Origin: a virus
IMG/VR virus record: IMGVR_UViG_3300032291_002524
Coordinates: 1 to 64,000 of that record
Direction: 5' to 3' (one strand)
Length of the DNA stretch: 64,000 bases
In this document: in pieces, positions 1 through 64,000 of the stretch
Numbering within the stretch: position 1 is the stretch's first letter
Layout of the letters: the number at the start of each line of letters is the position of its first letter
The notes under the pieces: model-generated
Told to the model about the DNA's origin: nothing
The model's database searches: none
What the model saw: the letters and a program-made list of their open reading frames with translations, nothing else
Translations under genes and position numbers: made by a program

Positions 1-1161
1 AAATTTCGTTCTTTAGAACCTCACATATTTTTACAAAATCAATATCCTGACGATTTTTACGTTGATATTGATTATGAACCAAACTTAGACGATATCACAT
101 ATTGGCAAAAATATGATATGGTATGTTTTCATAGAAGTTTGAGTCATGATTTTGATAAATCATACGCAATAATTCAAATATTAAATAGTCTTGGAATTAT
201 AACGGTAATGGATTTAGATGATTATTGGTTACCAACCAAAGAACATCCTGCACATCACTTAGTTGTTCAAAATAAGATACACGAAAAAATAATCGCAAAT
301 CTTAAAGTTGCCAAATATGTAACAACAACAACTGAAATTTTCGCACAAGAAATTAAAAAATATAACAAAAATGTTTTTGTTTTACCAAACGCTATTAATC
401 CAAATGAACCACAATTTATGTCGGAAACTAAACCATCCGATAAGCTTAGATTTGGTTGGTTAGGTGGTTCTTCACATTTACATGATATTGAATTATTAAG
501 AGGTGCTACTGATGCACTTGGTAATGATTTAAGAAATAAGTCTGAATTCCACTTATGTGGTTTCGATATTCGTGGTACTATGACGGAAATTAATGCTCAA
601 ACAGGTGAGCAAAAGCAACGTCCAATTTTACCGAATGAAACTGTTTGGGCAAGATATGAAGAAATTTTTACAAAAAATTATGAATTTACAACGCCCGAAT
701 ATAAGAATTATTTAATGAAATTTAGACAAGAAAATTGGGACGGTGATTCGCAATTTTATAATCGAGTGTGGACCGAACCAGTAACATCATACGCTAAAAA
801 TTATTCAAAATTTGACGTATCGTTAGCACCATTGGTTAATCACGTTTTTAATCGTGTTAAGTCACAATTGAAAGTTATTGAAGCAGGTTTTTATAAAAAG
901 GCAATAATTGCTTCAAATATTGGTCCATACACAATCGACCTAAAACATTGTTTAAATAATGGTGATTTTGTTGATGGAAACGCAATATTAGTTGATGAAA
1001 AACGAAACCATTCCGATTGGACAAAAGCGATGAAAAAATTAATTAATAATCCGAACATGGCGTTTGACATGGGTCAACGATTATATGAAACCGTTAAAGA
1101 TAAATACGATTTAAATATTGTCACAAAACATAGAGCAGAATTATATAAAACTTTAAAATAA
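1..1161 (+). CDS. GT-B fold glycosyltransferase (GT4-like), 5'-truncated by window edge
   Basis: Frame is open from base 1. Motifs: DLDDYW, FGWLGGSSHLHD, and a C-terminal LAPL..FN..KSQLKVIEAG...IIAS block typical of phage GT4-like enzymes. Confidence 0.75.
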   Translation, partial: KFRSLEPHIFLQNQYPDDFYVDIDYEPNLDDITYWQKYDMVCFHRSLSHDFDKSYAIIQILNSLGIITVMDLDDYWLPTKEHPAHHLVVQNKIHEKIIANLKVAKYVTTTTEIFAQEIKKYNKNVFVLPNAINPNEPQFMSETKPSDKLRFGWLGGSSHLHDIELLRGATDALGNDLRNKSEFHLCGFDIRGTMTEINAQTGEQKQRPILPNETVWARYEEIFTKNYEFTTPEYKNYLMKFRQENWDGDSQFYNRVWTEPVTSYAKNYSKFDVSLAPLVNHVFNRVKSQLKVIEAGFYKKAIIASNIGPYTIDLKHCLNNGDFVDGNAILVDEKRNHSDWTKAMKKLINNPNMAFDMGQRLYETVKDKYDLNIVTKHRAELYKTLK

Positions 1162-1871
1162 TGTTACCATACCCTAAAACTAAATTATTATTTTTTGATT
1201 TGGAAACCGTTGGTGAGTTTCCAACATTATCTGAATTTGAAAATTCAAAACCAACCTTACATAAAGTTTTTATGAAGTATCAAGATTGGTTTATTAAAAG
1301 ATTTCCTGAAGATAAAGATAAAACACCTGATGAGATTTATGAGACCCGTGCTGCGTTGGTTCCTGAATTTGCCAAAATCGTGGTTGCTAGCTTTTCATTT
1401 ATTTCACCTGACGGTTCTATTCAGACACAAACATTCGCTATGGATGATGAAAAGGAATTATTAAAGAATGTTATTCGACTTTTGAATAAAGTCCATAAAC
1501 TTAATTTCTATTTGTGTGGGCATAACATAAAAGGATTTGATATTCCTATGTTATACAAACGAATGATGATTAACGGATTTCAACCATCAGAAATGTTACC
1601 AACCGCAGACACCAAACCATGGGAAATCAAGGCAATGGACACCAAAGATTTTTGGAATGGTACCAATCCATTTACAATTGCACAGTTAGAGCTGATATCA
1701 ACCGCAATGGGTTGTGATTCATCAAAAAGTGGTCCAGTAACAGGTGGTGTTGTACATCATTCATATTGGGAATCAGGAATGTTAGATAAAATTGCTGAAT
1801 ATTGTGAACAAGATGTTAAAGCCCTTGTCGATTTAATAATTAAATTTGATAGTTTAGAATATGTACAATAA
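1161..1871 (+). CDS. DnaQ/PolB-type 3'-5' exonuclease (DEDDy)
   Basis: ExoI FFDLET, ExoII GHNIKGFDIP, ExoIII YCEQDV. Confidence 0.8.
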   Translation: MLPYPKTKLLFFDLETVGEFPTLSEFENSKPTLHKVFMKYQDWFIKRFPEDKDKTPDEIYETRAALVPEFAKIVVASFSFISPDGSIQTQTFAMDDEKELLKNVIRLLNKVHKLNFYLCGHNIKGFDIPMLYKRMMINGFQPSEMLPTADTKPWEIKAMDTKDFWNGTNPFTIAQLELISTAMGCDSSKSGPVTGGVVHHSYWESGMLDKIAEYCEQDVKALVDLIIKFDSLEYVQ

Positions 1872-2457
1872 AATTAAAGAATTAAACAAAATGGTTAAAA
1901 CACTAAACAACCTTAAAAATGTTGGTGAAGTTAATAATGACCCGAAGTCCGTTTTCGAATCATTGGGAATTGATAAAGACGATTTTGAATCAAAATTTTC
2001 AGAAGCGTTAAAGTTTAAATCAACTCTTAAATTCACTAAATTAAGTGAAAACGCGGTTTCACCTAAATATGCTTATCTGTCAGATTCAGGATTTGACCTA
2101 CACTCAACCGAAGATGTGGTATTAGAACCTTTTGGACGAGGATTAGTACCGACGGGTTTATCGTTTGACATCCCTGAAGGGTTTGAAATTCAAGTTAGGT
2201 CCAAAAGTGGTTTATGTTTAAAACAAGGGTTAATGGTTTTAAATAGTCCCGGCACTGTCGACCGTGGTTATACCGGTGAAGTAAAAGTTATTATTATGAA
2301 TATGAATAACAATGCCGTGACAATACCTTCAGGTCAAAAAATTGCACAAGCGGTTTTATCTCCTGTTATGGATGGAACTCGTGTTGATTTACATGAGTCA
2401 ATCGAGATTAATGAAAAAGAACGTAGTGACAAAGGATTTGGGTCAACAGGAATATGA
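1861..2457 (+). CDS. dut: Trimeric dUTPase with a ~50-aa N-terminal extension
   Basis: Motifs SGFDL, RSKSG, GTVDRGYTGE, IAQ, RSDKGFGSTG. Confidence 0.95.
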   Translation: MYNKIKELNKMVKTLNNLKNVGEVNNDPKSVFESLGIDKDDFESKFSEALKFKSTLKFTKLSENAVSPKYAYLSDSGFDLHSTEDVVLEPFGRGLVPTGLSFDIPEGFEIQVRSKSGLCLKQGLMVLNSPGTVDRGYTGEVKVIIMNMNNNAVTIPSGQKIAQAVLSPVMDGTRVDLHESIEINEKERSDKGFGSTGI

Positions 2458-4094
2458 TAACAATAGGATATAGTACGAGAAAATCTAATCCTGAACTACA
2501 AGAGTATTTCAGAAAATCTTGTGGATTACCTAAAACACAAGTGATTGAAAAAGTTAATCCTGATGGTAGGTCACTAACTGAAATTTATAATGAAATTTTA
2601 AATGAATCAGAAAATGACATTGTAGTGCTTTGTCACGATGATATTTACTTTGAGACCAAAAGTTGGGGTAATAACATTTTATCCCATTTTAAAAAAACTA
2701 ATTTCGGTATTTTAGGGGTTGCCGGTTCAACAAGTATCCCATCTTCGGGTATGTGGTGGGAAGATAAGAGAAAAATGATTGGAATTGTTAATCATGAACA
2801 CGAAGGAAAAAAATGGGAATCAAAATATTCAAATAGTTTAGGTAAACAAATACATCCAACAATAATTGTTGACGGTTTGTTTATCGTAATAAGTAAAAAA
2901 AGAATTATACATCAATTTGACACTGAAGTTAAAGGATTTCATATGTATGATGTTGATTTTTGTTTTAAAAATTATTTGTCGGGTATTGAAGTTGGTGTTA
3001 TGTACGATATAAGAATCACCCATAAATCAATTGGTATGACGAATGATGAATGGGAAAAAAATAGAATTTTATTTTCTGAAAAGTTTAAAGAAAATTTACC
3101 AATCAAAATCAACAAAACTAAATCAGATAAGCTAAATATCCTAATTAGTTGTTTGTTTTTTAAAACATTTACCGGTTCTGAAATTTATGTATATGAATTA
3201 GCCAAAGGTTTGATAAAACAAGGTCATAATGTGTCCGTATTATCCGAAATTGGGGGGCCATTAACCGATATGGCAAAAAAAATTGGGATTAAAACTTTTT
3301 CATTAAAAGAACCTCCGGGTTATAAAATGGGGGACGGGGTTTGGGGTATTAACACACCTCACGGGTTTCAAATATCACAAGAAAACATGTTATATAAAAT
3401 TAACGATGTTAATTTTGATATCATCCATGTTCAACACGAACCCGTTACCAATATGATTTTACAGTTATATCCTGATATCGAAAAAATTTCAACAATACAT
3501 TCAGAAGTCATTGATTTGGAAAAACCAGTAAAACATGATTCCATCAAAAAATACATTGCAATTAGACCTGAAATTAAAGAACATATTGTTGAACATTATG
3601 ACATTAATGAAAATTTAGTTGATGTCATTTATAATCCTATCGATGAAAATAGATTTAAATCTGATAATATTAAGACGAAAAATTATGTTTTGTTTGTCGG
3701 TACTATTGATTACTTGAGAGAACAAACAATACGTGATTTAGTTGAATATACTAAAGAAAAAAACATGGAACTTTGGTTAGTCGGTGAAGATAAGTCTGAA
3801 TATTTAAATGAAATTTTAAGTCATATCCATGTTAAAAAAATAATACCAACTTGGAATACTGAAAAATATATAAAAGAATCACAAGAAACTGCGGGTATTT
3901 TATTAGGTAGAACGACCATTGAAAGTTGGATGTGTGGTAAAAAATCTTGGATTTATGATGTTGATAAATCAGGAACGATTCTTTCTAAGAAATTAACCGA
4001 ACCCCCACATGATATTCATAAATTTCATGCAAGTTCGGTAGTAGATAAACTGATTGATAATTATTTAACAATAATAAATGAAACTACTCATTAA
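2454..4094 (+). CDS. Two-domain glycosyltransferase (GT-A N-terminal, GT4-like C-terminal)
   Basis: N-terminal HDDI, GVAG, VDGLF, FHMYDVD. C-terminal GSEIYVYELAKGL..GHNV and GRTTIESWMCG. Confidence 0.75.
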   Translation: MITIGYSTRKSNPELQEYFRKSCGLPKTQVIEKVNPDGRSLTEIYNEILNESENDIVVLCHDDIYFETKSWGNNILSHFKKTNFGILGVAGSTSIPSSGMWWEDKRKMIGIVNHEHEGKKWESKYSNSLGKQIHPTIIVDGLFIVISKKRIIHQFDTEVKGFHMYDVDFCFKNYLSGIEVGVMYDIRITHKSIGMTNDEWEKNRILFSEKFKENLPIKINKTKSDKLNILISCLFFKTFTGSEIYVYELAKGLIKQGHNVSVLSEIGGPLTDMAKKIGIKTFSLKEPPGYKMGDGVWGINTPHGFQISQENMLYKINDVNFDIIHVQHEPVTNMILQLYPDIEKISTIHSEVIDLEKPVKHDSIKKYIAIRPEIKEHIVEHYDINENLVDVIYNPIDENRFKSDNIKTKNYVLFVGTIDYLREQTIRDLVEYTKEKNMELWLVGEDKSEYLNEILSHIHVKKIIPTWNTEKYIKESQETAGILLGRTTIESWMCGKKSWIYDVDKSGTILSKKLTEPPHDIHKFHASSVVDKLIDNYLTIINETTH

Positions 4095-4740
4095 ATTTCC
4101 AACAAGAAATAGGAAGGAAAAATTTTTATCTACCTTTAAAAAATATCAAGAATTCATTATTGAAGATTCAACTAAATTGTTAATAACAATTGACGAGGAT
4201 GATGAATCAATGAATAATGAAGATGTTATAAATGAATTAACGTCTTATACTAATACTGAAGTTATTATTGGTACTAGTTCTTCAAAAATCCATGCAATTA
4301 ATCGAGATATTGATGTTAACTCAGAATGGGATATTATTCTTTTGGCGTCAGATGATATGATACCACAAATTAAAGGTTTTGATAAAATTATCAATACATT
4401 AATGTTAACTAACTATCCTGACACGGACGGAATTCTTTTTTTCAATGATGGATTTAAAGGTCGAGAGCTAAATACTCTTTGTATATTGGGGAAAAAATAT
4501 TATCAAAGATTTAACTATATTTATTATCCTGAATATAAATCAACATGGTGCGATAACGAGTTCATGATGGTTGGTGATGTTTTAAACAAACAAACATATT
4601 TTCCAATGGTCATAATTAAACATGAACATCCTGATTGGGGGTACGGTAATCACGATATGATACATCAAAAAAATCATTCAGACTTGATATTTGATAGAGA
4701 TTTATTCCATAAAAGAAAAAATATAAATTTTAATCTATAA
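4078..4740 (+). CDS. GT2-like glycosyltransferase
   Basis: PTRNR start, DIILLASDDM DxD region, WCDNEF. Confidence 0.7.
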   Translation: MKLLIKFPTRNRKEKFLSTFKKYQEFIIEDSTKLLITIDEDDESMNNEDVINELTSYTNTEVIIGTSSSKIHAINRDIDVNSEWDIILLASDDMIPQIKGFDKIINTLMLTNYPDTDGILFFNDGFKGRELNTLCILGKKYYQRFNYIYYPEYKSTWCDNEFMMVGDVLNKQTYFPMVIIKHEHPDWGYGNHDMIHQKNHSDLIFDRDLFHKRKNINFNL

Positions 4741-5573
4741 TGAAAGCAAAAGTAGCAATAAATTGCATGGTAAAAAATGAAGAAATATTATTGGATACCA
4801 TATTACCAATATGGAAAAACTACCCTGTTGACCTTTTTATATTCTATAACGATATGTCAACAGATTCTACAGTTCAAGTAATAAAAAAACATTTAGACGA
4901 TAAAAAAACAATTATTTTAAATGATGAATTAGAAAATTTTAATGAAGGATACCAAAGACAAAAAATGATAGATATATCAAAATTAAATAATGTTGATTAT
5001 ATAATATCATTAGATTCTGACGAATTAATGACATCTAATTTTGTTAAAAATTTTGATAAATACTTGAAATTTTTTGAGTTTTCGGATACGTGGCTTTATT
5101 GGTATAATTGTGTTGATTCTTTAGAGTATTATAGAACTGACAACGCATACTTAAATAATTATCGTTCTTTTATCTTACCAACATCTAAAATATCCAATAT
5201 GGATATTTCACAATGGAAATATCACACACCAAGAACACCCATAGTAAATTTACCAAAACTACACACTAATGAGATTGGTATATTACATTTACAATCATGT
5301 AATCGTAGATATTATGCGCTAAAACAATTGTGGTATAAACATTATGAATTCATCAACTATAACCATAGTATTGAATTTATTAATAATAGATATGATAATG
5401 TTGTAAATAATTTAAATTTTAACCCACAAAAAATTAATCAGTCACTTATTGATGGGATTAATATTGATTTTTCAATCTTTGATTCTTTAGCCGAAAAAAA
5501 AGGGTATTTAGATTTTATTCGAAAACATTATAATGAGAACTTAGTAACTTTTGGAAAGGAATATATTTTATGA
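4740..5573 (+). CDS. GT2-like glycosyltransferase
   Basis: MVKNEE, YNDMSTDST, SLDSDE (DxD). Confidence 0.75.
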   Translation: MKAKVAINCMVKNEEILLDTILPIWKNYPVDLFIFYNDMSTDSTVQVIKKHLDDKKTIILNDELENFNEGYQRQKMIDISKLNNVDYIISLDSDELMTSNFVKNFDKYLKFFEFSDTWLYWYNCVDSLEYYRTDNAYLNNYRSFILPTSKISNMDISQWKYHTPRTPIVNLPKLHTNEIGILHLQSCNRRYYALKQLWYKHYEFINYNHSIEFINNRYDNVVNNLNFNPQKINQSLIDGINIDFSIFDSLAEKKGYLDFIRKHYNENLVTFGKEYIL

Positions 5574-6310
5574 ATTATATAATAGGAATAACCACATTTT
5601 CTAAAAGATATAATCTTTTGGAAAACTTAGTAAGAAAAATTAGGAAATTTACCAATGTAAAAATATTATTATGTATAAATGGTGATGATGGGGGTGAAAT
5701 TTCTGAAGAATATAGATTAAAAGTACTTAATTTATGTATGACTAATCTGAATATATACCCTATATTCTTTACTGAAACCCGAGGATTATCAAAAATGTGG
5801 AATACTATAGTTATCCACTCGCATGAAAATAACGTTCTAATGTTAAATGACGATTTAGATATACATTCTAATAATTTTTTTGATTTATTATCGAAATATA
5901 TAATTGAAAATGGTGTTCAAGCTATAACTAGGATAAATAATTCATTTTCACATTTTTTAATTTCAAAAGAATTTTTAGACACAATTGGGTATTTTGATGA
6001 AAGACTTTTAGGTTTTGGGGAAGAAGATGGTGATATTATATATAGATGCATAAAAAATGGTTATAAATTAGATGACATTTATTTAGATGGTGTGACCAAT
6101 ATTATATCAGATTTGAGACATGACCACATTAAACCTGGTATTGGTAAATATTCTTTATTTAATAGAAATTTTATATATGAACAAAAATATGTTGAGGACC
6201 CTACAAGTACAAATAAAGGTATCTTTGACAACCATATGAGACAGGTTATTGATGATATTAATTGTTATCCATACGAGTCTTATTTTAGACATAATAAATC
6301 AAATTTATGA
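5570..6310 (+). CDS. GT2-like glycosyltransferase
   Basis: GLSKMWN, LMLNDD, GYFDERLLGFGEEDGD. Confidence 0.75.
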   Translation: MNYIIGITTFSKRYNLLENLVRKIRKFTNVKILLCINGDDGGEISEEYRLKVLNLCMTNLNIYPIFFTETRGLSKMWNTIVIHSHENNVLMLNDDLDIHSNNFFDLLSKYIIENGVQAITRINNSFSHFLISKEFLDTIGYFDERLLGFGEEDGDIIYRCIKNGYKLDDIYLDGVTNIISDLRHDHIKPGIGKYSLFNRNFIYEQKYVEDPTSTNKGIFDNHMRQVIDDINCYPYESYFRHNKSNL

Positions 6311-7521
6311 AGAATTATAACGATTTTAATGAATATATGTCACTATTTGATAGTGATGAAAATAATCGGAAAGTATCAATTTTTAATTTTAAAGATTTAA
6401 CACCATCAAGTAAAAATCTTTATTATCCAAACGTAAAATTTTTTTCTAAAAAATATGGCCATATAAACCCAAGTAATGAAAAAATAATGTCATTACAAAA
6501 GTTAGAAAACGTTATTGGTGAAAACTTAGATGTTGCCGAACAGTATATAACTTTTTCAAATCCTGTGTTTTTTTTTATTTATAATACCGATAATTATTTT
6601 CATTTTATTTATGATACATTACCATATTTGATTTCTTTTTTTGAATTGAGAAAAGAAATTCCAAACTTAAAATTATTAATGTCTAACCCTAATAAAGATA
6701 AAAATAAATTTTATCCATTTGTTTATGAATTTTTAGAAATATTAGGAATTACAAAAGAAGACGTAGTTCTTGTCACCCCTGATACTAAATATTCTGAAGT
6801 ATTTATTTCAGATTCATACACGCACGGTATCAATTCCAATTTACCACCTAGAAAAGAAGTGTATAGTTTTTTCAAAAAAATTGTTAATTCGGTTGACACT
6901 GATAATATTGACCGACCAAAATATATATATATATCACGTAGAAGTCATAAACATGGTGATTACTCAAATATCGGAACTAATTATACTGATAGACGAAAAT
7001 TAATGAATGAAGATGATTTAGTTATTTTTTTAGAAAAAATTGGATATACGGAAATTTTTACAGAACTGTTAACAACGAAAGAAAAAATACTTTTATTTTC
7101 TAATGCCGAACGTATTATCGGTCCAATTGGAGGGGGTCTATGTAATACTCTTTTTTGTAAAAAAGAAACTAAACTACTATCAATAATTTCGCCGAATTTT
7201 TTAGAAATAAACCAAAGATTTTCATTTTGTTTTGATAATATTGATACAATTTATTTTGAAGATACTTATCATTACGAAAAAACTAAATTTAAATCTAACA
7301 TGCGAGTAAAATGTGGTGATATTGTTGGTGAAGTAATCAATATCGACAATGACTATTTAAAAATACAATATTCTGATGATTTTGTATCAGGTTGGAATAA
7401 AGAATGTGATTTTAATATTAAAATAGAAAAATGTGAAAATTGTGAACCGTTGGATGACGGTTTAAATTCACCGTGGATTTTAAATCTTGAAAAATTTAAA
7501 AATTTAATACAAACAATATGA
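6307..7521 (+). CDS. GT61/DUF563-like glycosyltransferase
   Basis: NYFHFIYDTLP, IYISRR, R.L.NE, LFSNAE.IIGPIGGGLCN. Confidence 0.75.
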   Translation: MKNYNDFNEYMSLFDSDENNRKVSIFNFKDLTPSSKNLYYPNVKFFSKKYGHINPSNEKIMSLQKLENVIGENLDVAEQYITFSNPVFFFIYNTDNYFHFIYDTLPYLISFFELRKEIPNLKLLMSNPNKDKNKFYPFVYEFLEILGITKEDVVLVTPDTKYSEVFISDSYTHGINSNLPPRKEVYSFFKKIVNSVDTDNIDRPKYIYISRRSHKHGDYSNIGTNYTDRRKLMNEDDLVIFLEKIGYTEIFTELLTTKEKILLFSNAERIIGPIGGGLCNTLFCKKETKLLSIISPNFLEINQRFSFCFDNIDTIYFEDTYHYEKTKFKSNMRVKCGDIVGEVINIDNDYLKIQYSDDFVSGWNKECDFNIKIEKCENCEPLDDGLNSPWILNLEKFKNLIQTI

Positions 7522-8282
7522 AAATACCAATTATAATTTATTCACATTCGTCCTATTCTGACATATTAAAAATACAGACGGACTATATTCAAAACTTAGA
7601 TTTTAATAATAAAATTTTATTTATTAACAATAATGATGAAAATTTAAATGAAATATATGCGTCATATGATAAAATAATTTTTTACGATGATAAATTACCA
7701 TATGCAAGTAGAGTTTCAGATTGTTTAAAAGTTTGTGATTTTGATTATTTTTTATTTTCACATGATATTGATATACTATTAAATGTGAATATAGATTTTT
7801 TGGAAAAATTATTGGATTTTATAGTTAAAGAACAAATAGATAGAGTCGATTTAAAATATACTGAAAACGTTTTTGGTAAAGAAATTATCGAGTTGTCAAA
7901 TGGTATTAAACTAGTTAAGGAAATAATAGAGAAAGATTATATCTATAATGTTAATCCTTCTATATGGAAAAAAGAAACATTATTAGAGATTATGACTGAA
8001 TTTAAAGATAGAAATTATCGAACAATTGAAGACCTAATTGTACAATCTTTTTGTAAAAAATACAAAATATTTAAAATCAATACACAAACATTTTTCAAAT
8101 GTGGGTATTTCAACTGTATTCGAGAATATATGTTTTTACACATAAGTCATAACGGTAAGTTTTTACCCTTAAATGAAAATTTTGTTACAATTTATAATCA
8201 ATCTTACGAAGATATAAGTAATGAATATTTAAAAATAGTTGGTAAATATAACTTGATAAATTCAAATAAATGGTATAAATAA
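7518..8282 (+). CDS. Putative glycosyltransferase, paralog of 9204-10013
   Basis: HDIDI DxD. Shares YSHSS, FYDD.LPY, YNVNPSIWKKETLL and KCGYF blocks with 9204-10013. Confidence 0.55.
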   Translation: MKIPIIIYSHSSYSDILKIQTDYIQNLDFNNKILFINNNDENLNEIYASYDKIIFYDDKLPYASRVSDCLKVCDFDYFLFSHDIDILLNVNIDFLEKLLDFIVKEQIDRVDLKYTENVFGKEIIELSNGIKLVKEIIEKDYIYNVNPSIWKKETLLEIMTEFKDRNYRTIEDLIVQSFCKKYKIFKINTQTFFKCGYFNCIREYMFLHISHNGKFLPLNENFVTIYNQSYEDISNEYLKIVGKYNLINSNKWYK

Positions 8283-8283
8283 T

Positions 8284-9201
8284 ATGAGCTTAACACAACT
8301 AAAAGAGTGTCGATATATAACCAGTGTAGGTATGTTATTATCTTTAGACGATAATAATATAATTACATATAATAAAGAACCTCACAAAATAACACACGAT
8401 TTCAATAAATTATTGAATGGGAAAGATGGTGATTGCATATATATAAAATTTGCTTTCTTTAGGGAGTTTGTATATAGAGTTTTCCCACAATTGAATTATA
8501 GATTTATCCTAATTACGGGTGATGGTGATGAGACAATGCCGGATGATTTGATAGATTTACAAACCTTTAATAATATTATTAATGATGATAAAGTGATTCA
8601 TTGGTATTCAGTAAATTGTAATGAAAATTATCATGAAAAATTTTCATTAATCCCAATTGGTGTTAACTTCCATTCACTCACGTTTGGTGAGTTTTGTGGT
8701 TGGAGTAGTACTTCTATGACACCTAAAGAACAAGAATCTATGTTAGATAACATCAGGATTAAATCCGGTAACTTCGATGAAAAAATCCCCAAATGTTATT
8801 CAAATTTTCATTTTGTTACCTATACCGAATTTAATAATCCAAGACAAGATGCGATTAATAAAATATCTAAAGAATTAATATATTACGAACCATCATTAGT
8901 TGATAGAGAAACTACATGGACAAAAAATTCAGAATATGCTTTCACAGTTTCACCTATGGGCCATGGTATGGATTGTCATAGAACTTGGGAAGCACTAATG
9001 CTAGGCACTATCGTAATTGTAAAAAAATCAAAACTCGACAGTCTATACGATGAATTACCTGTATTAATTGTTAATGATTGGGATGATATAACACAAGATT
9101 TACTATTTAAAACAATTGAGGAATTTAAAAAAAGAAAATTTAACTACGAAAAAATAACTCTTAAATATTGGGTTGATAAAATCCGTAATACAAAATATTA
9201 A
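8284..9201 (+). CDS. Exostosin (GT47)-like protein
   Basis: SPMGHGMDCHRTWEALMLGTIVIV...LPVLIV motif. Confidence 0.65.
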   Translation: MSLTQLKECRYITSVGMLLSLDDNNIITYNKEPHKITHDFNKLLNGKDGDCIYIKFAFFREFVYRVFPQLNYRFILITGDGDETMPDDLIDLQTFNNIINDDKVIHWYSVNCNENYHEKFSLIPIGVNFHSLTFGEFCGWSSTSMTPKEQESMLDNIRIKSGNFDEKIPKCYSNFHFVTYTEFNNPRQDAINKISKELIYYEPSLVDRETTWTKNSEYAFTVSPMGHGMDCHRTWEALMLGTIVIVKKSKLDSLYDELPVLIVNDWDDITQDLLFKTIEEFKKRKFNYEKITLKYWVDKIRNTKY

Positions 9202-9203
9202 AA

Positions 9204-10013
9204 ATGATAAATTTTGAAATAAAAAGATTTGATTTGTCAGATGAATTATCCGATGAAAACCTTAAGATTGTCGTTTATAGTCACTCTTCATTTATTGAAG
9301 TATTAAAAATACAAATTGATTACTTATCGGGTGTTGGTGATATGATTTTAATCATTAATCAAAATGATGATGACTTAAATGAAATCTATAAAAATTTTGA
9401 ACAGGTTATTTTTTACGATGATAGATTACCATATGGTAATCGAATACTAACAACAATTAAAAATGTTCCATATGATTATTTTATTTTCATACACGATAAT
9501 GATATTGTTTTTCACATTGATAAACAAAAAGTAAAAAGTATGTTTTATTTTTTACGTAAAAATAATTATGACCGAATTGACTTTCAATTATCGTATGATT
9601 TCGACAGTATTTATGACCATAATAATTTAAACGATGAATTATATTACATTAAATCATCCAATACGGACACATCAAACAAAGGTTATCCATATAATGTAAA
9701 TCCGTCAATATGGAAAAAAGAAACATTGTTAAATATTATGGAAAAATTTTTTTTTAGGGATTATAGAACAATAGAACACCCTGAGACTCAAGAATACGCA
9801 GTTAAATATAATATCTTCAAACTTTTTTCTAAGAAAAAATATAAATGTGGATATTTTATTTGTTTGGAACCATTTAAATATATTCATATAACACACAGTC
9901 AAAAATATTTAAATATTAATTCGTTACCAAATGGGTCTTGTGACGATATAATTGATGAATATGAAAAAATAATAAATAAATATGATTTAAAAAAGTCAAC
10001 TAAATGGATATGA
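9204..10013 (+). CDS. Putative glycosyltransferase, paralog of 7518-8282
   Basis: HDNDI plus the blocks shared with 7518-8282. Confidence 0.55.
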   Translation: MINFEIKRFDLSDELSDENLKIVVYSHSSFIEVLKIQIDYLSGVGDMILIINQNDDDLNEIYKNFEQVIFYDDRLPYGNRILTTIKNVPYDYFIFIHDNDIVFHIDKQKVKSMFYFLRKNNYDRIDFQLSYDFDSIYDHNNLNDELYYIKSSNTDTSNKGYPYNVNPSIWKKETLLNIMEKFFFRDYRTIEHPETQEYAVKYNIFKLFSKKKYKCGYFICLEPFKYIHITHSQKYLNINSLPNGSCDDIIDEYEKIINKYDLKKSTKWI

Positions 10014-10795
10014 TTAAAAATATTAATAAACCAGTCTTTATTATTGCTCATAAATATTACAGAGGATACGACTCTTATTGTGAATATTATGTACAAACAA
10101 TACAAAAATTTTACGAAGAATCACTTATTATTATTGTTGATAATAATTCAACACATAAGGAAGACATTTTTGAAAAATTAAGACAATATGAAAACGTTAT
10201 ATTATTAGATAATAACATAGAATGTAAATTTGAAATTGGTGCATATCAAATTGGGTTAAAGTATTTGATAGATAATTCATTAACAAATGATTATTCATAT
10301 GTAGTATTAACTCAAGATACTTTTATTTTAAAAAATAAATTAGACTTTAACACTCTTCACAATCAAAATGTTAAAGCCTGTACTATTAATTCATATTTTC
10401 AAGATGGTGCGATGCAAGATATTTCTAATGAAGTTTTATCGAAATTAAAATTACTGAACAATTTAGATAAGTGCACATTTTGTTGGTGTTGTAGTTTTAT
10501 AATATCAACATCAAACGTTAATAAGTTATATGATTACTTTAAACAAATCGTAATTACAAATAGAACTCAAAGTTGTGCAGCTGAAAGATATTTAGCCAGA
10601 ATTTTGTGGGAATTAAATGACCATCAAAATTATGACATCGATGGTGATATTAGATATTTGGGTGATGTGTGGAATCATGTACCCAACCCTGACCCAAAAT
10701 ATGATTGTCACTCCGTAAACCCATTTGACGATAATATTAAAACTTTTTTTGTTAAAAGGGCACAACAAAAGACTGAATTAACTGTTGAAAAATGA
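10004..10795 (+). CDS. Putative glycan-modifying protein
   Basis: IIVDNNS, FEIGAY, AAERY motifs; operon context. Confidence 0.45.
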   Translation: MDMIKNINKPVFIIAHKYYRGYDSYCEYYVQTIQKFYEESLIIIVDNNSTHKEDIFEKLRQYENVILLDNNIECKFEIGAYQIGLKYLIDNSLTNDYSYVVLTQDTFILKNKLDFNTLHNQNVKACTINSYFQDGAMQDISNEVLSKLKLLNNLDKCTFCWCCSFIISTSNVNKLYDYFKQIVITNRTQSCAAERYLARILWELNDHQNYDIDGDIRYLGDVWNHVPNPDPKYDCHSVNPFDDNIKTFFVKRAQQKTELTVEK

Positions 10796-11679
10796 TAATT
10801 GATAAGATAAATAATAGTTATTTGTGTTACACAAATAATCAAGTTATACATACTAGAGAATATTACAATTATATTCTTGTATTATTAAAAGAATGGTTAT
10901 CTAAATCCGATGTTAATTTAAATGTGATTTTTGGTAATTATTTTTTTGATTTTAAGAACAATAACAAAACTTTAAAAATTGACATACAATGTGAGCACAC
11001 ACTTGTAAAAGAAGGTGGACGGTCAGTAAATGATATAATTTACGGTAATGTAGAAAATACGGATGGTTATTATTTAGTACGAATTGATAAATTTGATTAC
11101 CTAAATTCGTTAGACTATATTATAGAGTATAGTCAACCTAACATAGAAAACATTAAGTCGTGTAAAAAATTTGAAGATTTTCTATCAAAAGTAATTTATA
11201 TATCCCCAATGATATATCCTATCAAATTTTACGGTGAAAAATCCAAAGTAATAACTTTGTTCGAATCAAATTCAAATAATAGACGAAGAAATATTTTAGA
11301 ACAAATGAATAAGTTGAAAATTAATAATTATGAAGTTAATAACTGTTTTTCAAATGAATGTTTATTAGAATTATATAATGAAACTAAAATAATGGTGAAT
11401 GTTCATCAGACTGAACATCATCACACATTTGAAGAATTAAGAGTTCTTCCGGCACTAATTAATGGGGTAATTATTATTAGTGAAGATGTCCCATTAAAGG
11501 AAAAAATACCATACAATGAATTTATTGTATGGGCCGATTATGATAACATATCAAATAAAACTTTGGATGTTCTTAACAATTACGAATTATATTATGATAA
11601 AATATTTAAAAACCCTAAACTCACAAATATTTTAAATGAGATGATAAATAAAAATCAAAATATATTTAAAACAATTTGA
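10792..11679 (+). CDS. Putative GT-B-type glycosyltransferase
   Basis: C-terminal KIMVNVH...FEELRVLPALINGVIIISE donor-binding-like motif. Confidence 0.5.
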   Translation: MIIDKINNSYLCYTNNQVIHTREYYNYILVLLKEWLSKSDVNLNVIFGNYFFDFKNNNKTLKIDIQCEHTLVKEGGRSVNDIIYGNVENTDGYYLVRIDKFDYLNSLDYIIEYSQPNIENIKSCKKFEDFLSKVIYISPMIYPIKFYGEKSKVITLFESNSNNRRRNILEQMNKLKINNYEVNNCFSNECLLELYNETKIMVNVHQTEHHHTFEELRVLPALINGVIIISEDVPLKEKIPYNEFIVWADYDNISNKTLDVLNNYELYYDKIFKNPKLTNILNEMINKNQNIFKTI

Positions 11680-11682
11680 TAT

Positions 11683-13125
11683 ATGAAAGTTGCGCTATTA
11701 ATTGCAGGGTATTTAAGAAATTACGAAAAAAGTATTCAATATATACAAAATGAAGTAATAAAAAAATTTGACGATGTTGACATTTATCTACATATCACAA
11801 AAAGTGAAAATTTTGAAGATAAATATCTTAATCGAATTGAAGATTCTGACATTAAAAAGATTGTAAACAGTCTTAACCCAATAACCACTATTGTTGAAAA
11901 TAATCAATTATATGTTGAGGATGTTCGAATTAATAATGTTATCAATCATTGGGCTAAACTTTATAAACTTAATAATATAAAATCTATACGGGAATCTGAA
12001 TCGTGTAAATACGATTTGGTTATTAGATATAGACTTGATTTAGAAATCACAACAAAAAATTTATTTGATGGTACCATTGATGATAATACAATTTATCTAC
12101 CGTCAGATTCAAAAATGGATAAATCACGACTCATTAATCCCAACGATGGATATCTTTGTGATGCCTTTGCGTTTGGTAAATCAAATATAATGGATAGATA
12201 TTTCGATATCTATAAATTTTATGTCAATAACTTTTTACCTGTTTCCGAAACCGCATTGTTCGAGTATTTAAAAAAATCATCAATACTGTTTAAAACAATA
12301 AATGTTGATTATAATTTTTTATTATCTAAATGTAATATTTTCGCAATTTGTGGAGATTCAGGGTCAGGAAAGTCAACTTTAAGTTCTTTATTGAAAAATT
12401 ATTACAATAATTCATTCACTTTGGAGTGCGATAGGTACCATAAATGGGAAAGAAATAATAAAAACTGGGAAACAACAACACATTTAAATCCTAATGCAAA
12501 TTATATCACTAAAATGGAAGAAGACATTTTTAACTTAAAGTTGGGTAATGAAATATATCAAGTAGATTATGACCATCAAAGTGGTAAATTTACGGAGAAA
12601 CAACTAATTAATCCATCGGACAATTTAATCGTATGTGGTTTACATAGTTTATATGGTAATAATAATCTTTATGATTTAAAGATTTTCATGGACACTGACG
12701 AAGATTTGAAAAAAAAATGGAAAATTAAACGAGATGTAATTGAAAGAGGTTATAGTATTGAAAAAGTCTTAAATAGTATTGAAAAAAGACGACAAGATTT
12801 TAATAAATTCATAAAACCTCAAAGAGACAATGCCGATATTATAATACGTTTTTTCAGTAAAAATGTAATCGATTTTGATAATTTAAATAAAAATGACCAA
12901 TTAAGTTTAGAGATTTCTATCGGAAAAAATTGTAAAAATTTGAATTTGGTTTTGAATTATTTTAATATTAATTATATAGTAAGTGAAAATGATAACTTCA
13001 CAAGTATCATATTTGACGAATATACTGAACTTGATGTTACAGAAAACGAATCTTTAAGTAATAAAACAAATAGTTTTTACGATTATATACTCTATTTTAT
13101 TTTTAATCTCAACTTTACTGTCTAA
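11683..13125 (+). CDS. Fusion of a glycan-associated N-terminal domain and a phosphoribulokinase/uridine-kinase-family domain
   Basis: N-terminal KVALLIAGYLR...YDLVIRYRLD...DAFAFG. C-terminal Walker A GDSGSGKST, DRYHKWER, YDHQSGKF, CGLH, WKIKRDVIERG, FIKPQRDNADII. Confidence 0.75.
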   Translation: MKVALLIAGYLRNYEKSIQYIQNEVIKKFDDVDIYLHITKSENFEDKYLNRIEDSDIKKIVNSLNPITTIVENNQLYVEDVRINNVINHWAKLYKLNNIKSIRESESCKYDLVIRYRLDLEITTKNLFDGTIDDNTIYLPSDSKMDKSRLINPNDGYLCDAFAFGKSNIMDRYFDIYKFYVNNFLPVSETALFEYLKKSSILFKTINVDYNFLLSKCNIFAICGDSGSGKSTLSSLLKNYYNNSFTLECDRYHKWERNNKNWETTTHLNPNANYITKMEEDIFNLKLGNEIYQVDYDHQSGKFTEKQLINPSDNLIVCGLHSLYGNNNLYDLKIFMDTDEDLKKKWKIKRDVIERGYSIEKVLNSIEKRRQDFNKFIKPQRDNADIIIRFFSKNVIDFDNLNKNDQLSLEISIGKNCKNLNLVLNYFNINYIVSENDNFTSIIFDEYTELDVTENESLSNKTNSFYDYILYFIFNLNFTV

Positions 13126-13150
13126 TTTTTTTACATTATTTTTTATTTAA

Positions 13151-13822
13151 ATGTTATTAATTAAAAATACAATTATTAAAAAACTTCTTAATTTGTCAAA
13201 ACAAGTTAGTAAATATTGTGTTGGTATGGAGGGTAATATATCAGGAAAATACGGTAATTACTTTTACATTAAATCAAGTGGTGGTAAGTTAAATAAGTTA
13301 AAATCGGACGATTTAATAAAATTTAATTTTGATGGTACACAGTTAAATAACTTTAAAAAAAAGGGTAGTATGGAAATAGGATTTCATACTTTTTTACTTG
13401 GACATGAAAATATAAATTTTATTTCACATACACACCCAATCAAAACACTTTCAATATTGTGCGGGGACAAAATTTCGGAATTTGCGAATAATCGTATGTT
13501 TCCGGACCAAGTTATTTTTAACGGGGAAAAATCATGTGTGATTCCATATGTAAAACCAGGTGAAGACCTATCTGAAGTTGTTAAAATTAAAGTTAATCAA
13601 TTCATTAAAGATAATGGATTTTTCCCAAAATTAATTTTATTAGAAAATCATGGTATTATTGCTTGTGGAAGTTCAATTGACGAGTGTGTGATGATAACCG
13701 ATATTTGTGAAAAATCTTCAGAAATATTTTTGAACACATCTAATATAAATTTTTTAACGATAAAAGAAATCACCGATTTATTGAAAGACACAAAAGAAAA
13801 ATATAGAAAGTCGTTATTATGA
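13151..13822 (+). CDS. Class II aldolase/adducin family protein
   Basis: EGNISG, SME..FH, HTHP, LLENHGII metal-binding motifs. Confidence 0.85.
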   Translation: MLLIKNTIIKKLLNLSKQVSKYCVGMEGNISGKYGNYFYIKSSGGKLNKLKSDDLIKFNFDGTQLNNFKKKGSMEIGFHTFLLGHENINFISHTHPIKTLSILCGDKISEFANNRMFPDQVIFNGEKSCVIPYVKPGEDLSEVVKIKVNQFIKDNGFFPKLILLENHGIIACGSSIDECVMITDICEKSSEIFLNTSNINFLTIKEITDLLKDTKEKYRKSLL

Positions 13823-14538
13823 AAAGAGAAGGTATAAGTTTAGGGTGGAATTGCTCGGCAGCACAAGAAGGATTATATTTAGGGTTGAGAAAAGGTAAAT
13901 CAGATGGATATAACACCTGTCCTTTTGATATGATGATATCAAATTACATAGGTCTTTGTGAATGTATTAAAGATGATTTTAAATACTTTTGTAATCCAAA
14001 TTATTTAGAGTTACGACCAGCGCCCAAAATGAGTAATCACATCCCAAATCAAAAAGATGACGAACAATGGATTTACAACACATATTATAATTTCGTTTTT
14101 AATCATGAATCACCATATCACGGAAATTTACATTTAAATGAGATGTGGACCAGTCCTTACCATTTTGTTGAAAATAATTTTGAAAATTTCATAAAAAGAT
14201 ATTCAACTCGAATTAATAATTTTAGAAATTATCTAAATAGTGACAATTTTATAGACTTTATATTGGCTCGGTATAATTCAATACCTTATGAATTAGAAAA
14301 TACAATTAAAGAAAAATACCCAAATCTAATGTTTAAAATACATACTGTGTCAAGATTTACCAATAATAACATAGGACATCTTCATAATTGTACTATTGAT
14401 GGGGGGGTTAAATACGAGATAGATTATTTAGAATATATGGGTATAAATAAAATTAACAATCCGTTAGAGATACAAAGGTATTATGATGAATTTAACAATT
14501 TAACGGGTGACATTAATAATAATATAAAAATAATATGA
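13819..14538 (+). CDS. DUF1796-like (putative papain-like) protein
   Basis: ISLGWNC, PFD, F.H, RY..RI..F pattern. Confidence 0.55.
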   Translation: MKREGISLGWNCSAAQEGLYLGLRKGKSDGYNTCPFDMMISNYIGLCECIKDDFKYFCNPNYLELRPAPKMSNHIPNQKDDEQWIYNTYYNFVFNHESPYHGNLHLNEMWTSPYHFVENNFENFIKRYSTRINNFRNYLNSDNFIDFILARYNSIPYELENTIKEKYPNLMFKIHTVSRFTNNNIGHLHNCTIDGGVKYEIDYLEYMGINKINNPLEIQRYYDEFNNLTGDINNNIKII

Positions 14539-14837
14539 AATTAAAGATTATTTACGTTGACATAGATGAAACTATCTGTAAAACATCTGAAGATAGAAAA
14601 TATGAAAATTCAACACCGATTTATGAAAATATAAAAAAAATAAATGACTTATATGACCTCGGTCATACAATAGTTTATTGGACTGCAAGAGGTAGTAGAA
14701 AACAAATTAACTGGTACGATTTAACATATAAACAACTTAATGAATGGGGGGTTAAATTTCATGAACTTAGAGTTGATAAACCATATTATGATTTATTTAT
14801 CGACGATAAAACTTTAAAAATTGAAGATGTAAAATGA
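14535..14837 (+). CDS. Minimal HAD-family phosphatase (capsule-biosynthesis type)
   Basis: DIDETIC, WTARG, KPYYDLFIDDK. Confidence 0.8.
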   Translation: MKLKIIYVDIDETICKTSEDRKYENSTPIYENIKKINDLYDLGHTIVYWTARGSRKQINWYDLTYKQLNEWGVKFHELRVDKPYYDLFIDDKTLKIEDVK

Positions 14838-15736
14838 GAGACAATGTAATTTTAATACCCCCGCATTATACATATGGCGATACGTTTTCAGTAATTGGAT
14901 TATATTATTTCTTATTAAAATATTATAAAAGAGTATATCTATATCTTTTTGAAGGGTATAATGGCGGTAATAGACAATATTTGATTGATTATTTTACAGT
15001 TTATTTTGAGAATGAGCCATTATTTAATAAAAGACTTTTTTTCGCTCACAATCCTGAGGTAATGATTAACAATGGAGAATTTGGTGAATATGATATTGTT
15101 AATACTTTAACCGCTGGTTGGGATAAATCACAATTTAATTTTTATGATTTAAAAAATATTAATAAAGAATATTATTTTAATGATTTAAACCCAATATATA
15201 ATAAGTTAAATATAGATGAAAAATATCTTTGTAAACCAAACAAACATTTACCAAATACAATACTCACAACAAATCATGAATTTTATTATGAATTAATTGG
15301 ATTAAATAATAATGTCAGAATGGATTTTTTTCATTATAGTAGAAACTACGAAAAAGAATTACAAATTAAAAATAACATATTATCCGATAGAAATATTCGC
15401 GGTGAATATATCATAATTAATGACCCATTAAATCTTAATATACCCAATTCTTATTTTAATAGTGACCTACCAATGATAAATATAAGTTACATCTCGACAT
15501 GCGTTGGTCAATTATCATTACTAGTTGAGGACTCTAAAGAAATTAATTTTATTGAAGGTAATAACGTTAACTTTTTCTATCATTCACAGTACAAAGGTAT
15601 TTTTAATTATAATAAAAAAATTAATTTTCATGTTAACCTGAGAAATAGAGATTGGGCGGTGCCGAACATGATGTTAGACTCGGCATGGAAAATGATGGAT
15701 AAACCAAGATTAAATAATTGGAATTTTATATTTTAA
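14834..15736 (+). CDS. Hypothetical protein, possibly glycosyltransferase-like
   Basis: 300-aa ORF overlapping the upstream stop; glycan operon context. Confidence 0.5.
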   Translation: MRDNVILIPPHYTYGDTFSVIGLYYFLLKYYKRVYLYLFEGYNGGNRQYLIDYFTVYFENEPLFNKRLFFAHNPEVMINNGEFGEYDIVNTLTAGWDKSQFNFYDLKNINKEYYFNDLNPIYNKLNIDEKYLCKPNKHLPNTILTTNHEFYYELIGLNNNVRMDFFHYSRNYEKELQIKNNILSDRNIRGEYIIINDPLNLNIPNSYFNSDLPMINISYISTCVGQLSLLVEDSKEINFIEGNNVNFFYHSQYKGIFNYNKKINFHVNLRNRDWAVPNMMLDSAWKMMDKPRLNNWNFIF

Positions 15737-15740
15737 ATTT

Positions 15741-16190
15741 ATGAAAATAATATCACACAGGGGTAACATATGTGGCTCAGTAATAGAAAAAGAAAACAAA
15801 CCATCTTATATTGATTCGGCAATACAATTAGGTTATGAAGTTGAGGTTGATTTAAGATACATAGATAACGAATTTTGGTTAGGTCACGATACCGCTCAAT
15901 ATAAAATAGAATTATCATGGATGGAACCTAGAAAAGAAATGCTTTGGTTTCATTGTAAAGATATCGATTCGGCTTTAGAATTAACAAAATTAAATGGTTA
16001 TAACTTCTTTTGTCATACGAATGATTCTTATGTATGTACAAACAATGGTTATCTTTGGGTTCATGATTTAAGTGGTAAAATTGATGTTAAATGCATTATA
16101 CCTCTTTTATCAGAACAAGATATTGAAAAATACGATAATAATAAAACACCATACGCTGTGTGTACTGATTTTGTAAATTATATCAAATGA
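15741..16190 (+). CDS. Short glycerophosphodiester-phosphodiesterase-like protein
   Basis: ISHRGN, EVEVDLR, LGHD, HCK, VCTDF. Confidence 0.7.
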   Translation: MKIISHRGNICGSVIEKENKPSYIDSAIQLGYEVEVDLRYIDNEFWLGHDTAQYKIELSWMEPRKEMLWFHCKDIDSALELTKLNGYNFFCHTNDSYVCTNNGYLWVHDLSGKIDVKCIIPLLSEQDIEKYDNNKTPYAVCTDFVNYIK

Positions 16191-16320
16191 TTAATATGTA
16201 AAATTACCTTGAAGAATTGTAGGGATACTTATGATATTAATACATGTAAACAAAAATATAAATTTACATTATACCTACGATGATTATATTAATAATTTAA
16301 AAACTAAAATTTAAATAAAA

Positions 16321-17883
16321 GTGAATAAAATACAATTAATCATTCCTATGTCTGGTATAGGTAAACGTTTTATAGATGCTGGTTATGAAGACCCTAAGCC
16401 ACTTATTGAAGTTGATGGGTTACCGATAATTGAGCATGTTATAAATCTTTTTGGTAAACCTGATGATGTAATATTCATCTGTAATGAAATTCACATTCTA
16501 TCTACTAATATGGCATTGGTACTAAAAAGAATTTCACCAAATTGTAAGATAGTGTCAGTACCAAATGAAAATAGGAAGGGACCTGTTGATGCTGTACTAA
16601 AAATATCAGATTATATAAACGATGATGATGAAATAATTGTAAGTTATTGTGATTATGGAACATCTTGGGATTATAACGAATTTTTAAAATATATCGATAA
16701 AACCAAACCTGATGGTTCAATTGTTTGTTATACTGGGTTTCACCCACATATGTTAGGTTCGGATAATTATGCATTTGTTAAAGTTGATAATAATAAGGTA
16801 TCTATGGTAAAAGAAAAAGAATCATTTACCAATGACAAAATGTCTGAACTAGCATCAAATGGAACCTATTATTTTAAAAATGGTAAAATACTTAAAAAGT
16901 ACTTCAGAAAACTTGTTGAATCAGGACAAACAATAAAAAATGAATTTTATGTTAGTTTAGTTTATAATTTAATGATAAATGATAATATGACTGTTTCCAC
17001 TTTTTTAATTGACAAAATGTTACAGTGGGGCACACCGTATGATTTAGAAGTTTATAAAGGATGGTCAAAATACTTCAACAGTGTTAAAGATTGGAATTCA
17101 ACGTCAACATGTCCTAAAAATACAACTTTGATATTACCCATGGCGGGTAAAGGTAGTCGTTTTTCAGAATTAGGATATGATATTCCAAAACCTATTTTAC
17201 CAGTTAATGGAAATCCAATGATAGTTGAAGCCGTTGATTGTCTACCTAAAACTGATAACAAAACATTCATTACATTATCAGAACATGTGACAAAATATCA
17301 AATAGATAATGTTCTTAAAGAAAAATATGATAAATGTAATGTTGTTAAAATTGATTCAGTAACTGAAGGACAGGCGTGCACTTGTGAAATAGGGATTAAT
17401 CACAGTAATTTAAATATGAACGACCCAATTTTAATTTCTGCCAGTGATAATGGGATTCTTTATGATAATGCTGAAATTCAAAAACTTTTAGATAATGAAA
17501 ATGTTGATGTCATTGTATGGTCATTCAGGAATAACCAATCTAGTAAAGTATCCCCAAACTCATACGCGTGGTTAGATGTGGACGATAATGGGAATATTCA
17601 ACATGTTTCATGTAAAAAATTTATATATGACGAGCCATTAAAAACACATGCAATCGTCGGTACTATGTTTTTTAGAAAGGCGAAATATTTTATGGACGGA
17701 CTTGAAAAAAATTACAAAAATAATATCAGAACAAATAATGAATTTTATGTTGACGACGTATTGAATCAAAACATTAAACAAGGATTGACAGTTAAAGTAT
17801 TTGAAGTTGAGAATTATATATGTTGGGGAACCCCTAATGATTTAAAAACATACGAATATTGGGAAAATTATTTCAAACAATAA
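16321..17883 (+). CDS. Tandem-duplicated sugar-phosphate nucleotidyltransferase
   Basis: Two repeats of IPMxGxGxRF...PKP...NEFYV...WGTPxDL; GTG start. Confidence 0.85.
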   Translation: MNKIQLIIPMSGIGKRFIDAGYEDPKPLIEVDGLPIIEHVINLFGKPDDVIFICNEIHILSTNMALVLKRISPNCKIVSVPNENRKGPVDAVLKISDYINDDDEIIVSYCDYGTSWDYNEFLKYIDKTKPDGSIVCYTGFHPHMLGSDNYAFVKVDNNKVSMVKEKESFTNDKMSELASNGTYYFKNGKILKKYFRKLVESGQTIKNEFYVSLVYNLMINDNMTVSTFLIDKMLQWGTPYDLEVYKGWSKYFNSVKDWNSTSTCPKNTTLILPMAGKGSRFSELGYDIPKPILPVNGNPMIVEAVDCLPKTDNKTFITLSEHVTKYQIDNVLKEKYDKCNVVKIDSVTEGQACTCEIGINHSNLNMNDPILISASDNGILYDNAEIQKLLDNENVDVIVWSFRNNQSSKVSPNSYAWLDVDDNGNIQHVSCKKFIYDEPLKTHAIVGTMFFRKAKYFMDGLEKNYKNNIRTNNEFYVDDVLNQNIKQGLTVKVFEVENYICWGTPNDLKTYEYWENYFKQ

Positions 17884-17931
17884 AATATCAAAATTTACTT
17901 AAAAAAAAAAATAATTAACTTAACATTAAGT

Positions 17932-18678
17932 ATGGAAAAAAAACCAAGAAAAAAACTAACACCCTTAAATGAAGAAACCATGATTCCACCAAGGAGTAAA
18001 AAAGAATTAATTTCTCAAATAATCAAAAAACAAACAAAGGAGAAATTTTTAACGGAAAATCAAAAAAAATACTATGAAATTTTAAAGGAAAATCAAATCA
18101 CGATTTGTTCAGGACCTGCAGGTGTCGGTAAATCATACATTGCAATGAAGGCGGCCGTTGATTTATTACAAGACCCTTCAAATTCCTATGAAAAAATAAT
18201 GATTGTTAGACCCGCAGTTGAGGCGGAAGAAAAATTAGGTTCATTACCCGGTGATTTATCCGAAAAACTGGACCCATATATTAGCCCATCTTATTATCTT
18301 TTAAACAAATTAATAGGTAAAGAAAATCGTGAAAAATTAATACAATATGACCTAATTGAAGTTCAAGCATTGGCATATATTAGAGGGTGGAACATAGATA
18401 ACACAATTTTAATATTTGAAGAAGGTCAAAATAGTACTCCGAGACAGATGAAACTTTTATTAACTAGAATCGGATTCAATAGTAAGTTCTTCATTTCGGG
18501 TGACTTAGAACAAACTGATAGATATAAAGATAAAACACAATCAGGGTTATGGGATGCAATTTCCAAATTTAAAGATATGGACGACATCGGTGTGTTTGAA
18601 TTTGGTCAGCAAGACATTGTTAGAAACCCATTAATTACTAAAATTTTGAAAAAATACGAAGATGAAGTTCGCTTTTGA
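17932..18678 (+). CDS. phoH: PhoH-like ATPase
   Basis: GPAGVGKS, RPAVEA.EKLG.LPG, EEGQN, LLTRIG, GDLEQTD, DIVRNP. Confidence 0.95.
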   Translation: MEKKPRKKLTPLNEETMIPPRSKKELISQIIKKQTKEKFLTENQKKYYEILKENQITICSGPAGVGKSYIAMKAAVDLLQDPSNSYEKIMIVRPAVEAEEKLGSLPGDLSEKLDPYISPSYYLLNKLIGKENREKLIQYDLIEVQALAYIRGWNIDNTILIFEEGQNSTPRQMKLLLTRIGFNSKFFISGDLEQTDRYKDKTQSGLWDAISKFKDMDDIGVFEFGQQDIVRNPLITKILKKYEDEVRF

Positions 18679-19270
18679 TACTGATGAAGTTTTAAGAGAT
18701 ACCCTTTCTAAAATGAAAGCAACATATGAAAAATTCTTCATTGATGATTACATTTCTGAAGAAAATGAAGAAGAATTCAAATATGAAATCATTGAACCTA
18801 TAACATCATCTGACTTTTCTAAACATTTTAAATTTCCGTCAGATAGCGATTATTTGAATTTCATGTATTTGGAATTTCCAATGATAATACATGGTCACGC
18901 ACCATCGGTTAATGTGAATACTTTTACGACACTGTCAGAAATTCAAAAAACAAAACTAAAAAAACGTGATAAATTAAGTGTTATTGGTAGTGCGGTAGCC
19001 AAACAAAAATCGGCATCATTATTCTTTTATTCGAAATATGGAATGGATATTGACCAAATAGTCTTTTACAATAAATTGACATTAAATAAAATGTGGAAAC
19101 AATTTGATGTTATTATAACCGCAAATCCCGAATTATTAGAAATTAAACCTGATAATAAAATATCAATTAAAGTAAATACGGATTATAATGTTAATTCACC
19201 ATCAGACTATTCAATAAATAGTATTGAAGATTTTACTTTAATATATAATGAATTAAAATTAAAAAAATGA
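18662..19270 (+). CDS. HAD-like 5'(3')-deoxyribonucleotidase-related protein
   Basis: N-terminal FAFDTDEVLRD (DxDxV) and C-terminal YN. Confidence 0.5.
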   Translation: MKFAFDTDEVLRDTLSKMKATYEKFFIDDYISEENEEEFKYEIIEPITSSDFSKHFKFPSDSDYLNFMYLEFPMIIHGHAPSVNVNTFTTLSEIQKTKLKKRDKLSVIGSAVAKQKSASLFFYSKYGMDIDQIVFYNKLTLNKMWKQFDVIITANPELLEIKPDNKISIKVNTDYNVNSPSDYSINSIEDFTLIYNELKLKK

Positions 19271-19536
19271 ACATGTTAAAAGTTTTAGGTGAAATGTATA
19301 TTATCGATTTAGATACTGTACAAGAAGTTATTAGTTTACCAGACGTTTCTGGTACGTCAGAACAAAATATTAGTATCGTAAAGTACGAACTAATTAAATC
19401 AATGATTGATGTCTTAATGACTGAAAATGAAGACCTTGATGAGAATTTAGGTACAAAAGGTCAGAACAATTTAAGTATACCCTTTAAATTGGCGTTTAAT
19501 ACATTACTCGCATATGAAATTTTAAAAAATATATAA
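19267..19536 (+). CDS. Hypothetical protein
   Basis: ORF overlapping the upstream stop, in operon. Confidence 0.6.
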   Translation: MNMLKVLGEMYIIDLDTVQEVISLPDVSGTSEQNISIVKYELIKSMIDVLMTENEDLDENLGTKGQNNLSIPFKLAFNTLLAYEILKNI

Positions 19537-19538
19537 GT

Positions 19539-20594
19539 ATGAATAATGAATTTATCGAGAAATTAGAACTGTCAATAGAGAATTTAAATACGAAAAAAAA
19601 TCGTATTTATTTTTTAGTACAAGACACCAAAGGTAATGCCAGAGCATCAATTAAGTATATTTATGACATGGCCTATACATTATTTAAAAATAATTTTAAT
19701 GTTATAGTAATACATGAACAAGAAGATTACAAAGGTGTTAGTTCATGGCTGTCTGAAAAATATAGTGAAATACCACATAAGGCAATTGAAGGTCAGAATT
19801 TGGAAATTTCCCCTGAAGATTTTGTGGTTATACCGGAATTATATGGTCACGTTATGGAACAAATTTCTAAACTACCATGTGCAAAAATAGTTTTATCACA
19901 ATCATATGATTATATTTTAGAAACACTACCACCTGGTAGTAGTTGGTCCCAATATGGATTTTTAAAATGTATCACAACAAGTGAAGAACAAAAACAATAT
20001 CTTAATGAGATTATGAAAAATGTTAGTTATGATGTTGTAAAACCATTTATATCTGATAATTTTAAGAAAAAAAGTCTACCACCAAAACCTATTGTTTCGG
20101 TTCACACTCGAGAACAAAGAGATACAATGAAGTTGATTAAATCTTTTTATCTTAAATATCCACAATTTAGATGGATAACATTTAGAGATATGAGAGGTTT
20201 ACCTGAACATGAATTCGCATCACTTTTACAAGATTCATTTGTTTCGGTTTGGATTGACGATATTTCGTCTTTCGGAACATTCCCATTAGAATCAATGACA
20301 ACAGGAACACCTGTTATTGGAAAAATACCAAACATTAAACCATCATGGATGAATGAAAAAAATGGTATTTGGGTAAATGATACATTATCAATGGTCGATA
20401 TATTGGCTGAATATATTCAGAATTGGTTAGAAGATAATATTTCAGAAACATTATACGAATCTGGATATGAAACTGTTTCCGAATTTTTAAACTCTGAAGA
20501 ATTTGAAAATGAAACATTGAATATATTCGGTGAATATATTAACAAACGACTTGAAAGTTTTAAACAACAATTAGAAAAAATTAAAGAACAATAA
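19539..20594 (+). CDS. GT-B-like glycosyltransferase
   Basis: DFVVIPE, SFGTFPLESMTTGTPVIG (ExxxxGxP). Confidence 0.65.
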   Translation: MNNEFIEKLELSIENLNTKKNRIYFLVQDTKGNARASIKYIYDMAYTLFKNNFNVIVIHEQEDYKGVSSWLSEKYSEIPHKAIEGQNLEISPEDFVVIPELYGHVMEQISKLPCAKIVLSQSYDYILETLPPGSSWSQYGFLKCITTSEEQKQYLNEIMKNVSYDVVKPFISDNFKKKSLPPKPIVSVHTREQRDTMKLIKSFYLKYPQFRWITFRDMRGLPEHEFASLLQDSFVSVWIDDISSFGTFPLESMTTGTPVIGKIPNIKPSWMNEKNGIWVNDTLSMVDILAEYIQNWLEDNISETLYESGYETVSEFLNSEEFENETLNIFGEYINKRLESFKQQLEKIKEQ

Positions 20595-20595
20595 T

Positions 20596-21405
20596 ATGGA
20601 AGAACAAATAAATTTATCGGTAATATTACCAGTATCGTCAACATTTTGTAAAGATTTTGAAGAACTTTTTACAAAGGCGATTGAGTCAATTAACAAACAA
20701 GTTGTTAAGGTTAATGAATTAGTTTTAGTTCACACTAACGAAGAACAGTTAGTTAAGTATATTGAAAATTTTGATTTTGGTGATTTAAATGTCGTTAAAG
20801 TATTGAACGATACTGAACATACAGATTATGCATCACAAATTAATTTAGGTGTTAGTAAATCATCGTCTGATTGGGTTAGTTTTTTTGAATTCGATGATGA
20901 ATATTCTTTTATTTGGTTTAAAAATGTTAAGAAATACATTGATGCTCATCCCGAATGTGACGGGTTTTTACCTATAGTTGTTGATGTTGACGATAAAGGT
21001 GTTTTTGCCGGGTATACCAACGAAGCAACATTTGCAGCATCATTTAACGTTGAAATAGGTGTTCTTACAGGTGATATTTTACAACAATATCAAAACTTCC
21101 AATCTAGTGGAATGGCAATTAAAAAATCAGTATTTACCGAATATGGTGGGTTTAAAAAATCAATGAAATTAACTTTTGTTTATGAATTTTTATTACGTAT
21201 GACGTATAATTCAGCAAAAATAATTACGATTCCTAGATTAGGTTACAAACATACCAACATGAGAGAATCTTCAATATTTTGGAACTACAAGAATGGTAAG
21301 GATGTTATGACGGAAAAAGAAGTTAAGTTTTGGATAGACACCGCTAAAAAAGAATATTTTTTCATTACTGATAGAAATATAAAATTTGATGATACCAATG
21401 CTTAA
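20596..21405 (+). CDS. GT2-like glycosyltransferase
   Basis: LSVILPV, INLGV, FFEFDDE, YGGFK. Confidence 0.7.
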   Translation: MEEQINLSVILPVSSTFCKDFEELFTKAIESINKQVVKVNELVLVHTNEEQLVKYIENFDFGDLNVVKVLNDTEHTDYASQINLGVSKSSSDWVSFFEFDDEYSFIWFKNVKKYIDAHPECDGFLPIVVDVDDKGVFAGYTNEATFAASFNVEIGVLTGDILQQYQNFQSSGMAIKKSVFTEYGGFKKSMKLTFVYEFLLRMTYNSAKIITIPRLGYKHTNMRESSIFWNYKNGKDVMTEKEVKFWIDTAKKEYFFITDRNIKFDDTNA

Positions 21406-22160
21406 TGTCGTTAACACCAATCTATTCAAGTGAAACGGGTAATAATCAAGTAAAAAAAGGGAAAAAGGTTAAAACCACGTCTAATTATTTTGACGTGAGA
21501 GAAGAACAGGCAGTCATTTTATTTTTAAATGCCGAAACAATAGAAGAAAGAAATATCATTTATAATGAATATTTAAAACACCCGATTGAAAAAATGGTAT
21601 CTTCAATAATAAGAAGATACAAACTTTATAGAAAAGATATGACGTTTGATGAAATATTGAACGATACTCATTCTTTTTTAATTACAAAATCTGACAGATT
21701 TGTACCGGATAAGAATAAGCGAGCTTATTCTTATTTCGGCACTATTTGTAAAAACTATTTAATGGGTCAAATTATTAAGGACCAAAAAGAAATTAATAGA
21801 AAAATATCGTATGAAGACATATCTTCTTCATTAGAAGAAAGACCTGATATGGTTTATTATTTAGATAGTGATGTGGTTGATACTGAAAAAATAATTGAAG
21901 AATATGTTCAAAAATTGAAAGATTATAATCAATTGTCATCACTGAATGATAATGAAAGAAAATTAGGAAAGTCGTTAATTGATTTGTTCGAAAATTATGA
22001 TAGTATTTTTGTTGGTAGTGATAATAAAAAATTTAATAAAAATTTAGTATTATTATCATTAAGGGAAATGACAAATTTATCGACAAAAGAAATACGGTTA
22101 AGTATGCGAAAATTTAAAAAATTGTATTTTGATTTCGTTAAAAAAATCGATAGTCGATAA
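21405..22160 (+). CDS. T4 gp55-like late sigma factor (putative)
   Basis: Region-2-like RFVPDKNKRAYSYFGTICKNYL resembles the gp55 F.P.K...F.YFT signature; sits at the start of the structural genes. Confidence 0.6.
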   Translation: MSLTPIYSSETGNNQVKKGKKVKTTSNYFDVREEQAVILFLNAETIEERNIIYNEYLKHPIEKMVSSIIRRYKLYRKDMTFDEILNDTHSFLITKSDRFVPDKNKRAYSYFGTICKNYLMGQIIKDQKEINRKISYEDISSSLEERPDMVYYLDSDVVDTEKIIEEYVQKLKDYNQLSSLNDNERKLGKSLIDLFENYDSIFVGSDNKKFNKNLVLLSLREMTNLSTKEIRLSMRKFKKLYFDFVKKIDSR

Positions 22161-22186
22161 AATATTATTTTTAATATTTATAATAT

Positions 22187-22567
22187 ATGTCAAGACCTAA
22201 AAAAAAGGAAATATCATTAAATAAAGAATCTGTATTATCATTAATGCAGGAGATATATAATGAATTGGTAGAGCAAAGAGCGACAGCAATTAGAATTCAA
22301 AATAAAATGTTAAATTTAATGAATAACAGTACCGATATGGCAATTATCGGACCAATCATTAAAGAACAACAAAAAATAATTAACGATACTGTTGATAAAA
22401 AATTAGCACTGTCCAAATTACAATCAACAATTTGGGAAAAAGCAACGCAAAGAAACGATAATGAAAACTTTAGTATTACCGATATTGATGATTCATTAAT
22501 TCAAGATTTATTAAAACAAGATATATCCAAAGGTAACGATACTGACACATATTTAATGAATAAATAA
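22187..22567 (+). CDS. Hypothetical coiled-coil protein
   Basis: 126-aa ORF preceded by TATTTAT-N5-ATG. Confidence 0.65.
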   Translation: MSRPKKKEISLNKESVLSLMQEIYNELVEQRATAIRIQNKMLNLMNNSTDMAIIGPIIKEQQKIINDTVDKKLALSKLQSTIWEKATQRNDNENFSITDIDDSLIQDLLKQDISKGNDTDTYLMNK

Positions 22568-24552
22568 TGGCAGAAGGACAATCAAATTCAGAACAAAATA
22601 AAGAAATTGAAGACAAAATCAATGTAAATAAGATTGCTCTAAAAATTTTAAAGGACAAAAAGAAAATTCAAAGTGATGTTAAGAGTTCGGTCGAAAATTA
22701 TTCATCTAATGGTGATGGTTTAGAAAAAAATCTAAAAGAAAAAATAGATAATTATTCATCAGAACAATTTAAAAATAAAAAAAAACAATTTAAATCACAA
22801 GGTAAAAGCCAATTAAATTCTTTAGTTAGTATATTAAAAACATCTATGTTCGGTACTGGTAATACATCAACTGAACAATTTGTTACTGATATTTTTATTA
22901 AAGCTGCAAATAATTCTAAAGGTAGAATTAAAAATATCTTAACAACGGAAACAATATCAGCACTAGGTTGTTCTCAAGAACAATCATATATACCGAGAGA
23001 TATATACATTAGTGTTTCATCATTAGATATTTTCGGTAAAACATTAACAAATTCACCAAACTCAGTACCAGGTAAATATTTATATGAAAATCAATCATTT
23101 TCACCGGTATCAATACCAAGAGCATTCAATCGGGAGTTGTATAATAGAATTCAAAATCAAGGTGTTAGTTATTCACAAGAATATGGTATTAATTATTTAG
23201 GAGTAACAAATCAACCACTTTTTGACATTACATATGTTACTAAAAGCGGTCAAACATCTGGTTTTTTTTATAAAGTTGATTTACAACAAAGATATACAGG
23301 TTATAAAGTTGTTGATTTTTTAGGTGATTATTTAGATTCGATTGATGTTGTTAACATAAAGGAAATATACAAAAATGTGTTAGATTTATTAACAGGTTCA
23401 GTATCATTTTCACTTAAAATGGGTGACGATTCCCTTCGTGACCAAACCAAATTTGAAAAAATATTACAAAGAATATTGGGTCTTTGTTTTGATAATAAAA
23501 CTGAAATTGATGTTTCAGGTGTTGGTAAATTGGACCAATTGGACCAAGTTGACGACCAAATTTTTACCATGGATGAAATTGATAACTTAGAAATTGAAAA
23601 TAAAATAAAAAACCTTTTATCAGGTGTTGTTGAATTTCAAGATTGTGGTCAGGTTCAACTACCAATTTCATCACCGACAATATTAAACTTATTAGACGGG
23701 TTTGATTCACCAAACTTAACAACCAAAGATTATGATTTCTTGGCTAAAAATATGTTAGATACTTTAAGTCAAAATCCTGAATGGAAAATTAAATTACCTA
23801 ATGTTCCAAATTTATCAGACATTATTAATTTAGAATTTATTAAATTAATCCCAATAGCAATTATTAATTCGTTGTTATCACCAAAACATTTATTCCCGTT
23901 ATACGTTATGAGTAAATCTTTAGGTAATAATTTATCGGATGATATTGAAACCCTTGATGATTTTTCAAGAATTTATAAAAAGTATTTAATACAAGTATCT
24001 TCTAAAATTTCATCGATTTTTATTGAAGAATTGGTAAAAGAAATAAAAACCCAAGTTAAGGACTTAATTGAATCAATAATAAATCAACAGTTGCTTGAGT
24101 TAGTAAATAAAAAAAACAAAACAATACAATCTGTTTTACTTTTAATAAACGCGGGTCTTAATGCTGCAGCATTAATTTCAGATTATCGACGATGTAAAAG
24201 TATTATTGATGAATTACAAAATCTGTTGCAGGTTGGAATACGATTAGCGTCATTAAGTGGTGCTCAAATACCACCTGTTATTAATTATTTGGCATTTGCA
24301 AAACCGGGTATGACCCCCACGTCAATTTTAAAACGATATGTTCAAAAATTGGAAGAATCTGGAATTCCAACCGGTGATTTACCTGATGGAAGTCCTAATT
24401 TAGGTTTAGTTGCCCAACAGGCATTCAACGAAGCCTTATTAGATGAGATTGCCGAAAACGGTAAAGTATCTGTGGCAATTTCAACAAAAGAAGTTGCGGG
24501 GGCGTTATACGGACCAAACCCAATTATAAATTTATCAGGTAACTTAGAGTAA
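22567..24552 (+). CDS. Hypothetical, probably virion/baseplate protein
   Basis: 661-aa ORF directly upstream of the spike-like gene. Confidence 0.5.
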   Translation: MAEGQSNSEQNKEIEDKINVNKIALKILKDKKKIQSDVKSSVENYSSNGDGLEKNLKEKIDNYSSEQFKNKKKQFKSQGKSQLNSLVSILKTSMFGTGNTSTEQFVTDIFIKAANNSKGRIKNILTTETISALGCSQEQSYIPRDIYISVSSLDIFGKTLTNSPNSVPGKYLYENQSFSPVSIPRAFNRELYNRIQNQGVSYSQEYGINYLGVTNQPLFDITYVTKSGQTSGFFYKVDLQQRYTGYKVVDFLGDYLDSIDVVNIKEIYKNVLDLLTGSVSFSLKMGDDSLRDQTKFEKILQRILGLCFDNKTEIDVSGVGKLDQLDQVDDQIFTMDEIDNLEIENKIKNLLSGVVEFQDCGQVQLPISSPTILNLLDGFDSPNLTTKDYDFLAKNMLDTLSQNPEWKIKLPNVPNLSDIINLEFIKLIPIAIINSLLSPKHLFPLYVMSKSLGNNLSDDIETLDDFSRIYKKYLIQVSSKISSIFIEELVKEIKTQVKDLIESIINQQLLELVNKKNKTIQSVLLLINAGLNAAALISDYRRCKSIIDELQNLLQVGIRLASLSGAQIPPVINYLAFAKPGMTPTSILKRYVQKLEESGIPTGDLPDGSPNLGLVAQQAFNEALLDEIAENGKVSVAISTKEVAGALYGPNPIINLSGNLE

Positions 24553-24553
24553 T

Positions 24554-24754
24554 ATGGATAAGAATAAATTAAAAATCATAATTTCTGACGTTAAAAATCA
24601 AACCAATAAAGATTTATTAGAATCTTTAGAATTTTTATCGTTTGAACATGAAATTCTAAAAAATGATTTGTTAGAAAAGACAAAATATTTGGACGAGATT
24701 ACTAATATATACAACACAATATTAACTGAATATAAATTAAGAAGTAAAAAATAA
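24554..24754 (+). CDS. Hypothetical protein
   Basis: Short ORF tightly packed in the operon. Confidence 0.55.
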   Translation: MDKNKLKIIISDVKNQTNKDLLESLEFLSFEHEILKNDLLEKTKYLDEITNIYNTILTEYKLRSKK

Positions 24755-24761
24755 TTAATCA

Positions 24762-26321
24762 ATGGATAGTTTAGAAGTTAAAAACATTATCTATGACACA
24801 ATTGATAAGTTAGGATTAGGTAGTGTTATTTTTTATGGTCAGGTTGTTGATGTTGACGACCCCTTAAATTTGGGTCGTGTTAGAATAGAACCCAAAGATT
24901 GGGTTATTGAATCGTATAAAAGGGCGTATGATGTTAGAACATCCGATTTATGGACAAATAAAGACCCTTTTGTTTTTTTACCACTATTACCAATTTTCTT
25001 CTACCAAGTTCCAAAAAAGGATGAATGGTGTCATGTTATATTTTATAACACAGCATATACCGATAGAAATAAGTATTACATACAAGGGGGATTTTCATCA
25101 CCTAATAAAATAAAAAACGAACCATTAAGTTCATCGATAGTTAATAGTGCACTTGGTGAACGAAATAAAAAGGAAGAAAACTTAACACAAGGAACATTCG
25201 TAAAAAATCCTGAAAATAAAGACTTATATCCCGAACCAGGTACAATCGCTCTTTTAGGTAGATATAATTCAGATATTCTATTACCTGAAGGTGGATTTGT
25301 ATCAAGAGTTAATAAGATTGGTAATAGTTCTGACATTAACCCCACGTTTAATAAACGACATAGTTTTAACATGTTTCAAAACTATAAAACTAGAAAGGTT
25401 AAAAATGGTAAAACCAAATTTACTGAAAATGGTGAAGTAATACAGAATCTACAATATCTTATCGAATACAATGTCTATGGTGGTTTAGGAAGTGAAAACG
25501 GTTTATTCTCGGGGTATATTAACGTATATAAAATATCACCGTACCGACCAATAACCACAGCAGAAATTGACGAGAATACGTATAACGAAATACCTGAAGA
25601 TTCTAAAATCGGACCAATTTATCGTGAAGATTTTACATTCGAGACATTTGACAATATAACCAACGGTTTTAGGAACGCGATTAATAATATGAATAATTCC
25701 AAATTAATAGTTGGGAATTCAATAATTTCACAACCTTTTCCATTTATTTTTCAACCTGAAAAATCTTTTTTTGATAACTATAACCCTTCGGTAACAATGG
25801 TTAACACAGACCCTACAATATTTAATACAAGTGCATTCATATTAAATGTTTATTTAAATCAATTAACAAGTTTAAGAGGTTTTGGATTGGTATCCGAAAA
25901 AGACCGATTGGGTAAGTTAACGGAAGTATCAAATGTTGAATTGGAAAATATCGCAGAAGAACCTATTAATATAACTTACGGTATTAATGTTTCAGACACT
26001 CAATTTATATTATCACATGAATCCCAACCAATACCAGGTCTAAATAAGATTGATTTTCAAGACGCAACCTATGATAAGAATATCTTAAATCAAGATTTTA
26101 TTAATGATGTTTTATTACCAAATACTAACTCAATGGTTAGGGGTGAAAGATTATTAGAATTATTAGAATTAATGGTTAAATTTATGATTAATCATGTTCA
26201 CCCGTATCATGGTATGGTACCAAATAATACATCTGTTGATGGAACTACAACCCAAAAATTACTTGGTGAAATGTTAAACGCATATAATAACATGTTAAAT
26301 CAAAATTTGCGAATAAATTGA
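24762..26321 (+). CDS. Baseplate hub/central spike protein (gp5/gpV-like)
   Basis: N-terminal OB-fold GQVVDVDDPLNLGRVRI...P..DE; C-terminal HVH (HxH) tip motif. Confidence 0.65.
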   Translation: MDSLEVKNIIYDTIDKLGLGSVIFYGQVVDVDDPLNLGRVRIEPKDWVIESYKRAYDVRTSDLWTNKDPFVFLPLLPIFFYQVPKKDEWCHVIFYNTAYTDRNKYYIQGGFSSPNKIKNEPLSSSIVNSALGERNKKEENLTQGTFVKNPENKDLYPEPGTIALLGRYNSDILLPEGGFVSRVNKIGNSSDINPTFNKRHSFNMFQNYKTRKVKNGKTKFTENGEVIQNLQYLIEYNVYGGLGSENGLFSGYINVYKISPYRPITTAEIDENTYNEIPEDSKIGPIYREDFTFETFDNITNGFRNAINNMNNSKLIVGNSIISQPFPFIFQPEKSFFDNYNPSVTMVNTDPTIFNTSAFILNVYLNQLTSLRGFGLVSEKDRLGKLTEVSNVELENIAEEPINITYGINVSDTQFILSHESQPIPGLNKIDFQDATYDKNILNQDFINDVLLPNTNSMVRGERLLELLELMVKFMINHVHPYHGMVPNNTSVDGTTTQKLLGEMLNAYNNMLNQNLRIN

Positions 26322-26334
26322 TATTTATATATAG

Positions 26335-27828
26335 ATGTCAATTCATAGGTCATATTTTTCAAAAAACAATACTATAATATATAATAGTTCAGGAAACACG
26401 GGTCTTAATCCCGTGACCGAATTATTTTTTGGTAGAACCAATAATACACTATCAACTCCGGGATTTTCAAGATTCATATTCGATATTGATTTAACCCAAT
26501 TACAATCAAAAATAAATGATGGTGTTGTTTACACGGGTAGTCCAATGACTCATGTGCTTAAAATGACAAACACCTTAATGTTTAATTATGATTTATTAAA
26601 CACAACCACAACGGATAATAGACGAAGAGCATCATCTTTCGATTTATATGTTTTTAGAATACCTAAAATTGGGAATACGGGTCAAACATGGGATGAAGGT
26701 GTAGGATATGATTATTACGATAGTGATAGTTTACAATCGTCAAATGCAAGTCTAATAGGTAGTTCATATCGTGACAATGATAAAAATTATTCAAATAGAC
26801 CTTCAAATTGGTTCACTAGAAGTGTTTTTAATTCATGGTCAACACCGGGTATTTATGTAAATAATAATACAGGTATTGGTAATCAAGTCAATTTTTCTGC
26901 ATTAACCTTAGTATCTAGTCAACATTTCGATTTAGGTAATGAAAACTTAGAAATCGATATGACCAATGAAATTAATGGTGTTCTAACAGGGTCAACCACA
27001 GGGGTGACAGGTTGGATAATCGCATTTAGCCCCGAAGTTGAAAATATATCAGGTTTAACTGAAAATTATTCAGTTGGGTTTTATACTCGACACACCCAAA
27101 CTTTTTACGAGCCTTATCTTGAAACGACTTACAATGATTTAATCTTAGATAATCGTGATACTTTTTATGAGAATAAGGAAAACAAATTATATCTTTATTC
27201 GTATATTGATGGTGTTCCTCAGAATTTTGACAGTAATCCAACGGTTACTATTTATGATAACAATGACGATGAAATATCCTCGTGTGTTAATCTACCCACA
27301 ATTAGACGAACTGAAGGTGTTTATGAAGTAACAGTTCCCGTGTTAAGTGGGTATACAACACCAAATCAGTTTATGGATATATGGTCAAATATATCAATAA
27401 ATGGGGTTCAAATAAATAATGTTGAAAATAACTTTATTTTATTACCACCAAACAATTATTATCAAATTGGAACACAATCTAAAATACCTGAAAAATACGG
27501 ATTTACTTTTTCGGGGATTAAACAAGATGAAAAAGTTTTAAATAGTGATATTCGTAAAATAATACTAACAATCAAAAAAGCCTACACATCGAATGTTGTG
27601 TTACCACAATTTAAAGCTTATTATAGGATTTATGTTAGTGAAGGCCCTACCGAGGTTATCGTCCAAGATTGGACAAGAATAAATCAAACTCCAAATGAAT
27701 ATTATTTTATGTTTGATACTCGTGATAAAGTACCAAATGAATATTATGTGGACATTAAAGTTCTAACATCGGGTGAAATTGATACATATAAAAGACAATT
27801 AAAATTTCAAATAGTTAATAAAAAATGA
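26335..27828 (+). CDS. Putative virion structural protein
   Basis: Beta-rich, Thr/Asn/Gly-rich; SRFIFD...WDEG.G.D; preceded by TATTTAT-N6-ATG. Confidence 0.5.
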   Translation: MSIHRSYFSKNNTIIYNSSGNTGLNPVTELFFGRTNNTLSTPGFSRFIFDIDLTQLQSKINDGVVYTGSPMTHVLKMTNTLMFNYDLLNTTTTDNRRRASSFDLYVFRIPKIGNTGQTWDEGVGYDYYDSDSLQSSNASLIGSSYRDNDKNYSNRPSNWFTRSVFNSWSTPGIYVNNNTGIGNQVNFSALTLVSSQHFDLGNENLEIDMTNEINGVLTGSTTGVTGWIIAFSPEVENISGLTENYSVGFYTRHTQTFYEPYLETTYNDLILDNRDTFYENKENKLYLYSYIDGVPQNFDSNPTVTIYDNNDDEISSCVNLPTIRRTEGVYEVTVPVLSGYTTPNQFMDIWSNISINGVQINNVENNFILLPPNNYYQIGTQSKIPEKYGFTFSGIKQDEKVLNSDIRKIILTIKKAYTSNVVLPQFKAYYRIYVSEGPTEVIVQDWTRINQTPNEYYFMFDTRDKVPNEYYVDIKVLTSGEIDTYKRQLKFQIVNKK

Positions 27829-28526
27829 AAAATTTAAACGAATTTAAATTAACAGATATTTTACAAAATATCGCGGGGGATAAACTAAGGGCGGCAATAT
27901 CATCAATTCCTGGAATTGGAACTGCGGCTGGTGTTGGTGCAATAGTACTAAATTATTCAGAATTAAATGATGATTTAGAAAGATTTTCAGAATTAAAAAA
28001 AGATTTTGAAGATGGTAAAGGTGATAATGAAAATATGTTAGATGAATTCATTAAAATCGAAGAAGAATTAAAGACAGATTTTATAGATATGTTACAAGCT
28101 GCCGGTGAGATTGCAATACCGGGATTCAAAATTTTCAACATTATTGGTATGCCGTTATTAACGTCTTTATCAATTGAAAGTATTTTGGATGAAATTAGTA
28201 ATGTATTACCTTTTGATGAAAATGTTGAAGACTCTATGGTACCGTATTTGGCAGCAATTAAAGATATTTCAAGAATTAAGAAAAAATTAACAAACGAAAA
28301 AAGTAATGTTGATAACCCTGATAATTTTATGGATGACATTTTAGAACCTGTAATGGAGGGTAAGAAAAAAACGGGAACCAAACTTTGTTCAAGAGGTATT
28401 TCAGCGGCTAAATCAAAGTTTGACGTATGGCCAAGTGCGTACAGTTCGGGATATGCCGTTCAAGTATGTAAGGGTAAAATTAAAGGTTTGGATGGTAAAA
28501 AGAAATGTTCTGGCGTGTATTGTTAA
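27825..28526 (+). CDS. Hypothetical protein with a basic Cys-containing C-terminal module
   Basis: Acidic body followed by KKKTGTKLCSRG..AAKSKFDVWPSAY..GYAVQVCKG. Confidence 0.6.
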   Translation: MKNLNEFKLTDILQNIAGDKLRAAISSIPGIGTAAGVGAIVLNYSELNDDLERFSELKKDFEDGKGDNENMLDEFIKIEEELKTDFIDMLQAAGEIAIPGFKIFNIIGMPLLTSLSIESILDEISNVLPFDENVEDSMVPYLAAIKDISRIKKKLTNEKSNVDNPDNFMDDILEPVMEGKKKTGTKLCSRGISAAKSKFDVWPSAYSSGYAVQVCKGKIKGLDGKKKCSGVYC

Positions 28527-29432
28527 TTATTTATCAGTGCTGTCGTCCAAATCAGTTGTTTTAAATTTATTATTTGAATATTCCATAAATAAATTTAAAA
28601 TCATTGATAATTTACCGTATAGGTTTTCTCTATCGAATTTATTACCTAATAATTTACTGCTCATAGGATTATTGTTATCATCGTAAATAACAAGACCTAA
28701 TGGTGCAGGAAATCTACCACCTAAATAATTAGCATTTGGTTTATTTATAAAAATACCATATTTGGTACTACCTAATTTATCCGATAAATCTTTATTTTTA
28801 ATAATCAGATACCCAAGACTTCCTGATTTGATGTGTTTATTAAACCATTCTGAACCTTTTTCATCTCTTCCTGTTGTACACCATTTAGTTCCAGCACCGT
28901 ATTTACAAGATGCGTTATGTGTATAAGGAATTACCATTAAAAAATTATCGTCTTCATATATTTTATTATATTCTTCAAAATCAACTTTAAATTTTTCAGA
29001 TAATACTTTTTTATTAATTAATGATTCTTTTTTACTTTTAGGTTTATATGAAGTGTAGACGGGTTTCTGACCTTTACCTGTTTGAGTATCTTTCTTTTCT
29101 GCTCTTCTTTTTTGTGAACACGCTGCCCTTTTTTGAGCATCTGTCATTTTACTGGCAACACCCGCGGCTCGACATTTTGGATACGCACCTTTATCCGCAT
29201 TATCACGACCACAAGGAGGATGACCACCACCTTCTTTTTTTCTACAAATATTTACCCAAGGACCCTTAGGTTGTTTAGAACCCTTAGGCTTCTTTTTTGT
29301 TCCAAACCAAACCGCTAAATCTTCAACTATTTTGGTTTTATCGATAGTCTCTACAATAGAATCTTTATTGTTTGACCAAACAATAATATCATTGTTTTTA
29401 ACATCTTTAATTGACACTTTATTTGTTAACAT
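28527..29432 (-). CDS. Modular hypothetical protein (basic WFG/CGR/YPKC module plus ASCxYGxxTKWC domain)
   Basis: 301-aa ORF; second domain shared with 48521-50674. Confidence 0.65.
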   Translation of the reverse strand: MLTNKVSIKDVKNNDIIVWSNNKDSIVETIDKTKIVEDLAVWFGTKKKPKGSKQPKGPWVNICRKKEGGGHPPCGRDNADKGAYPKCRAAGVASKMTDAQKRAACSQKRRAEKKDTQTGKGQKPVYTSYKPKSKKESLINKKVLSEKFKVDFEEYNKIYEDDNFLMVIPYTHNASCKYGAGTKWCTTGRDEKGSEWFNKHIKSGSLGYLIIKNKDLSDKLGSTKYGIFINKPNANYLGGRFPAPLGLVIYDDNNNPMSSKLLGNKFDRENLYGKLSMILNLFMEYSNNKFKTTDLDDSTDK

Positions 29433-29465
29433 TAATTAAGTATATTTTAATTATAAATATCACGT

Positions 29466-29711
29466 ATGGCAAATAGATTTAATATTTTTGAGAAATATCC
29501 CATTGAAAATAATATCGAATTTGAAATGTTATTATCGACCATCGAAAAAGAACAATCATTATTTTATTTGATAGAGTCAGTTAAATATGCCAATAGTTGT
29601 GGCGTTTTCTCAATGGAAGAAACTGAATTAATTTCAAAATGTATTCGAAAATTATACGAACCGCCGAAAACAATTATTGAAACTGATGAAAATAAAAAAG
29701 GGACGAATTAA
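29466..29711 (+). CDS. Hypothetical protein
   Basis: 81-aa ORF ending in a bidirectional terminator. Confidence 0.55.
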   Translation: MANRFNIFEKYPIENNIEFEMLLSTIEKEQSLFYLIESVKYANSCGVFSMEETELISKCIRKLYEPPKTIIETDENKKGTN

Positions 29712-29721
29712 TCGTCCCTTT
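29697..29721. terminator. Bidirectional intrinsic terminator downstream of the major capsid gene
   Basis: AAAGGGACGA-attaa-TCGTCCCTTT hairpin flanked by A and T tracts. Confidence 0.8.
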
Positions 29722-29743
29722 AATTTTTTTATTAAGATTATGA

Positions 29744-31549
29744 TTATCTCAATTCTCTTAAATCGAATGTACGAACACCATCCACAGTAATTCTACCATA
29801 GAATCTGTTGTTCACCATCTTCTTAGCGTATCTTGTCATGATACCTTTGATTGGTGTGAAGTTAAATGGATTGTACATTGTTGGTGTTAATTGTAATGGT
29901 ACGTATGGTGCGTAAACATAACCTGTATCCAACAAAGAGTTACCTTTATGACCCAACAAAACAGTATTAGGTGGGAAGTAAGGGTCTCTATACACTTGGT
30001 ATCTACCTGCCAAAGTACCTACTCTTTCAATACCCATGTTATATTGGTCTTGCTCAGGAGAAGCGTTTGACACGTGGAAGTATTCCAAATCATCAAAGAT
30101 TGCACTGATTTCAGAAGAAACAACAATCCAGTTTGCTCCACCTCTCAAAGTTGATTTGTGGATTTGAGCTGAAATTTGGTTGATAGCTGTAATCAATGTT
30201 TGATTCCAATCTTTTTGTGTATATTGTGTTAATGGGTTAGAAGCTGTACCTCTTTTCCATCCGTTGTAATCCCATCTCAAGTTCCAAGCCGCACCTTTTC
30301 TCAAATCTCTTAAGATTTCTCTATCGATTTCTGCTGCAACTTGCTCAGACAATAAAGCTGTTAATTCAGCCTCAGCGTCGATGTTATGGAATGCTGCAAC
30401 GTCTTGTGCCAATTCAGGTGACCATTGAGCTCTTAATTTTCTTTCAGTTACAGAAACAGTTACAGATTCTAAATCAAAAGAAACTTCACCAATTTGGTCA
30501 TCAAATTCCAATTCTCTGTATGCTCTAAATGTGGTTGTAAATTGTGTATTAATCGTAGCAGTTCCAGCAATTGTCGTTGTTAAACCTGAATAACCATCTA
30601 GTGAATTTGCTCCGATTGAACAAGGTCTTTGTAAATCAGCTTCTAAGTAGATGAATCCATTAGCATCACAAAGGTTATCATATGTACCACCATTTGCGCC
30701 ACCTGTTGGGAATGTTGTAGTTGTTTGAGAACCGTATTGAACGATACCTTTACCATATTTTTGAGTTACAACTCTAAATAATAGGTTTGAAGAACCCATA
30801 CCTGAAAATGCTCCACCAGCTGTTGTAACCGCTTTAACAGTCAAATCAGATAAGAATGACTCATTATCCATAACTTGACCATCAGGACCGATTAATTTAC
30901 CAGCACCTGCGTTACTGAAACCTGACATAACAAGTAACACTTTTCTATATTCACCAGCACCGTAACCTGATGTTACTAAATCTGAACCTGACCATGCAAC
31001 AGTTGAGTTAGAAGCTGTAACAGCACTGAAAGCTCCTTTAGAATAATCGAATATTCCTGGAGGGTCTAAAGTTGCTTCGTCACCTTCGTAGAATCTGTCA
31101 TACAAATTCTTATCGTTTGCAGCGTAACCAGTATCAGGTGATGCAGGTCCGTTTGGTGCTCCAAAAGGTGCGTAGTGGTTACCACCAGCTGTTGGGTCTT
31201 GACCCGTAGTGTAAGCTTGAATTTTAGGTACGAAGTAGAACAATTTACCGATAGGTAAGTTCATAGCTTGTACAGACACGATGTCGTTTGCTAACAATTT
31301 AGAGAAAACTCTTCTTACGATTGGGAAAACAACCGTTTCGAAAGAACCATCTGATGATGTGCTAGCCGCTTCGTTAATTAAGTGAGATGCTTGGTTTTCA
31401 TAAAGTTGAGCGATGTTTTCTTTAACATGACCTCTCAAATTTTCTAAGAAACCTAATTTATCCCATTTGTTGATTGTATCTTCTTTGATAACTTTAAGGT
31501 GCTTAAGACCGATATTACCAACAAGACCTGATTCTAATAATGCTCCCAT
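29744..31549 (-). CDS. gp23: Major capsid protein (T4 gp23-like)
   Basis: RRVF..L.A.DIVSVQ.M..P.G, RKLRAQWSPELAQD..A.H.IDAEAELT..LSE....EIDREI, YAPYVPL, GIMTRY. Confidence 0.97.
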   Translation of the reverse strand: MGALLESGLVGNIGLKHLKVIKEDTINKWDKLGFLENLRGHVKENIAQLYENQASHLINEAASTSSDGSFETVVFPIVRRVFSKLLANDIVSVQAMNLPIGKLFYFVPKIQAYTTGQDPTAGGNHYAPFGAPNGPASPDTGYAANDKNLYDRFYEGDEATLDPPGIFDYSKGAFSAVTASNSTVAWSGSDLVTSGYGAGEYRKVLLVMSGFSNAGAGKLIGPDGQVMDNESFLSDLTVKAVTTAGGAFSGMGSSNLLFRVVTQKYGKGIVQYGSQTTTTFPTGGANGGTYDNLCDANGFIYLEADLQRPCSIGANSLDGYSGLTTTIAGTATINTQFTTTFRAYRELEFDDQIGEVSFDLESVTVSVTERKLRAQWSPELAQDVAAFHNIDAEAELTALLSEQVAAEIDREILRDLRKGAAWNLRWDYNGWKRGTASNPLTQYTQKDWNQTLITAINQISAQIHKSTLRGGANWIVVSSEISAIFDDLEYFHVSNASPEQDQYNMGIERVGTLAGRYQVYRDPYFPPNTVLLGHKGNSLLDTGYVYAPYVPLQLTPTMYNPFNFTPIKGIMTRYAKKMVNNRFYGRITVDGVRTFDLRELR

Positions 31550-31588
31550 TGTATTTAATTTTTATTTTTTTAGTTTATTTTTATTTAT

Positions 31589-33100
31589 TTATTTTATTTT
31601 TGACATAAGGTCCTTCATTCTTAAGAACTGTGGATTTTCATATGTCTTACTTTCAATCAAATTTGTTGAACCTTTTGAAGGTGTTCTATCGATATTTTCA
31701 ACAATTGATTCTTTAACCACTGTTGTTTTTTTACCATCTAACTCACCCTTAATCTGTGTATAAAGATTTTTAGATTCTTTGATTGTTTCGACGTTATCGA
31801 AACGTCTCATTATGTTTATTTTTTCTTGTTTAGTTGTTGAATGTTCAGTGAACAATTTAGTAGCGTAAGCTAAATTTGAATTGAATACAGCCACTTCGTT
31901 TAATTTTTCTCTGAAAATATTTAACGCTTTTCTATATTCATCATTTTTAGTTCTTAAAGTTTCAACTTCCTCTTTTAATGCGGAATTAGTTACAACTTTC
32001 ATTTTTGGAAGACCTCTCTTAGGGTAATTTCTACTACCATTTCCAAAAGTTCTTGACGCTTCTGTAGTTTCTTCTTCTTCAAAAGCCTTTCTCTTCAAAG
32101 TATCACCTTCTTTAAATTCACCTTTTACGAATTTTTTAGCATCTGAAGATATTTTTCCTTTAGGTCCTTTGTGAATGTTTTCACCTTTGAATACAACCTT
32201 TTTAGGTCCGTTACCTGTCAAACCTTTTGGTTTTACGGTCATTAACTCGTTCATTTCGTTTTCGCTCATTGGTTTTCTTTTACGAACTTTAAAAGGTTTT
32301 TGATATTTGTCTTTATACGCATTAAAGAGATTTTTATCACTGTCACTTTCAGGTTTAAACCATCTTTGTTTATCACCATACTTCGATACTAAGTCATCAT
32401 AAGAGTCAATATCTTCTTCATCATAGTCAAAATCAAAACCACCTTTATATTGTCTATCATTCTTATCGTACCAACCATGTTCATCGTCAATACTCATAAA
32501 CATATCATCTTCGTCTTCCATTTCAATTTCATAGACGATTTCTTCATCACCATCTTCAAATTCAACTTCATCATATGACTCATCATCCATATCTAATTCA
32601 TCATCACCATCAATTGGGAATGACATAGAATCTGTTTGTGTTAACATGTCAACGTCGGCATTATTACCATTCTTTTGAATGATAAGTCTGTCTTCGTCAC
32701 CCATACCCATAACAACTTTTAGGATTTCATCATCTGATGCTTGTGTTAAATCTAACGGTGATAATTCATCTTCGTCGTCCATCATATCTTCATCTGACAT
32801 TTCATCACCCATGTCTGACATAGGTAATTCCATTTCATCATCTGACATGTCGATTTCTAATGAATCTTCCTCTTCTTGTTCATCCATACTCATGTGAGTA
32901 CCTTCTTCCATTTCAGGAGACATTTCATCTTCCATCATTTCATTTCCAGCCTCATCTTCCAAAGACTCTTTTACTAATTCTTCGATTTCACCCTTCATTA
33001 TAGAAGAGAGTATTCCTTTTGAGTTTTCAGTTACTACCTGTTGCAAATTTTTCATTTGTAATAAGGCATCTTCAACTAATGATTTTTTTTCTGTGCTCAT
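31589..33100 (-). CDS. Prohead core/scaffold protein
   Basis: Very acidic with a coiled-coil C-terminus (LNEVAVFNSNLAY); immediately upstream of the capsid gene. Confidence 0.75.
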   Translation of the reverse strand: MSTEKKSLVEDALLQMKNLQQVVTENSKGILSSIMKGEIEELVKESLEDEAGNEMMEDEMSPEMEEGTHMSMDEQEEEDSLEIDMSDDEMELPMSDMGDEMSDEDMMDDEDELSPLDLTQASDDEILKVVMGMGDEDRLIIQKNGNNADVDMLTQTDSMSFPIDGDDELDMDDESYDEVEFEDGDEEIVYEIEMEDEDDMFMSIDDEHGWYDKNDRQYKGGFDFDYDEEDIDSYDDLVSKYGDKQRWFKPESDSDKNLFNAYKDKYQKPFKVRKRKPMSENEMNELMTVKPKGLTGNGPKKVVFKGENIHKGPKGKISSDAKKFVKGEFKEGDTLKRKAFEEEETTEASRTFGNGSRNYPKRGLPKMKVVTNSALKEEVETLRTKNDEYRKALNIFREKLNEVAVFNSNLAYATKLFTEHSTTKQEKINIMRRFDNVETIKESKNLYTQIKGELDGKKTTVVKESIVENIDRTPSKGSTNLIESKTYENPQFLRMKDLMSKIK

Positions 33101-33184
33101 TTTTTAGCAATAAAAATTGTTTTATTTTCATTATAAATATGTTCAATTTAGAAAAAGTTATATTTGGAAATAGATTAAAATAAA

Positions 33185-33208
33185 AAAAACCCGATTTCTC
33201 GGGTTTTT
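33185..33208. terminator. Intrinsic terminator
   Basis: AAAAACCCGA-tttc-TCGGGTTTTT. Confidence 0.75.
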
Positions 33209-33233
33209 AGTTTTAAATTAATAAGTTTTTTAA

Positions 33234-33443
33234 TTAATCGAACACTTCATCGATTTTACTTTCAGATACTGATGTTATTCTCCAATCATGTTGAAATCCT
33301 TTAAATTTGTCAGTGACTTTGGCTTCAACATCGGTAACGGAATACCCTTTAACCAATTTCTGTTCTGCGATTTTTTTAATCTTACCTGAATTTTCATCAA
33401 TTAAATCGTACTGAATTTTTGCTACAAAATATTTTTGGTCCAT
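33234..33443 (-). CDS. DUF4494-like small protein (family typical of Bacteroidota)
   Basis: F.AKI.Y....E..GK.KK..E..LV...S.T..EA......F....I..V.E..I.EVF pattern recalled from DUF4494. Confidence 0.6.
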   Translation of the reverse strand: MDQKYFVAKIQYDLIDENSGKIKKIAEQKLVKGYSVTDVEAKVTDKFKGFQHDWRITSVSESKIDEVFD

Positions 33444-33451
33444 ATTATATA

Positions 33452-34165
33452 TTATCTATTTCCCAAAAAATCGTTTAATTTTGTCATTAAGTCAAGTGAT
33501 TTCGATAATCCTCCGTAATTTTTTGGTTCGTTAACCTTTTTTTCTTCTTCTAACTTCTCATCATATAATTGTCTATCATCTTTATTTAAGTAAAGATACG
33601 CGCCAGGTGTTGATGGATTCATAACTAAGTCAAAACATATAAATTCATAGTCATCTTTAACTTCATTATATTCACCTTTCTTTTCTAATGAACCAACACC
33701 ACGAGATGATACACCCATAGTGACACCTTGTCTCATTAGATTAGCCGCTATGTCCCCCTTGGTTGAAACAATCCCTCTTTCGTGAAACCCTGGTGATGTT
33801 AATAATCTTAACTTACCCATCAATACATTATCATCCCACCATACTTCATCAATAATATGTGAAACACGGTCCAAATCAATTAATGATGATTCGGGGTGAT
33901 TTAATTCCGAAGTGGACAAACCTTTTTCAATTAAATGTTGATATTTTTCAGCTTCTCTTCTTAGGATTTTTTCAGGATAAATTCTACCGTTTCTATTTGG
34001 TATTCCATACTTTTGTAATGTTGCATAAAAAACAAATGGTTTAGAATGGTCCAATTGAGTCTTTTTCCCAAAATTTTCATTAAGTGAATTTTTCCAAGAC
34101 ACAGAACCTGCATCATATTCGATTAATATCCCTTTACCAATTTCATTAGGTCCTAATATTTTCAT
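33452..34165 (-). CDS. gp21: Prohead protease (T4 gp21-like); start reassigned to ATG at 34165
   Basis: NRNGRIYP, ELNHP, VSH, GVSSRGVGS, FDLVMNPSTPGA. The upstream 39 codons overlap the next gene and contain the TATTTAT motif. Confidence 0.92.
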   Translation of the reverse strand: MKILGPNEIGKGILIEYDAGSVSWKNSLNENFGKKTQLDHSKPFVFYATLQKYGIPNRNGRIYPEKILRREAEKYQHLIEKGLSTSELNHPESSLIDLDRVSHIIDEVWWDDNVLMGKLRLLTSPGFHERGIVSTKGDIAANLMRQGVTMGVSSRGVGSLEKKGEYNEVKDDYEFICFDLVMNPSTPGAYLYLNKDDRQLYDEKLEEEKKVNEPKNYGGLSKSLDLMTKLNDFLGNR

Positions 34166-34193
34166 AAATTGTTTTTTATAATAAATATAAGGT

Positions 34194-34652
34194 TCAAATA
34201 AAGTTTTTGTTTTTTGTTGTATCTTTAGATAGTTGAATGTCAAAATATTTTGACTTAGATAGAATATTATTATGAATTTCATTCATAATAAGTTCAACTT
34301 CATTTTTAATTTTTTCAGATTTGAAGTCACACGGTTCTTTTAAAAATAATGTTATTTCTAAATTTAAGAAACTCGATTTTGATAATTTAATACCACTTGT
34401 TCTTAAATCCATGTCAACAATAAAATTATCTTTAAATAATTTTCTATTACAAATATTTAATATTTTATGTTTTATGGTTCTTGATATTGAACCTACTGTT
34501 AAATTCCAATTTCCTCTTTCTTCTTTTGGTACCACCCAAGTTTGAATTACGATGTAAATTGATTTTAAATCTGTTGTATCAACACTACCATAATAACATT
34601 TAGCGTCACGAAACAAATTTAAACTAATCGTCTTTCCTTTTTTCATCCTCAA
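34194..34652 (-). CDS. Hypothetical head-cluster protein
   Basis: 152-aa ORF divergent from rpsU. Confidence 0.65.
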   Translation of the reverse strand: MRMKKGKTISLNLFRDAKCYYGSVDTTDLKSIYIVIQTWVVPKEERGNWNLTVGSISRTIKHKILNICNRKLFKDNFIVDMDLRTSGIKLSKSSFLNLEITLFLKEPCDFKSEKIKNEVELIMNEIHNNILSKSKYFDIQLSKDTTKNKNFI

Positions 34653-34752
34653 ATCATAATAATTACATGTTTATTTTGGTTAAAATATACGAAAAAAAAA
34701 CTTATTAACAAAATTTATTTTAAATTGTATTTATAATTAAAACAGATTAAAC

Positions 34753-34941
34753 ATGATTTACATTGAAATAAATAAGGGTGAAAATTTAGAAAAAGCATTA
34801 AAGATTTATAAAAATAAAATTAAATCGACAAAACAAACCGAACGAATTAGAAAAAAACAAGAATTTATTAAAAAATCAGTTATTAAACGTAATATGATTA
34901 ACAAGGCAAAGTATAAACAAAAATTTATAAATAACGATTAA
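34753..34941 (+). CDS. rpsU: Phage-encoded 30S ribosomal protein bS21
   Basis: 62 aa, Lys-rich. I....GENLEKALK.YK.K.......IRK...F.K.SV.KR....KA.Y matches flavobacterial bS21. Confidence 0.9.
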   Translation: MIYIEINKGENLEKALKIYKNKIKSTKQTERIRKKQEFIKKSVIKRNMINKAKYKQKFINND

Positions 34942-34942
34942 A

Positions 34943-35239
34943 ATGATTAAAAAGAAATTATTTTTTGGATGGACAAATATTAAATGGTTTATAACTGAAA
35001 TTATTAATTTATATACAGGTAAACCTTCCTATTTTTCGAAAAAAAGGGTTGAATCAGGTATCGCATTTTTCATCGGTCAATGGGGTATGATATATTTCGT
35101 AATTGAAAACTTATCAAAAATGACAACATCTGATATGGTACTTTGGGCCGGTGTTGAATTTGCAGTTAGTGGTTATATGGTTAACCAAATACAAAAAGAA
35201 AAAAAGAATTTAAAAGAAGATATCGAAGAAGAAGTTTAA
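34943..35239 (+). CDS. Small membrane protein (about two TM helices)
   Basis: Hydrophobic GIAFFIGQWGMIYFVI and MVLWAGVEFAVSGYMV, charged C-terminus; starts one base after the rpsU stop. Confidence 0.6.
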   Translation: MIKKKLFFGWTNIKWFITEIINLYTGKPSYFSKKRVESGIAFFIGQWGMIYFVIENLSKMTTSDMVLWAGVEFAVSGYMVNQIQKEKKNLKEDIEEEV

Positions 35240-35240
35240 C

Positions 35241-35268
35241 AAAAAACCCCCATATTTGGGGGTTTTTT
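35241..35268. terminator. Bidirectional intrinsic terminator
   Basis: AAAAAACCCCCA-tatt-TGGGGGTTTTTT between convergent genes. Confidence 0.85.
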
Positions 35269-35999
35269 TATATTGATTCTGATAATTTTTTTAATCGATA
35301 ATATGATAAAGAATCAATTGATGTGTTTTCCACTTTTACCTTAGTACTGTTAATTGTTTTCTCAATTACATCATCATCGATTTGTACCGAATCTAATTTA
35401 TTAAGAATTTCGGTTTTTAATCTTGAAATGCCTTCATTTAATTCATTTGAATCCATTCTCAAAATAGATTTTAATTCAAACAATTCCGATTCAGATAACT
35501 CACTGTATTCTTTTGCGAAAGTTTCCGACACAATATTAAGCATATCTGATATTGGAATATTGATGGTTTCCGTTAATTGACTTTCGTTTTCAACATCTTT
35601 CGAAATTAACTGTAATGTTAATTTATTTTTTGATTCAATTAGATTAATAAAATCCGACGCATTTTTAGCGTTCACCATATTATCAATATCTTGATAATCA
35701 TTAGTAACATCTTCATTTAATGTTTCAACCCAAGAATCAAATTCTTCAAATTGTCTTTTATTGTTGTTAATTTTTGTTTTAATTGTTTCCACACTATATT
35801 CCAAAAAATCTTTAGCAACATCTTCATTAAGGTTATTTGTTTTCATGATTGTTCCATAATCAATAAAAACCTCACCAACTTCCTTATTATTATCTATAAA
35901 TTCTTTAAACTCTTTAACAATTCTTTTAAAATCATCAGTTTTATAAGTTGAAACAAAAGAGTTTTCAACAATACTTTTTAATAATCCAAAATTTCTCAT
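35268..35999 (-). CDS. Hypothetical head-cluster protein
   Basis: 243-aa helical ORF downstream of portal; TATTTAT-N4-ATG. Confidence 0.65.
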   Translation of the reverse strand: MRNFGLLKSIVENSFVSTYKTDDFKRIVKEFKEFIDNNKEVGEVFIDYGTIMKTNNLNEDVAKDFLEYSVETIKTKINNNKRQFEEFDSWVETLNEDVTNDYQDIDNMVNAKNASDFINLIESKNKLTLQLISKDVENESQLTETINIPISDMLNIVSETFAKEYSELSESELFELKSILRMDSNELNEGISRLKTEILNKLDSVQIDDDVIEKTINSTKVKVENTSIDSLSYYRLKKLSESI

Positions 36000-36012
36000 A
36001 TCAATAAATATC

Positions 36013-37854
36013 TTAACTATTTAATAGTTTATCTAACTCATTTTCAATTTCTTGAATTGACTCTCTACCCTTAGATAGTTTAATACTATCAATACCTTCT
36101 GTCATATTTTCTTCTAAAATTAAATTTAAATAATCTAATTGACTTTCAGGTGTTACTTCACTTGTTGGTGGTGAGGTAGATTCACCACCAAGTCCACCTA
36201 AATCAGATGAAGACGGTACACTTCCTAAGTCACTACCTAAACCACCTAAATCAGGTGAAGGGGAACCACCACCTAAATCATCAGTTTCGGATGGAGGTGT
36301 TGCGGCTTCGCCAGGTTTTTTACCGTATAACTTATCAAGATTATCAAATAAACCTGTATGAATAATAACTTCAGGAGTTTTTTGTAATTCGGCCCCAACA
36401 GCTCTTTCAATTCTTTGTTGTTGAATATCCAACTTAATTTCTTCATCTGAAAATCCAAGAATATGTTTTTTTGCCCATGTCGTTGAAACAGGTGCAATAC
36501 CATTTCCGGGGTCGGCAACCGCTGATTTATAAAGTTCGACTTTTTCTTTCCAAGTTTCCAATTTTAATAAATCTGCCTGAGATGATGGGTTTGTTAATCC
36601 TAATGTAAAATTGGTTAATTCGTCTTCAAAACCTAATATGAATAAGTGAATAATCGCAATTTTATTCAATTCTTGAATCATCGATTTTTGAATACGATTA
36701 ATTGTTCTGGCAAATCGAATATCTTGTAATGATAAATTTTTACCGTCACCAGCAGGTTCCTCAAAACCTAAGAACGCTTTTGGTACTCGAAGAGCTGTTA
36801 ATAATTTCTTTTGAATATATTCGATATCCGCAATCTCAGATAAATTTGTCGCCCCCGCCAATGTTTCAATTGGACTTGTTTGTGCAGCATCTCTTACAGG
36901 TACAAAGAAATCTTGGTCAACAGCCATCTGATTCATTCGTAAATCAACATTACCTGTTGATGGGTCAACAACTTGGTCTCTTTTAAATTTGTTGGCAATT
37001 CTTTGAATATATGGTTCAACATCTTTGTCATCCATATTTCCGACAAATATCTTAAAAACTCGTCTTTCGGGTGCTCTTGATGTACGATAAACCAACATGG
37101 CGTCCTCAGATAATAATAATTGTTTCCAAACTCTTCTTGCCTTTTCCAACATGGAAGTACCATAAGGTAATTTTCGGTCATCACCCAATAATCTAAAATG
37201 GGCAATTTCCCATGTGTTGAACTCCATGTCTTTAACCTTCCACACAAATTTTAAAGAAGTTGCTTCTTCTGATGTATTATGTGAAGGTTTTACTTTCATC
37301 CCCCTCTCCAATCGTTCCATTTCAATGTTAGGTAATTGTTGACATCCAACGATACCTTTTTCAGGGTCTAATTTCATATAGACAAAATTATCACCGTATT
37401 TACAAGTATTGCGTGTCCACATTGGGAGATTTGTATTGATATCTAACCTGTTATTAAATAAATCCGCCAATACCCCCTTAATACGATTTGATTCAGAATA
37501 TATTTGTAATATAAAACCATCTTCATTCGTCGTTGTTGATTCTTCGGCATAAATGTCCAACGCTGCGGAAATTTCGGGTGTATATTCCATGGATTCATAA
37601 TCATAATACGATGCCAATCGTGTTGGTTCATAATAGATTGCTTGGGAATATAAATTATTCTCAATCTTACCCCATTGTTGTCCTAAGTAATAACTTTGCT
37701 GAGCTTGGAGCTTTTCCTTTTCAAATTCTTGTTTATCTGTTGTCTTTAATAGTTCTTTTTTGTCGAACTTATATATTGGCGGTTGTTGTCCTAAAGTTGA
37801 ATCAGGTCCAAAAACTTTCGAAAGTCGTTGCCAAAGTGTAAATTGTTGTGCCAT
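36013..37854 (-). CDS. gp20: Portal protein (T4 gp20-like)
   Basis: PEISAALDIYAEE, PYGTSMLEKARRVWKQL.L.EDAML.YR..RAPERRVF.I.VGNM, IETL.G, L..AL.VP. Confidence 0.95.
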   Translation of the reverse strand: MAQQFTLWQRLSKVFGPDSTLGQQPPIYKFDKKELLKTTDKQEFEKEKLQAQQSYYLGQQWGKIENNLYSQAIYYEPTRLASYYDYESMEYTPEISAALDIYAEESTTTNEDGFILQIYSESNRIKGVLADLFNNRLDINTNLPMWTRNTCKYGDNFVYMKLDPEKGIVGCQQLPNIEMERLERGMKVKPSHNTSEEATSLKFVWKVKDMEFNTWEIAHFRLLGDDRKLPYGTSMLEKARRVWKQLLLSEDAMLVYRTSRAPERRVFKIFVGNMDDKDVEPYIQRIANKFKRDQVVDPSTGNVDLRMNQMAVDQDFFVPVRDAAQTSPIETLAGATNLSEIADIEYIQKKLLTALRVPKAFLGFEEPAGDGKNLSLQDIRFARTINRIQKSMIQELNKIAIIHLFILGFEDELTNFTLGLTNPSSQADLLKLETWKEKVELYKSAVADPGNGIAPVSTTWAKKHILGFSDEEIKLDIQQQRIERAVGAELQKTPEVIIHTGLFDNLDKLYGKKPGEAATPPSETDDLGGGSPSPDLGGLGSDLGSVPSSSDLGGLGGESTSPPTSEVTPESQLDYLNLILEENMTEGIDSIKLSKGRESIQEIENELDKLLNS

Positions 37855-37891
37855 TTTATTAATTATAATTCATTTATCATCGATTTAAAGA

Positions 37892-39664
37892 TTATCTTCT
37901 TCCGTTGAATAACCATAAATAGTTTTGATAATCCGTTTTAGTTGGATTGGTACCAAAACTAGTCCCATATGATGATGGTGACATAACCGGAAGACCAGGG
38001 TTAAATTCTAACATTTTTTGTGATGAATCATTTTTCACAACATCCCAAGAATTTAACATCGCCTTTGTTTGTTCTGTTACTTTTTCTAATTGACTATATG
38101 AATGTTGTCCAACATATAGTGCCATTGATATTGACATAATCAAATCGTCGTGATGACCTTTCATGTGGTCAGGTCTACCATTTATAAATACAAATGTGTT
38201 TAATTCACCAAGTAATCGCGATGAATAAACTTTAAAACCATGTCTTAACGATTCCTCAAATGCATTAATGATTTGTACACGTTTAGAGTTAAAGTTAATT
38301 CCCGGTATTTTTTCCATAGCCTTTGAGTTATATTCCCAAACATTAGCATAATTAACACCATCAACATATAGATTTCTATAACCCATTTCTTGTAATTTTC
38401 TGGAGGTTGAAACGCCCATACCACCTGTAATATCAATTACAATGAAAGCGTCATAATATGTTCCCCACTTATATGCAATCTCGGCAGCAACATCAGGAGG
38501 TACCTTTCCAAGATATTCGGCAACTTGTTCCCTTTCGTCAAAATCAATGATTTGAAATGATGTATAATCTTCAGAATCACCTCGTGACACATCAATACCC
38601 ATTATGTATTTATGACCAACCTGAGGTTCTTTCCAAATCCATAATTGATTTTGTACCATTTTACTCTCGGGGTTACACACAAATTCAGTTCTTATTTTTT
38701 CGATAATTCCACTATCAATAACATTATCACCTGAACCTAGAAAATTACATTCCAATTCCTGTGATATTTTTCTTTTGTCGAATTTTAATTTTTTGGCCAT
38801 TTTTTCATACCACTCTGAATGTGGTTTATAACCATCTTTCATTAATTTTTTAAAATCGTCAAAATTTCTTTGGTCTTGTGGAACATTTTCGTAAGAAATT
38901 ATTTCAACATCTGTATATTCTTCTCTATTAAGATAATAATGAACAAGGTCTTTAACTTTAATAAACTGAATATCTTTTGTATATCGTGGGTCTCGCCACC
39001 AAAACATTTCAGTTACTTTAAAATCATTCATTCCTTTAATTGATTGGTCATATATTGGATAATATATCGAATCATAACCATTTGGTGTTGAAATAACTAT
39101 AACTTTACCACCTGTTGAAAGTGACGCCATACACGCCGCCCAAAAATCGTCACCAGCGTCAATATACGCAGCCTCATCAAATATCAATATAGTGGGGGTG
39201 TATCCTCTAAGAGCGTCGTTAGATGTTGCCACGGCCTTTACCTCACAACCATTAGTTATTTTCCAATGTCGAGCGGCATTTTTTTCAGGAGCAAAATTAA
39301 CACCCATCCAATCTGGCCATTGTTCAGTAAATTGTCTGATTTTGTTTGCAAACTCAACAGAAGTATCTAATTTGTTTGCGATTATTAGAATTTTCTCAGG
39401 TTTTTCTTTTTTTGCAAATACAATTTTTTTAGATGCCCAAGCCGCGGTTACTGTGGATACTCCGGCCTGTCGGTATTTTAATGCAATATTTTCATCAAAA
39501 TTATCATAATCATCCACCAATTGAATTTGGTCGGAAAATAAGTCTAAAGGTACGAATTTTTGAACAGTATTATCATATGTTTGTAAATACGTTCTCAACG
39601 AATATGGTGTACTTTTAATACACTTAGCATATTCGATTAGTACTTGTTCTCTTGTTAATCCCAT
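37892..39664 (-). CDS. gp17: Terminase large subunit (T4 gp17-like)
   Basis: KYRQAGVST (variant Walker A), LIFDEAA (Walker B), ISTPNG, QELECNFLGS, GIDVSRG..DY, HDDLIMS. Confidence 0.95.
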   Translation of the reverse strand: MGLTREQVLIEYAKCIKSTPYSLRTYLQTYDNTVQKFVPLDLFSDQIQLVDDYDNFDENIALKYRQAGVSTVTAAWASKKIVFAKKEKPEKILIIANKLDTSVEFANKIRQFTEQWPDWMGVNFAPEKNAARHWKITNGCEVKAVATSNDALRGYTPTILIFDEAAYIDAGDDFWAACMASLSTGGKVIVISTPNGYDSIYYPIYDQSIKGMNDFKVTEMFWWRDPRYTKDIQFIKVKDLVHYYLNREEYTDVEIISYENVPQDQRNFDDFKKLMKDGYKPHSEWYEKMAKKLKFDKRKISQELECNFLGSGDNVIDSGIIEKIRTEFVCNPESKMVQNQLWIWKEPQVGHKYIMGIDVSRGDSEDYTSFQIIDFDEREQVAEYLGKVPPDVAAEIAYKWGTYYDAFIVIDITGGMGVSTSRKLQEMGYRNLYVDGVNYANVWEYNSKAMEKIPGINFNSKRVQIINAFEESLRHGFKVYSSRLLGELNTFVFINGRPDHMKGHHDDLIMSISMALYVGQHSYSQLEKVTEQTKAMLNSWDVVKNDSSQKMLEFNPGLPVMSPSSYGTSFGTNPTKTDYQNYLWLFNGRR

Positions 39665-39687
39665 TAAATATAAATACGCCGAAAAGA

Positions 39688-41010
39688 TTATTTCGACGTA
39701 TCTATACCTAAATCATCAAGAAAACTTAAATCAATATCATCGTCATCATCATTATCTGATGAATATGATGGATAATCATCGTCATCATCACCTTCGTAAG
39801 ATGAGTCTAAAATTTCATCTAAATCTTGTTGATTTAATCTGTTAATAATATCATCAGCAATTTTTTCCATATCACGGTATGCGGATGTATCACCACTATT
39901 AATTCTTTGAGCTAAAGATGTGAATTTATTTTTAGGTAACATTGAAAATTCTCTAAAAATAAGACTTTGTACTATTTTCATATTTTCAATAAGAACTTTC
40001 TCAGGATAAGATTCTAATAGTTTTTCCCACAAGTAAGCCCCGATAATTATGTCAAAGATTTCATTAGTTATAATGTCAGCCTTAGCCTTAACCATTTGAC
40101 CTTGTACAGGGTCTTCAGGTATTGAACCGGCCCCTAAAATATCATAATAACCTTTAATCAATTCATGGACTAATATTGGAAACATAACCGCCTTTGCCTT
40201 AACAACAAAATTACCAGTCTCATTTCCTTCTTCATCGGTTTCCATTTCAATTTCTTCTGAACCACCCATGCTTTGACCTGCTGCGGCCATTTGTTCCATC
40301 ATATCAGGTGGTAATAACCAATACAAATAATCATTCATCGCCATCAATGCCCCATATTTGTCTGTAATACCAGGCTCCATTTCTTCAAGACTATCTCTAA
40401 TCAATTCGAACATATAATGTCCTTTTTTAGCTGCTCCTTGAATAATTGCGTTCATAAATCTTCTTTTAGCGACTAAGAAATCGAAATGTTCGAACGCATC
40501 CACAAAATCTTCTAAATCTTCACCTGAATCTTCAAACGCCAATTCGATATCTTCAGACGAAAATTCATCAGGTTCTGATTGAAAGTTTTCACTTCCCGCT
40601 TGTCCCATACCTACTAATTTTGGGTCGAACTTTATAAATTCAGCGTATTTTGGGTCAACTAATTCACCTGAAACTAATTCAACTGCCAAATTTTCCAATT
40701 CTTCTTTTCTTGTTGATTCAAATGTTGAAACCTCATTAAATAATCGCATTAACATCATTTGAAGTCCCATCATATTATTAGGTACATTCATACCTAAATA
40801 TCTTTCTAACTTTTGTACAACATCTCTAAATCTTTTAGACGCAGCAATTTCCTCAAACGATTGATTGTCATTTTCACCTTTTTTTGGTATAAAAGGACTT
40901 TGTGACATCGGTGTTTCACCTCTCTCAATTTTACTTTTCAATTCAGGATTCATTCTAAAACCCTGAGGTTCGTCGATAGGCGCTTCAAATATTTTTCTAT
41001 TTTTTTTCAT
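39688..41010 (-). CDS. Hypothetical protein
   Basis: 440-aa ORF with KRR..NA.IQG and FPILVHELIKG motifs and an acidic tail. Confidence 0.65.
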   Translation of the reverse strand: MKKNRKIFEAPIDEPQGFRMNPELKSKIERGETPMSQSPFIPKKGENDNQSFEEIAASKRFRDVVQKLERYLGMNVPNNMMGLQMMLMRLFNEVSTFESTRKEELENLAVELVSGELVDPKYAEFIKFDPKLVGMGQAGSENFQSEPDEFSSEDIELAFEDSGEDLEDFVDAFEHFDFLVAKRRFMNAIIQGAAKKGHYMFELIRDSLEEMEPGITDKYGALMAMNDYLYWLLPPDMMEQMAAAGQSMGGSEEIEMETDEEGNETGNFVVKAKAVMFPILVHELIKGYYDILGAGSIPEDPVQGQMVKAKADIITNEIFDIIIGAYLWEKLLESYPEKVLIENMKIVQSLIFREFSMLPKNKFTSLAQRINSGDTSAYRDMEKIADDIINRLNQQDLDEILDSSYEGDDDDDYPSYSSDNDDDDDIDLSFLDDLGIDTSK

Positions 41011-41924
41011 TACTTCAATTTAAAACCTTGTGATATAAATGTATTATAACTTAACCATTCAGGAGCTTTACCTGCCTTAGGACCGGGTAATGGACCTGGC
41101 TTTGTAAACGGATTTGCTTTACCGGGTCTTGTTGTTGGTTTTGTTGTTGGTTTTGTTGTTGGTTTTGTCGGTGCTGTTTGTGTATCACCCGCCTTAGGAC
41201 CGGGTAATGGACCTGGCTTTGTAAACGGATTTGCTTTACCGGGTCTTACGCCTGGTTTTGTTGTCGTTCTTTCTTTTTCTTTCGGTTTAGCCGGTGCAGA
41301 TGCCTGTTCAATCATAAACATTAATTGTTTTTTACTAATTGACTCAGGTATATACTTTTTAACTAACTTTGTCAAGCCCTCTTCGATTTCTTTGGTATCT
41401 TTCTTTTCGGGTAACTTTTTAAAATCAGGTGTTTTATCTGAAAATTCCTTAGCCCATTTACACCATTTCTTTTTAGCCTTTGGACTTTTTGTGTTTTCAC
41501 ATTTTGACCAAAAAAATTTTTGTTGTGACTTTGATTGGAACTTTTCAGTCATTTCCATTTCACCCACCATTTTTCTATCATTATTTTCAGGTGATGTATC
41601 ATCATCCATACCATCATCAGCCGATTGGTACTCATCATGTGAACCATATTGACCGGTATAATCTTGGTCATAATCCAATCCAAAATCATCCTCATCTATA
41701 TTTTTTTCAGATAAACCTATTTTTTTCATTTTTGACTCAACATCTGTTAGTTTTTTATCCAATAAATCCAATCCCTGAATTTTTTTTTCTATGTTAGGAT
41801 TTGTCGATTGTTCAATCAATCTTGTGTATAATAAGTTAATTTGAGATTCTGATAAACCTCTTAAAGTATTATAACTAAGACCTCCCGATATTAATTTTTC
41901 AATTTTATTACCTATATTACGCAT
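41010..41924 (-). CDS. Hypothetical protein with Pro/Thr/Lys repeats (candidate internal head protein)
   Basis: EKFQSKSQQ..F...C...W..WA.EF...TP....LPEK module and internal repeats. Confidence 0.65.
   Translation of the reverse strand: MRNIGNKIEKLISGGLSYNTLRGLSESQINLLYTRLIEQSTNPNIEKKIQGLDLLDKKLTDVESKMKKIGLSEKNIDEDDFGLDYDQDYTGQYGSHDEYQSADDGMDDDTSPENNDRKMVGEMEMTEKFQSKSQQKFFWSKCENTKSPKAKKKWCKWAKEFSDKTPDFKKLPEKKDTKEIEEGLTKLVKKYIPESISKKQLMFMIEQASAPAKPKEKERTTTKPGVRPGKANPFTKPGPLPGPKAGDTQTAPTKPTTKPTTKPTTRPGKANPFTKPGPLPGPKAGKAPEWLSYNTFISQGFKLK
41074..41247. repeat. Perfect 57-bp direct repeat (41074-41130, 41191-41247) flanking three 12-bp units
   Basis: GCCTTAGGACCGGG...ACCGGGTCTT twice, with (GTTGTTGGTTTT)x3 between. 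Encodes RPGKANPFTKPGPLPGPKA twice and KPTT repeats. Confidence 0.9.
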
Positions 41925-42321
41925 GTGTTAAATCTTTTTCCATTTTTAATATTATATCTCTTTCATATAATTTGTCGATTACTTTATCTTCCGAATCACC
42001 ATAATGAAACACCAATCGGATGTCATTCTCATTATAATGTTCATTTTCAATATCTTCCCAAGCCAATGCAATTACATTATCTACCGCATCATAAAAAGAA
42101 AAAAAATCAGAGTTTTGAATAACATTAAGTTTTATTTTATCATTTTTCAAAACTCCAACTTTCGAAATGTAATCTATATGTGGTGGTTGGGGGTTTCCTC
42201 CGGCAGGGAATGAATCCCATCCTTCGGCATCTATATTTGTTTCATTAGAAAAAATAAATTCATAAAGGTTATCACCTTTAAAATTAGGTCCTAATTCATT
42301 AACAAATACTAATCGACTCAT
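41917..42321 (-). CDS. Hypothetical protein
   Basis: 134-aa ORF overlapping both neighbours. Confidence 0.65.
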   Translation of the reverse strand: MSRLVFVNELGPNFKGDNLYEFIFSNETNIDAEGWDSFPAGGNPQPPHIDYISKVGVLKNDKIKLNVIQNSDFFSFYDAVDNVIALAWEDIENEHYNENDIRLVFHYGDSEDKVIDKLYERDIILKMEKDLTHA

Positions 42322-43544
42322 AAAATTTCGCCTCTTGGAGATACTTTAATTTGTTTTCCTTCTGATTCAAATATTAAATTTTTCAAATTAGTTTTACCCA
42401 AAAATTTAATATTTTGATTTTCACTTAAAATAAATTCAGATGTTAATTCTTGTTCGATAGTTTCTGATAAATTTTTAATTTCATCTAAAACACCAACTTT
42501 ATTTATTTTCTTTTTAATAAAGTTATTAACTTTTTTAGTTTCAATTTGTTTTTGTTCTTCTTCAGTTATTACGAAGTACTTAGATAATACTTTATCAACT
42601 TTAGATTCATTAAACATTTCATCCATTACTCTATGTAAAGGGTTCGCAGCTTCACCGACTTCAGGTTCAACACTAATTTCATCGGAACCCATCTCATCAC
42701 CCAAATCCATTGGCGGATTAGAATCTGACGGTGTCATAGCAATATCTAAATCGTAATTTGAATCATCTTCATCACCTTCAAATTTAGACATAATATCTTC
42801 AACATCTTCATCAGTTAAACTTGATAAATCAAGTGCTGACAATATCGAATTAATGACATATTTAATATCTTCAGATGTCATTTCTTCTTTTTCACTATAA
42901 CTTCTAATTTTTTGACCTAACTTCCCGGTTATCTTTTGAATCGTTTTAAATGTAGTAACATCATCACCATTTTCATCAGACCCCGCATCAACATTAGTAT
43001 CATCCATAGACGGCTCATCAATTGATAAATCGTCCATACCCATATCGTCACCCATGTCCATATCTGAATCCATTTCAGGTTCAGAAACTTCAGGTGATGG
43101 TGTCATTTCAGGTTCAGAAACTTCAGGTGATGGTGTCATTTCAGGTTCCATCTGTGGTGCTGATTGTTTAGGAAGTCTTAAAACTTTTTTTTGTTCACCA
43201 AACATTTCAGTTCCCGATTCATTTTCATTCAATCTGTTCAGTTCACCAGCAATTAAATTTAATTTCTTTAATGCTTGTGAATATGATGAATGATATTTTC
43301 TATTTTTCATAGGTTCTGAATAATCTAACGAAGACTCATCAAGACCTTTCTTAATTATATATCCTTGTCTTTCTTTAACAATTCCATATGTATAACCATC
43401 AACTAAAACACGTGAATAGTTTAAAGTTTGATTTTCGTTTATTTCCTTATGAGGTTTTTCACCATATGTTGCAATTTCCATAATACGGGAAATTTTATCG
43501 ATTCCTTGAAGTTTTTCACTTCCTATTGGTTTTAAATCTGCCAT
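42318..43544 (-). CDS. Hypothetical acidic protein (candidate head-associated)
   Basis: 408 aa with acidic low-complexity linkers and an 11-aa repeat. Confidence 0.65.
   Translation of the reverse strand: MADLKPIGSEKLQGIDKISRIMEIATYGEKPHKEINENQTLNYSRVLVDGYTYGIVKERQGYIIKKGLDESSLDYSEPMKNRKYHSSYSQALKKLNLIAGELNRLNENESGTEMFGEQKKVLRLPKQSAPQMEPEMTPSPEVSEPEMTPSPEVSEPEMDSDMDMGDDMGMDDLSIDEPSMDDTNVDAGSDENGDDVTTFKTIQKITGKLGQKIRSYSEKEEMTSEDIKYVINSILSALDLSSLTDEDVEDIMSKFEGDEDDSNYDLDIAMTPSDSNPPMDLGDEMGSDEISVEPEVGEAANPLHRVMDEMFNESKVDKVLSKYFVITEEEQKQIETKKVNNFIKKKINKVGVLDEIKNLSETIEQELTSEFILSENQNIKFLGKTNLKNLIFESEGKQIKVSPRGEIL
43071..43148. repeat. 33-bp tandem coding repeat (about 2.4 copies)
   Basis: CATTTCAGGTTCAGAAACTTCAGGTGATGGTGT twice plus a partial copy; encodes EPEMTPSPEVS. 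Confidence 0.9.
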
Positions 43545-43568
43545 TATCTATATATATATTTTTCTAGT

Positions 43569-43757
43569 TTAAGAATTTAATCCGTTAAATCCGCCAATTG
43601 CAACTGACATACATTGAAGTGAGACTTGATTATCACTGTCAGTCCACACAGGTTTAGGCGTGTTAAACGTAACCACAGAACCTGGTGTTGTCCCAGAACC
43701 TTCAACAATCCCTCTCAATACGTAGGTATAATTGGATGTACATGCCGTTGTTGCCAT
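43569..43757 (-). CDS. Small hypothetical (possibly virion) protein
   Basis: 62-aa Thr/Gly/Ser-rich ORF preceded by TATTTAT. Confidence 0.6.
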   Translation of the reverse strand: MATTACTSNYTYVLRGIVEGSGTTPGSVVTFNTPKPVWTDSDNQVSLQCMSVAIGGFNGLNS

Positions 43758-43759
43758 AA

Positions 43760-44563
43760 TTATTTTTTCTTTATAAATATATTATTTTGTTTATAAAGTT
43801 CATTTTCTTTTAATGATAATTTCTTATCTATAATGTTATTTTCCAATTTTTGCAATTTTTCCAAATATCCATTTCTTCTTAAAACTTTATATACCAAGTT
43901 TTCATAAGAATATTCACCACCATTGTTTAATCCTGACGTTCTATAATTTCTTAATTTTTCTTTATGTTTGTTAATAACATCTTTTGCAACATCGATTTCT
44001 TCATCTTCAAGATTTCTTACCAATTCATCAATGATTGACATCCAATTTTCAGTCTTTTCTTTAAGTTTTTTATTATCTATTACGACTTCTTCTTTTTTGG
44101 GTTTTTCAATCCATTCATCATTCATTACCGAATAAACGCCTGTGGAAAAATGAGGTTCAGTTGCGTTCTGAACATATAGTTCAACATCAAAACCTTTTAT
44201 TTTAATGTCATGCATTAAATTGAAATAATTTTTCTTTAACCTAAAAAGGTCTTCATAAAGGTCTTTGTTTTCATCATAATTGTCAAAATCACTAATAATG
44301 TGTAAATCAACATCTGAAAACTCTGACCAATTATAATTTGAAAGGGAACCCGTCATAATAATATCTTCAATAAAGATATCAACATTAAGAAACTCGATAA
44401 ATTCTATCGCTATTTCTATTAACCTTTCACGAATTTCGGGTTTCATTTTTTCGCTCTGAGCGTCAGAATCACCCGTAAATTTTCCATTTGGCGTATACCA
44501 AATATCTGGACATAAATTATCCTGTACTTTAAAACTTTGTGCTATTGTTTTGAAATCACTCAC
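43760..44563 (-). CDS. Pol-beta-superfamily nucleotidyltransferase
   Basis: hG[S] plus DxD motif (TGSLSNYNWSEFSDVDLH), VELYVQ; GTG start. Confidence 0.75.
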   Translation of the reverse strand: MSDFKTIAQSFKVQDNLCPDIWYTPNGKFTGDSDAQSEKMKPEIRERLIEIAIEFIEFLNVDIFIEDIIMTGSLSNYNWSEFSDVDLHIISDFDNYDENKDLYEDLFRLKKNYFNLMHDIKIKGFDVELYVQNATEPHFSTGVYSVMNDEWIEKPKKEEVVIDNKKLKEKTENWMSIIDELVRNLEDEEIDVAKDVINKHKEKLRNYRTSGLNNGGEYSYENLVYKVLRRNGYLEKLQKLENNIIDKKLSLKENELYKQNNIFIKKK

Positions 44564-44583
44564 AAATATAAATACATCAAATA

Positions 44584-44826
44584 TTATAATTTTCTAAATT
44601 CATAATTTTTACTAATCTCATTTGTAAAAAATTTACCTTGGGATTCCGATAATCTGAATTGGGCATAAACTTTATGTGGAACATTTTTATATTCATATTG
44701 TAACCCGTTGTTAAAGGTTACTGTCATGATTTGTGTTGAAACATTGTAGGTACTTTCCTTAATGTTTGATGACTTAATGATATTATAAATCATATCGCCT
44801 TTGATTTCTTCTTTAATAATACTCAT
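44584..44826 (-). CDS. KTSC-domain protein
   Basis: SSNI....YN......V.F.NG..Y.Y..VP..VY......S.GKFF...I...Y. Confidence 0.85.
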   Translation of the reverse strand: MSIIKEEIKGDMIYNIIKSSNIKESTYNVSTQIMTVTFNNGLQYEYKNVPHKVYAQFRLSESQGKFFTNEISKNYEFRKL

Positions 44827-44857
44827 GTCAATAAATATAGAATCAATTTAAAATAAG

Positions 44858-44883
44858 AAACCCCTTCTTTTGAAAGGGGTTTT
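44858..44883. terminator. Intrinsic terminator
   Basis: AAACCCCTT...AAGGGGTTT hairpin after the 44890-45348 stop. Confidence 0.7.
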
Positions 44884-44889
44884 TCATTG

Positions 44890-45348
44890 TTATTCGTATT
44901 TTTTAAGTTCGTCCCTAACCTTAATGGCTTCTTCGAATTCTTGTTTTTCAATATGAGATTTTAATTTTTCTTGTAATTCATTAATTAAACCTTCATTTTC
45001 TTCAAGGTCTTTAATTGTATCACGAAGTTTAATCGCCAATAGAAAATCTTCATTCTTAACCGCAATATCCAATTCTTTCTTTAAAGATTCGATTTTTGAT
45101 GTTGGTTTGTTTTCTTTTCTTTTATCACTACCATCATATGTTTTTATATAAGTTGTGATTTTATAAAAACCATCTTTTGATGTGTATGTTTGTTTGGTCC
45201 AATCCCCATTAGAATCTGAACCATTTTCGGTTTTTGTTTCACCTTTAAAAGTTAATGGTGAATCATAACCACCAATCATTTCATTTAATTCATCCATAAG
45301 TTCTTTTAAACTTTTACTGTTTCTTCCAAATAAATCGAACATATTCAT
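44890..45348 (-). CDS. Protein with two C-terminal UVR (UvrB/UvrC-type) coiled-coil motifs; candidate ClpC adaptor
   Basis: LKKELDIAVKNEDFLLAIKLRDTI and LQEKLKSHIEKQEFEEAIKVRDEL. Confidence 0.75.
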   Translation of the reverse strand: MNMFDLFGRNSKSLKELMDELNEMIGGYDSPLTFKGETKTENGSDSNGDWTKQTYTSKDGFYKITTYIKTYDGSDKRKENKPTSKIESLKKELDIAVKNEDFLLAIKLRDTIKDLEENEGLINELQEKLKSHIEKQEFEEAIKVRDELKKYE

Positions 45349-45385
45349 AATATTATTATTTTTGTTTATATTTTTTTTTCAGGTT

Positions 45386-45468
45386 TACTAAAACCGTGCC
45401 AAAAGATTTTTGTATGGAAAAAATGACATAATGTCGTATTATCATTATTTTATACTGACATATTGTCA
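45386..45468 (-). promoter_or_regulatory. Sigma54-like -24 box with two upstream TGACA-N3-TGTC(A/G) palindromes
   Basis: Minus strand TTGGCACG-GTTT-TAGT (imperfect -12). Palindromes at 45424-45436 and 45456-45468. Confidence 0.5.
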
Positions 45469-45492
45469 TGTTGATTATCTAAAAATTAATTT

Positions 45493-45500
45493 TATATTTG
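45493..45500 (+). promoter_or_regulatory. Bacteroidota sigma-A -7 element upstream of clpC
   Basis: TATATTTG with TTG 19 nt upstream. Confidence 0.55.
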
Positions 45501-45506
45501 TGGTGT

Positions 45507-47567
45507 ATGATAGATTTTGACGATAATCAAGAAGCAGGAAAGAAGAAAACTTCCAAATCAGAAAATACGGGAAGTTCAACCCCCGTTTTAGATAATTTTT
45601 CTCGTGATTTAATTAAATTGGCATCCGAAGGTAAATTAGACCCCGTTATTGGTCGAGATATTGAAATTAATAGACTTGCCCAAATTATATCAAGGAGAAA
45701 GAAAAATAACCCAATATTAATCGGTGAGCCCGGTTGTGGAAAAACAGCTGTGGTTGAAGGATTGGCCATCAAAATTTTTGAAGGTAATTGCCCTCAAAAT
45801 TTGTTAGATAAACGAATTGTTAGTTTGGATATGACATCAATCGTTGCAGGTACCAAATATCGTGGTCAATTTGAAGAACGTTTAAAAGTTATTTTAGATG
45901 AACTTCGAGATAATCATGAAACCATTGTGTTTATTGATGAAATTCACACAATTATAGGTGCGGGTAATTCTTCGGGGTCACTTGACGCATCCAACATCTT
46001 TAAACCTGCACTTGCACGTGGAGAACTCCAATGTATCGGAGCAACAACCTTGGACGAATATCGGGAACATATTGAAAAGGACGGAGCATTGGAAAGACGG
46101 TTCCAAAAGGTTTTAGTTGAACCATCTTCAATTGAAGATACAATCACAATCCTAATGAGAGCCAAGGAAAACTATGAAAAACACCATAAAGTTTTCTTCA
46201 GTGAAGAATCAATTAAAGCATGTGTTCATTTGGCCGATAGGTATATAACTGACCGAAGTTTTCCTGATAAAGCAATTGATATCATGGATGAAGTCGGAGC
46301 TCGTAGTCAAATCGCTGTTAAATTACCGGAAGTTATTGAACAGTTAAAAGAAGAAGCTGAAAAAATAAAACAGAGTAAGTTAGATGTTGTTAGAAATCAG
46401 AGATTTGAGGAAGCCGCAGAACTTCGTGACCGTGAACGAAAAGTGTTAAAACAATTACAAGAAGAAAAAGAAAAGTTTGAAAATGACCGTTTAACAAATA
46501 AAAAACTTGTCGATGAGAACATGGTGTATGAAGTGGTTGCATCAATGACAAAGATACCAATCACCAAATTGACACAGTCAGAATCAGAATCACTACTTCA
46601 ATTAGAACAAAATTTACAAAATTCAGTTATTGGTCAAGATGATGCTGTTAGTAAAATTGCAAAGGCAATCCGACGAAATCGTGTTGGGATTAAAGAACCT
46701 AACAAACCAATTGGTTCATTTATTTTTCTTGGGTCCACAGGTATTGGTAAAACCCATTTGGCTAAACAATTAGCAAAAGAAGTTTTTGGTGATTCGGACG
46801 CATTAATTCGAATGGATATGTCAGAATATCAAGAAAAATTTACAATGTCTCGTTTGATTGGTTCACCTCCGGGTTATGTTGGATTTAATGAAGGAGGTCA
46901 ATTGACTGAACAGGTTAGAAATAAACCATATTCGGTAATATTATTTGACGAAATCGAAAAGGCCCATAAAGATATCTTCACTTTATTGTTACAAACAATG
47001 GACGAAGGGTTCTTAACCGATAGTAATGGTAGAAAAATTAATTTCAAAAATACCGTTATTATTATGACATCTAACATTGGTGCTAGAAAAGTTCAAGAAT
47101 TCGGTGCTGGTGTTGGTTTTGGCACAAGTGCTAAAATGGATAAAGAACTTGAAATAAAGAAAATGGCAGTAGAGGATGAACTGAAGAAGTTTTTCCCACC
47201 TGAATTTATAAATCGTGTTGATGATATTGTATTCTTTAATTCATTAAAAGAAGATGAAGTGAATCAGATTGTTAAAATTGAATTATCAAAATTAACCAAC
47301 AGACTTTCATCTATGAACTATAAAATCGAAATAGGTGACGAAATGTTGAAACATATTTGTGAAATTGGTTTCGATGAAAAGTTTGGGGCCAGACCTATTA
47401 AAAGAGCAATTCAAAGTCAAATTGAAGACTTTATTTCCGATGAAATATTAAAAGGTAATTTAATCACTGATATTGAATATACTGTGGATTATATAGATGG
47501 TTCACCTTTATTAATAACCAAAGATTCAAAACCGAAACGAGTAAAGAAAAAGAAAGAAACTGAATAA
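45507..47567 (+). CDS. clpC: ClpC-like AAA+ unfoldase lacking the N-terminal Clp-repeat domain
   Basis: GEPGCGKT/IDEIH and GSTGIGKT/LFDEIEKAH, UVR M-domain FEEAAELRD, ClpP-docking VGF loop. Only about 25 aa precede LDNFSRDL. Confidence 0.92.
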   Translation: MIDFDDNQEAGKKKTSKSENTGSSTPVLDNFSRDLIKLASEGKLDPVIGRDIEINRLAQIISRRKKNNPILIGEPGCGKTAVVEGLAIKIFEGNCPQNLLDKRIVSLDMTSIVAGTKYRGQFEERLKVILDELRDNHETIVFIDEIHTIIGAGNSSGSLDASNIFKPALARGELQCIGATTLDEYREHIEKDGALERRFQKVLVEPSSIEDTITILMRAKENYEKHHKVFFSEESIKACVHLADRYITDRSFPDKAIDIMDEVGARSQIAVKLPEVIEQLKEEAEKIKQSKLDVVRNQRFEEAAELRDRERKVLKQLQEEKEKFENDRLTNKKLVDENMVYEVVASMTKIPITKLTQSESESLLQLEQNLQNSVIGQDDAVSKIAKAIRRNRVGIKEPNKPIGSFIFLGSTGIGKTHLAKQLAKEVFGDSDALIRMDMSEYQEKFTMSRLIGSPPGYVGFNEGGQLTEQVRNKPYSVILFDEIEKAHKDIFTLLLQTMDEGFLTDSNGRKINFKNTVIIMTSNIGARKVQEFGAGVGFGTSAKMDKELEIKKMAVEDELKKFFPPEFINRVDDIVFFNSLKEDEVNQIVKIELSKLTNRLSSMNYKIEIGDEMLKHICEIGFDEKFGARPIKRAIQSQIEDFISDEILKGNLITDIEYTVDYIDGSPLLITKDSKPKRVKKKKETE

Positions 47568-47663
47568 AAAAAGGGGGTTGAAAAACCCCCTTTTTTTATT
47601 CTTAATATTAAACTTTTTGATAAAAATACCGCACAAAAAAAAGGGTCGTAATCGACCCTTTTT
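47566..47663. terminator. Two intrinsic terminators between convergent genes
   Basis: AAGGGGGTT-gaaa-AACCCCCTTTTTTT and AAAGGGTCG-taat-CGACCCTTT. Confidence 0.85.
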
Positions 47664-47665
47664 AT

Positions 47666-48487
47666 TTAACTAAATAACATCCACCGTTCCATTTTTGGTT
47701 GATGGTCGTATTTAACATTACCCAAAGATTCAATCATTTTTTTACCCATTTCAATCGAGTTAAATAAATCTTCAATTACCACATATTCATTCGGTGTGTG
47801 ATAATCATAATACCCACAAGATACATTAATACATGAAATGTTAAATTTACCTGTAATCTGAGATACATCGGTATAAGGATGTTTCATCAATTCATGTTTA
47901 GGTCCCATGTATTGTTCTAATAATGGACCAACTTTTTCGAAAAATTCAGAATCACGGTCAAATAACTTAACCCCCCAACAATATTCAGTAACCATCCAAG
48001 ATTCGGGTGCGTCGTATTGAATTGCATATCCAACATTCGAAAAGAATTCAGGGTCTGCTTTTCTTGAACCGTGACAACCTGTTTCTTCCGCTACGAAAAA
48101 TGCGACTTTTAAAACATCTAATTGTTCTAAAAGGTCTAAACCTGCGTAAACACCACATTTATCGTCACCACCAATACCAACTGGTCTTCCTGTATATTTG
48201 TGATATGCTTTAAATGAAGGTTTTTCAACACCATATACATTTGGTAACATTTCTTCTCTAACAACCATATCGGTTATTGAGTGTACAGTATCTGTGTGAG
48301 CAATAACACATGGGTACCACTCAGCAGTACCTTTGGTTACATAAATGTTTCCATTTTCTTGAACTTTGTAATCGTAATTTTTTGATTGCAAGTACTCAAC
48401 CAAGTATTGAATCATCAAATCTTCTTGATAAGTTTTTGTAGGTATGGATAATACCTCTTTCAGGTGGGCAATTTTTTCTTCTGTCAT
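47666..48487 (-). CDS. M20/M28-like zinc metallopeptidase
   Basis: AHTDTVH, GGDDKCG, EETGCHGS, YTDV, GYYDYHT..E. Confidence 0.85.
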   Translation of the reverse strand: MTEEKIAHLKEVLSIPTKTYQEDLMIQYLVEYLQSKNYDYKVQENGNIYVTKGTAEWYPCVIAHTDTVHSITDMVVREEMLPNVYGVEKPSFKAYHKYTGRPVGIGGDDKCGVYAGLDLLEQLDVLKVAFFVAEETGCHGSRKADPEFFSNVGYAIQYDAPESWMVTEYCWGVKLFDRDSEFFEKVGPLLEQYMGPKHELMKHPYTDVSQITGKFNISCINVSCGYYDYHTPNEYVVIEDLFNSIEMGKKMIESLGNVKYDHQPKMERWMLFS

Positions 48488-48494
48488 TTATCCA

Positions 48495-48526
48495 CAAATA
48501 TACGACAAAATTACAACTTATCAAAA
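48495..48526 (-). promoter_or_regulatory. Bacteroidota-type sigma-A promoter for the peptidase gene
   Basis: Minus strand TTTG, about 19-20 nt, then TATATTTG shortly before the ATG. Confidence 0.55.
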
Positions 48527-50674
48527 TAATTTATAGTTTCTCATTAAAGATTCCAACTGTTCCAAAGATAATGAATATCTTTTTTTAGTATAAGAACCTG
48601 ATGATGACATTTCAATAATCACATCATTGTCAGGTTCAACACTTACAACAGACATGTATGTACCTGGCATTGTTTTAACTTCTTTTTTAACATTAAATCC
48701 AAAATTCTTAATTACGTAATCAATTGTCTCTTTATATTGGTCTATATTATCAAATATACCATCTTCATCATCAACTAAAGACTCATAAAATTCTTTTAAA
48801 TAATATGTTGACTCTTTATGCCAAGATTCAATGAATTTAGTATCATCTCTATGTTCCCAATAATTTTCAGTAACATCGGTAGGACCATAATCTTCAACTT
48901 TTATTGCCAATAATTTACGTACTGAATAATTTGGGTCTTTACCATCTATTTTTTTATCTTCATAGAGTTTTAAAATATTATCGACCGTACTTACATAGTG
49001 TCTATATAGTTTCACTTTATTAACACCAAACGCAGACATTACATCACCGTATTCTGTATTAATTGCATCTTTAACACCGGATTGAAATCCTATTTCCATT
49101 GAATATGTGTATTCATCAACTAATCGACTATATAATTTTTCATTTGATGATAATAAATTTGCAACTTCTGAATAATATTTTGTTGAATCTTTATCTGATT
49201 TAGTTGAAAAAAGTTTTGGGTCCAATAATTTTACGATGTTATCCAAAATATCATTACCCTCATCACTTAAATACTCAAGAGCGTATCCTGCATCAAAATC
49301 TTGTTCAGCAGTGTAACTATCAAAAAACTCATAATCACTACCATAATGACCAATTATACTTTGTATTACCGATATCGAATGTGAGTAAATTGAATATTTA
49401 AGAATGCTTTCTAAATAATCATTACTTGATTCAAAAAATATGTGTAAATCATTACCATCAATTTCCAAATTTTCATCATACGCAAAGGCCTCATCCGCAC
49501 TAATTTTTCCCGATTTAAAATTCAATAAAGTCTTATAATCGTTTGTGTTTATATTTAAAACATTAGAAATGATATCATCCATTCCTGGCATATTTGAATA
49601 TAACGTATCAAAATTACTTCTATTGTCTTGTTGGTCCCAAACCTCAATAGACTTTATCGACCCACGTTCATTTTTATTTACAGGTATCCTTAGGGCAAAT
49701 TTTGAATATTTGTCATCTCTTCCTTTTTTATTGATAACATAATAAAATTTAGAATTAGAGGTATAATCGTCAAAATATCTCGATGAATCCTTAGACGCGA
49801 CACACCATTTGGTTTCACGACCATAGACACATGACGCATTATGTGTTAATGGTTGAACTATTAAATAATTTGAATCTTCATATATTTTTTTAGATTCTTT
49901 CTTTGCATTTTTTATTTGTTCTCTTGTTGCCGTAAATTGTTTTAAGTGGTTGTAAAATTCTCTAAGAGATTGTATATCAGGATACGAATTAATGTCTTTT
50001 GGGGCTTTGCCAATTTTATCCCAAATATTTCCATAATTTGTTAAATCACCATTTTTAATTCGATTATTCCAATCATCAATTGAATACTGGTTGGTTTTAT
50101 TTTCGATAAAATCCATATATTCCGATACTCGCCTTAATGTTGTATCCAATCCTACGGGTGCTGGCTTGTTTCTTTCATCTTTTATTCGTTTAAAAAACCA
50201 AGGAATGTATTTTTTGTTATTTGATAAATCGGCAGCCCAAAGAGCATCAAAGAAAGATTTCTTAACCAATTCATCATCCCTTTCTTCCCAATCGATAGGT
50301 AATTCCAAATATTTTTGAAAAAAGTCGGACCGTTTATCTTCTCTAATTAAACCTTCAAATAGATTACTTAAATCTTCATCAGGACCATTTAGTATTACGT
50401 CGATATAATGTGATGTTTCAGAAATATCATCATTAATATCACCAATAAACTCTGTTTTATCACCATATTCGACGTAATATTTTCCGTCATTATCAATTAT
50501 TAGTGTAAATATATCATCGCCCTCAATAACATATTGTTCAGTACCAAGTGAATATATACCATCATAAACACAAGTTATATTTTTAGGTATAAAATCAAAA
50601 TATTCAAGAATATCTAAAACTCTATCTAAATGTGAAAAATATGATTGGTCCTGTCCGTAATAAGTAATTTCCAT
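48521..50674 (-). CDS. Large hypothetical protein containing an ASCxYGxxTKWC domain
   Basis: 717 aa; IYEDSNYLIVQPLTHNASCVYGRETKWC...F..Y. Confidence 0.7.
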   Translation of the reverse strand: MEITYYGQDQSYFSHLDRVLDILEYFDFIPKNITCVYDGIYSLGTEQYVIEGDDIFTLIIDNDGKYYVEYGDKTEFIGDINDDISETSHYIDVILNGPDEDLSNLFEGLIREDKRSDFFQKYLELPIDWEERDDELVKKSFFDALWAADLSNNKKYIPWFFKRIKDERNKPAPVGLDTTLRRVSEYMDFIENKTNQYSIDDWNNRIKNGDLTNYGNIWDKIGKAPKDINSYPDIQSLREFYNHLKQFTATREQIKNAKKESKKIYEDSNYLIVQPLTHNASCVYGRETKWCVASKDSSRYFDDYTSNSKFYYVINKKGRDDKYSKFALRIPVNKNERGSIKSIEVWDQQDNRSNFDTLYSNMPGMDDIISNVLNINTNDYKTLLNFKSGKISADEAFAYDENLEIDGNDLHIFFESSNDYLESILKYSIYSHSISVIQSIIGHYGSDYEFFDSYTAEQDFDAGYALEYLSDEGNDILDNIVKLLDPKLFSTKSDKDSTKYYSEVANLLSSNEKLYSRLVDEYTYSMEIGFQSGVKDAINTEYGDVMSAFGVNKVKLYRHYVSTVDNILKLYEDKKIDGKDPNYSVRKLLAIKVEDYGPTDVTENYWEHRDDTKFIESWHKESTYYLKEFYESLVDDEDGIFDNIDQYKETIDYVIKNFGFNVKKEVKTMPGTYMSVVSVEPDNDVIIEMSSSGSYTKKRYSLSLEQLESLMRNYKLF

Positions 50675-50693
50675 ATATAAATAAATACTTGTA

Positions 50694-50725
50694 TTTGGAA
50701 GTTTAATAAAGTATTTATATATTTG
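50694..50725 (+). promoter_or_regulatory. Bacteroidota sigma-A promoter driving the ncRNA-tmRNA-ribozyme transcript
   Basis: TTTG (50694-50697), N20, TATATTTG (50718-50725). Confidence 0.7.
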
Positions 50726-50730
50726 TATAA

Positions 50731-50814
50731 GAAATCACGGGTGGCTCCCTTAATAGTTAAGGCTGACCTTAAGCATCTGACGTTATGTCTATACAGGGGG
50801 CGAAAGTGATTTTC
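50731..50814 (+). ncRNA. Unassigned structured RNA upstream of the tmRNA
   Basis: Nested helices AAATCAC/GTGATTT, GCTCCCT/AGGGGGC, TTAAGG-ctga-CCTTAA; GC-rich relative to its flanks. Confidence 0.5.
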
Positions 50815-50833
50815 ATAAGTTCTTTGAAAATAT

Positions 50834-51216
50834 GGGGATGACACAGAATTGATTGGCGTGGTTAGTCAATTGGTGCACGTATGAGCTGAATTAACTCATT
50901 AAAAACTGATTTAAAAACACAAACGGCAACGTTTTAAATAAAATGGCTGCTTGCGGTTTAATCCGTGAAGACGCTGCTGTTGTAGCTTAATCAGCACAAC
51001 ACACTCAGGTCGGGGGACATATAACCTAGGAACAGAAGTCTTTAGAGGTGTGGTTTCTATCTTAAAAGAAACAAGTGGAGGATTAGTTCTCAGTAAACCG
51101 AACCACTATAAAATAAGGGAATTGTGAATTTCGGAACATTAGCAAATGTTGACCTAAACGTGTAGGACCTTTTGGTTAAGACGAACAAGACCGCGGGGCA
51201 GTGCCGCGCATCTCCA
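50834..51216 (+). ncRNA. ssrA: tmRNA (one-piece, CCA not encoded)
   Basis: Acceptor stem GGGGATG/CATCTCC-A with the G3:U70 alanine determinant; GAC-CGCGG-GGCAGTG-CCGCG T-arm; helix-2 pairing TGCACGT/ACGTGTA; PK1-like ATGAG/CTCAT; internal Ala-ending tag frame. Confidence 0.92.
50925..50990 (+). other. tmRNA tag reading frame, (A)GNVLNKMAACGLIREDAAVVA*
   Basis: Resume codon GGC follows an A-rich segment after PK1; ends at TAA with a hydrophobic, Ala-terminated C-terminus. The resume position is inferred. Confidence 0.75.
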
Positions 51217-51270
51217 GGCTCACAATTGAATACCTCCACGTGGTGTGAGCTGGGTAACGCTAAATTCAAT
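51217..51270 (+). ncRNA. Minimal HDV-like (theta-type) self-cleaving ribozyme
   Basis: P1 GGCTCAC/GTGAGCT (G1-U wobble), J1/2 A, P2 ATTGAAT/ATTCAAT, P3 ACC/GGT, L3 TCCACGT, P1.1 CC/GG, vestigial P4 GTAAC, J4/2 GCTAA with catalytic C51260. Confidence 0.88.
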
Positions 51271-51297
51271 AATCATTACAGTTATTAATTAAAAATT

Positions 51298-51328
51298 AAA
51301 GTGGTCAAATTCGACCACTTTTTTTTTG
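51298..51328 (+). terminator. Intrinsic terminator after the tmRNA-ribozyme unit
   Basis: AAAGTGGTC-aaattc-GACCACTTT followed by a T-tract. Confidence 0.85.
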
Positions 51329-51356
51329 TGCATTTAAAATCTATTTAGTATCTTTG
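51325..51356 (+). promoter_or_regulatory. Bacteroidota sigma-A promoter
   Basis: TTTG (51325-51328), N20, TATCTTTG (51349-51356). Confidence 0.7.
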
Positions 51357-51376
51357 TATTACTAAACACCACCACT

Positions 51377-52114
51377 ATGAACACAATCATTAAACACAAC
51401 ACAAGAGTAAGAAATTACAACGGGCAAAACGATTTTATCCGTAAAATGAAAGAAGTTGTATATCAGTACGGAGGATTAACAGAAAAACAAGCATTGGCAG
51501 TTGAAAAGGCACTTAGTGAGAAAACAAATGTCGATACTCGTTCCTTACCAGATAATCTAAAATCGATTGCCGATTATTCGGGGGATAATGTATTCGTGTT
51601 GGATGTTAAAAGTAAATTCCTTAAATATGGTACTTTAACAGATGCCCAAGTATCTGCGGCGAATAAACAAATTAAAAAAGAAGACGAATCAAAACAACGT
51701 ATTGATGTCAATATTGATGTGATTGGTGAAACAGTAATTGTTGGTCGAAACACGGGTGAAAAGTTGAAGAAAGATAAAGGTTTAAATTTTAACCCTGTTC
51801 TATTGGATATTACCGAAGTTATGACCTTAACTGCTAAGGCAATTAAATTTAAAGGTAAATTAACAACTAAAAACGGTAACATTTGTAAGTCTTGCGGACG
51901 AGTATTAACTGATGAATTTTCACGGTTAACGGGTTATGGTAAGACTTGTGCGAAACATTTGGGTGTTGAATATATTAAAGACGAATCTGAAGTTGAGCGT
52001 TTTAATCAGGAAGCACTTCAAAAAGTTGAAGAAATTGGTGAAATGGAATTTTGGGTTCCTCGTCGTCAAATCAAAGTATGGAATGGTGAAAGTGCAATTT
52101 TAATGAAAATGTAA
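51377..52114 (+). CDS. Hypothetical protein with a duplicated N-terminal motif and a DUF6011-like zinc finger
   Basis: Y.G.N.F......(Y)G.LT..Q occurs twice; CKSCGRVLTDEFSRLTGYGKTCA. Confidence 0.65.
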   Translation: MNTIIKHNTRVRNYNGQNDFIRKMKEVVYQYGGLTEKQALAVEKALSEKTNVDTRSLPDNLKSIADYSGDNVFVLDVKSKFLKYGTLTDAQVSAANKQIKKEDESKQRIDVNIDVIGETVIVGRNTGEKLKKDKGLNFNPVLLDITEVMTLTAKAIKFKGKLTTKNGNICKSCGRVLTDEFSRLTGYGKTCAKHLGVEYIKDESEVERFNQEALQKVEEIGEMEFWVPRRQIKVWNGESAILMKM

Positions 52115-52594
52115 ATGCAGACGTTCCTACCTTATCCCGATTTTAAAGAAAGTTTCCGAGCCTTAGATAATAAAAGACTCGGAAAACAAAGAGTTGAATC
52201 ATTTCAAATTTTAAATGCGATATTAGGTCGACCAAAAAAAGACGGTAAACCATATAAAGGGTGGTTAAATCATCCGTGTTCGATTATGTGGAAAGAGCAC
52301 GTTCCGGCCCTTCAAATGTATTTTAATGAATGTATTGATGTATGGATTGAACGCGGATTTAAAAATTCGATGGAATATGAAGAATATGTTGGTGAAATAA
52401 TCTTACCTGATTGGATAGGATACGAAGCATTTCACGCATCTCACAGAGCCAATTTACTTAGGAAGGATTTAACATATTATTCACAACATAATTGGGATGA
52501 AAATCCTGATGACCCATACTTATGGCTAGACGATAACAAAACTTGGTATCAACAAATAGTTGGGTCGAAAAAAAGGGTTTATTTGATTAAATAA
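52115..52594 (+). CDS. Pyrimidine-dimer DNA glycosylase/DenV-related protein (MSMEG_6728-like)
   Basis: MQTFLPYPDF...LDNKRLGKQRVE..QIL, W.NHP...MW, SHRANLLRKD...Y. Confidence 0.8.
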   Translation: MQTFLPYPDFKESFRALDNKRLGKQRVESFQILNAILGRPKKDGKPYKGWLNHPCSIMWKEHVPALQMYFNECIDVWIERGFKNSMEYEEYVGEIILPDWIGYEAFHASHRANLLRKDLTYYSQHNWDENPDDPYLWLDDNKTWYQQIVGSKKRVYLIK

Positions 52595-52622
52595 ACAAAA
52601 ACAATTAACATTACTCTGAATT

Positions 52623-53120
52623 ATGGAGACTGTAATAGTATTAAATTTTGATTATACACCATTAAACGTAACTTCTATACGTAGAGGTTTTGTATTAGTG
52701 GACAAAGGAAAGGCGGAGATTTTAAAAGAATATGATGACCCAATTATCACAACAGTTGGTAGGTTGGTGAAACCATTAATTATACGATTATTAAAATTTA
52801 TCAATTATCATAATAAGAAAGATTTAAAAATTTCAAGACAAAGAATCTATCAAAGGGATGGATTTCAATGTGTGTATTGCGGTACGTATAAAAATTTAAC
52901 AATTGACCATGTAATGCCTAAGTCACGTGGTGGTGCCAATTCTTGGGAAAATATGGTTACTTGTTGTTTTACTTGTAATTCAAAAAAAGGTAGTAAAACA
53001 CCTGAAGAGGCAAATATGTCAATGAGAGTTCGTCCGTATAAACCATCGGTATTCTCAGAATTGGTTGCAGGAAGGGCTGCAAATATTTGGCAAAGTCTTC
53101 AGAAAGAAATTTTTAATTAA
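52623..53120 (+). CDS. HNH endonuclease (McrA/HNH_5-like)
   Basis: VLN.DY.PL N-terminus; RDGFQCVYCG, TIDHVMPKSRGG..SWENMVTCC..CN..KG. Confidence 0.9.
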   Translation: METVIVLNFDYTPLNVTSIRRGFVLVDKGKAEILKEYDDPIITTVGRLVKPLIIRLLKFINYHNKKDLKISRQRIYQRDGFQCVYCGTYKNLTIDHVMPKSRGGANSWENMVTCCFTCNSKKGSKTPEEANMSMRVRPYKPSVFSELVAGRAANIWQSLQKEIFN

Positions 53121-53151
53121 AAAAAAAAGGTGTCTCACGACACCTTCTTTT
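53121..53151. terminator. Intrinsic terminator between convergent genes
   Basis: AAGGTGTC-tcac-GACACCTT flanked by A/T tracts. Confidence 0.8.
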
Positions 53152-53183
53152 TAGATTTGGACCCCTCCTCCCTGTTAGACAGT

Positions 53184-53831
53184 TTATCCGATAACAGTAC
53201 TTCTAATCTGTTCGGCTTTTGAATCCATTTTATCATTAATTTTGTTCAAATCGTCTCCAATTTGTGAACTGATTTTACCTGATAAATTTGCCAAGTATCT
53301 TTCATCGTTCATTAATGACATAACAGTATTTTTAAATACTTGTCCGGTTTTACCCCCTAACTGTTGGTCGATTCCTGATGTTACTATATTATCTTGAAAT
53401 CCTTTAATGTATCCTTTCGCAATTTTATCGGCAATAAAATCATTATCAGAAAAAAGTTTTGGTACTTCTTCATTCGGAGTTGAAACAATTTCGGTTTTAA
53501 CTGATTCAGATGCCCATGGGTCGATATCCATTTTTGTTGTTACCCAATCACCCATTCTATTTTTAACTGTGTCCCAAAAATCTGAATCAAAATCACCAAA
53601 TAAAGATTGTAATATATTGAATAACGATTCGTTAATATTTTGTTTATTGAATTTCTTATTATTGAACTTAACAACTTTATATTGTATCTGTTCGAATAAT
53701 GAATCCAAATCATCACATGATTTTAAAGTTGAGAATTGGTTATTCAATATTTTTGTTTCCAAAATAAAAGAACTTTTTTTTTGGTTATTCTCTTTTAATA
53801 ATTCTTTATGAATTTTCCCTTTTAAGTCCAT
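53184..53831 (-). CDS. Hypothetical protein
   Basis: 215-aa ORF; TATTTAT-N4-ATG. Confidence 0.65.
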   Translation of the reverse strand: MDLKGKIHKELLKENNQKKSSFILETKILNNQFSTLKSCDDLDSLFEQIQYKVVKFNNKKFNKQNINESLFNILQSLFGDFDSDFWDTVKNRMGDWVTTKMDIDPWASESVKTEIVSTPNEEVPKLFSDNDFIADKIAKGYIKGFQDNIVTSGIDQQLGGKTGQVFKNTVMSLMNDERYLANLSGKISSQIGDDLNKINDKMDSKAEQIRSTVIG

Positions 53832-53844
53832 AATAATAAATATC

Positions 53845-56709
53845 TTAACTTGTTGAATTATTTACTGTGGGTGTTTCGGGTTTATTAAAAATATCTTTAT
53901 TAATGTTGAATGGGTTTTGTAAATTACCAATTCTATTCATGTCAGATATTTTTAATCTGAATTTATTTCTGTGTTTGGCAATACACCACTCAACCGAGTT
54001 TTTAATACTTGTCAAAGTAACATCAGTTTCAATACCCTTCATATTACCAACTGATATTGATTGTTGTATAACAGGTATTTTCTTAGAATATGTATCAATC
54101 AACATTCTACACGTATCCCAATCAGGGTTACCTGTTAAATCAACTCGTTTGGAATATATTAAAATGTCTTTAACATTTTTATTGTTCGCAAATTCTGAAG
54201 ATACTATTGGTTTTTGATTACTTGTTGGAGGTGTTTCAGATGTTGTTTTTGGTTTCGATTTTAAATTTGGGTAGAGATTAATAACTAAATCAGTATCAAT
54301 TTCACCTGTCACGGGTAATTGATTTTGTTTCTGATATTCAATAATAAAATTAGAAAACTCTTTTGTCATCACAGGACCTTGTTCGGTCTCATAACCCATT
54401 TGTGTTTTAATTTTCGAAATAGTATCTGATTTATCTGGATATTGATAGTTATCACTATTGGTTTTTAGTGATATATTACCATCGTTGGCGATAGTATTAA
54501 TGGTTATGTTAGATTTATCATTATATGACTTTGGTACCAACACATTATTAATAATCCTTAAAACAACGTATTCATCGGATTGTTCCAAAATTAAATTTAA
54601 TAGACTATTAAACCTTTCTAATTGTAAGTCTATTGATATTTTTTTCCCCGATAAATCTTTTTCATATTCTTTGGGTATTGCAATTTGATAAATATTATTT
54701 CCATATTTTTCATAAATTGTTCTAACATATGCTAATGGAACTGATATATTTAAATCTTTAGATTTTGTAAGAATTTCGGTAATTAGATTTGTATCTAATG
54801 GAATAGTAATCGGTTCTCTCGAATTTTTAGTGTAAAACTTAAATAATCTGTTTAATTTTTCAATTTCAGAACCACCAGTTATGTTGGTATCATCTTTAAC
54901 ATTAGATTTAACCGATAAATAATCATCTTTATATAGATTCCAAGCTTTTGACGTTGATGGCCCGTAATAACCATATCCCTGACCTTTATTTAATTTACCA
55001 CCCTTTAACCATGTTGGGTAATTAGTGTCTAGCCAATCTTGAAATTGTTGTACTTTACCCGGACCTGGAAAAGTTTTAACATCACCACCTGATGTTTTAA
55101 CTTTATTTAATTTTGTATTATCTTTTTTTTTTGTTTTGTTTAAAACAGGTTGTTCTTTTAATATTCTAGCCAAACCAATAACATTTTCGTTCATTTTTTG
55201 AACCCAAGGCCAAGTAAATATAATTTTACTAAACTCAGGATGGTCTTTCATTAATTCAGTAGAAACTTCAGTATATACTGTTTCTGGGTCTAATGATAAT
55301 TCTAATAAATCTTGGTTATTTGGTACTTTTTTATTTTTAATAATTTCATTAAATAAATTACTAATCTTTTCATTTTCCTTATTTGTACCTGCTTTTGACC
55401 AAATTCTATCAACATATCTTTTTAAATCATTAAGAATTTTAGTTCTTGTATTATAATCAAAAGTAATTGTTTCACCATCACGATTTATGGCTTTTAATAT
55501 CACATTTTTATCGGAATTATTGAATGGAATCCAATCAGAATTTTCATTTCTTGAATCTAATTTAATTTGCATTTGTGAGTATCCATCGACACCACCATAA
55601 GATTTTGTAACTGCCTTCATAACAGTGTTTATGGATTCTAATGTTGAAACATCACTTGTCATAACCGTTAAAAATTGAAAGTCAGGATTTATACTATTTT
55701 CACTAAAAACAATATTATCAATATTTTTAATATTTTGTTCACGTAAAAACCTTAAAAGACTTTGTCCTCCTGAAAGTTCTTGAAATTTTGATAAAAAATA
55801 AATAAAATTAATTCCGTCAAAATTTGTCGTTATATTGTTAAATAACTCCTCAACTTCACCTGTTGTTGTTTTAAACCAACTTTTTGTGTTGAAAAAATCT
55901 TGAGCGTATTTATCCATTTCCGCTTTATTTTCTTCTGTAATGCCATAAATATTTGATATTTCTTCAGGTGATAAACCTGATGTTAAAATATCTTGATTAT
56001 TTAAAAGTAGTTTAAATAACTTAGCTCCTTTTGTTTTTAACGACTCATCAATAATAGTATTTAAAGAACTTCCACCTTCATTAAGAAGTCTATATAACGG
56101 TTTTAGAAGACCCGTAGACGCTAAAATAGACAAACCCCAAAAATATTTTGATTTTAACATTGGAACAACCAATTCTTTTGAGCCTTTAATAACATCTTTT
56201 AAAATTGGTAATATACCAACTTTAAGTGTAAATCCTTGTATTTCCTTTTCAAATCTACCATATTGTTCTCCCTCTAATAATTGTTTAAAAGTACTTAAAA
56301 ATTTTCCTTTAGTTAAATCATCAGAATTTTTAAAATCACTTTTAAATGTTTCCGCTAATTCTTTAATATACTTAGGGTCAATGTCATCTAACCTACTATT
56401 TAATTCTTTAATAAAATTTTTTTGATTTGTATTAAAATTTTTAATATCAATATTATCTAATTTATTTAATTCATCTAACAATTTTGTTTTAGTATCTATT
56501 TTTTCGGTAACTTCAACGCCACTTCTATATGGTGATTCTTTCTTTATTTCAAGATTAAAACCTTTCACATCGTTATCGTCAAGAGCATTTAACTTATTAA
56601 TTAGTTTTGGCTTAATTCCGTCTGAGAATTTAAATTTAATTATTGACGCTTCATTAATTGCCATCAAATTTTTTATATGAGTTATTTCATTAATAATATT
56701 ATTTTTCAT
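53845..56709 (-). CDS. Large modular virion-associated protein with two peptidoglycan-binding-like motifs
   Basis: VQQFQDWL...GYYGPSTSKAW and IIEYQKQNQLPVTGEID; TATTTAT-N5-ATG. Confidence 0.55.
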   Translation of the reverse strand: MKNNIINEITHIKNLMAINEASIIKFKFSDGIKPKLINKLNALDDNDVKGFNLEIKKESPYRSGVEVTEKIDTKTKLLDELNKLDNIDIKNFNTNQKNFIKELNSRLDDIDPKYIKELAETFKSDFKNSDDLTKGKFLSTFKQLLEGEQYGRFEKEIQGFTLKVGILPILKDVIKGSKELVVPMLKSKYFWGLSILASTGLLKPLYRLLNEGGSSLNTIIDESLKTKGAKLFKLLLNNQDILTSGLSPEEISNIYGITEENKAEMDKYAQDFFNTKSWFKTTTGEVEELFNNITTNFDGINFIYFLSKFQELSGGQSLLRFLREQNIKNIDNIVFSENSINPDFQFLTVMTSDVSTLESINTVMKAVTKSYGGVDGYSQMQIKLDSRNENSDWIPFNNSDKNVILKAINRDGETITFDYNTRTKILNDLKRYVDRIWSKAGTNKENEKISNLFNEIIKNKKVPNNQDLLELSLDPETVYTEVSTELMKDHPEFSKIIFTWPWVQKMNENVIGLARILKEQPVLNKTKKKDNTKLNKVKTSGGDVKTFPGPGKVQQFQDWLDTNYPTWLKGGKLNKGQGYGYYGPSTSKAWNLYKDDYLSVKSNVKDDTNITGGSEIEKLNRLFKFYTKNSREPITIPLDTNLITEILTKSKDLNISVPLAYVRTIYEKYGNNIYQIAIPKEYEKDLSGKKISIDLQLERFNSLLNLILEQSDEYVVLRIINNVLVPKSYNDKSNITINTIANDGNISLKTNSDNYQYPDKSDTISKIKTQMGYETEQGPVMTKEFSNFIIEYQKQNQLPVTGEIDTDLVINLYPNLKSKPKTTSETPPTSNQKPIVSSEFANNKNVKDILIYSKRVDLTGNPDWDTCRMLIDTYSKKIPVIQQSISVGNMKGIETDVTLTSIKNSVEWCIAKHRNKFRLKISDMNRIGNLQNPFNINKDIFNKPETPTVNNSTS

Positions 56710-56761
56710 ATTTTATAAATATATATTTTTTTTATTTAGTGTACCTATTAAACTTTAGAAA

Positions 56762-58216
56762 TTAAACACAAACATTTTTACCATTAATTTGAATTGAGTC
56801 TGGGTCACCATAAATTAAAGACGCCGGAATATTGTTTATCATTAAAATAGTTCCTTTTTCACCTCCTAAAACATACTTAGCACTACCTTTCTTATATTGG
56901 TTTTGTAAATATTGATTACAAGGTGAATCAATTACTTGTAAAACTTCCTCCATATATGTGTTTGGATTTTCATTTGCAATTTTAATAGATTCTTCTTTCA
57001 ACTCAGATAATAATTCATTTCCTTTACTTATTATAATTTCTTTTGTTGGATTTTCTAAGTTTTTAACTTCATCATTTGAAGTATTACCTAAATTAATAAT
57101 GTTTGTTGTGTCTTTTTCAGGTACTATTTTACCAGCTAATCTAAATTGTTCAGATGACGGTGTAACACCTTTTTTCTGCCATAAATCAGGTCCTCCTGCA
57201 ATTAATCTTAATTCATCAATACCTAAACCAATTGTTGAATTTAATAATGGACTAACCGTTTGTGAGATTTTTTCTTCATTAATTTTAATTAATGCAACCA
57301 TAGCACCTGCAACAGGTAATGCATTTAAAAATAAAATACTAACATATCCGGCAATTGCGGTACCAAGTAATTGAGATAATTTTTTATTAATGTATTCTAC
57401 AACTTTTTTAATTGGTTCTGTTATTGGTTTACCAATGTTACCAAAACTTTTAATAAATTTTGTTATCCAAACTTTAATGGTTTGAATTAACCCATCAATT
57501 TGTTTTACATTTTTTCTAATCCATTGTGAAGCGTTTTTAGCCCCTTTAAATGACGCACCTATTGTACCAAATAACGCAACGGTATATGCACTTTCTTTAA
57601 CTCTATTCCATTTTTCATCACTATTCGGGTCATTAATCGCATATAAAAAATCAATTAATAATATTAAAACGTCAACACCCCAATCAATTATTTGAACTGC
57701 AAGAAATCCAAGACCTTCTGTGACTGAACCAAATGCAACACTAATTGCTGTTTGCATAACCTGCATGGATGTTGATTGCCATATACTTCTAAATTCTAAA
57801 AACCATTTATATAGTGTTGATATGTCTGATGGAATAGTTCTTAGTGGTTTTAATTTGCTGGCAATTTCTAAAGTTTGTTTATCAATACCTAAACTTCTTG
57901 GGTACCATCCTTGTGGACCTAAAACATCTGATTGTGGTATTTCAGGTTCATTAATCGGTATCGGTTTTGCAATTATACCTAAAGAAGGCTGTATTTTTTT
58001 AGGATATTGTGACGGTGTTAAATTAGGATATAATGTTGACGCTCTACGAACATTCGAAGGTATTTGTATTGGTCCACCACCTTTTAAATTACCTGAATTA
58101 TCATAATAAAAAGTATTTTGTTCTAAAATTAATATTTTATTTTCCGATAATGTTTTTGATGAATCATAATTCATCTTTAATAAAATATCTCTTAAAATTT
58201 CTTGATGATTGTTCAT
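56762..58216 (-). CDS. Hypothetical protein with central hydrophobic helices
   Basis: 484 aa; hydrophobic segments such as WGVDVLILLIDFLYA and IAGYVSILFLNALPVAGAMVALI. Confidence 0.65.
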   Translation of the reverse strand: MNNHQEILRDILLKMNYDSSKTLSENKILILEQNTFYYDNSGNLKGGGPIQIPSNVRRASTLYPNLTPSQYPKKIQPSLGIIAKPIPINEPEIPQSDVLGPQGWYPRSLGIDKQTLEIASKLKPLRTIPSDISTLYKWFLEFRSIWQSTSMQVMQTAISVAFGSVTEGLGFLAVQIIDWGVDVLILLIDFLYAINDPNSDEKWNRVKESAYTVALFGTIGASFKGAKNASQWIRKNVKQIDGLIQTIKVWITKFIKSFGNIGKPITEPIKKVVEYINKKLSQLLGTAIAGYVSILFLNALPVAGAMVALIKINEEKISQTVSPLLNSTIGLGIDELRLIAGGPDLWQKKGVTPSSEQFRLAGKIVPEKDTTNIINLGNTSNDEVKNLENPTKEIIISKGNELLSELKEESIKIANENPNTYMEEVLQVIDSPCNQYLQNQYKKGSAKYVLGGEKGTILMINNIPASLIYGDPDSIQINGKNVCV

Positions 58217-58515
58217 AATAATGTATTTCCTTTACCTCTGACAACACCTGAATCCCATTTAGTGTTACCAATTTGGTTCCCTTTACCTCTTTTAACACCC
58301 GACTCCCATTTAGTATTACCAATTTGATTACCTTTACCTCTTTTAACACCCGAATCCCACTTTGTCACAGTTGGATAACCTTCTTTTCCCCCACCACTAG
58401 ATGGCGTTGGTGTTTCAATCTCATCTTCTGATAATTCTTCATCTTCTGATAATTCTTCATCTTCAGATAGAAATCTAATCAAATCTTTAATTTTTTTTAT
58501 TTCGTCATTTATCAT
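58213..58515 (-). CDS. Small protein with an acidic N-half and three basic 17-aa repeats
   Basis: EELSED repeats followed by TKW(D/E)SGV(K/V)RGKGN x3. Confidence 0.7.
   Translation of the reverse strand: MINDEIKKIKDLIRFLSEDEELSEDEELSEDEIETPTPSSGGGKEGYPTVTKWDSGVKRGKGNQIGNTKWESGVKRGKGNQIGNTKWDSGVVRGKGNTLL
58226..58365. repeat. 51-bp degenerate tandem coding repeat (about 3 copies)
   Basis: Copies differ mainly at synonymous positions, which supports protein-level selection. Confidence 0.8.
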
Positions 58516-58542
58516 TAAATATAAATATCGTTCAACAATTAA

Positions 58543-58836
58543 TTATTCATATTCTAATGATGGTAACTTATCAGGATAGACAACGTAGAACTCATTTAAA
58601 AAAGATATCAATTCATCTTCATCGATATAATCAAAAAAATCATTGTCATCCGATGAATCATCATCTTCAAATAAAAACTCAGTTATAGGTGTTAAAAATC
58701 CATATCCAAATTCATCAAAGTATGTATTTTCGATTTCATCGATTCTAACCATATCTTCATCGTCATTAACTAATCTAAAAACAACCTCAGTTGTTTTTTC
58801 ATTTTGATTATATGATAATAGTTCTAAAATTTCCAT
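58543..58836 (-). CDS. Hypothetical acidic protein
   Basis: 97-aa ORF. Confidence 0.6.
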   Translation of the reverse strand: MEILELLSYNQNEKTTEVVFRLVNDDEDMVRIDEIENTYFDEFGYGFLTPITEFLFEDDDSSDDNDFFDYIDEDELISFLNEFYVVYPDKLPSLEYE

Positions 58837-58894
58837 TTTTAGTTTTATTATTGTGTTCTAAGTAAAATATTTAGTTTTTATCTAAAAGATAGGT

Positions 58895-59551
58895 TTAATT
58901 ATAATTAGTAAATCTTTTAAACCAATTTAACGATTCTTTAATTGATTCTTTAACGTCTTCAATTTGTTCATCGTCTTCCATTTCGGCGAACATTCCATCT
59001 GTTGCCAAAGGTCCGTCAGAATCGAATTCATAGGCCGGTTTTTCGTTAGGATACATTTCCATACCGTCGGCAGATAAATCCAAACTTAGGTCATCTTTAT
59101 CTTCTAATGAATATTTTAAATCATCATCGAATTGTTCAGGACCTTTTGAATCAAAGTCATATGCACCGAAATCAATATCACCGTAAGGTTCTTGAATACC
59201 AGCATAAACTTCTTCATCAACTTCCTGTTCAACATAATCAAATGAACCATATTTAGGTTCAGCAACCTGCCCTTCCATTTTATACCCACATTTCATACAT
59301 TCACCTTCATACATTGTGCCGCCACATTCGCATGTCATTTCTTTACTTTCGCGTAAGTTCAGATTCGAGTATGTTCTTACATTACCATTAGAAGTAACTT
59401 GAACTCCGTTTTTATCACCTGCAGGGTCATAAACACGAATTCTATTATCGGGTTTGGGTAGTTGCATGGTTTGATAACCATTATATATTGAACTGTGTTG
59501 TGATAACAACGCTTGTTTTTCTTCTTCTGATATATTTAACATGTATTTCAT
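58895..59551 (-). CDS. Hypothetical acidic protein with a CECGG..EG.C..CG knuckle
   Basis: 218 aa; TATTTAT-N4-ATG. Confidence 0.65.
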   Translation of the reverse strand: MKYMLNISEEEKQALLSQHSSIYNGYQTMQLPKPDNRIRVYDPAGDKNGVQVTSNGNVRTYSNLNLRESKEMTCECGGTMYEGECMKCGYKMEGQVAEPKYGSFDYVEQEVDEEVYAGIQEPYGDIDFGAYDFDSKGPEQFDDDLKYSLEDKDDLSLDLSADGMEMYPNEKPAYEFDSDGPLATDGMFAEMEDDEQIEDVKESIKESLNWFKRFTNYN

Positions 59552-59601
59552 AACAATAAATATAGTTGATTATGATAAATGTATTTCATATCATTTTTCT
59601 T

Positions 59602-59997
59602 ATGAAAAAATATTTACTATTACTTTTTAGTTTTCTAACCACAAGTGTATTCGCACAATATTCAACATCTAAAATTAAAACCAATTTCATCAGCTCATCG
59701 AAAATGATTTGGAACTACCAAGAAGATAAATGGGATTTTAAACCAAATAATGACATTGAAAGTTTTACCACAAATTGGACATTTTCTGTGAATAGTTCAA
59801 ACCAAGGAATGGTGACTAATGGGACAATAAATTATGATATTTTAGAATATAACTATGTGGATGAAACCACGGTCTTATTAAGACTTTATAATGTTAATGT
59901 TTCAAGAGAAATGCATATGGTCGTTTTGAAAAAAGACGGTAAATTTGTAATATCCATTTTTGACTATAACCAAAGAATTGCCTACTTTTTCTTATGA
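59602..59997 (+). CDS. Secreted hypothetical protein; start reassigned to 59602
   Basis: MKKYLLLLFSFLTTSVFA-Q signal peptide with a Bacteroidota-style Gln at +1. Confidence 0.65.
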   Translation: MKKYLLLLFSFLTTSVFAQYSTSKIKTNFISSSKMIWNYQEDKWDFKPNNDIESFTTNWTFSVNSSNQGMVTNGTINYDILEYNYVDETTVLLRLYNVNVSREMHMVVLKKDGKFVISIFDYNQRIAYFFL

Positions 59998-60293
59998 TTA
60001 ATAAAGAAATAGATTTAGACGATTACGCCGAAGGTGCGGTAATGCTTGATGGATTTGAAGATTGTATAATTGGAGTTGTTGAAGAATTTGGCAATGGTCG
60101 AAGATTATTATATGATAAACAAAAAATGATTAATAAACTTTGTTCAGATAATTTAATGACCAAACATGAATCCGAAGAGTTTTTCATTTATAACATATTG
60201 GGGTTACATGTTAACGAACAAAACGCGTTGTTCTTAGACCAAAAGATAACACCAGTAATTTCTGAAGGTCATATAACTTATAATGTTGAATGA
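59994..60293 (+). CDS. Hypothetical phage protein
   Basis: LDGFEDCIIG...YD..K.I......EFF.YNI.G pattern common in phage small proteins. Confidence 0.6.
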   Translation: MINKEIDLDDYAEGAVMLDGFEDCIIGVVEEFGNGRRLLYDKQKMINKLCSDNLMTKHESEEFFIYNILGLHVNEQNALFLDQKITPVISEGHITYNVE

Positions 60294-60649
60294 AACGAAA
60301 TCAATTAACATATGGGACTGAAATCGGTTCACAACTTGTTAAAGTTGATTTAAATATGTTTGAACTATATAAAGAACAAAAATTAAATATAACCGACAAA
60401 CATTATCATCAAAAAATCGAAGACATAAAACAAGATATAATTGATTTATTGAATGAAAAAAAATGGAACGATATTGTGTGGATGACAATCAAATTCAAAC
60501 CACAAGAAACCGTAAAAGTTCATTTATATATTAAAGAAGATGGTGAATATTTAACATCTTTAATAGGTCCAAAAGAATGGAATAAGAATTACGAGCATAT
60601 TGGTCAATTTGTTTTATCATCAGAATCAAATACTTTTAGGAAAATTTAA
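60290..60649 (+). CDS. Hypothetical protein
   Basis: 119-aa ORF overlapping the upstream stop; HLY...G....SLI.P.EW. Confidence 0.55.
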   Translation: MKRNQLTYGTEIGSQLVKVDLNMFELYKEQKLNITDKHYHQKIEDIKQDIIDLLNEKKWNDIVWMTIKFKPQETVKVHLYIKEDGEYLTSLIGPKEWNKNYEHIGQFVLSSESNTFRKI

Positions 60650-60671
60650 TTTTTTTGATTAACTTTGTAAT

Positions 60672-61322
60672 ATGAAATTAGTTTTAAAACCAGGACAAAA
60701 ATTATTTTTTACCAGTGATACGCATTATAATCACTCAAATATTTGTCGAGCGACCACAAATTGGGTTGGTTCTGAAAATTTGACTCGTGATTTTAAATCT
60801 TTGGAGCACATGAATTCAACTTTGGTTAATAATATTAATGAAGTTGTTGGTGAAGATGATATTTTAATCCACTTGGGAGACTGGTCTTTCGGCGGATTTG
60901 AACAAATTGAAGAATTTAGAAATAAAATCTTGTGTAAGAATATTCATTTGATTTATGGTAATCATGACCATCACATTAGAAGAAATAAAGAAAATATTCA
61001 ACGATTATTTTCTTCAACCCAAGATTATTTAAATCTTGATTTAAGAATTCCTAATGGGAAAAATACTGATAAATTAACATTAGTTTGTATGCACTACCCA
61101 ATCGCAAGTTGGGACAGCATGAACAACGGTGTTATACATTTACACGGTCACGTTCACTTACCACCAAACCTGAGAATTGCGGAAGGTAGAGCCATGGATG
61201 TCGGTGTTGATGGTAATAACCTATATCCAATTTCGATTCAAGAAATCAAATCTTTAATGAAAGGTAGACCGGTTAAAAAATTGGTTTTACCGAAAGACCA
61301 TCACGAAACAAATAATAAATAA
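60672..61322 (+). CDS. Calcineurin-like metallophosphoesterase
   Basis: SDTH, LGD, GNHD, HYP, HLHGHVH, DVGVD; TAACTTTG -7 element at 60660. Confidence 0.9.
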   Translation: MKLVLKPGQKLFFTSDTHYNHSNICRATTNWVGSENLTRDFKSLEHMNSTLVNNINEVVGEDDILIHLGDWSFGGFEQIEEFRNKILCKNIHLIYGNHDHHIRRNKENIQRLFSSTQDYLNLDLRIPNGKNTDKLTLVCMHYPIASWDSMNNGVIHLHGHVHLPPNLRIAEGRAMDVGVDGNNLYPISIQEIKSLMKGRPVKKLVLPKDHHETNNK

Positions 61323-61334
61323 TAAAATTAAAAC

Positions 61335-61754
61335 ATGGAAAATATCACAAACGATAAAGTAATTATACTATTGCGTGGAATTCCTGGCTCGGGCAAATCC
61401 ACTATAGCTAAAATGATTGTGGGAAATGAAAAAGAGTACCGTCACAAAGAAGCTGACATGTATTTTGTTGACGAAAATGGTGATTATAAGTTTAAACCAA
61501 GTCAAATAAGAGATGCTCATCAATGGTGTCAAGAAAGTGTTGATTTTTTAATGAGTCATTCTCATTCCCCTGTCGTGGTATCAAACACATTCACACAAGA
61601 ATGGGAAATGGAACCATATTACAAAATGGCTGAAAAGTATGGTTATAGAGTTCACTCACTAATTGTTGAAAACCGCCACGGTGGTATAAATGAACACGGT
61701 GTTCCTGAAGACAAGTTACAAGCGATGAGAGACCGATTTGAAGTAAAATTATAA
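61335..61754 (+). CDS. P-loop kinase (AAA_33/polynucleotide-kinase-like)
   Basis: LRGIPGSGKST, EADMYF, AHQWCQ, VVVSNTFT..WE, HGVP. Confidence 0.85.
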   Translation: MENITNDKVIILLRGIPGSGKSTIAKMIVGNEKEYRHKEADMYFVDENGDYKFKPSQIRDAHQWCQESVDFLMSHSHSPVVVSNTFTQEWEMEPYYKMAEKYGYRVHSLIVENRHGGINEHGVPEDKLQAMRDRFEVKL

Positions 61755-61772
61755 AAAAATTATAAAAAAATT

Positions 61773-62171
61773 ATGAAAAAAATATTATTTCTATTATTCT
61801 TGTTACCCATGTCTATATTTGGACAATATGTAATGACACCAACCCATTATGATTCGGAGCACGCGGCCAAACATATAATGAAAGGACATATTAAAATGTT
61901 TGTTTCAGACACTGTAAAGTTTGTGACTGAAAAAAAACGTGAGAGATATATTACTGATTGCGACGCAACACCAAATCAAGTAAAGACCAAATTAGATAAA
62001 GTATTTAAACAAGGTATTCTTGAACATGTTAGCAAACGAGATGGTGGATACATTTTTACCATTGCTGTTATTGACCCAAACGATAATACCAAAATTATTA
62101 ATTATTGTACCTTTCATGTTGATGAATTAAATCAAAAAATTACTGAAATTGAAATTTTACTAGGAGAATAA
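61773..62171 (+). CDS. Secreted hypothetical protein
   Basis: MKKILFLLFLLPMSIFG-Q signal peptide. Confidence 0.65.
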   Translation: MKKILFLLFLLPMSIFGQYVMTPTHYDSEHAAKHIMKGHIKMFVSDTVKFVTEKKRERYITDCDATPNQVKTKLDKVFKQGILEHVSKRDGGYIFTIAVIDPNDNTKIINYCTFHVDELNQKITEIEILLGE

Positions 62172-62180
62172 AAACAAACT

Positions 62181-62861
62181 ATGAACAATACAGATTTTAA
62201 AAACTATTTTACCAAACACTTGGGTAAAGGCTCATTAATGTTGGATTATTACAACCAAAGAATTGAAGATTCGATGACACCTTATATTTTGGAAGAAAGA
62301 GAGATGAGAGTGACCCAGATGGATATTTTTTCACGATTAATGAGGGACCGTTTACTATGGGTGGCGGGGCCTGTTGATGATAACATGTCCACAGTTGTCC
62401 AAGCACAATTAATGTATTTAGATTCGGTTAATAATATGGACATAACGATGCACATTGATTCGCCAGGTGGCTCTGTTAAATCCGGTTTATCGATGATTGA
62501 CGTTATGGATTATATATCATGTGATATTCACACCATTAATACCGGTATGGCAGCATCCATGGGTTCCGTGTTGTTAGGCGCTGGAACCAAAGGTAAACGT
62601 TCGTCTTTAAGATTTTCACGTACCATGTTACACCAATCTTCAGGGGGTTTCCGTGGAAATATCCAAGACGCTAAGATTGATATGATTGAGTGGGAGAAAG
62701 TGAATAAGATTTTATTTGATTTGTTAGGTTCATATTGTGATAAATCGGCAGAACAAGTAATGGAAGACGCTTCTCGTGACCTGTGGTTAGATTCCAAATC
62801 TGCGTTAGAATACGGAATTATTGACGAAATTATTACATCAAAAAATAAAATGAAAAAATAA
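62181..62861 (+). CDS. clpP: ATP-dependent Clp protease proteolytic subunit
   Basis: DIFSRLMRDR, DSPGGSV, GMAASMGS (catalytic Ser), MLHQ (His), RDLWL...ALEYGIIDEI. Confidence 0.95.
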   Translation: MNNTDFKNYFTKHLGKGSLMLDYYNQRIEDSMTPYILEEREMRVTQMDIFSRLMRDRLLWVAGPVDDNMSTVVQAQLMYLDSVNNMDITMHIDSPGGSVKSGLSMIDVMDYISCDIHTINTGMAASMGSVLLGAGTKGKRSSLRFSRTMLHQSSGGFRGNIQDAKIDMIEWEKVNKILFDLLGSYCDKSAEQVMEDASRDLWLDSKSALEYGIIDEIITSKNKMKK

Positions 62862-62862
62862 A

Positions 62863-63714
62863 ATGAAAAAGTTATTATTAGGGTTGCTAATGATGTTGTC
62901 GATGACAGCACAAGCACAGACAAAATGCGATTGGTCAGGGTATGAAATGAGAAAAACTTATCAAAGTTATAATCATTTTGAATTTAGAACTAACTTATAT
63001 GATGATACTTGTATCACATACAACTGGTTAGTTTATGATTATCAGACAAGAAAAGTAGATACATTATATGAGATTATTACAGGAGCTGTTCAAGTACGGT
63101 TTAACGTAAAAGGAAGATATAAATTAGGAATCAGAGCATACAATCGATGTACTGATTGTGATACTACATTCCAAACAGAAATTGATATTACAGTGTATGG
63201 TGAAAAAGCTAAATTGAGTTATAAACCATCAATTAAAGACTGTAAAACATATACCTTTGAAATGGAGAATATGAAGGATTCTTGTATGTCTTATATGTAT
63301 GAAATTTGGGATGCTACTGAATATGCATCTAAAATGACAGATAAGGAATGGAAATCGCATTCAGATAGTATGTTTTATTTTGATTACGAGTTTAATGAAA
63401 ATAATATAGAATACTACTCTCAGAAATCAGAACGAGTGCTGGACTTTACATTTCCTGATTCAGGACGTTATATGATTTTAACATACTTACAAAATGCCTG
63501 TACTGAAATTGACACGTTTATTTTTACTAAAATTGTGGTATGTCCATCTGAAGTAACTACTAGTGTTAAAAATATTGTTAAAAACAATGATATTAAAATT
63601 ATCGGGTATTATGACCTAATGGGTAGACAAGTTGATTATATGAGACCTAATGAGGTATATATCGTACTATATAGTAATGGACATCGTAGAAAAGTAATGC
63701 AAGTACAGAACTAA
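62863..63714 (+). CDS. Secreted Cys-containing beta protein with a T9SS C-terminal-domain-like tail
   Basis: Signal peptide ending AQAQ; two PKD-like halves (F...GRY....N.C...DT); tail YYDLMGRQV...VYIVLYSNG..RKV. Confidence 0.6.
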   Translation: MKKLLLGLLMMLSMTAQAQTKCDWSGYEMRKTYQSYNHFEFRTNLYDDTCITYNWLVYDYQTRKVDTLYEIITGAVQVRFNVKGRYKLGIRAYNRCTDCDTTFQTEIDITVYGEKAKLSYKPSIKDCKTYTFEMENMKDSCMSYMYEIWDATEYASKMTDKEWKSHSDSMFYFDYEFNENNIEYYSQKSERVLDFTFPDSGRYMILTYLQNACTEIDTFIFTKIVVCPSEVTTSVKNIVKNNDIKIIGYYDLMGRQVDYMRPNEVYIVLYSNGHRRKVMQVQN

Positions 63715-63726
63715 ATAAATTTTTAC

Positions 63727-63758
63727 AAACCCCAATCTTTAAAGGTTGGGGTTTTTTT
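63727..63758 (+). terminator. Intrinsic terminator
   Basis: AAACCCCAA...TTGGGGTTT followed by a T-tract. Confidence 0.75.
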
Positions 63759-63772
63759 CTTATATTTTAAAT

Positions 63773-64000
63773 ATGATGAAAAATTCACCAACAATAACTG
63801 TAATGTTTGCATACCTACTAACGATATTTTCTTTAGTTATGGTATCATCTTACGTTTCACCAACCAATACGACACGGTTAGATAAAATTGACACAATTAA
63901 AGTTATTGATACAATAAAACAAATCGATGTTAAAAACAAAGTATCACTTTTTATTGGTGATTCACATACAACAAATTTTAAAAATGGTTGGCAGAAGATT
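63773..64000 (+). CDS. Membrane-anchored or secreted SGNH/GDSL-like hydrolase, 3'-truncated (not in the ORF track)
   Basis: Manual translation MMKNSPTITVMFAYLLTIFSLVMVSS...SLFIGDSHT, open to the window end; FIGDS is block I. Confidence 0.6.
   Translation, partial: MMKNSPTITVMFAYLLTIFSLVMVSSYVSPTNTTRLDKIDTIKVIDTIKQIDVKNKVSLFIGDSHTTNFKNGWQKI

Follow-up and report, generated by a model that had tools for sequence, protein, structure and literature searches.

The stretch of DNA analyzed here (the window) covers positions 1–64,000 of an IMG/VR virus record of 106,315 bases. It was found to carry a tmRNA gene whose 3′ end directly adjoins a predicted ribozyme of the theta (minimal HDV-like) type, the two being flanked by a promoter-like box and an intrinsic terminator. 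The record represents only part of the genome of a very large phage, as its 106,315 bases were rated only 34% complete by CheckV. In a blastn search with the region, no match was found among 50,697 phage records. Stop-free frames of at least 100 aa cover 88% of the record under translation table 11, and recoding of TAG or TGA brings little extra frame coverage across its whole length, which bears out the original prediction of a phage using the standard code. The features of the locus, together with two genes located further downstream, are as follows.

50718–50725, plus strand: promoter-like −7 box TATATTTG of the Bacteroidota type (TAnnTTTG), ~110 nt upstream of the tmRNA, from the sequence
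approx. 50740–50833, plus strand: 5′ leader of ~100 nt from the box to the start of the tmRNA, presumably an RNase P substrate, from the alignment
50834–51216, plus strand: tmRNA of 383 nt with discriminator A51216 as its last base and CCA not encoded, from a full-length match to the RF00023 model
50946–50990, plus strand: tag reading frame AACGLIREDAAVVA followed by a stop, read from the sequence and compared with relatives
51192–51208, plus strand: T-arm with stem CGCGG/CCGCG and a non-canonical 7-nt loop GGCAGTG, from the sequence and the Rfam scan
51216–51217, plus strand: predicted scissile bond, joining discriminator A51216 to ribozyme G1 (G51217), by family analogy
51217–51270, plus strand: predicted theta (minimal HDV-like) ribozyme of 54 nt, from a covariance model, partial Rfam matches and covariation
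51271–51297, plus strand: A/T-rich linker of 27 nt, from the alignment with relatives
51298–51330, plus strand: intrinsic terminator, a 9-bp stem and then a T run, closing the tmRNA-ribozyme transcript, from the sequence
60672–61322, plus strand: calcineurin-like phosphoesterase (PF00149, E 2.6e-5; phrog_547 "phosphoesterase," E 1.5e-43)
61335–61754, plus strand: P-loop AAA_33/polynucleotide-kinase-like protein (PF13671, E 2.3e-11; phrog_2071, E 1.9e-42; phrog_505 "polynucleotide kinase," E 6e-10)

The tmRNA Gene and Its Transcription Unit

The tmRNA was matched end to end by RF00023 with 47.2 bits (E 2e-17) in a local Rfam E-value scan, a borderline score which just reaches the gathering score of 47. 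It was recovered only by this local scan, the Rfam search of the whole window at gathering having found nothing, and ARAGORN called neither a tRNA nor a tmRNA in the 64-kb window. The acceptor stem is formed by GGGGATG (50834–50840) and CATCTCC (51209–51215) and includes a G3·U pair. The base following discriminator A51216 is a G, so that CCA is not encoded; the same bases had been read in the original prediction, which had the stem ending in CATCTCC-A without CCA. The AlaRS identity set (G3·U70 and discriminator A) is present. The tag frame opens with a GCN resume codon and closes with a hydrophobic/Ala C-terminus and a stop.

Relatives were found by means of a neighboring gene of 717 aa, which led to four syntenic loci (L123–L126) at 45–47% protein identity. 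Each has a tmRNA at the same position (53.6–100.8 bits with RF00023) that is 80–86% identical to the window tmRNA, and compensatory substitutions are seen in both the acceptor and the T stem. The tag frame is kept in all four, substitutions falling mainly on codon third positions, and the tags of relatives read AAIGLIREDASVLA and ATIGLIRENASVVA. The window T-loop (GGCAGTG) does not match the canonical TTCRANN. Among the relatives, L123 has a canonical loop (TTCGATA), with GGCGGTA and GGCAGTA being found in L124 and L126, and the odd loop is more likely to represent a conserved variant than decay. On this sequence evidence the tmRNA is considered genuine. The possibility of an attP remnant of a host ssrA gene was rejected, given a full-length gene with its 5′ end and tag frame present and compensatory evolution in the relatives. 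A 59-aa ORF on the minus strand (51090–51269) was also rejected as a gene, as it sits wholly within the conserved RNA genes.

The −7 box is located in a block, TATAT(A/C)TTTGTATAA, which is kept in L123, L124, and L126, and which we take to be a promoter from the pattern of Bacteroidota promoters. The leader is near-identical in L124 and L126 and unrelated in L123, and had no Rfam match in the local scan. The same terminator hairpin is found directly 3′ of the tmRNA in L123–L126. In the window, the sequence 3′ of the predicted cut comprises only the ribozyme, the linker and the terminator, and since this downstream product has no ORF, no other job is apparent for the ribozyme.

Structure of the Predicted Ribozyme

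The elements of the ribozyme, all on the plus strand, were assigned as follows.

51217–51223 with 51245–51251: P1, 7 bp, GGCTCAC/GTGAGCT, with a G1·U wobble
51224: J1/2, A
51225–51231 with 51264–51270: P2, ATTGAAT/ATTCAAT
51232–51234 with 51242–51244: P3, 3 bp, ACC/GGT
51235–51241: L3, TCCACGT
C51236/C51237 with G51253/G51252: P1.1, 2 bp
51254–51259: P4/L4 remnant of 6 nt, GTAACG
51260–51263: J4/2, CTAA
51260: predicted catalytic cytosine, first base of J4/2, corresponding to C45 of theta-0016

All helices are perfectly paired, giving a nested double pseudoknot of P1, P2, P3, and P1.1 with a reduced P4, in which G51217 (+1) pairs with T51251 and closes P1. Two Rfam HDV-like models were found to match from exactly 51217 onward, namely drz-agam-1 (RF01787) with 31.8 bits (E 2.8e-4) and HDV-F-prausnitzii (RF02682) with 27.5 bits (E 0.007). 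Both scores are below gathering (37 and 44, respectively), because these models expect a P4 which is here a 6-nt remnant, and the ribozyme is filed under neither family. P1 and P3 reappear in the MFE fold of the 54 nt, which is no better than that of shuffled sequences (z −0.37); this is expected, as the fold is a pseudoknot for which nested-only energy is uninformative, and it gives no support. The core CCTCC-N-CGTGG, N8, GGGTAA-NN-CTAA occurs once in the 64-kb window, with a shuffle expectation of 0.00 (100 shuffles, even with two mismatches allowed), and a descriptor scan of the whole 106 kb record yielded one convincing HDV fold.

Membership of the Theta Family

Theta ribozymes are minimal HDV-like ribozymes located at phage tRNA 3′ ends (Kienbeck et al., 2024, Nat Commun 15:1559, PMC10879173). 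HDV-like ribozymes cut 5′ of G1, and the ribozyme product carries a 5′-OH (Kienbeck et al., 2024, PMC10879173). Self-scission 5′ of G1 that depends on Mg2+ and is abolished by a C-to-U change at the catalytic site has been demonstrated for four theta members, one of which is theta-0016, with C45U as the inactivating change (Kienbeck et al., 2024, PMC10879173).

A first loose pattern (CTCCAG..CCTCNNCGTGG) run on viral contigs produced chance matches; among the matches listed, 1/118 had any HDV-like pairing, and this one was unconvincing. IMG/VR was also scanned for the 25 core bases alone (ACCTCCACGTGGT, N7, GGGTAACGCTAA), leaving P1 and P2 unspecified. The exact 25-nt core is shared by 24 viral loci, of which 21 form a fully paired 7-bp P1 that differs in sequence; the other three show no P1 under the strict test, with the one read by eye pairing at 6/7 positions. 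In most of the 24 loci a tRNA 3′ end was located by ARAGORN within 1 nt of G1. These loci correspond to the theta ribozymes described by Kienbeck et al. (2024).

When 25 members were aligned, 94.5% of cells were paired, compared with 62.8% when shuffled and 33–47% when partners are slid. The rows had been selected beforehand for P1/P2 pairing, so that this percentage is inflated, and the unfiltered scan of 24 loci is the cleaner evidence. Double-sided changes were observed in six of seven P1 pairs, all seven P2 pairs and one of three P3 pairs (14/19 pairs overall). The +1 pair is G·U in 19 members and G-C in five, and the catalytic C is invariant (25/25). A covariance model (R1) built from 23 other theta ribozymes, with the window sequence left out, matched 51217–51271 over the full model length with 67.9 bits (E ~2e-16). 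An R1 match at 42380–42422 on the minus strand (22.2 bits, GC 0.16) was treated as spurious.

By sequence, structure and covariation, the ribozyme is thus assigned to the theta family. The original prediction of an HDV-like (theta-type) ribozyme is upheld by the R1 score, the identity of the core and the covariation; the fold which it had traced helix by helix from G51217 was recovered in full and perfectly paired, with G1 adjoining the tmRNA discriminator as it had stated. The cytosine that it had placed in the catalytic position, C51260, is the one that is invariant in the family, and the P1/P2 covariation that it had proposed to look for is seen as double-sided changes in both helices among the 25 members. 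The ribozyme sequence itself is not new, as an entry 53/54 identical to it is already present in the "isolated" list of Kienbeck et al. (2024; Supplementary Data 2), the sole difference being the last base of P1. The window ribozyme and theta-0016 (read from its published primers) have the 3′ core GG-GTAACG-CTAA (GGGTAACGCTAA) in common. Self-cleavage of the window ribozyme is likely, because the descriptor parse fits, the core is that of theta-0016 and the catalytic C is invariant.

Absence from Syntenic Relatives and Recurrence at Other tmRNAs

A search of L123–L126 with R1 found no ribozyme. In these relatives, the discriminator is followed by CCA (L123) or by CTA/CTT (L124–L126) and then directly by the same terminator, so that three of the four have no encoded CCA as well as no ribozyme. 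The alignment shows ribozyme and linker to form a segment of ~77 nt missing from the relatives. As four relatives have the same tmRNA and terminator without a ribozyme, 51217–51293 (~77 nt) constitutes a separate module that begins precisely where the discriminator ends and was either gained in the window lineage or lost in the others. It is not required for this type of tmRNA, since the nearest relatives manage without one. The additional segment is bordered on its 3′ side by a tandem AATTAAA duplication (51287–51300).

More diverse tmRNAs were found to carry the same junction, using patterns which required TCCA, then G1 and the theta core. At least five other full-length phage or metagenome tmRNAs, all above the RF00023 threshold, are directly followed by a theta ribozyme, and two further loci are probable.

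L155 = L173 = L189: tmRNA-theta locus, RF00023 60 bits
L162 = L176: tmRNA-theta locus, RF00023 70.2 bits
L167 = L187: tmRNA-theta locus, RF00023 69 bits
L188: tmRNA-theta locus, RF00023 74 bits
L193: tmRNA-theta locus, RF00023 55.5 bits
L174: probable tmRNA-theta locus, RF00023 36.3 bits
L172: probable tmRNA-theta locus, tmRNA cut at the contig end

The tmRNAs of this set are mutually 51–68% identical and have unrelated tags. In a further three loci (L168, L171, and L177) the partner of the theta ribozyme is only an 80–82-nt RNA of the tRNA-like domain. Discriminator A is followed directly by G1 in every case, including these shorter RNAs. The locus L193 was binned to a Saccharibacteria MAG; it contains ORFans and a GIY-YIG nuclease and looks phage-like. 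L155 has a second theta ribozyme behind a tRNA, as identified by R1.

The tmRNAs of L167 and L188 are 63–66% identical to that of the window, and their ribozymes are clearly homologous, with the same P2. Their P1 (GATTCAC/GTGAATC) differs from that of the window (GGCTCAC/GTGAGCT) by compensatory changes, which indicate selection for pairing. The original prediction had suggested searching downstream of phage tmRNAs for theta ribozymes, and this comparison came out in its favor, as the junction recurs in at least five others with different, compensated P1 and P2. It had also held that homologous trailers which do not conserve the pairings would count against it. On this point a qualification applies: the closest homologs (L123–L126) have no ribozyme, so that the module, gained or lost, does not belong to the conserved parts of this lineage of tmRNAs.

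Within the 106 kb record, none of the ~28–30 tRNAs of the phage was found to have a theta ribozyme, even with filters off. The restriction of the ribozyme to the tmRNA, with none at the phage's own tRNAs, speaks against the reading set out below.

Proposed Maturation of the tmRNA 3′ End

We consider it probable that the theta ribozyme makes the 3′ end of the tmRNA, this being the most likely reading of the locus as a whole. A single transcript would extend from the promoter near 50720 to the terminator at 51298–51330 and would comprise the leader, the 383-nt tmRNA, the 54-nt ribozyme and a short trailer. The ribozyme would fold into its nested double pseudoknot during transcription and would cut the A51216–G51217 bond, with C51260 acting as general acid and with bound Mg2+. 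HDV-type ribozymes place no sequence demand on the RNA 5′ of the cut, and their chemistry leaves a 2′,3′-cyclic phosphate. The tmRNA would be released with this phosphate, ending exactly at the discriminator, and the ribozyme and terminator piece, bearing a 5′-OH, would be discarded. A 2′,3′-cyclic phosphate blocks CCA addition until it is healed; it would be removed by a host enzyme or by the phage phosphoesterase/kinase-like pair (60672–61754), CCA would be supplied by a CCA-adding enzyme, and charging by AlaRS through G3·U would follow. Such an enzyme is required regardless of the tmRNA, because most of the tRNAs of the phage have no encoded CCA. The ribozyme would thereby take the place of an RNase Z or exonuclease step for the tmRNA alone. 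The analysis establishes the sequence, structure, family membership and exact position of the ribozyme, its modular occurrence and its recurrence at other tmRNAs; that this copy cleaves itself, that its product is healed and receives CCA, and that the phage uses it in vivo are inferences.

The phosphoesterase and polynucleotide-kinase-like genes adjoin each other. The phosphoesterase is a candidate enzyme which could open or remove the 2′,3′-cyclic phosphate on A51216, and together the two proteins possibly form a split end-healing pair. No CCA-adding enzyme, RtcB, DRB0094 ligase or 2H phosphoesterase was found in the 106 kb record, which is 34% complete, so that their absence from the phage is not implied. 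SmpB gave no PF01668 match in the same record (34% complete), and host SmpB may serve. The phage encodes ClpP and a two-ring Clp ATPase.

These same genes would have a further role if the ribozyme were active but regulatory, with the cyclic phosphate holding the tmRNA uncharged until the healing pair at 60672–61754 and CCA addition had acted, so that trans-translation by the phage would be timed and tagging would be for its own ClpP/Clp ATPase. The cyclic phosphate left by HDV-type chemistry, the position of the phosphoesterase and the P-loop protein side by side, the ClpP and two-ring Clp ATPase encoded by the phage, and the relatives in which the ribozyme is dispensable for making tmRNA are all in keeping with such a switch. 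We nevertheless consider it unlikely, as the phosphoesterase pair is tied to RNA ends by family names alone, and as the same ribozymes also follow ordinary tRNAs in other phages, for which mere 3′ trimming is the more economical account.

The absence of the ribozyme from the four closest relatives, its patchy distribution among tmRNAs only 51–68% identical and the AATTAAA duplication at the 3′ edge of the segment could also be taken as signs of a recent selfish or neutral mobile module, or of an inactive relic, which would lie behind the tmRNA by accident and contribute nothing that is needed, with host RNases making the tmRNA 3′ end as in the relatives. The catalytic and structural features are all intact, however, and P1 differs from that of the closest ribozymes (L167 and L188) by compensatory changes. 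Furthermore, every independent tmRNA case has G1 immediately 3′ of the discriminator, and in the family G1 is no more than 1 nt away from tRNA ends, a placement which a neutral insertion would not maintain, and this explanation appears very unlikely.

A chance resemblance, in which an A/T-rich trailer without a ribozyme happens to match a loose HDV motif, might be suggested by the sub-gathering Rfam matches, the non-significant MFE z-score and the first loose pattern, which gave only chance matches elsewhere among those listed, but it is effectively refuted by the core scan (a 25-nt core identical to that of catalogued theta ribozymes, one published sequence being 53/54 identical), by covariation, by the independent model R1 (67.9 bits) and by the shuffles (0 core matches expected in the window), with P1, P2, P3, and P1.1 all perfectly paired.

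Implications

If the theta ribozyme matures the tmRNA 3′ end, a small ribozyme can stand in for protein RNases on a second class of translation RNA. The question of how a 2′,3′-cyclic-phosphate end becomes a CCA-tailed, alanylated tmRNA during infection is also made testable.

The 526 theta matches left as "isolated" are of unknown function (Kienbeck et al., 2024, PMC10879173), and the present locus would provide some of them with a concrete one. In that study partners were detected by tRNAscan-SE only and tmRNA is never mentioned (Kienbeck et al., 2024, PMC10879173); because of this mode of detection, tmRNA-linked cases fell among the 526. Such ribozymes were overlooked since tmRNA lies outside what tRNAscan-SE calls, and the window tmRNA escapes ARAGORN as well. 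Conversely, a theta ribozyme can mark divergent phage tmRNAs missed by standard finders and sets their 3′ end to the base. More tentatively, theta ribozymes may be general 3′-end makers for any tRNA-like acceptor end (tRNAs, tmRNAs and 80-nt "mini-tmRNAs"), with a sizeable part of the 526 being tmRNA-associated and with the tmRNA alone served in the present phage, its ~30 tRNAs being matured by other routes. The trans-translation arm of the phage (tmRNA, ClpP, Clp ATPase and possibly a healing pair) would in that case be independent of, or separately timed from, host 3′-processing. This wider proposal is close to an even call, and we lean slightly against it.

Comparison with Known Systems

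The literature search found no paper linking tmRNA with HDV-like ribozymes in a relevant sense, in agreement with the original prediction, which knew of no description of this pairing. The arrangement is best regarded as a known ribozyme family predicted to act on a new class of substrate, recurrent and, as far as searched, unpublished.

The closest known system is that of the theta ribozymes (Kienbeck et al., 2024, PMC10879173), with which the window ribozyme shares a P1 of 7 bp, a short J1/2, P2, P3 of ACC/GGT, L3 of U-CC-ACGU, GG, GTAACG, and CTAA. It also has the 25-nt core of many catalogued members, and its G1 directly follows a tRNA-like acceptor end without encoded CCA. Like the phages of that study, the present phage is large and tRNA-rich and has Bacteroidota-type promoter boxes. 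In contrast to the tRNA-associated members, the RNA upstream is a 383-nt tmRNA, and unlike the theta phages, the phage is not recoded and its own tRNAs have no theta ribozyme. A CCA-adding enzyme and a DRB0094 ligase are enriched in theta phages, whereas neither was found in the 106 kb record (34% complete). A theta ribozyme is there classed as tRNA-associated when its cut is at most 5 nt from a tRNA 3′ end predicted by tRNAscan-SE; no tRNA is present in the window, and under the published definition the ribozyme counts as "isolated." With Rfam RF02682 and RF01787 it has in common the fold class and the conserved P3, L3, P1.1, and J4/2 residues, and it differs from them in a P4 cut down to a 6-nt remnant.

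Three tmRNA gene forms have been listed, namely standard, intron-containing and permuted, with no ribozyme among their features (2025 tmRNA database, PMC11915505). The window gene resembles the standard one-piece form in its tRNA-like domain with G3·U, its tag ORF ending in hydrophobic residues and Ala, its pseudoknot-rich body and a syntenic position conserved in related phages. Unlike standard genes, it has the first bases of the ribozyme in the CCA position and a non-canonical T-loop (GGCAGUG). None of the three forms has a self-cleaving-type ribozyme fused at the 3′ end as in the window, and a tmRNA of this kind would constitute a fourth gene form. A parallel is found in the laboratory, where an HDV ribozyme is used, for example in the tRNA array method (PMC12381190), to obtain a precise 3′ end with no upstream sequence requirement; that design is engineered, whereas the arrangement in the window is natural and recurrent.

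T-loop and 3' end of the tmRNA and tRNA genes

The T-arm of the window tmRNA (51192-51208) was found to carry a non-canonical T-loop, GGCAGTG. The tmRNAs of the syntenic relatives L124 and L126 also have non-canonical T-loops (GGCGGTA and GGCAGTA, respectively), and this feature is kept across three lineages, all of them without an encoded CCA. The tmRNA of a further relative, L123, has a canonical T-loop (TTCGATA) and an encoded CCA. The phage also possesses about 28-30 clustered tRNA genes outside the window, at 74-94 kb of the record (G000; loci L194 and L195), most of which do not encode CCA. None of these was found to have a theta ribozyme. One ARAGORN call in these clusters has an odd 2-nt anticodon.

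Surroundings of the ribozyme, and Clp and UVR-motif genes

A tandem duplication, AATTAAA-AATTAAA (51287-51300), lies on the 3' edge of the segment missing from the relatives and may have been left behind when recombination introduced, or took out, the ribozyme. Two genes lie just downstream of the tmRNA unit:

52115-52594, + strand, pyrimidine-dimer DNA glycosylase (PF03013, E 9e-21)
52623-53120, + strand, HNH endonuclease (E 3e-16)

Three further genes were identified in the window:

44890-45348, - strand, UVR-motif protein (UVR motif)
45498-47567, + strand, two-ring ClpA/B/C-type AAA+ ATPase (AAA_2, E 3e-65; ClpB_D2-small)
62181-62861, + strand, ClpP (PF00574, E 6e-54)

Combined with its own tmRNA, these may give the phage a private tag-and-degrade pathway.

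Other theta ribozyme fusions

Four further loci carry a comparable arrangement:

L168 9155-9290, mini-tmRNA-like RNA and theta ribozyme
L171 2034-2164, - strand, mini-tmRNA-like RNA and theta ribozyme
L177 1120-1254, - strand, mini-tmRNA-like RNA and theta ribozyme
L193 4979-5364, tmRNA-theta fusion

The first three RNAs, each with the ribozyme directly 3', are 80-82 nt long, score 45.8-50.7 bits in end-to-end matches to RF00023 and look like "mini-tmRNAs" consisting of the tRNA-like domain only. In L168 and L177 a ROOL RNA (286.6 bits) lies ~500 nt away. L171, a small contig, also has a sub-threshold type-P1 twister ribozyme match (3002-3056, - strand; 39.1 bits against a threshold of 67.2, E 4.5e-5). 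The 41.6-kb contig L193 is binned to a Candidatus Saccharibacteria MAG; the fusion there is flanked by a GIY-YIG nuclease gene and ORFans, so the contig may instead be phage DNA assigned to the wrong bin, in which case the tmRNA would not be cellular.

Leader and promoter-like elements

50718-50725, TAnnTTTG box 5' of the tmRNA
50740-50833, tmRNA leader (about 95 nt) between this box and the tmRNA 5' end
about 51349-51356, TAnnTTTG box 5' of the next gene

The leader, near-identical in L124 and L126 and unrelated in L123, had no match in Rfam. It may act as a structured leader, or may be processed into a small RNA. The boxes (TATATTTG, TATCTTTG) are conserved, with matching blocks in all four relatives (L123-L126). 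They are promoter-like and similar to Bacteroidota -7 promoter elements, a likeness which hints at a Bacteroidota host.
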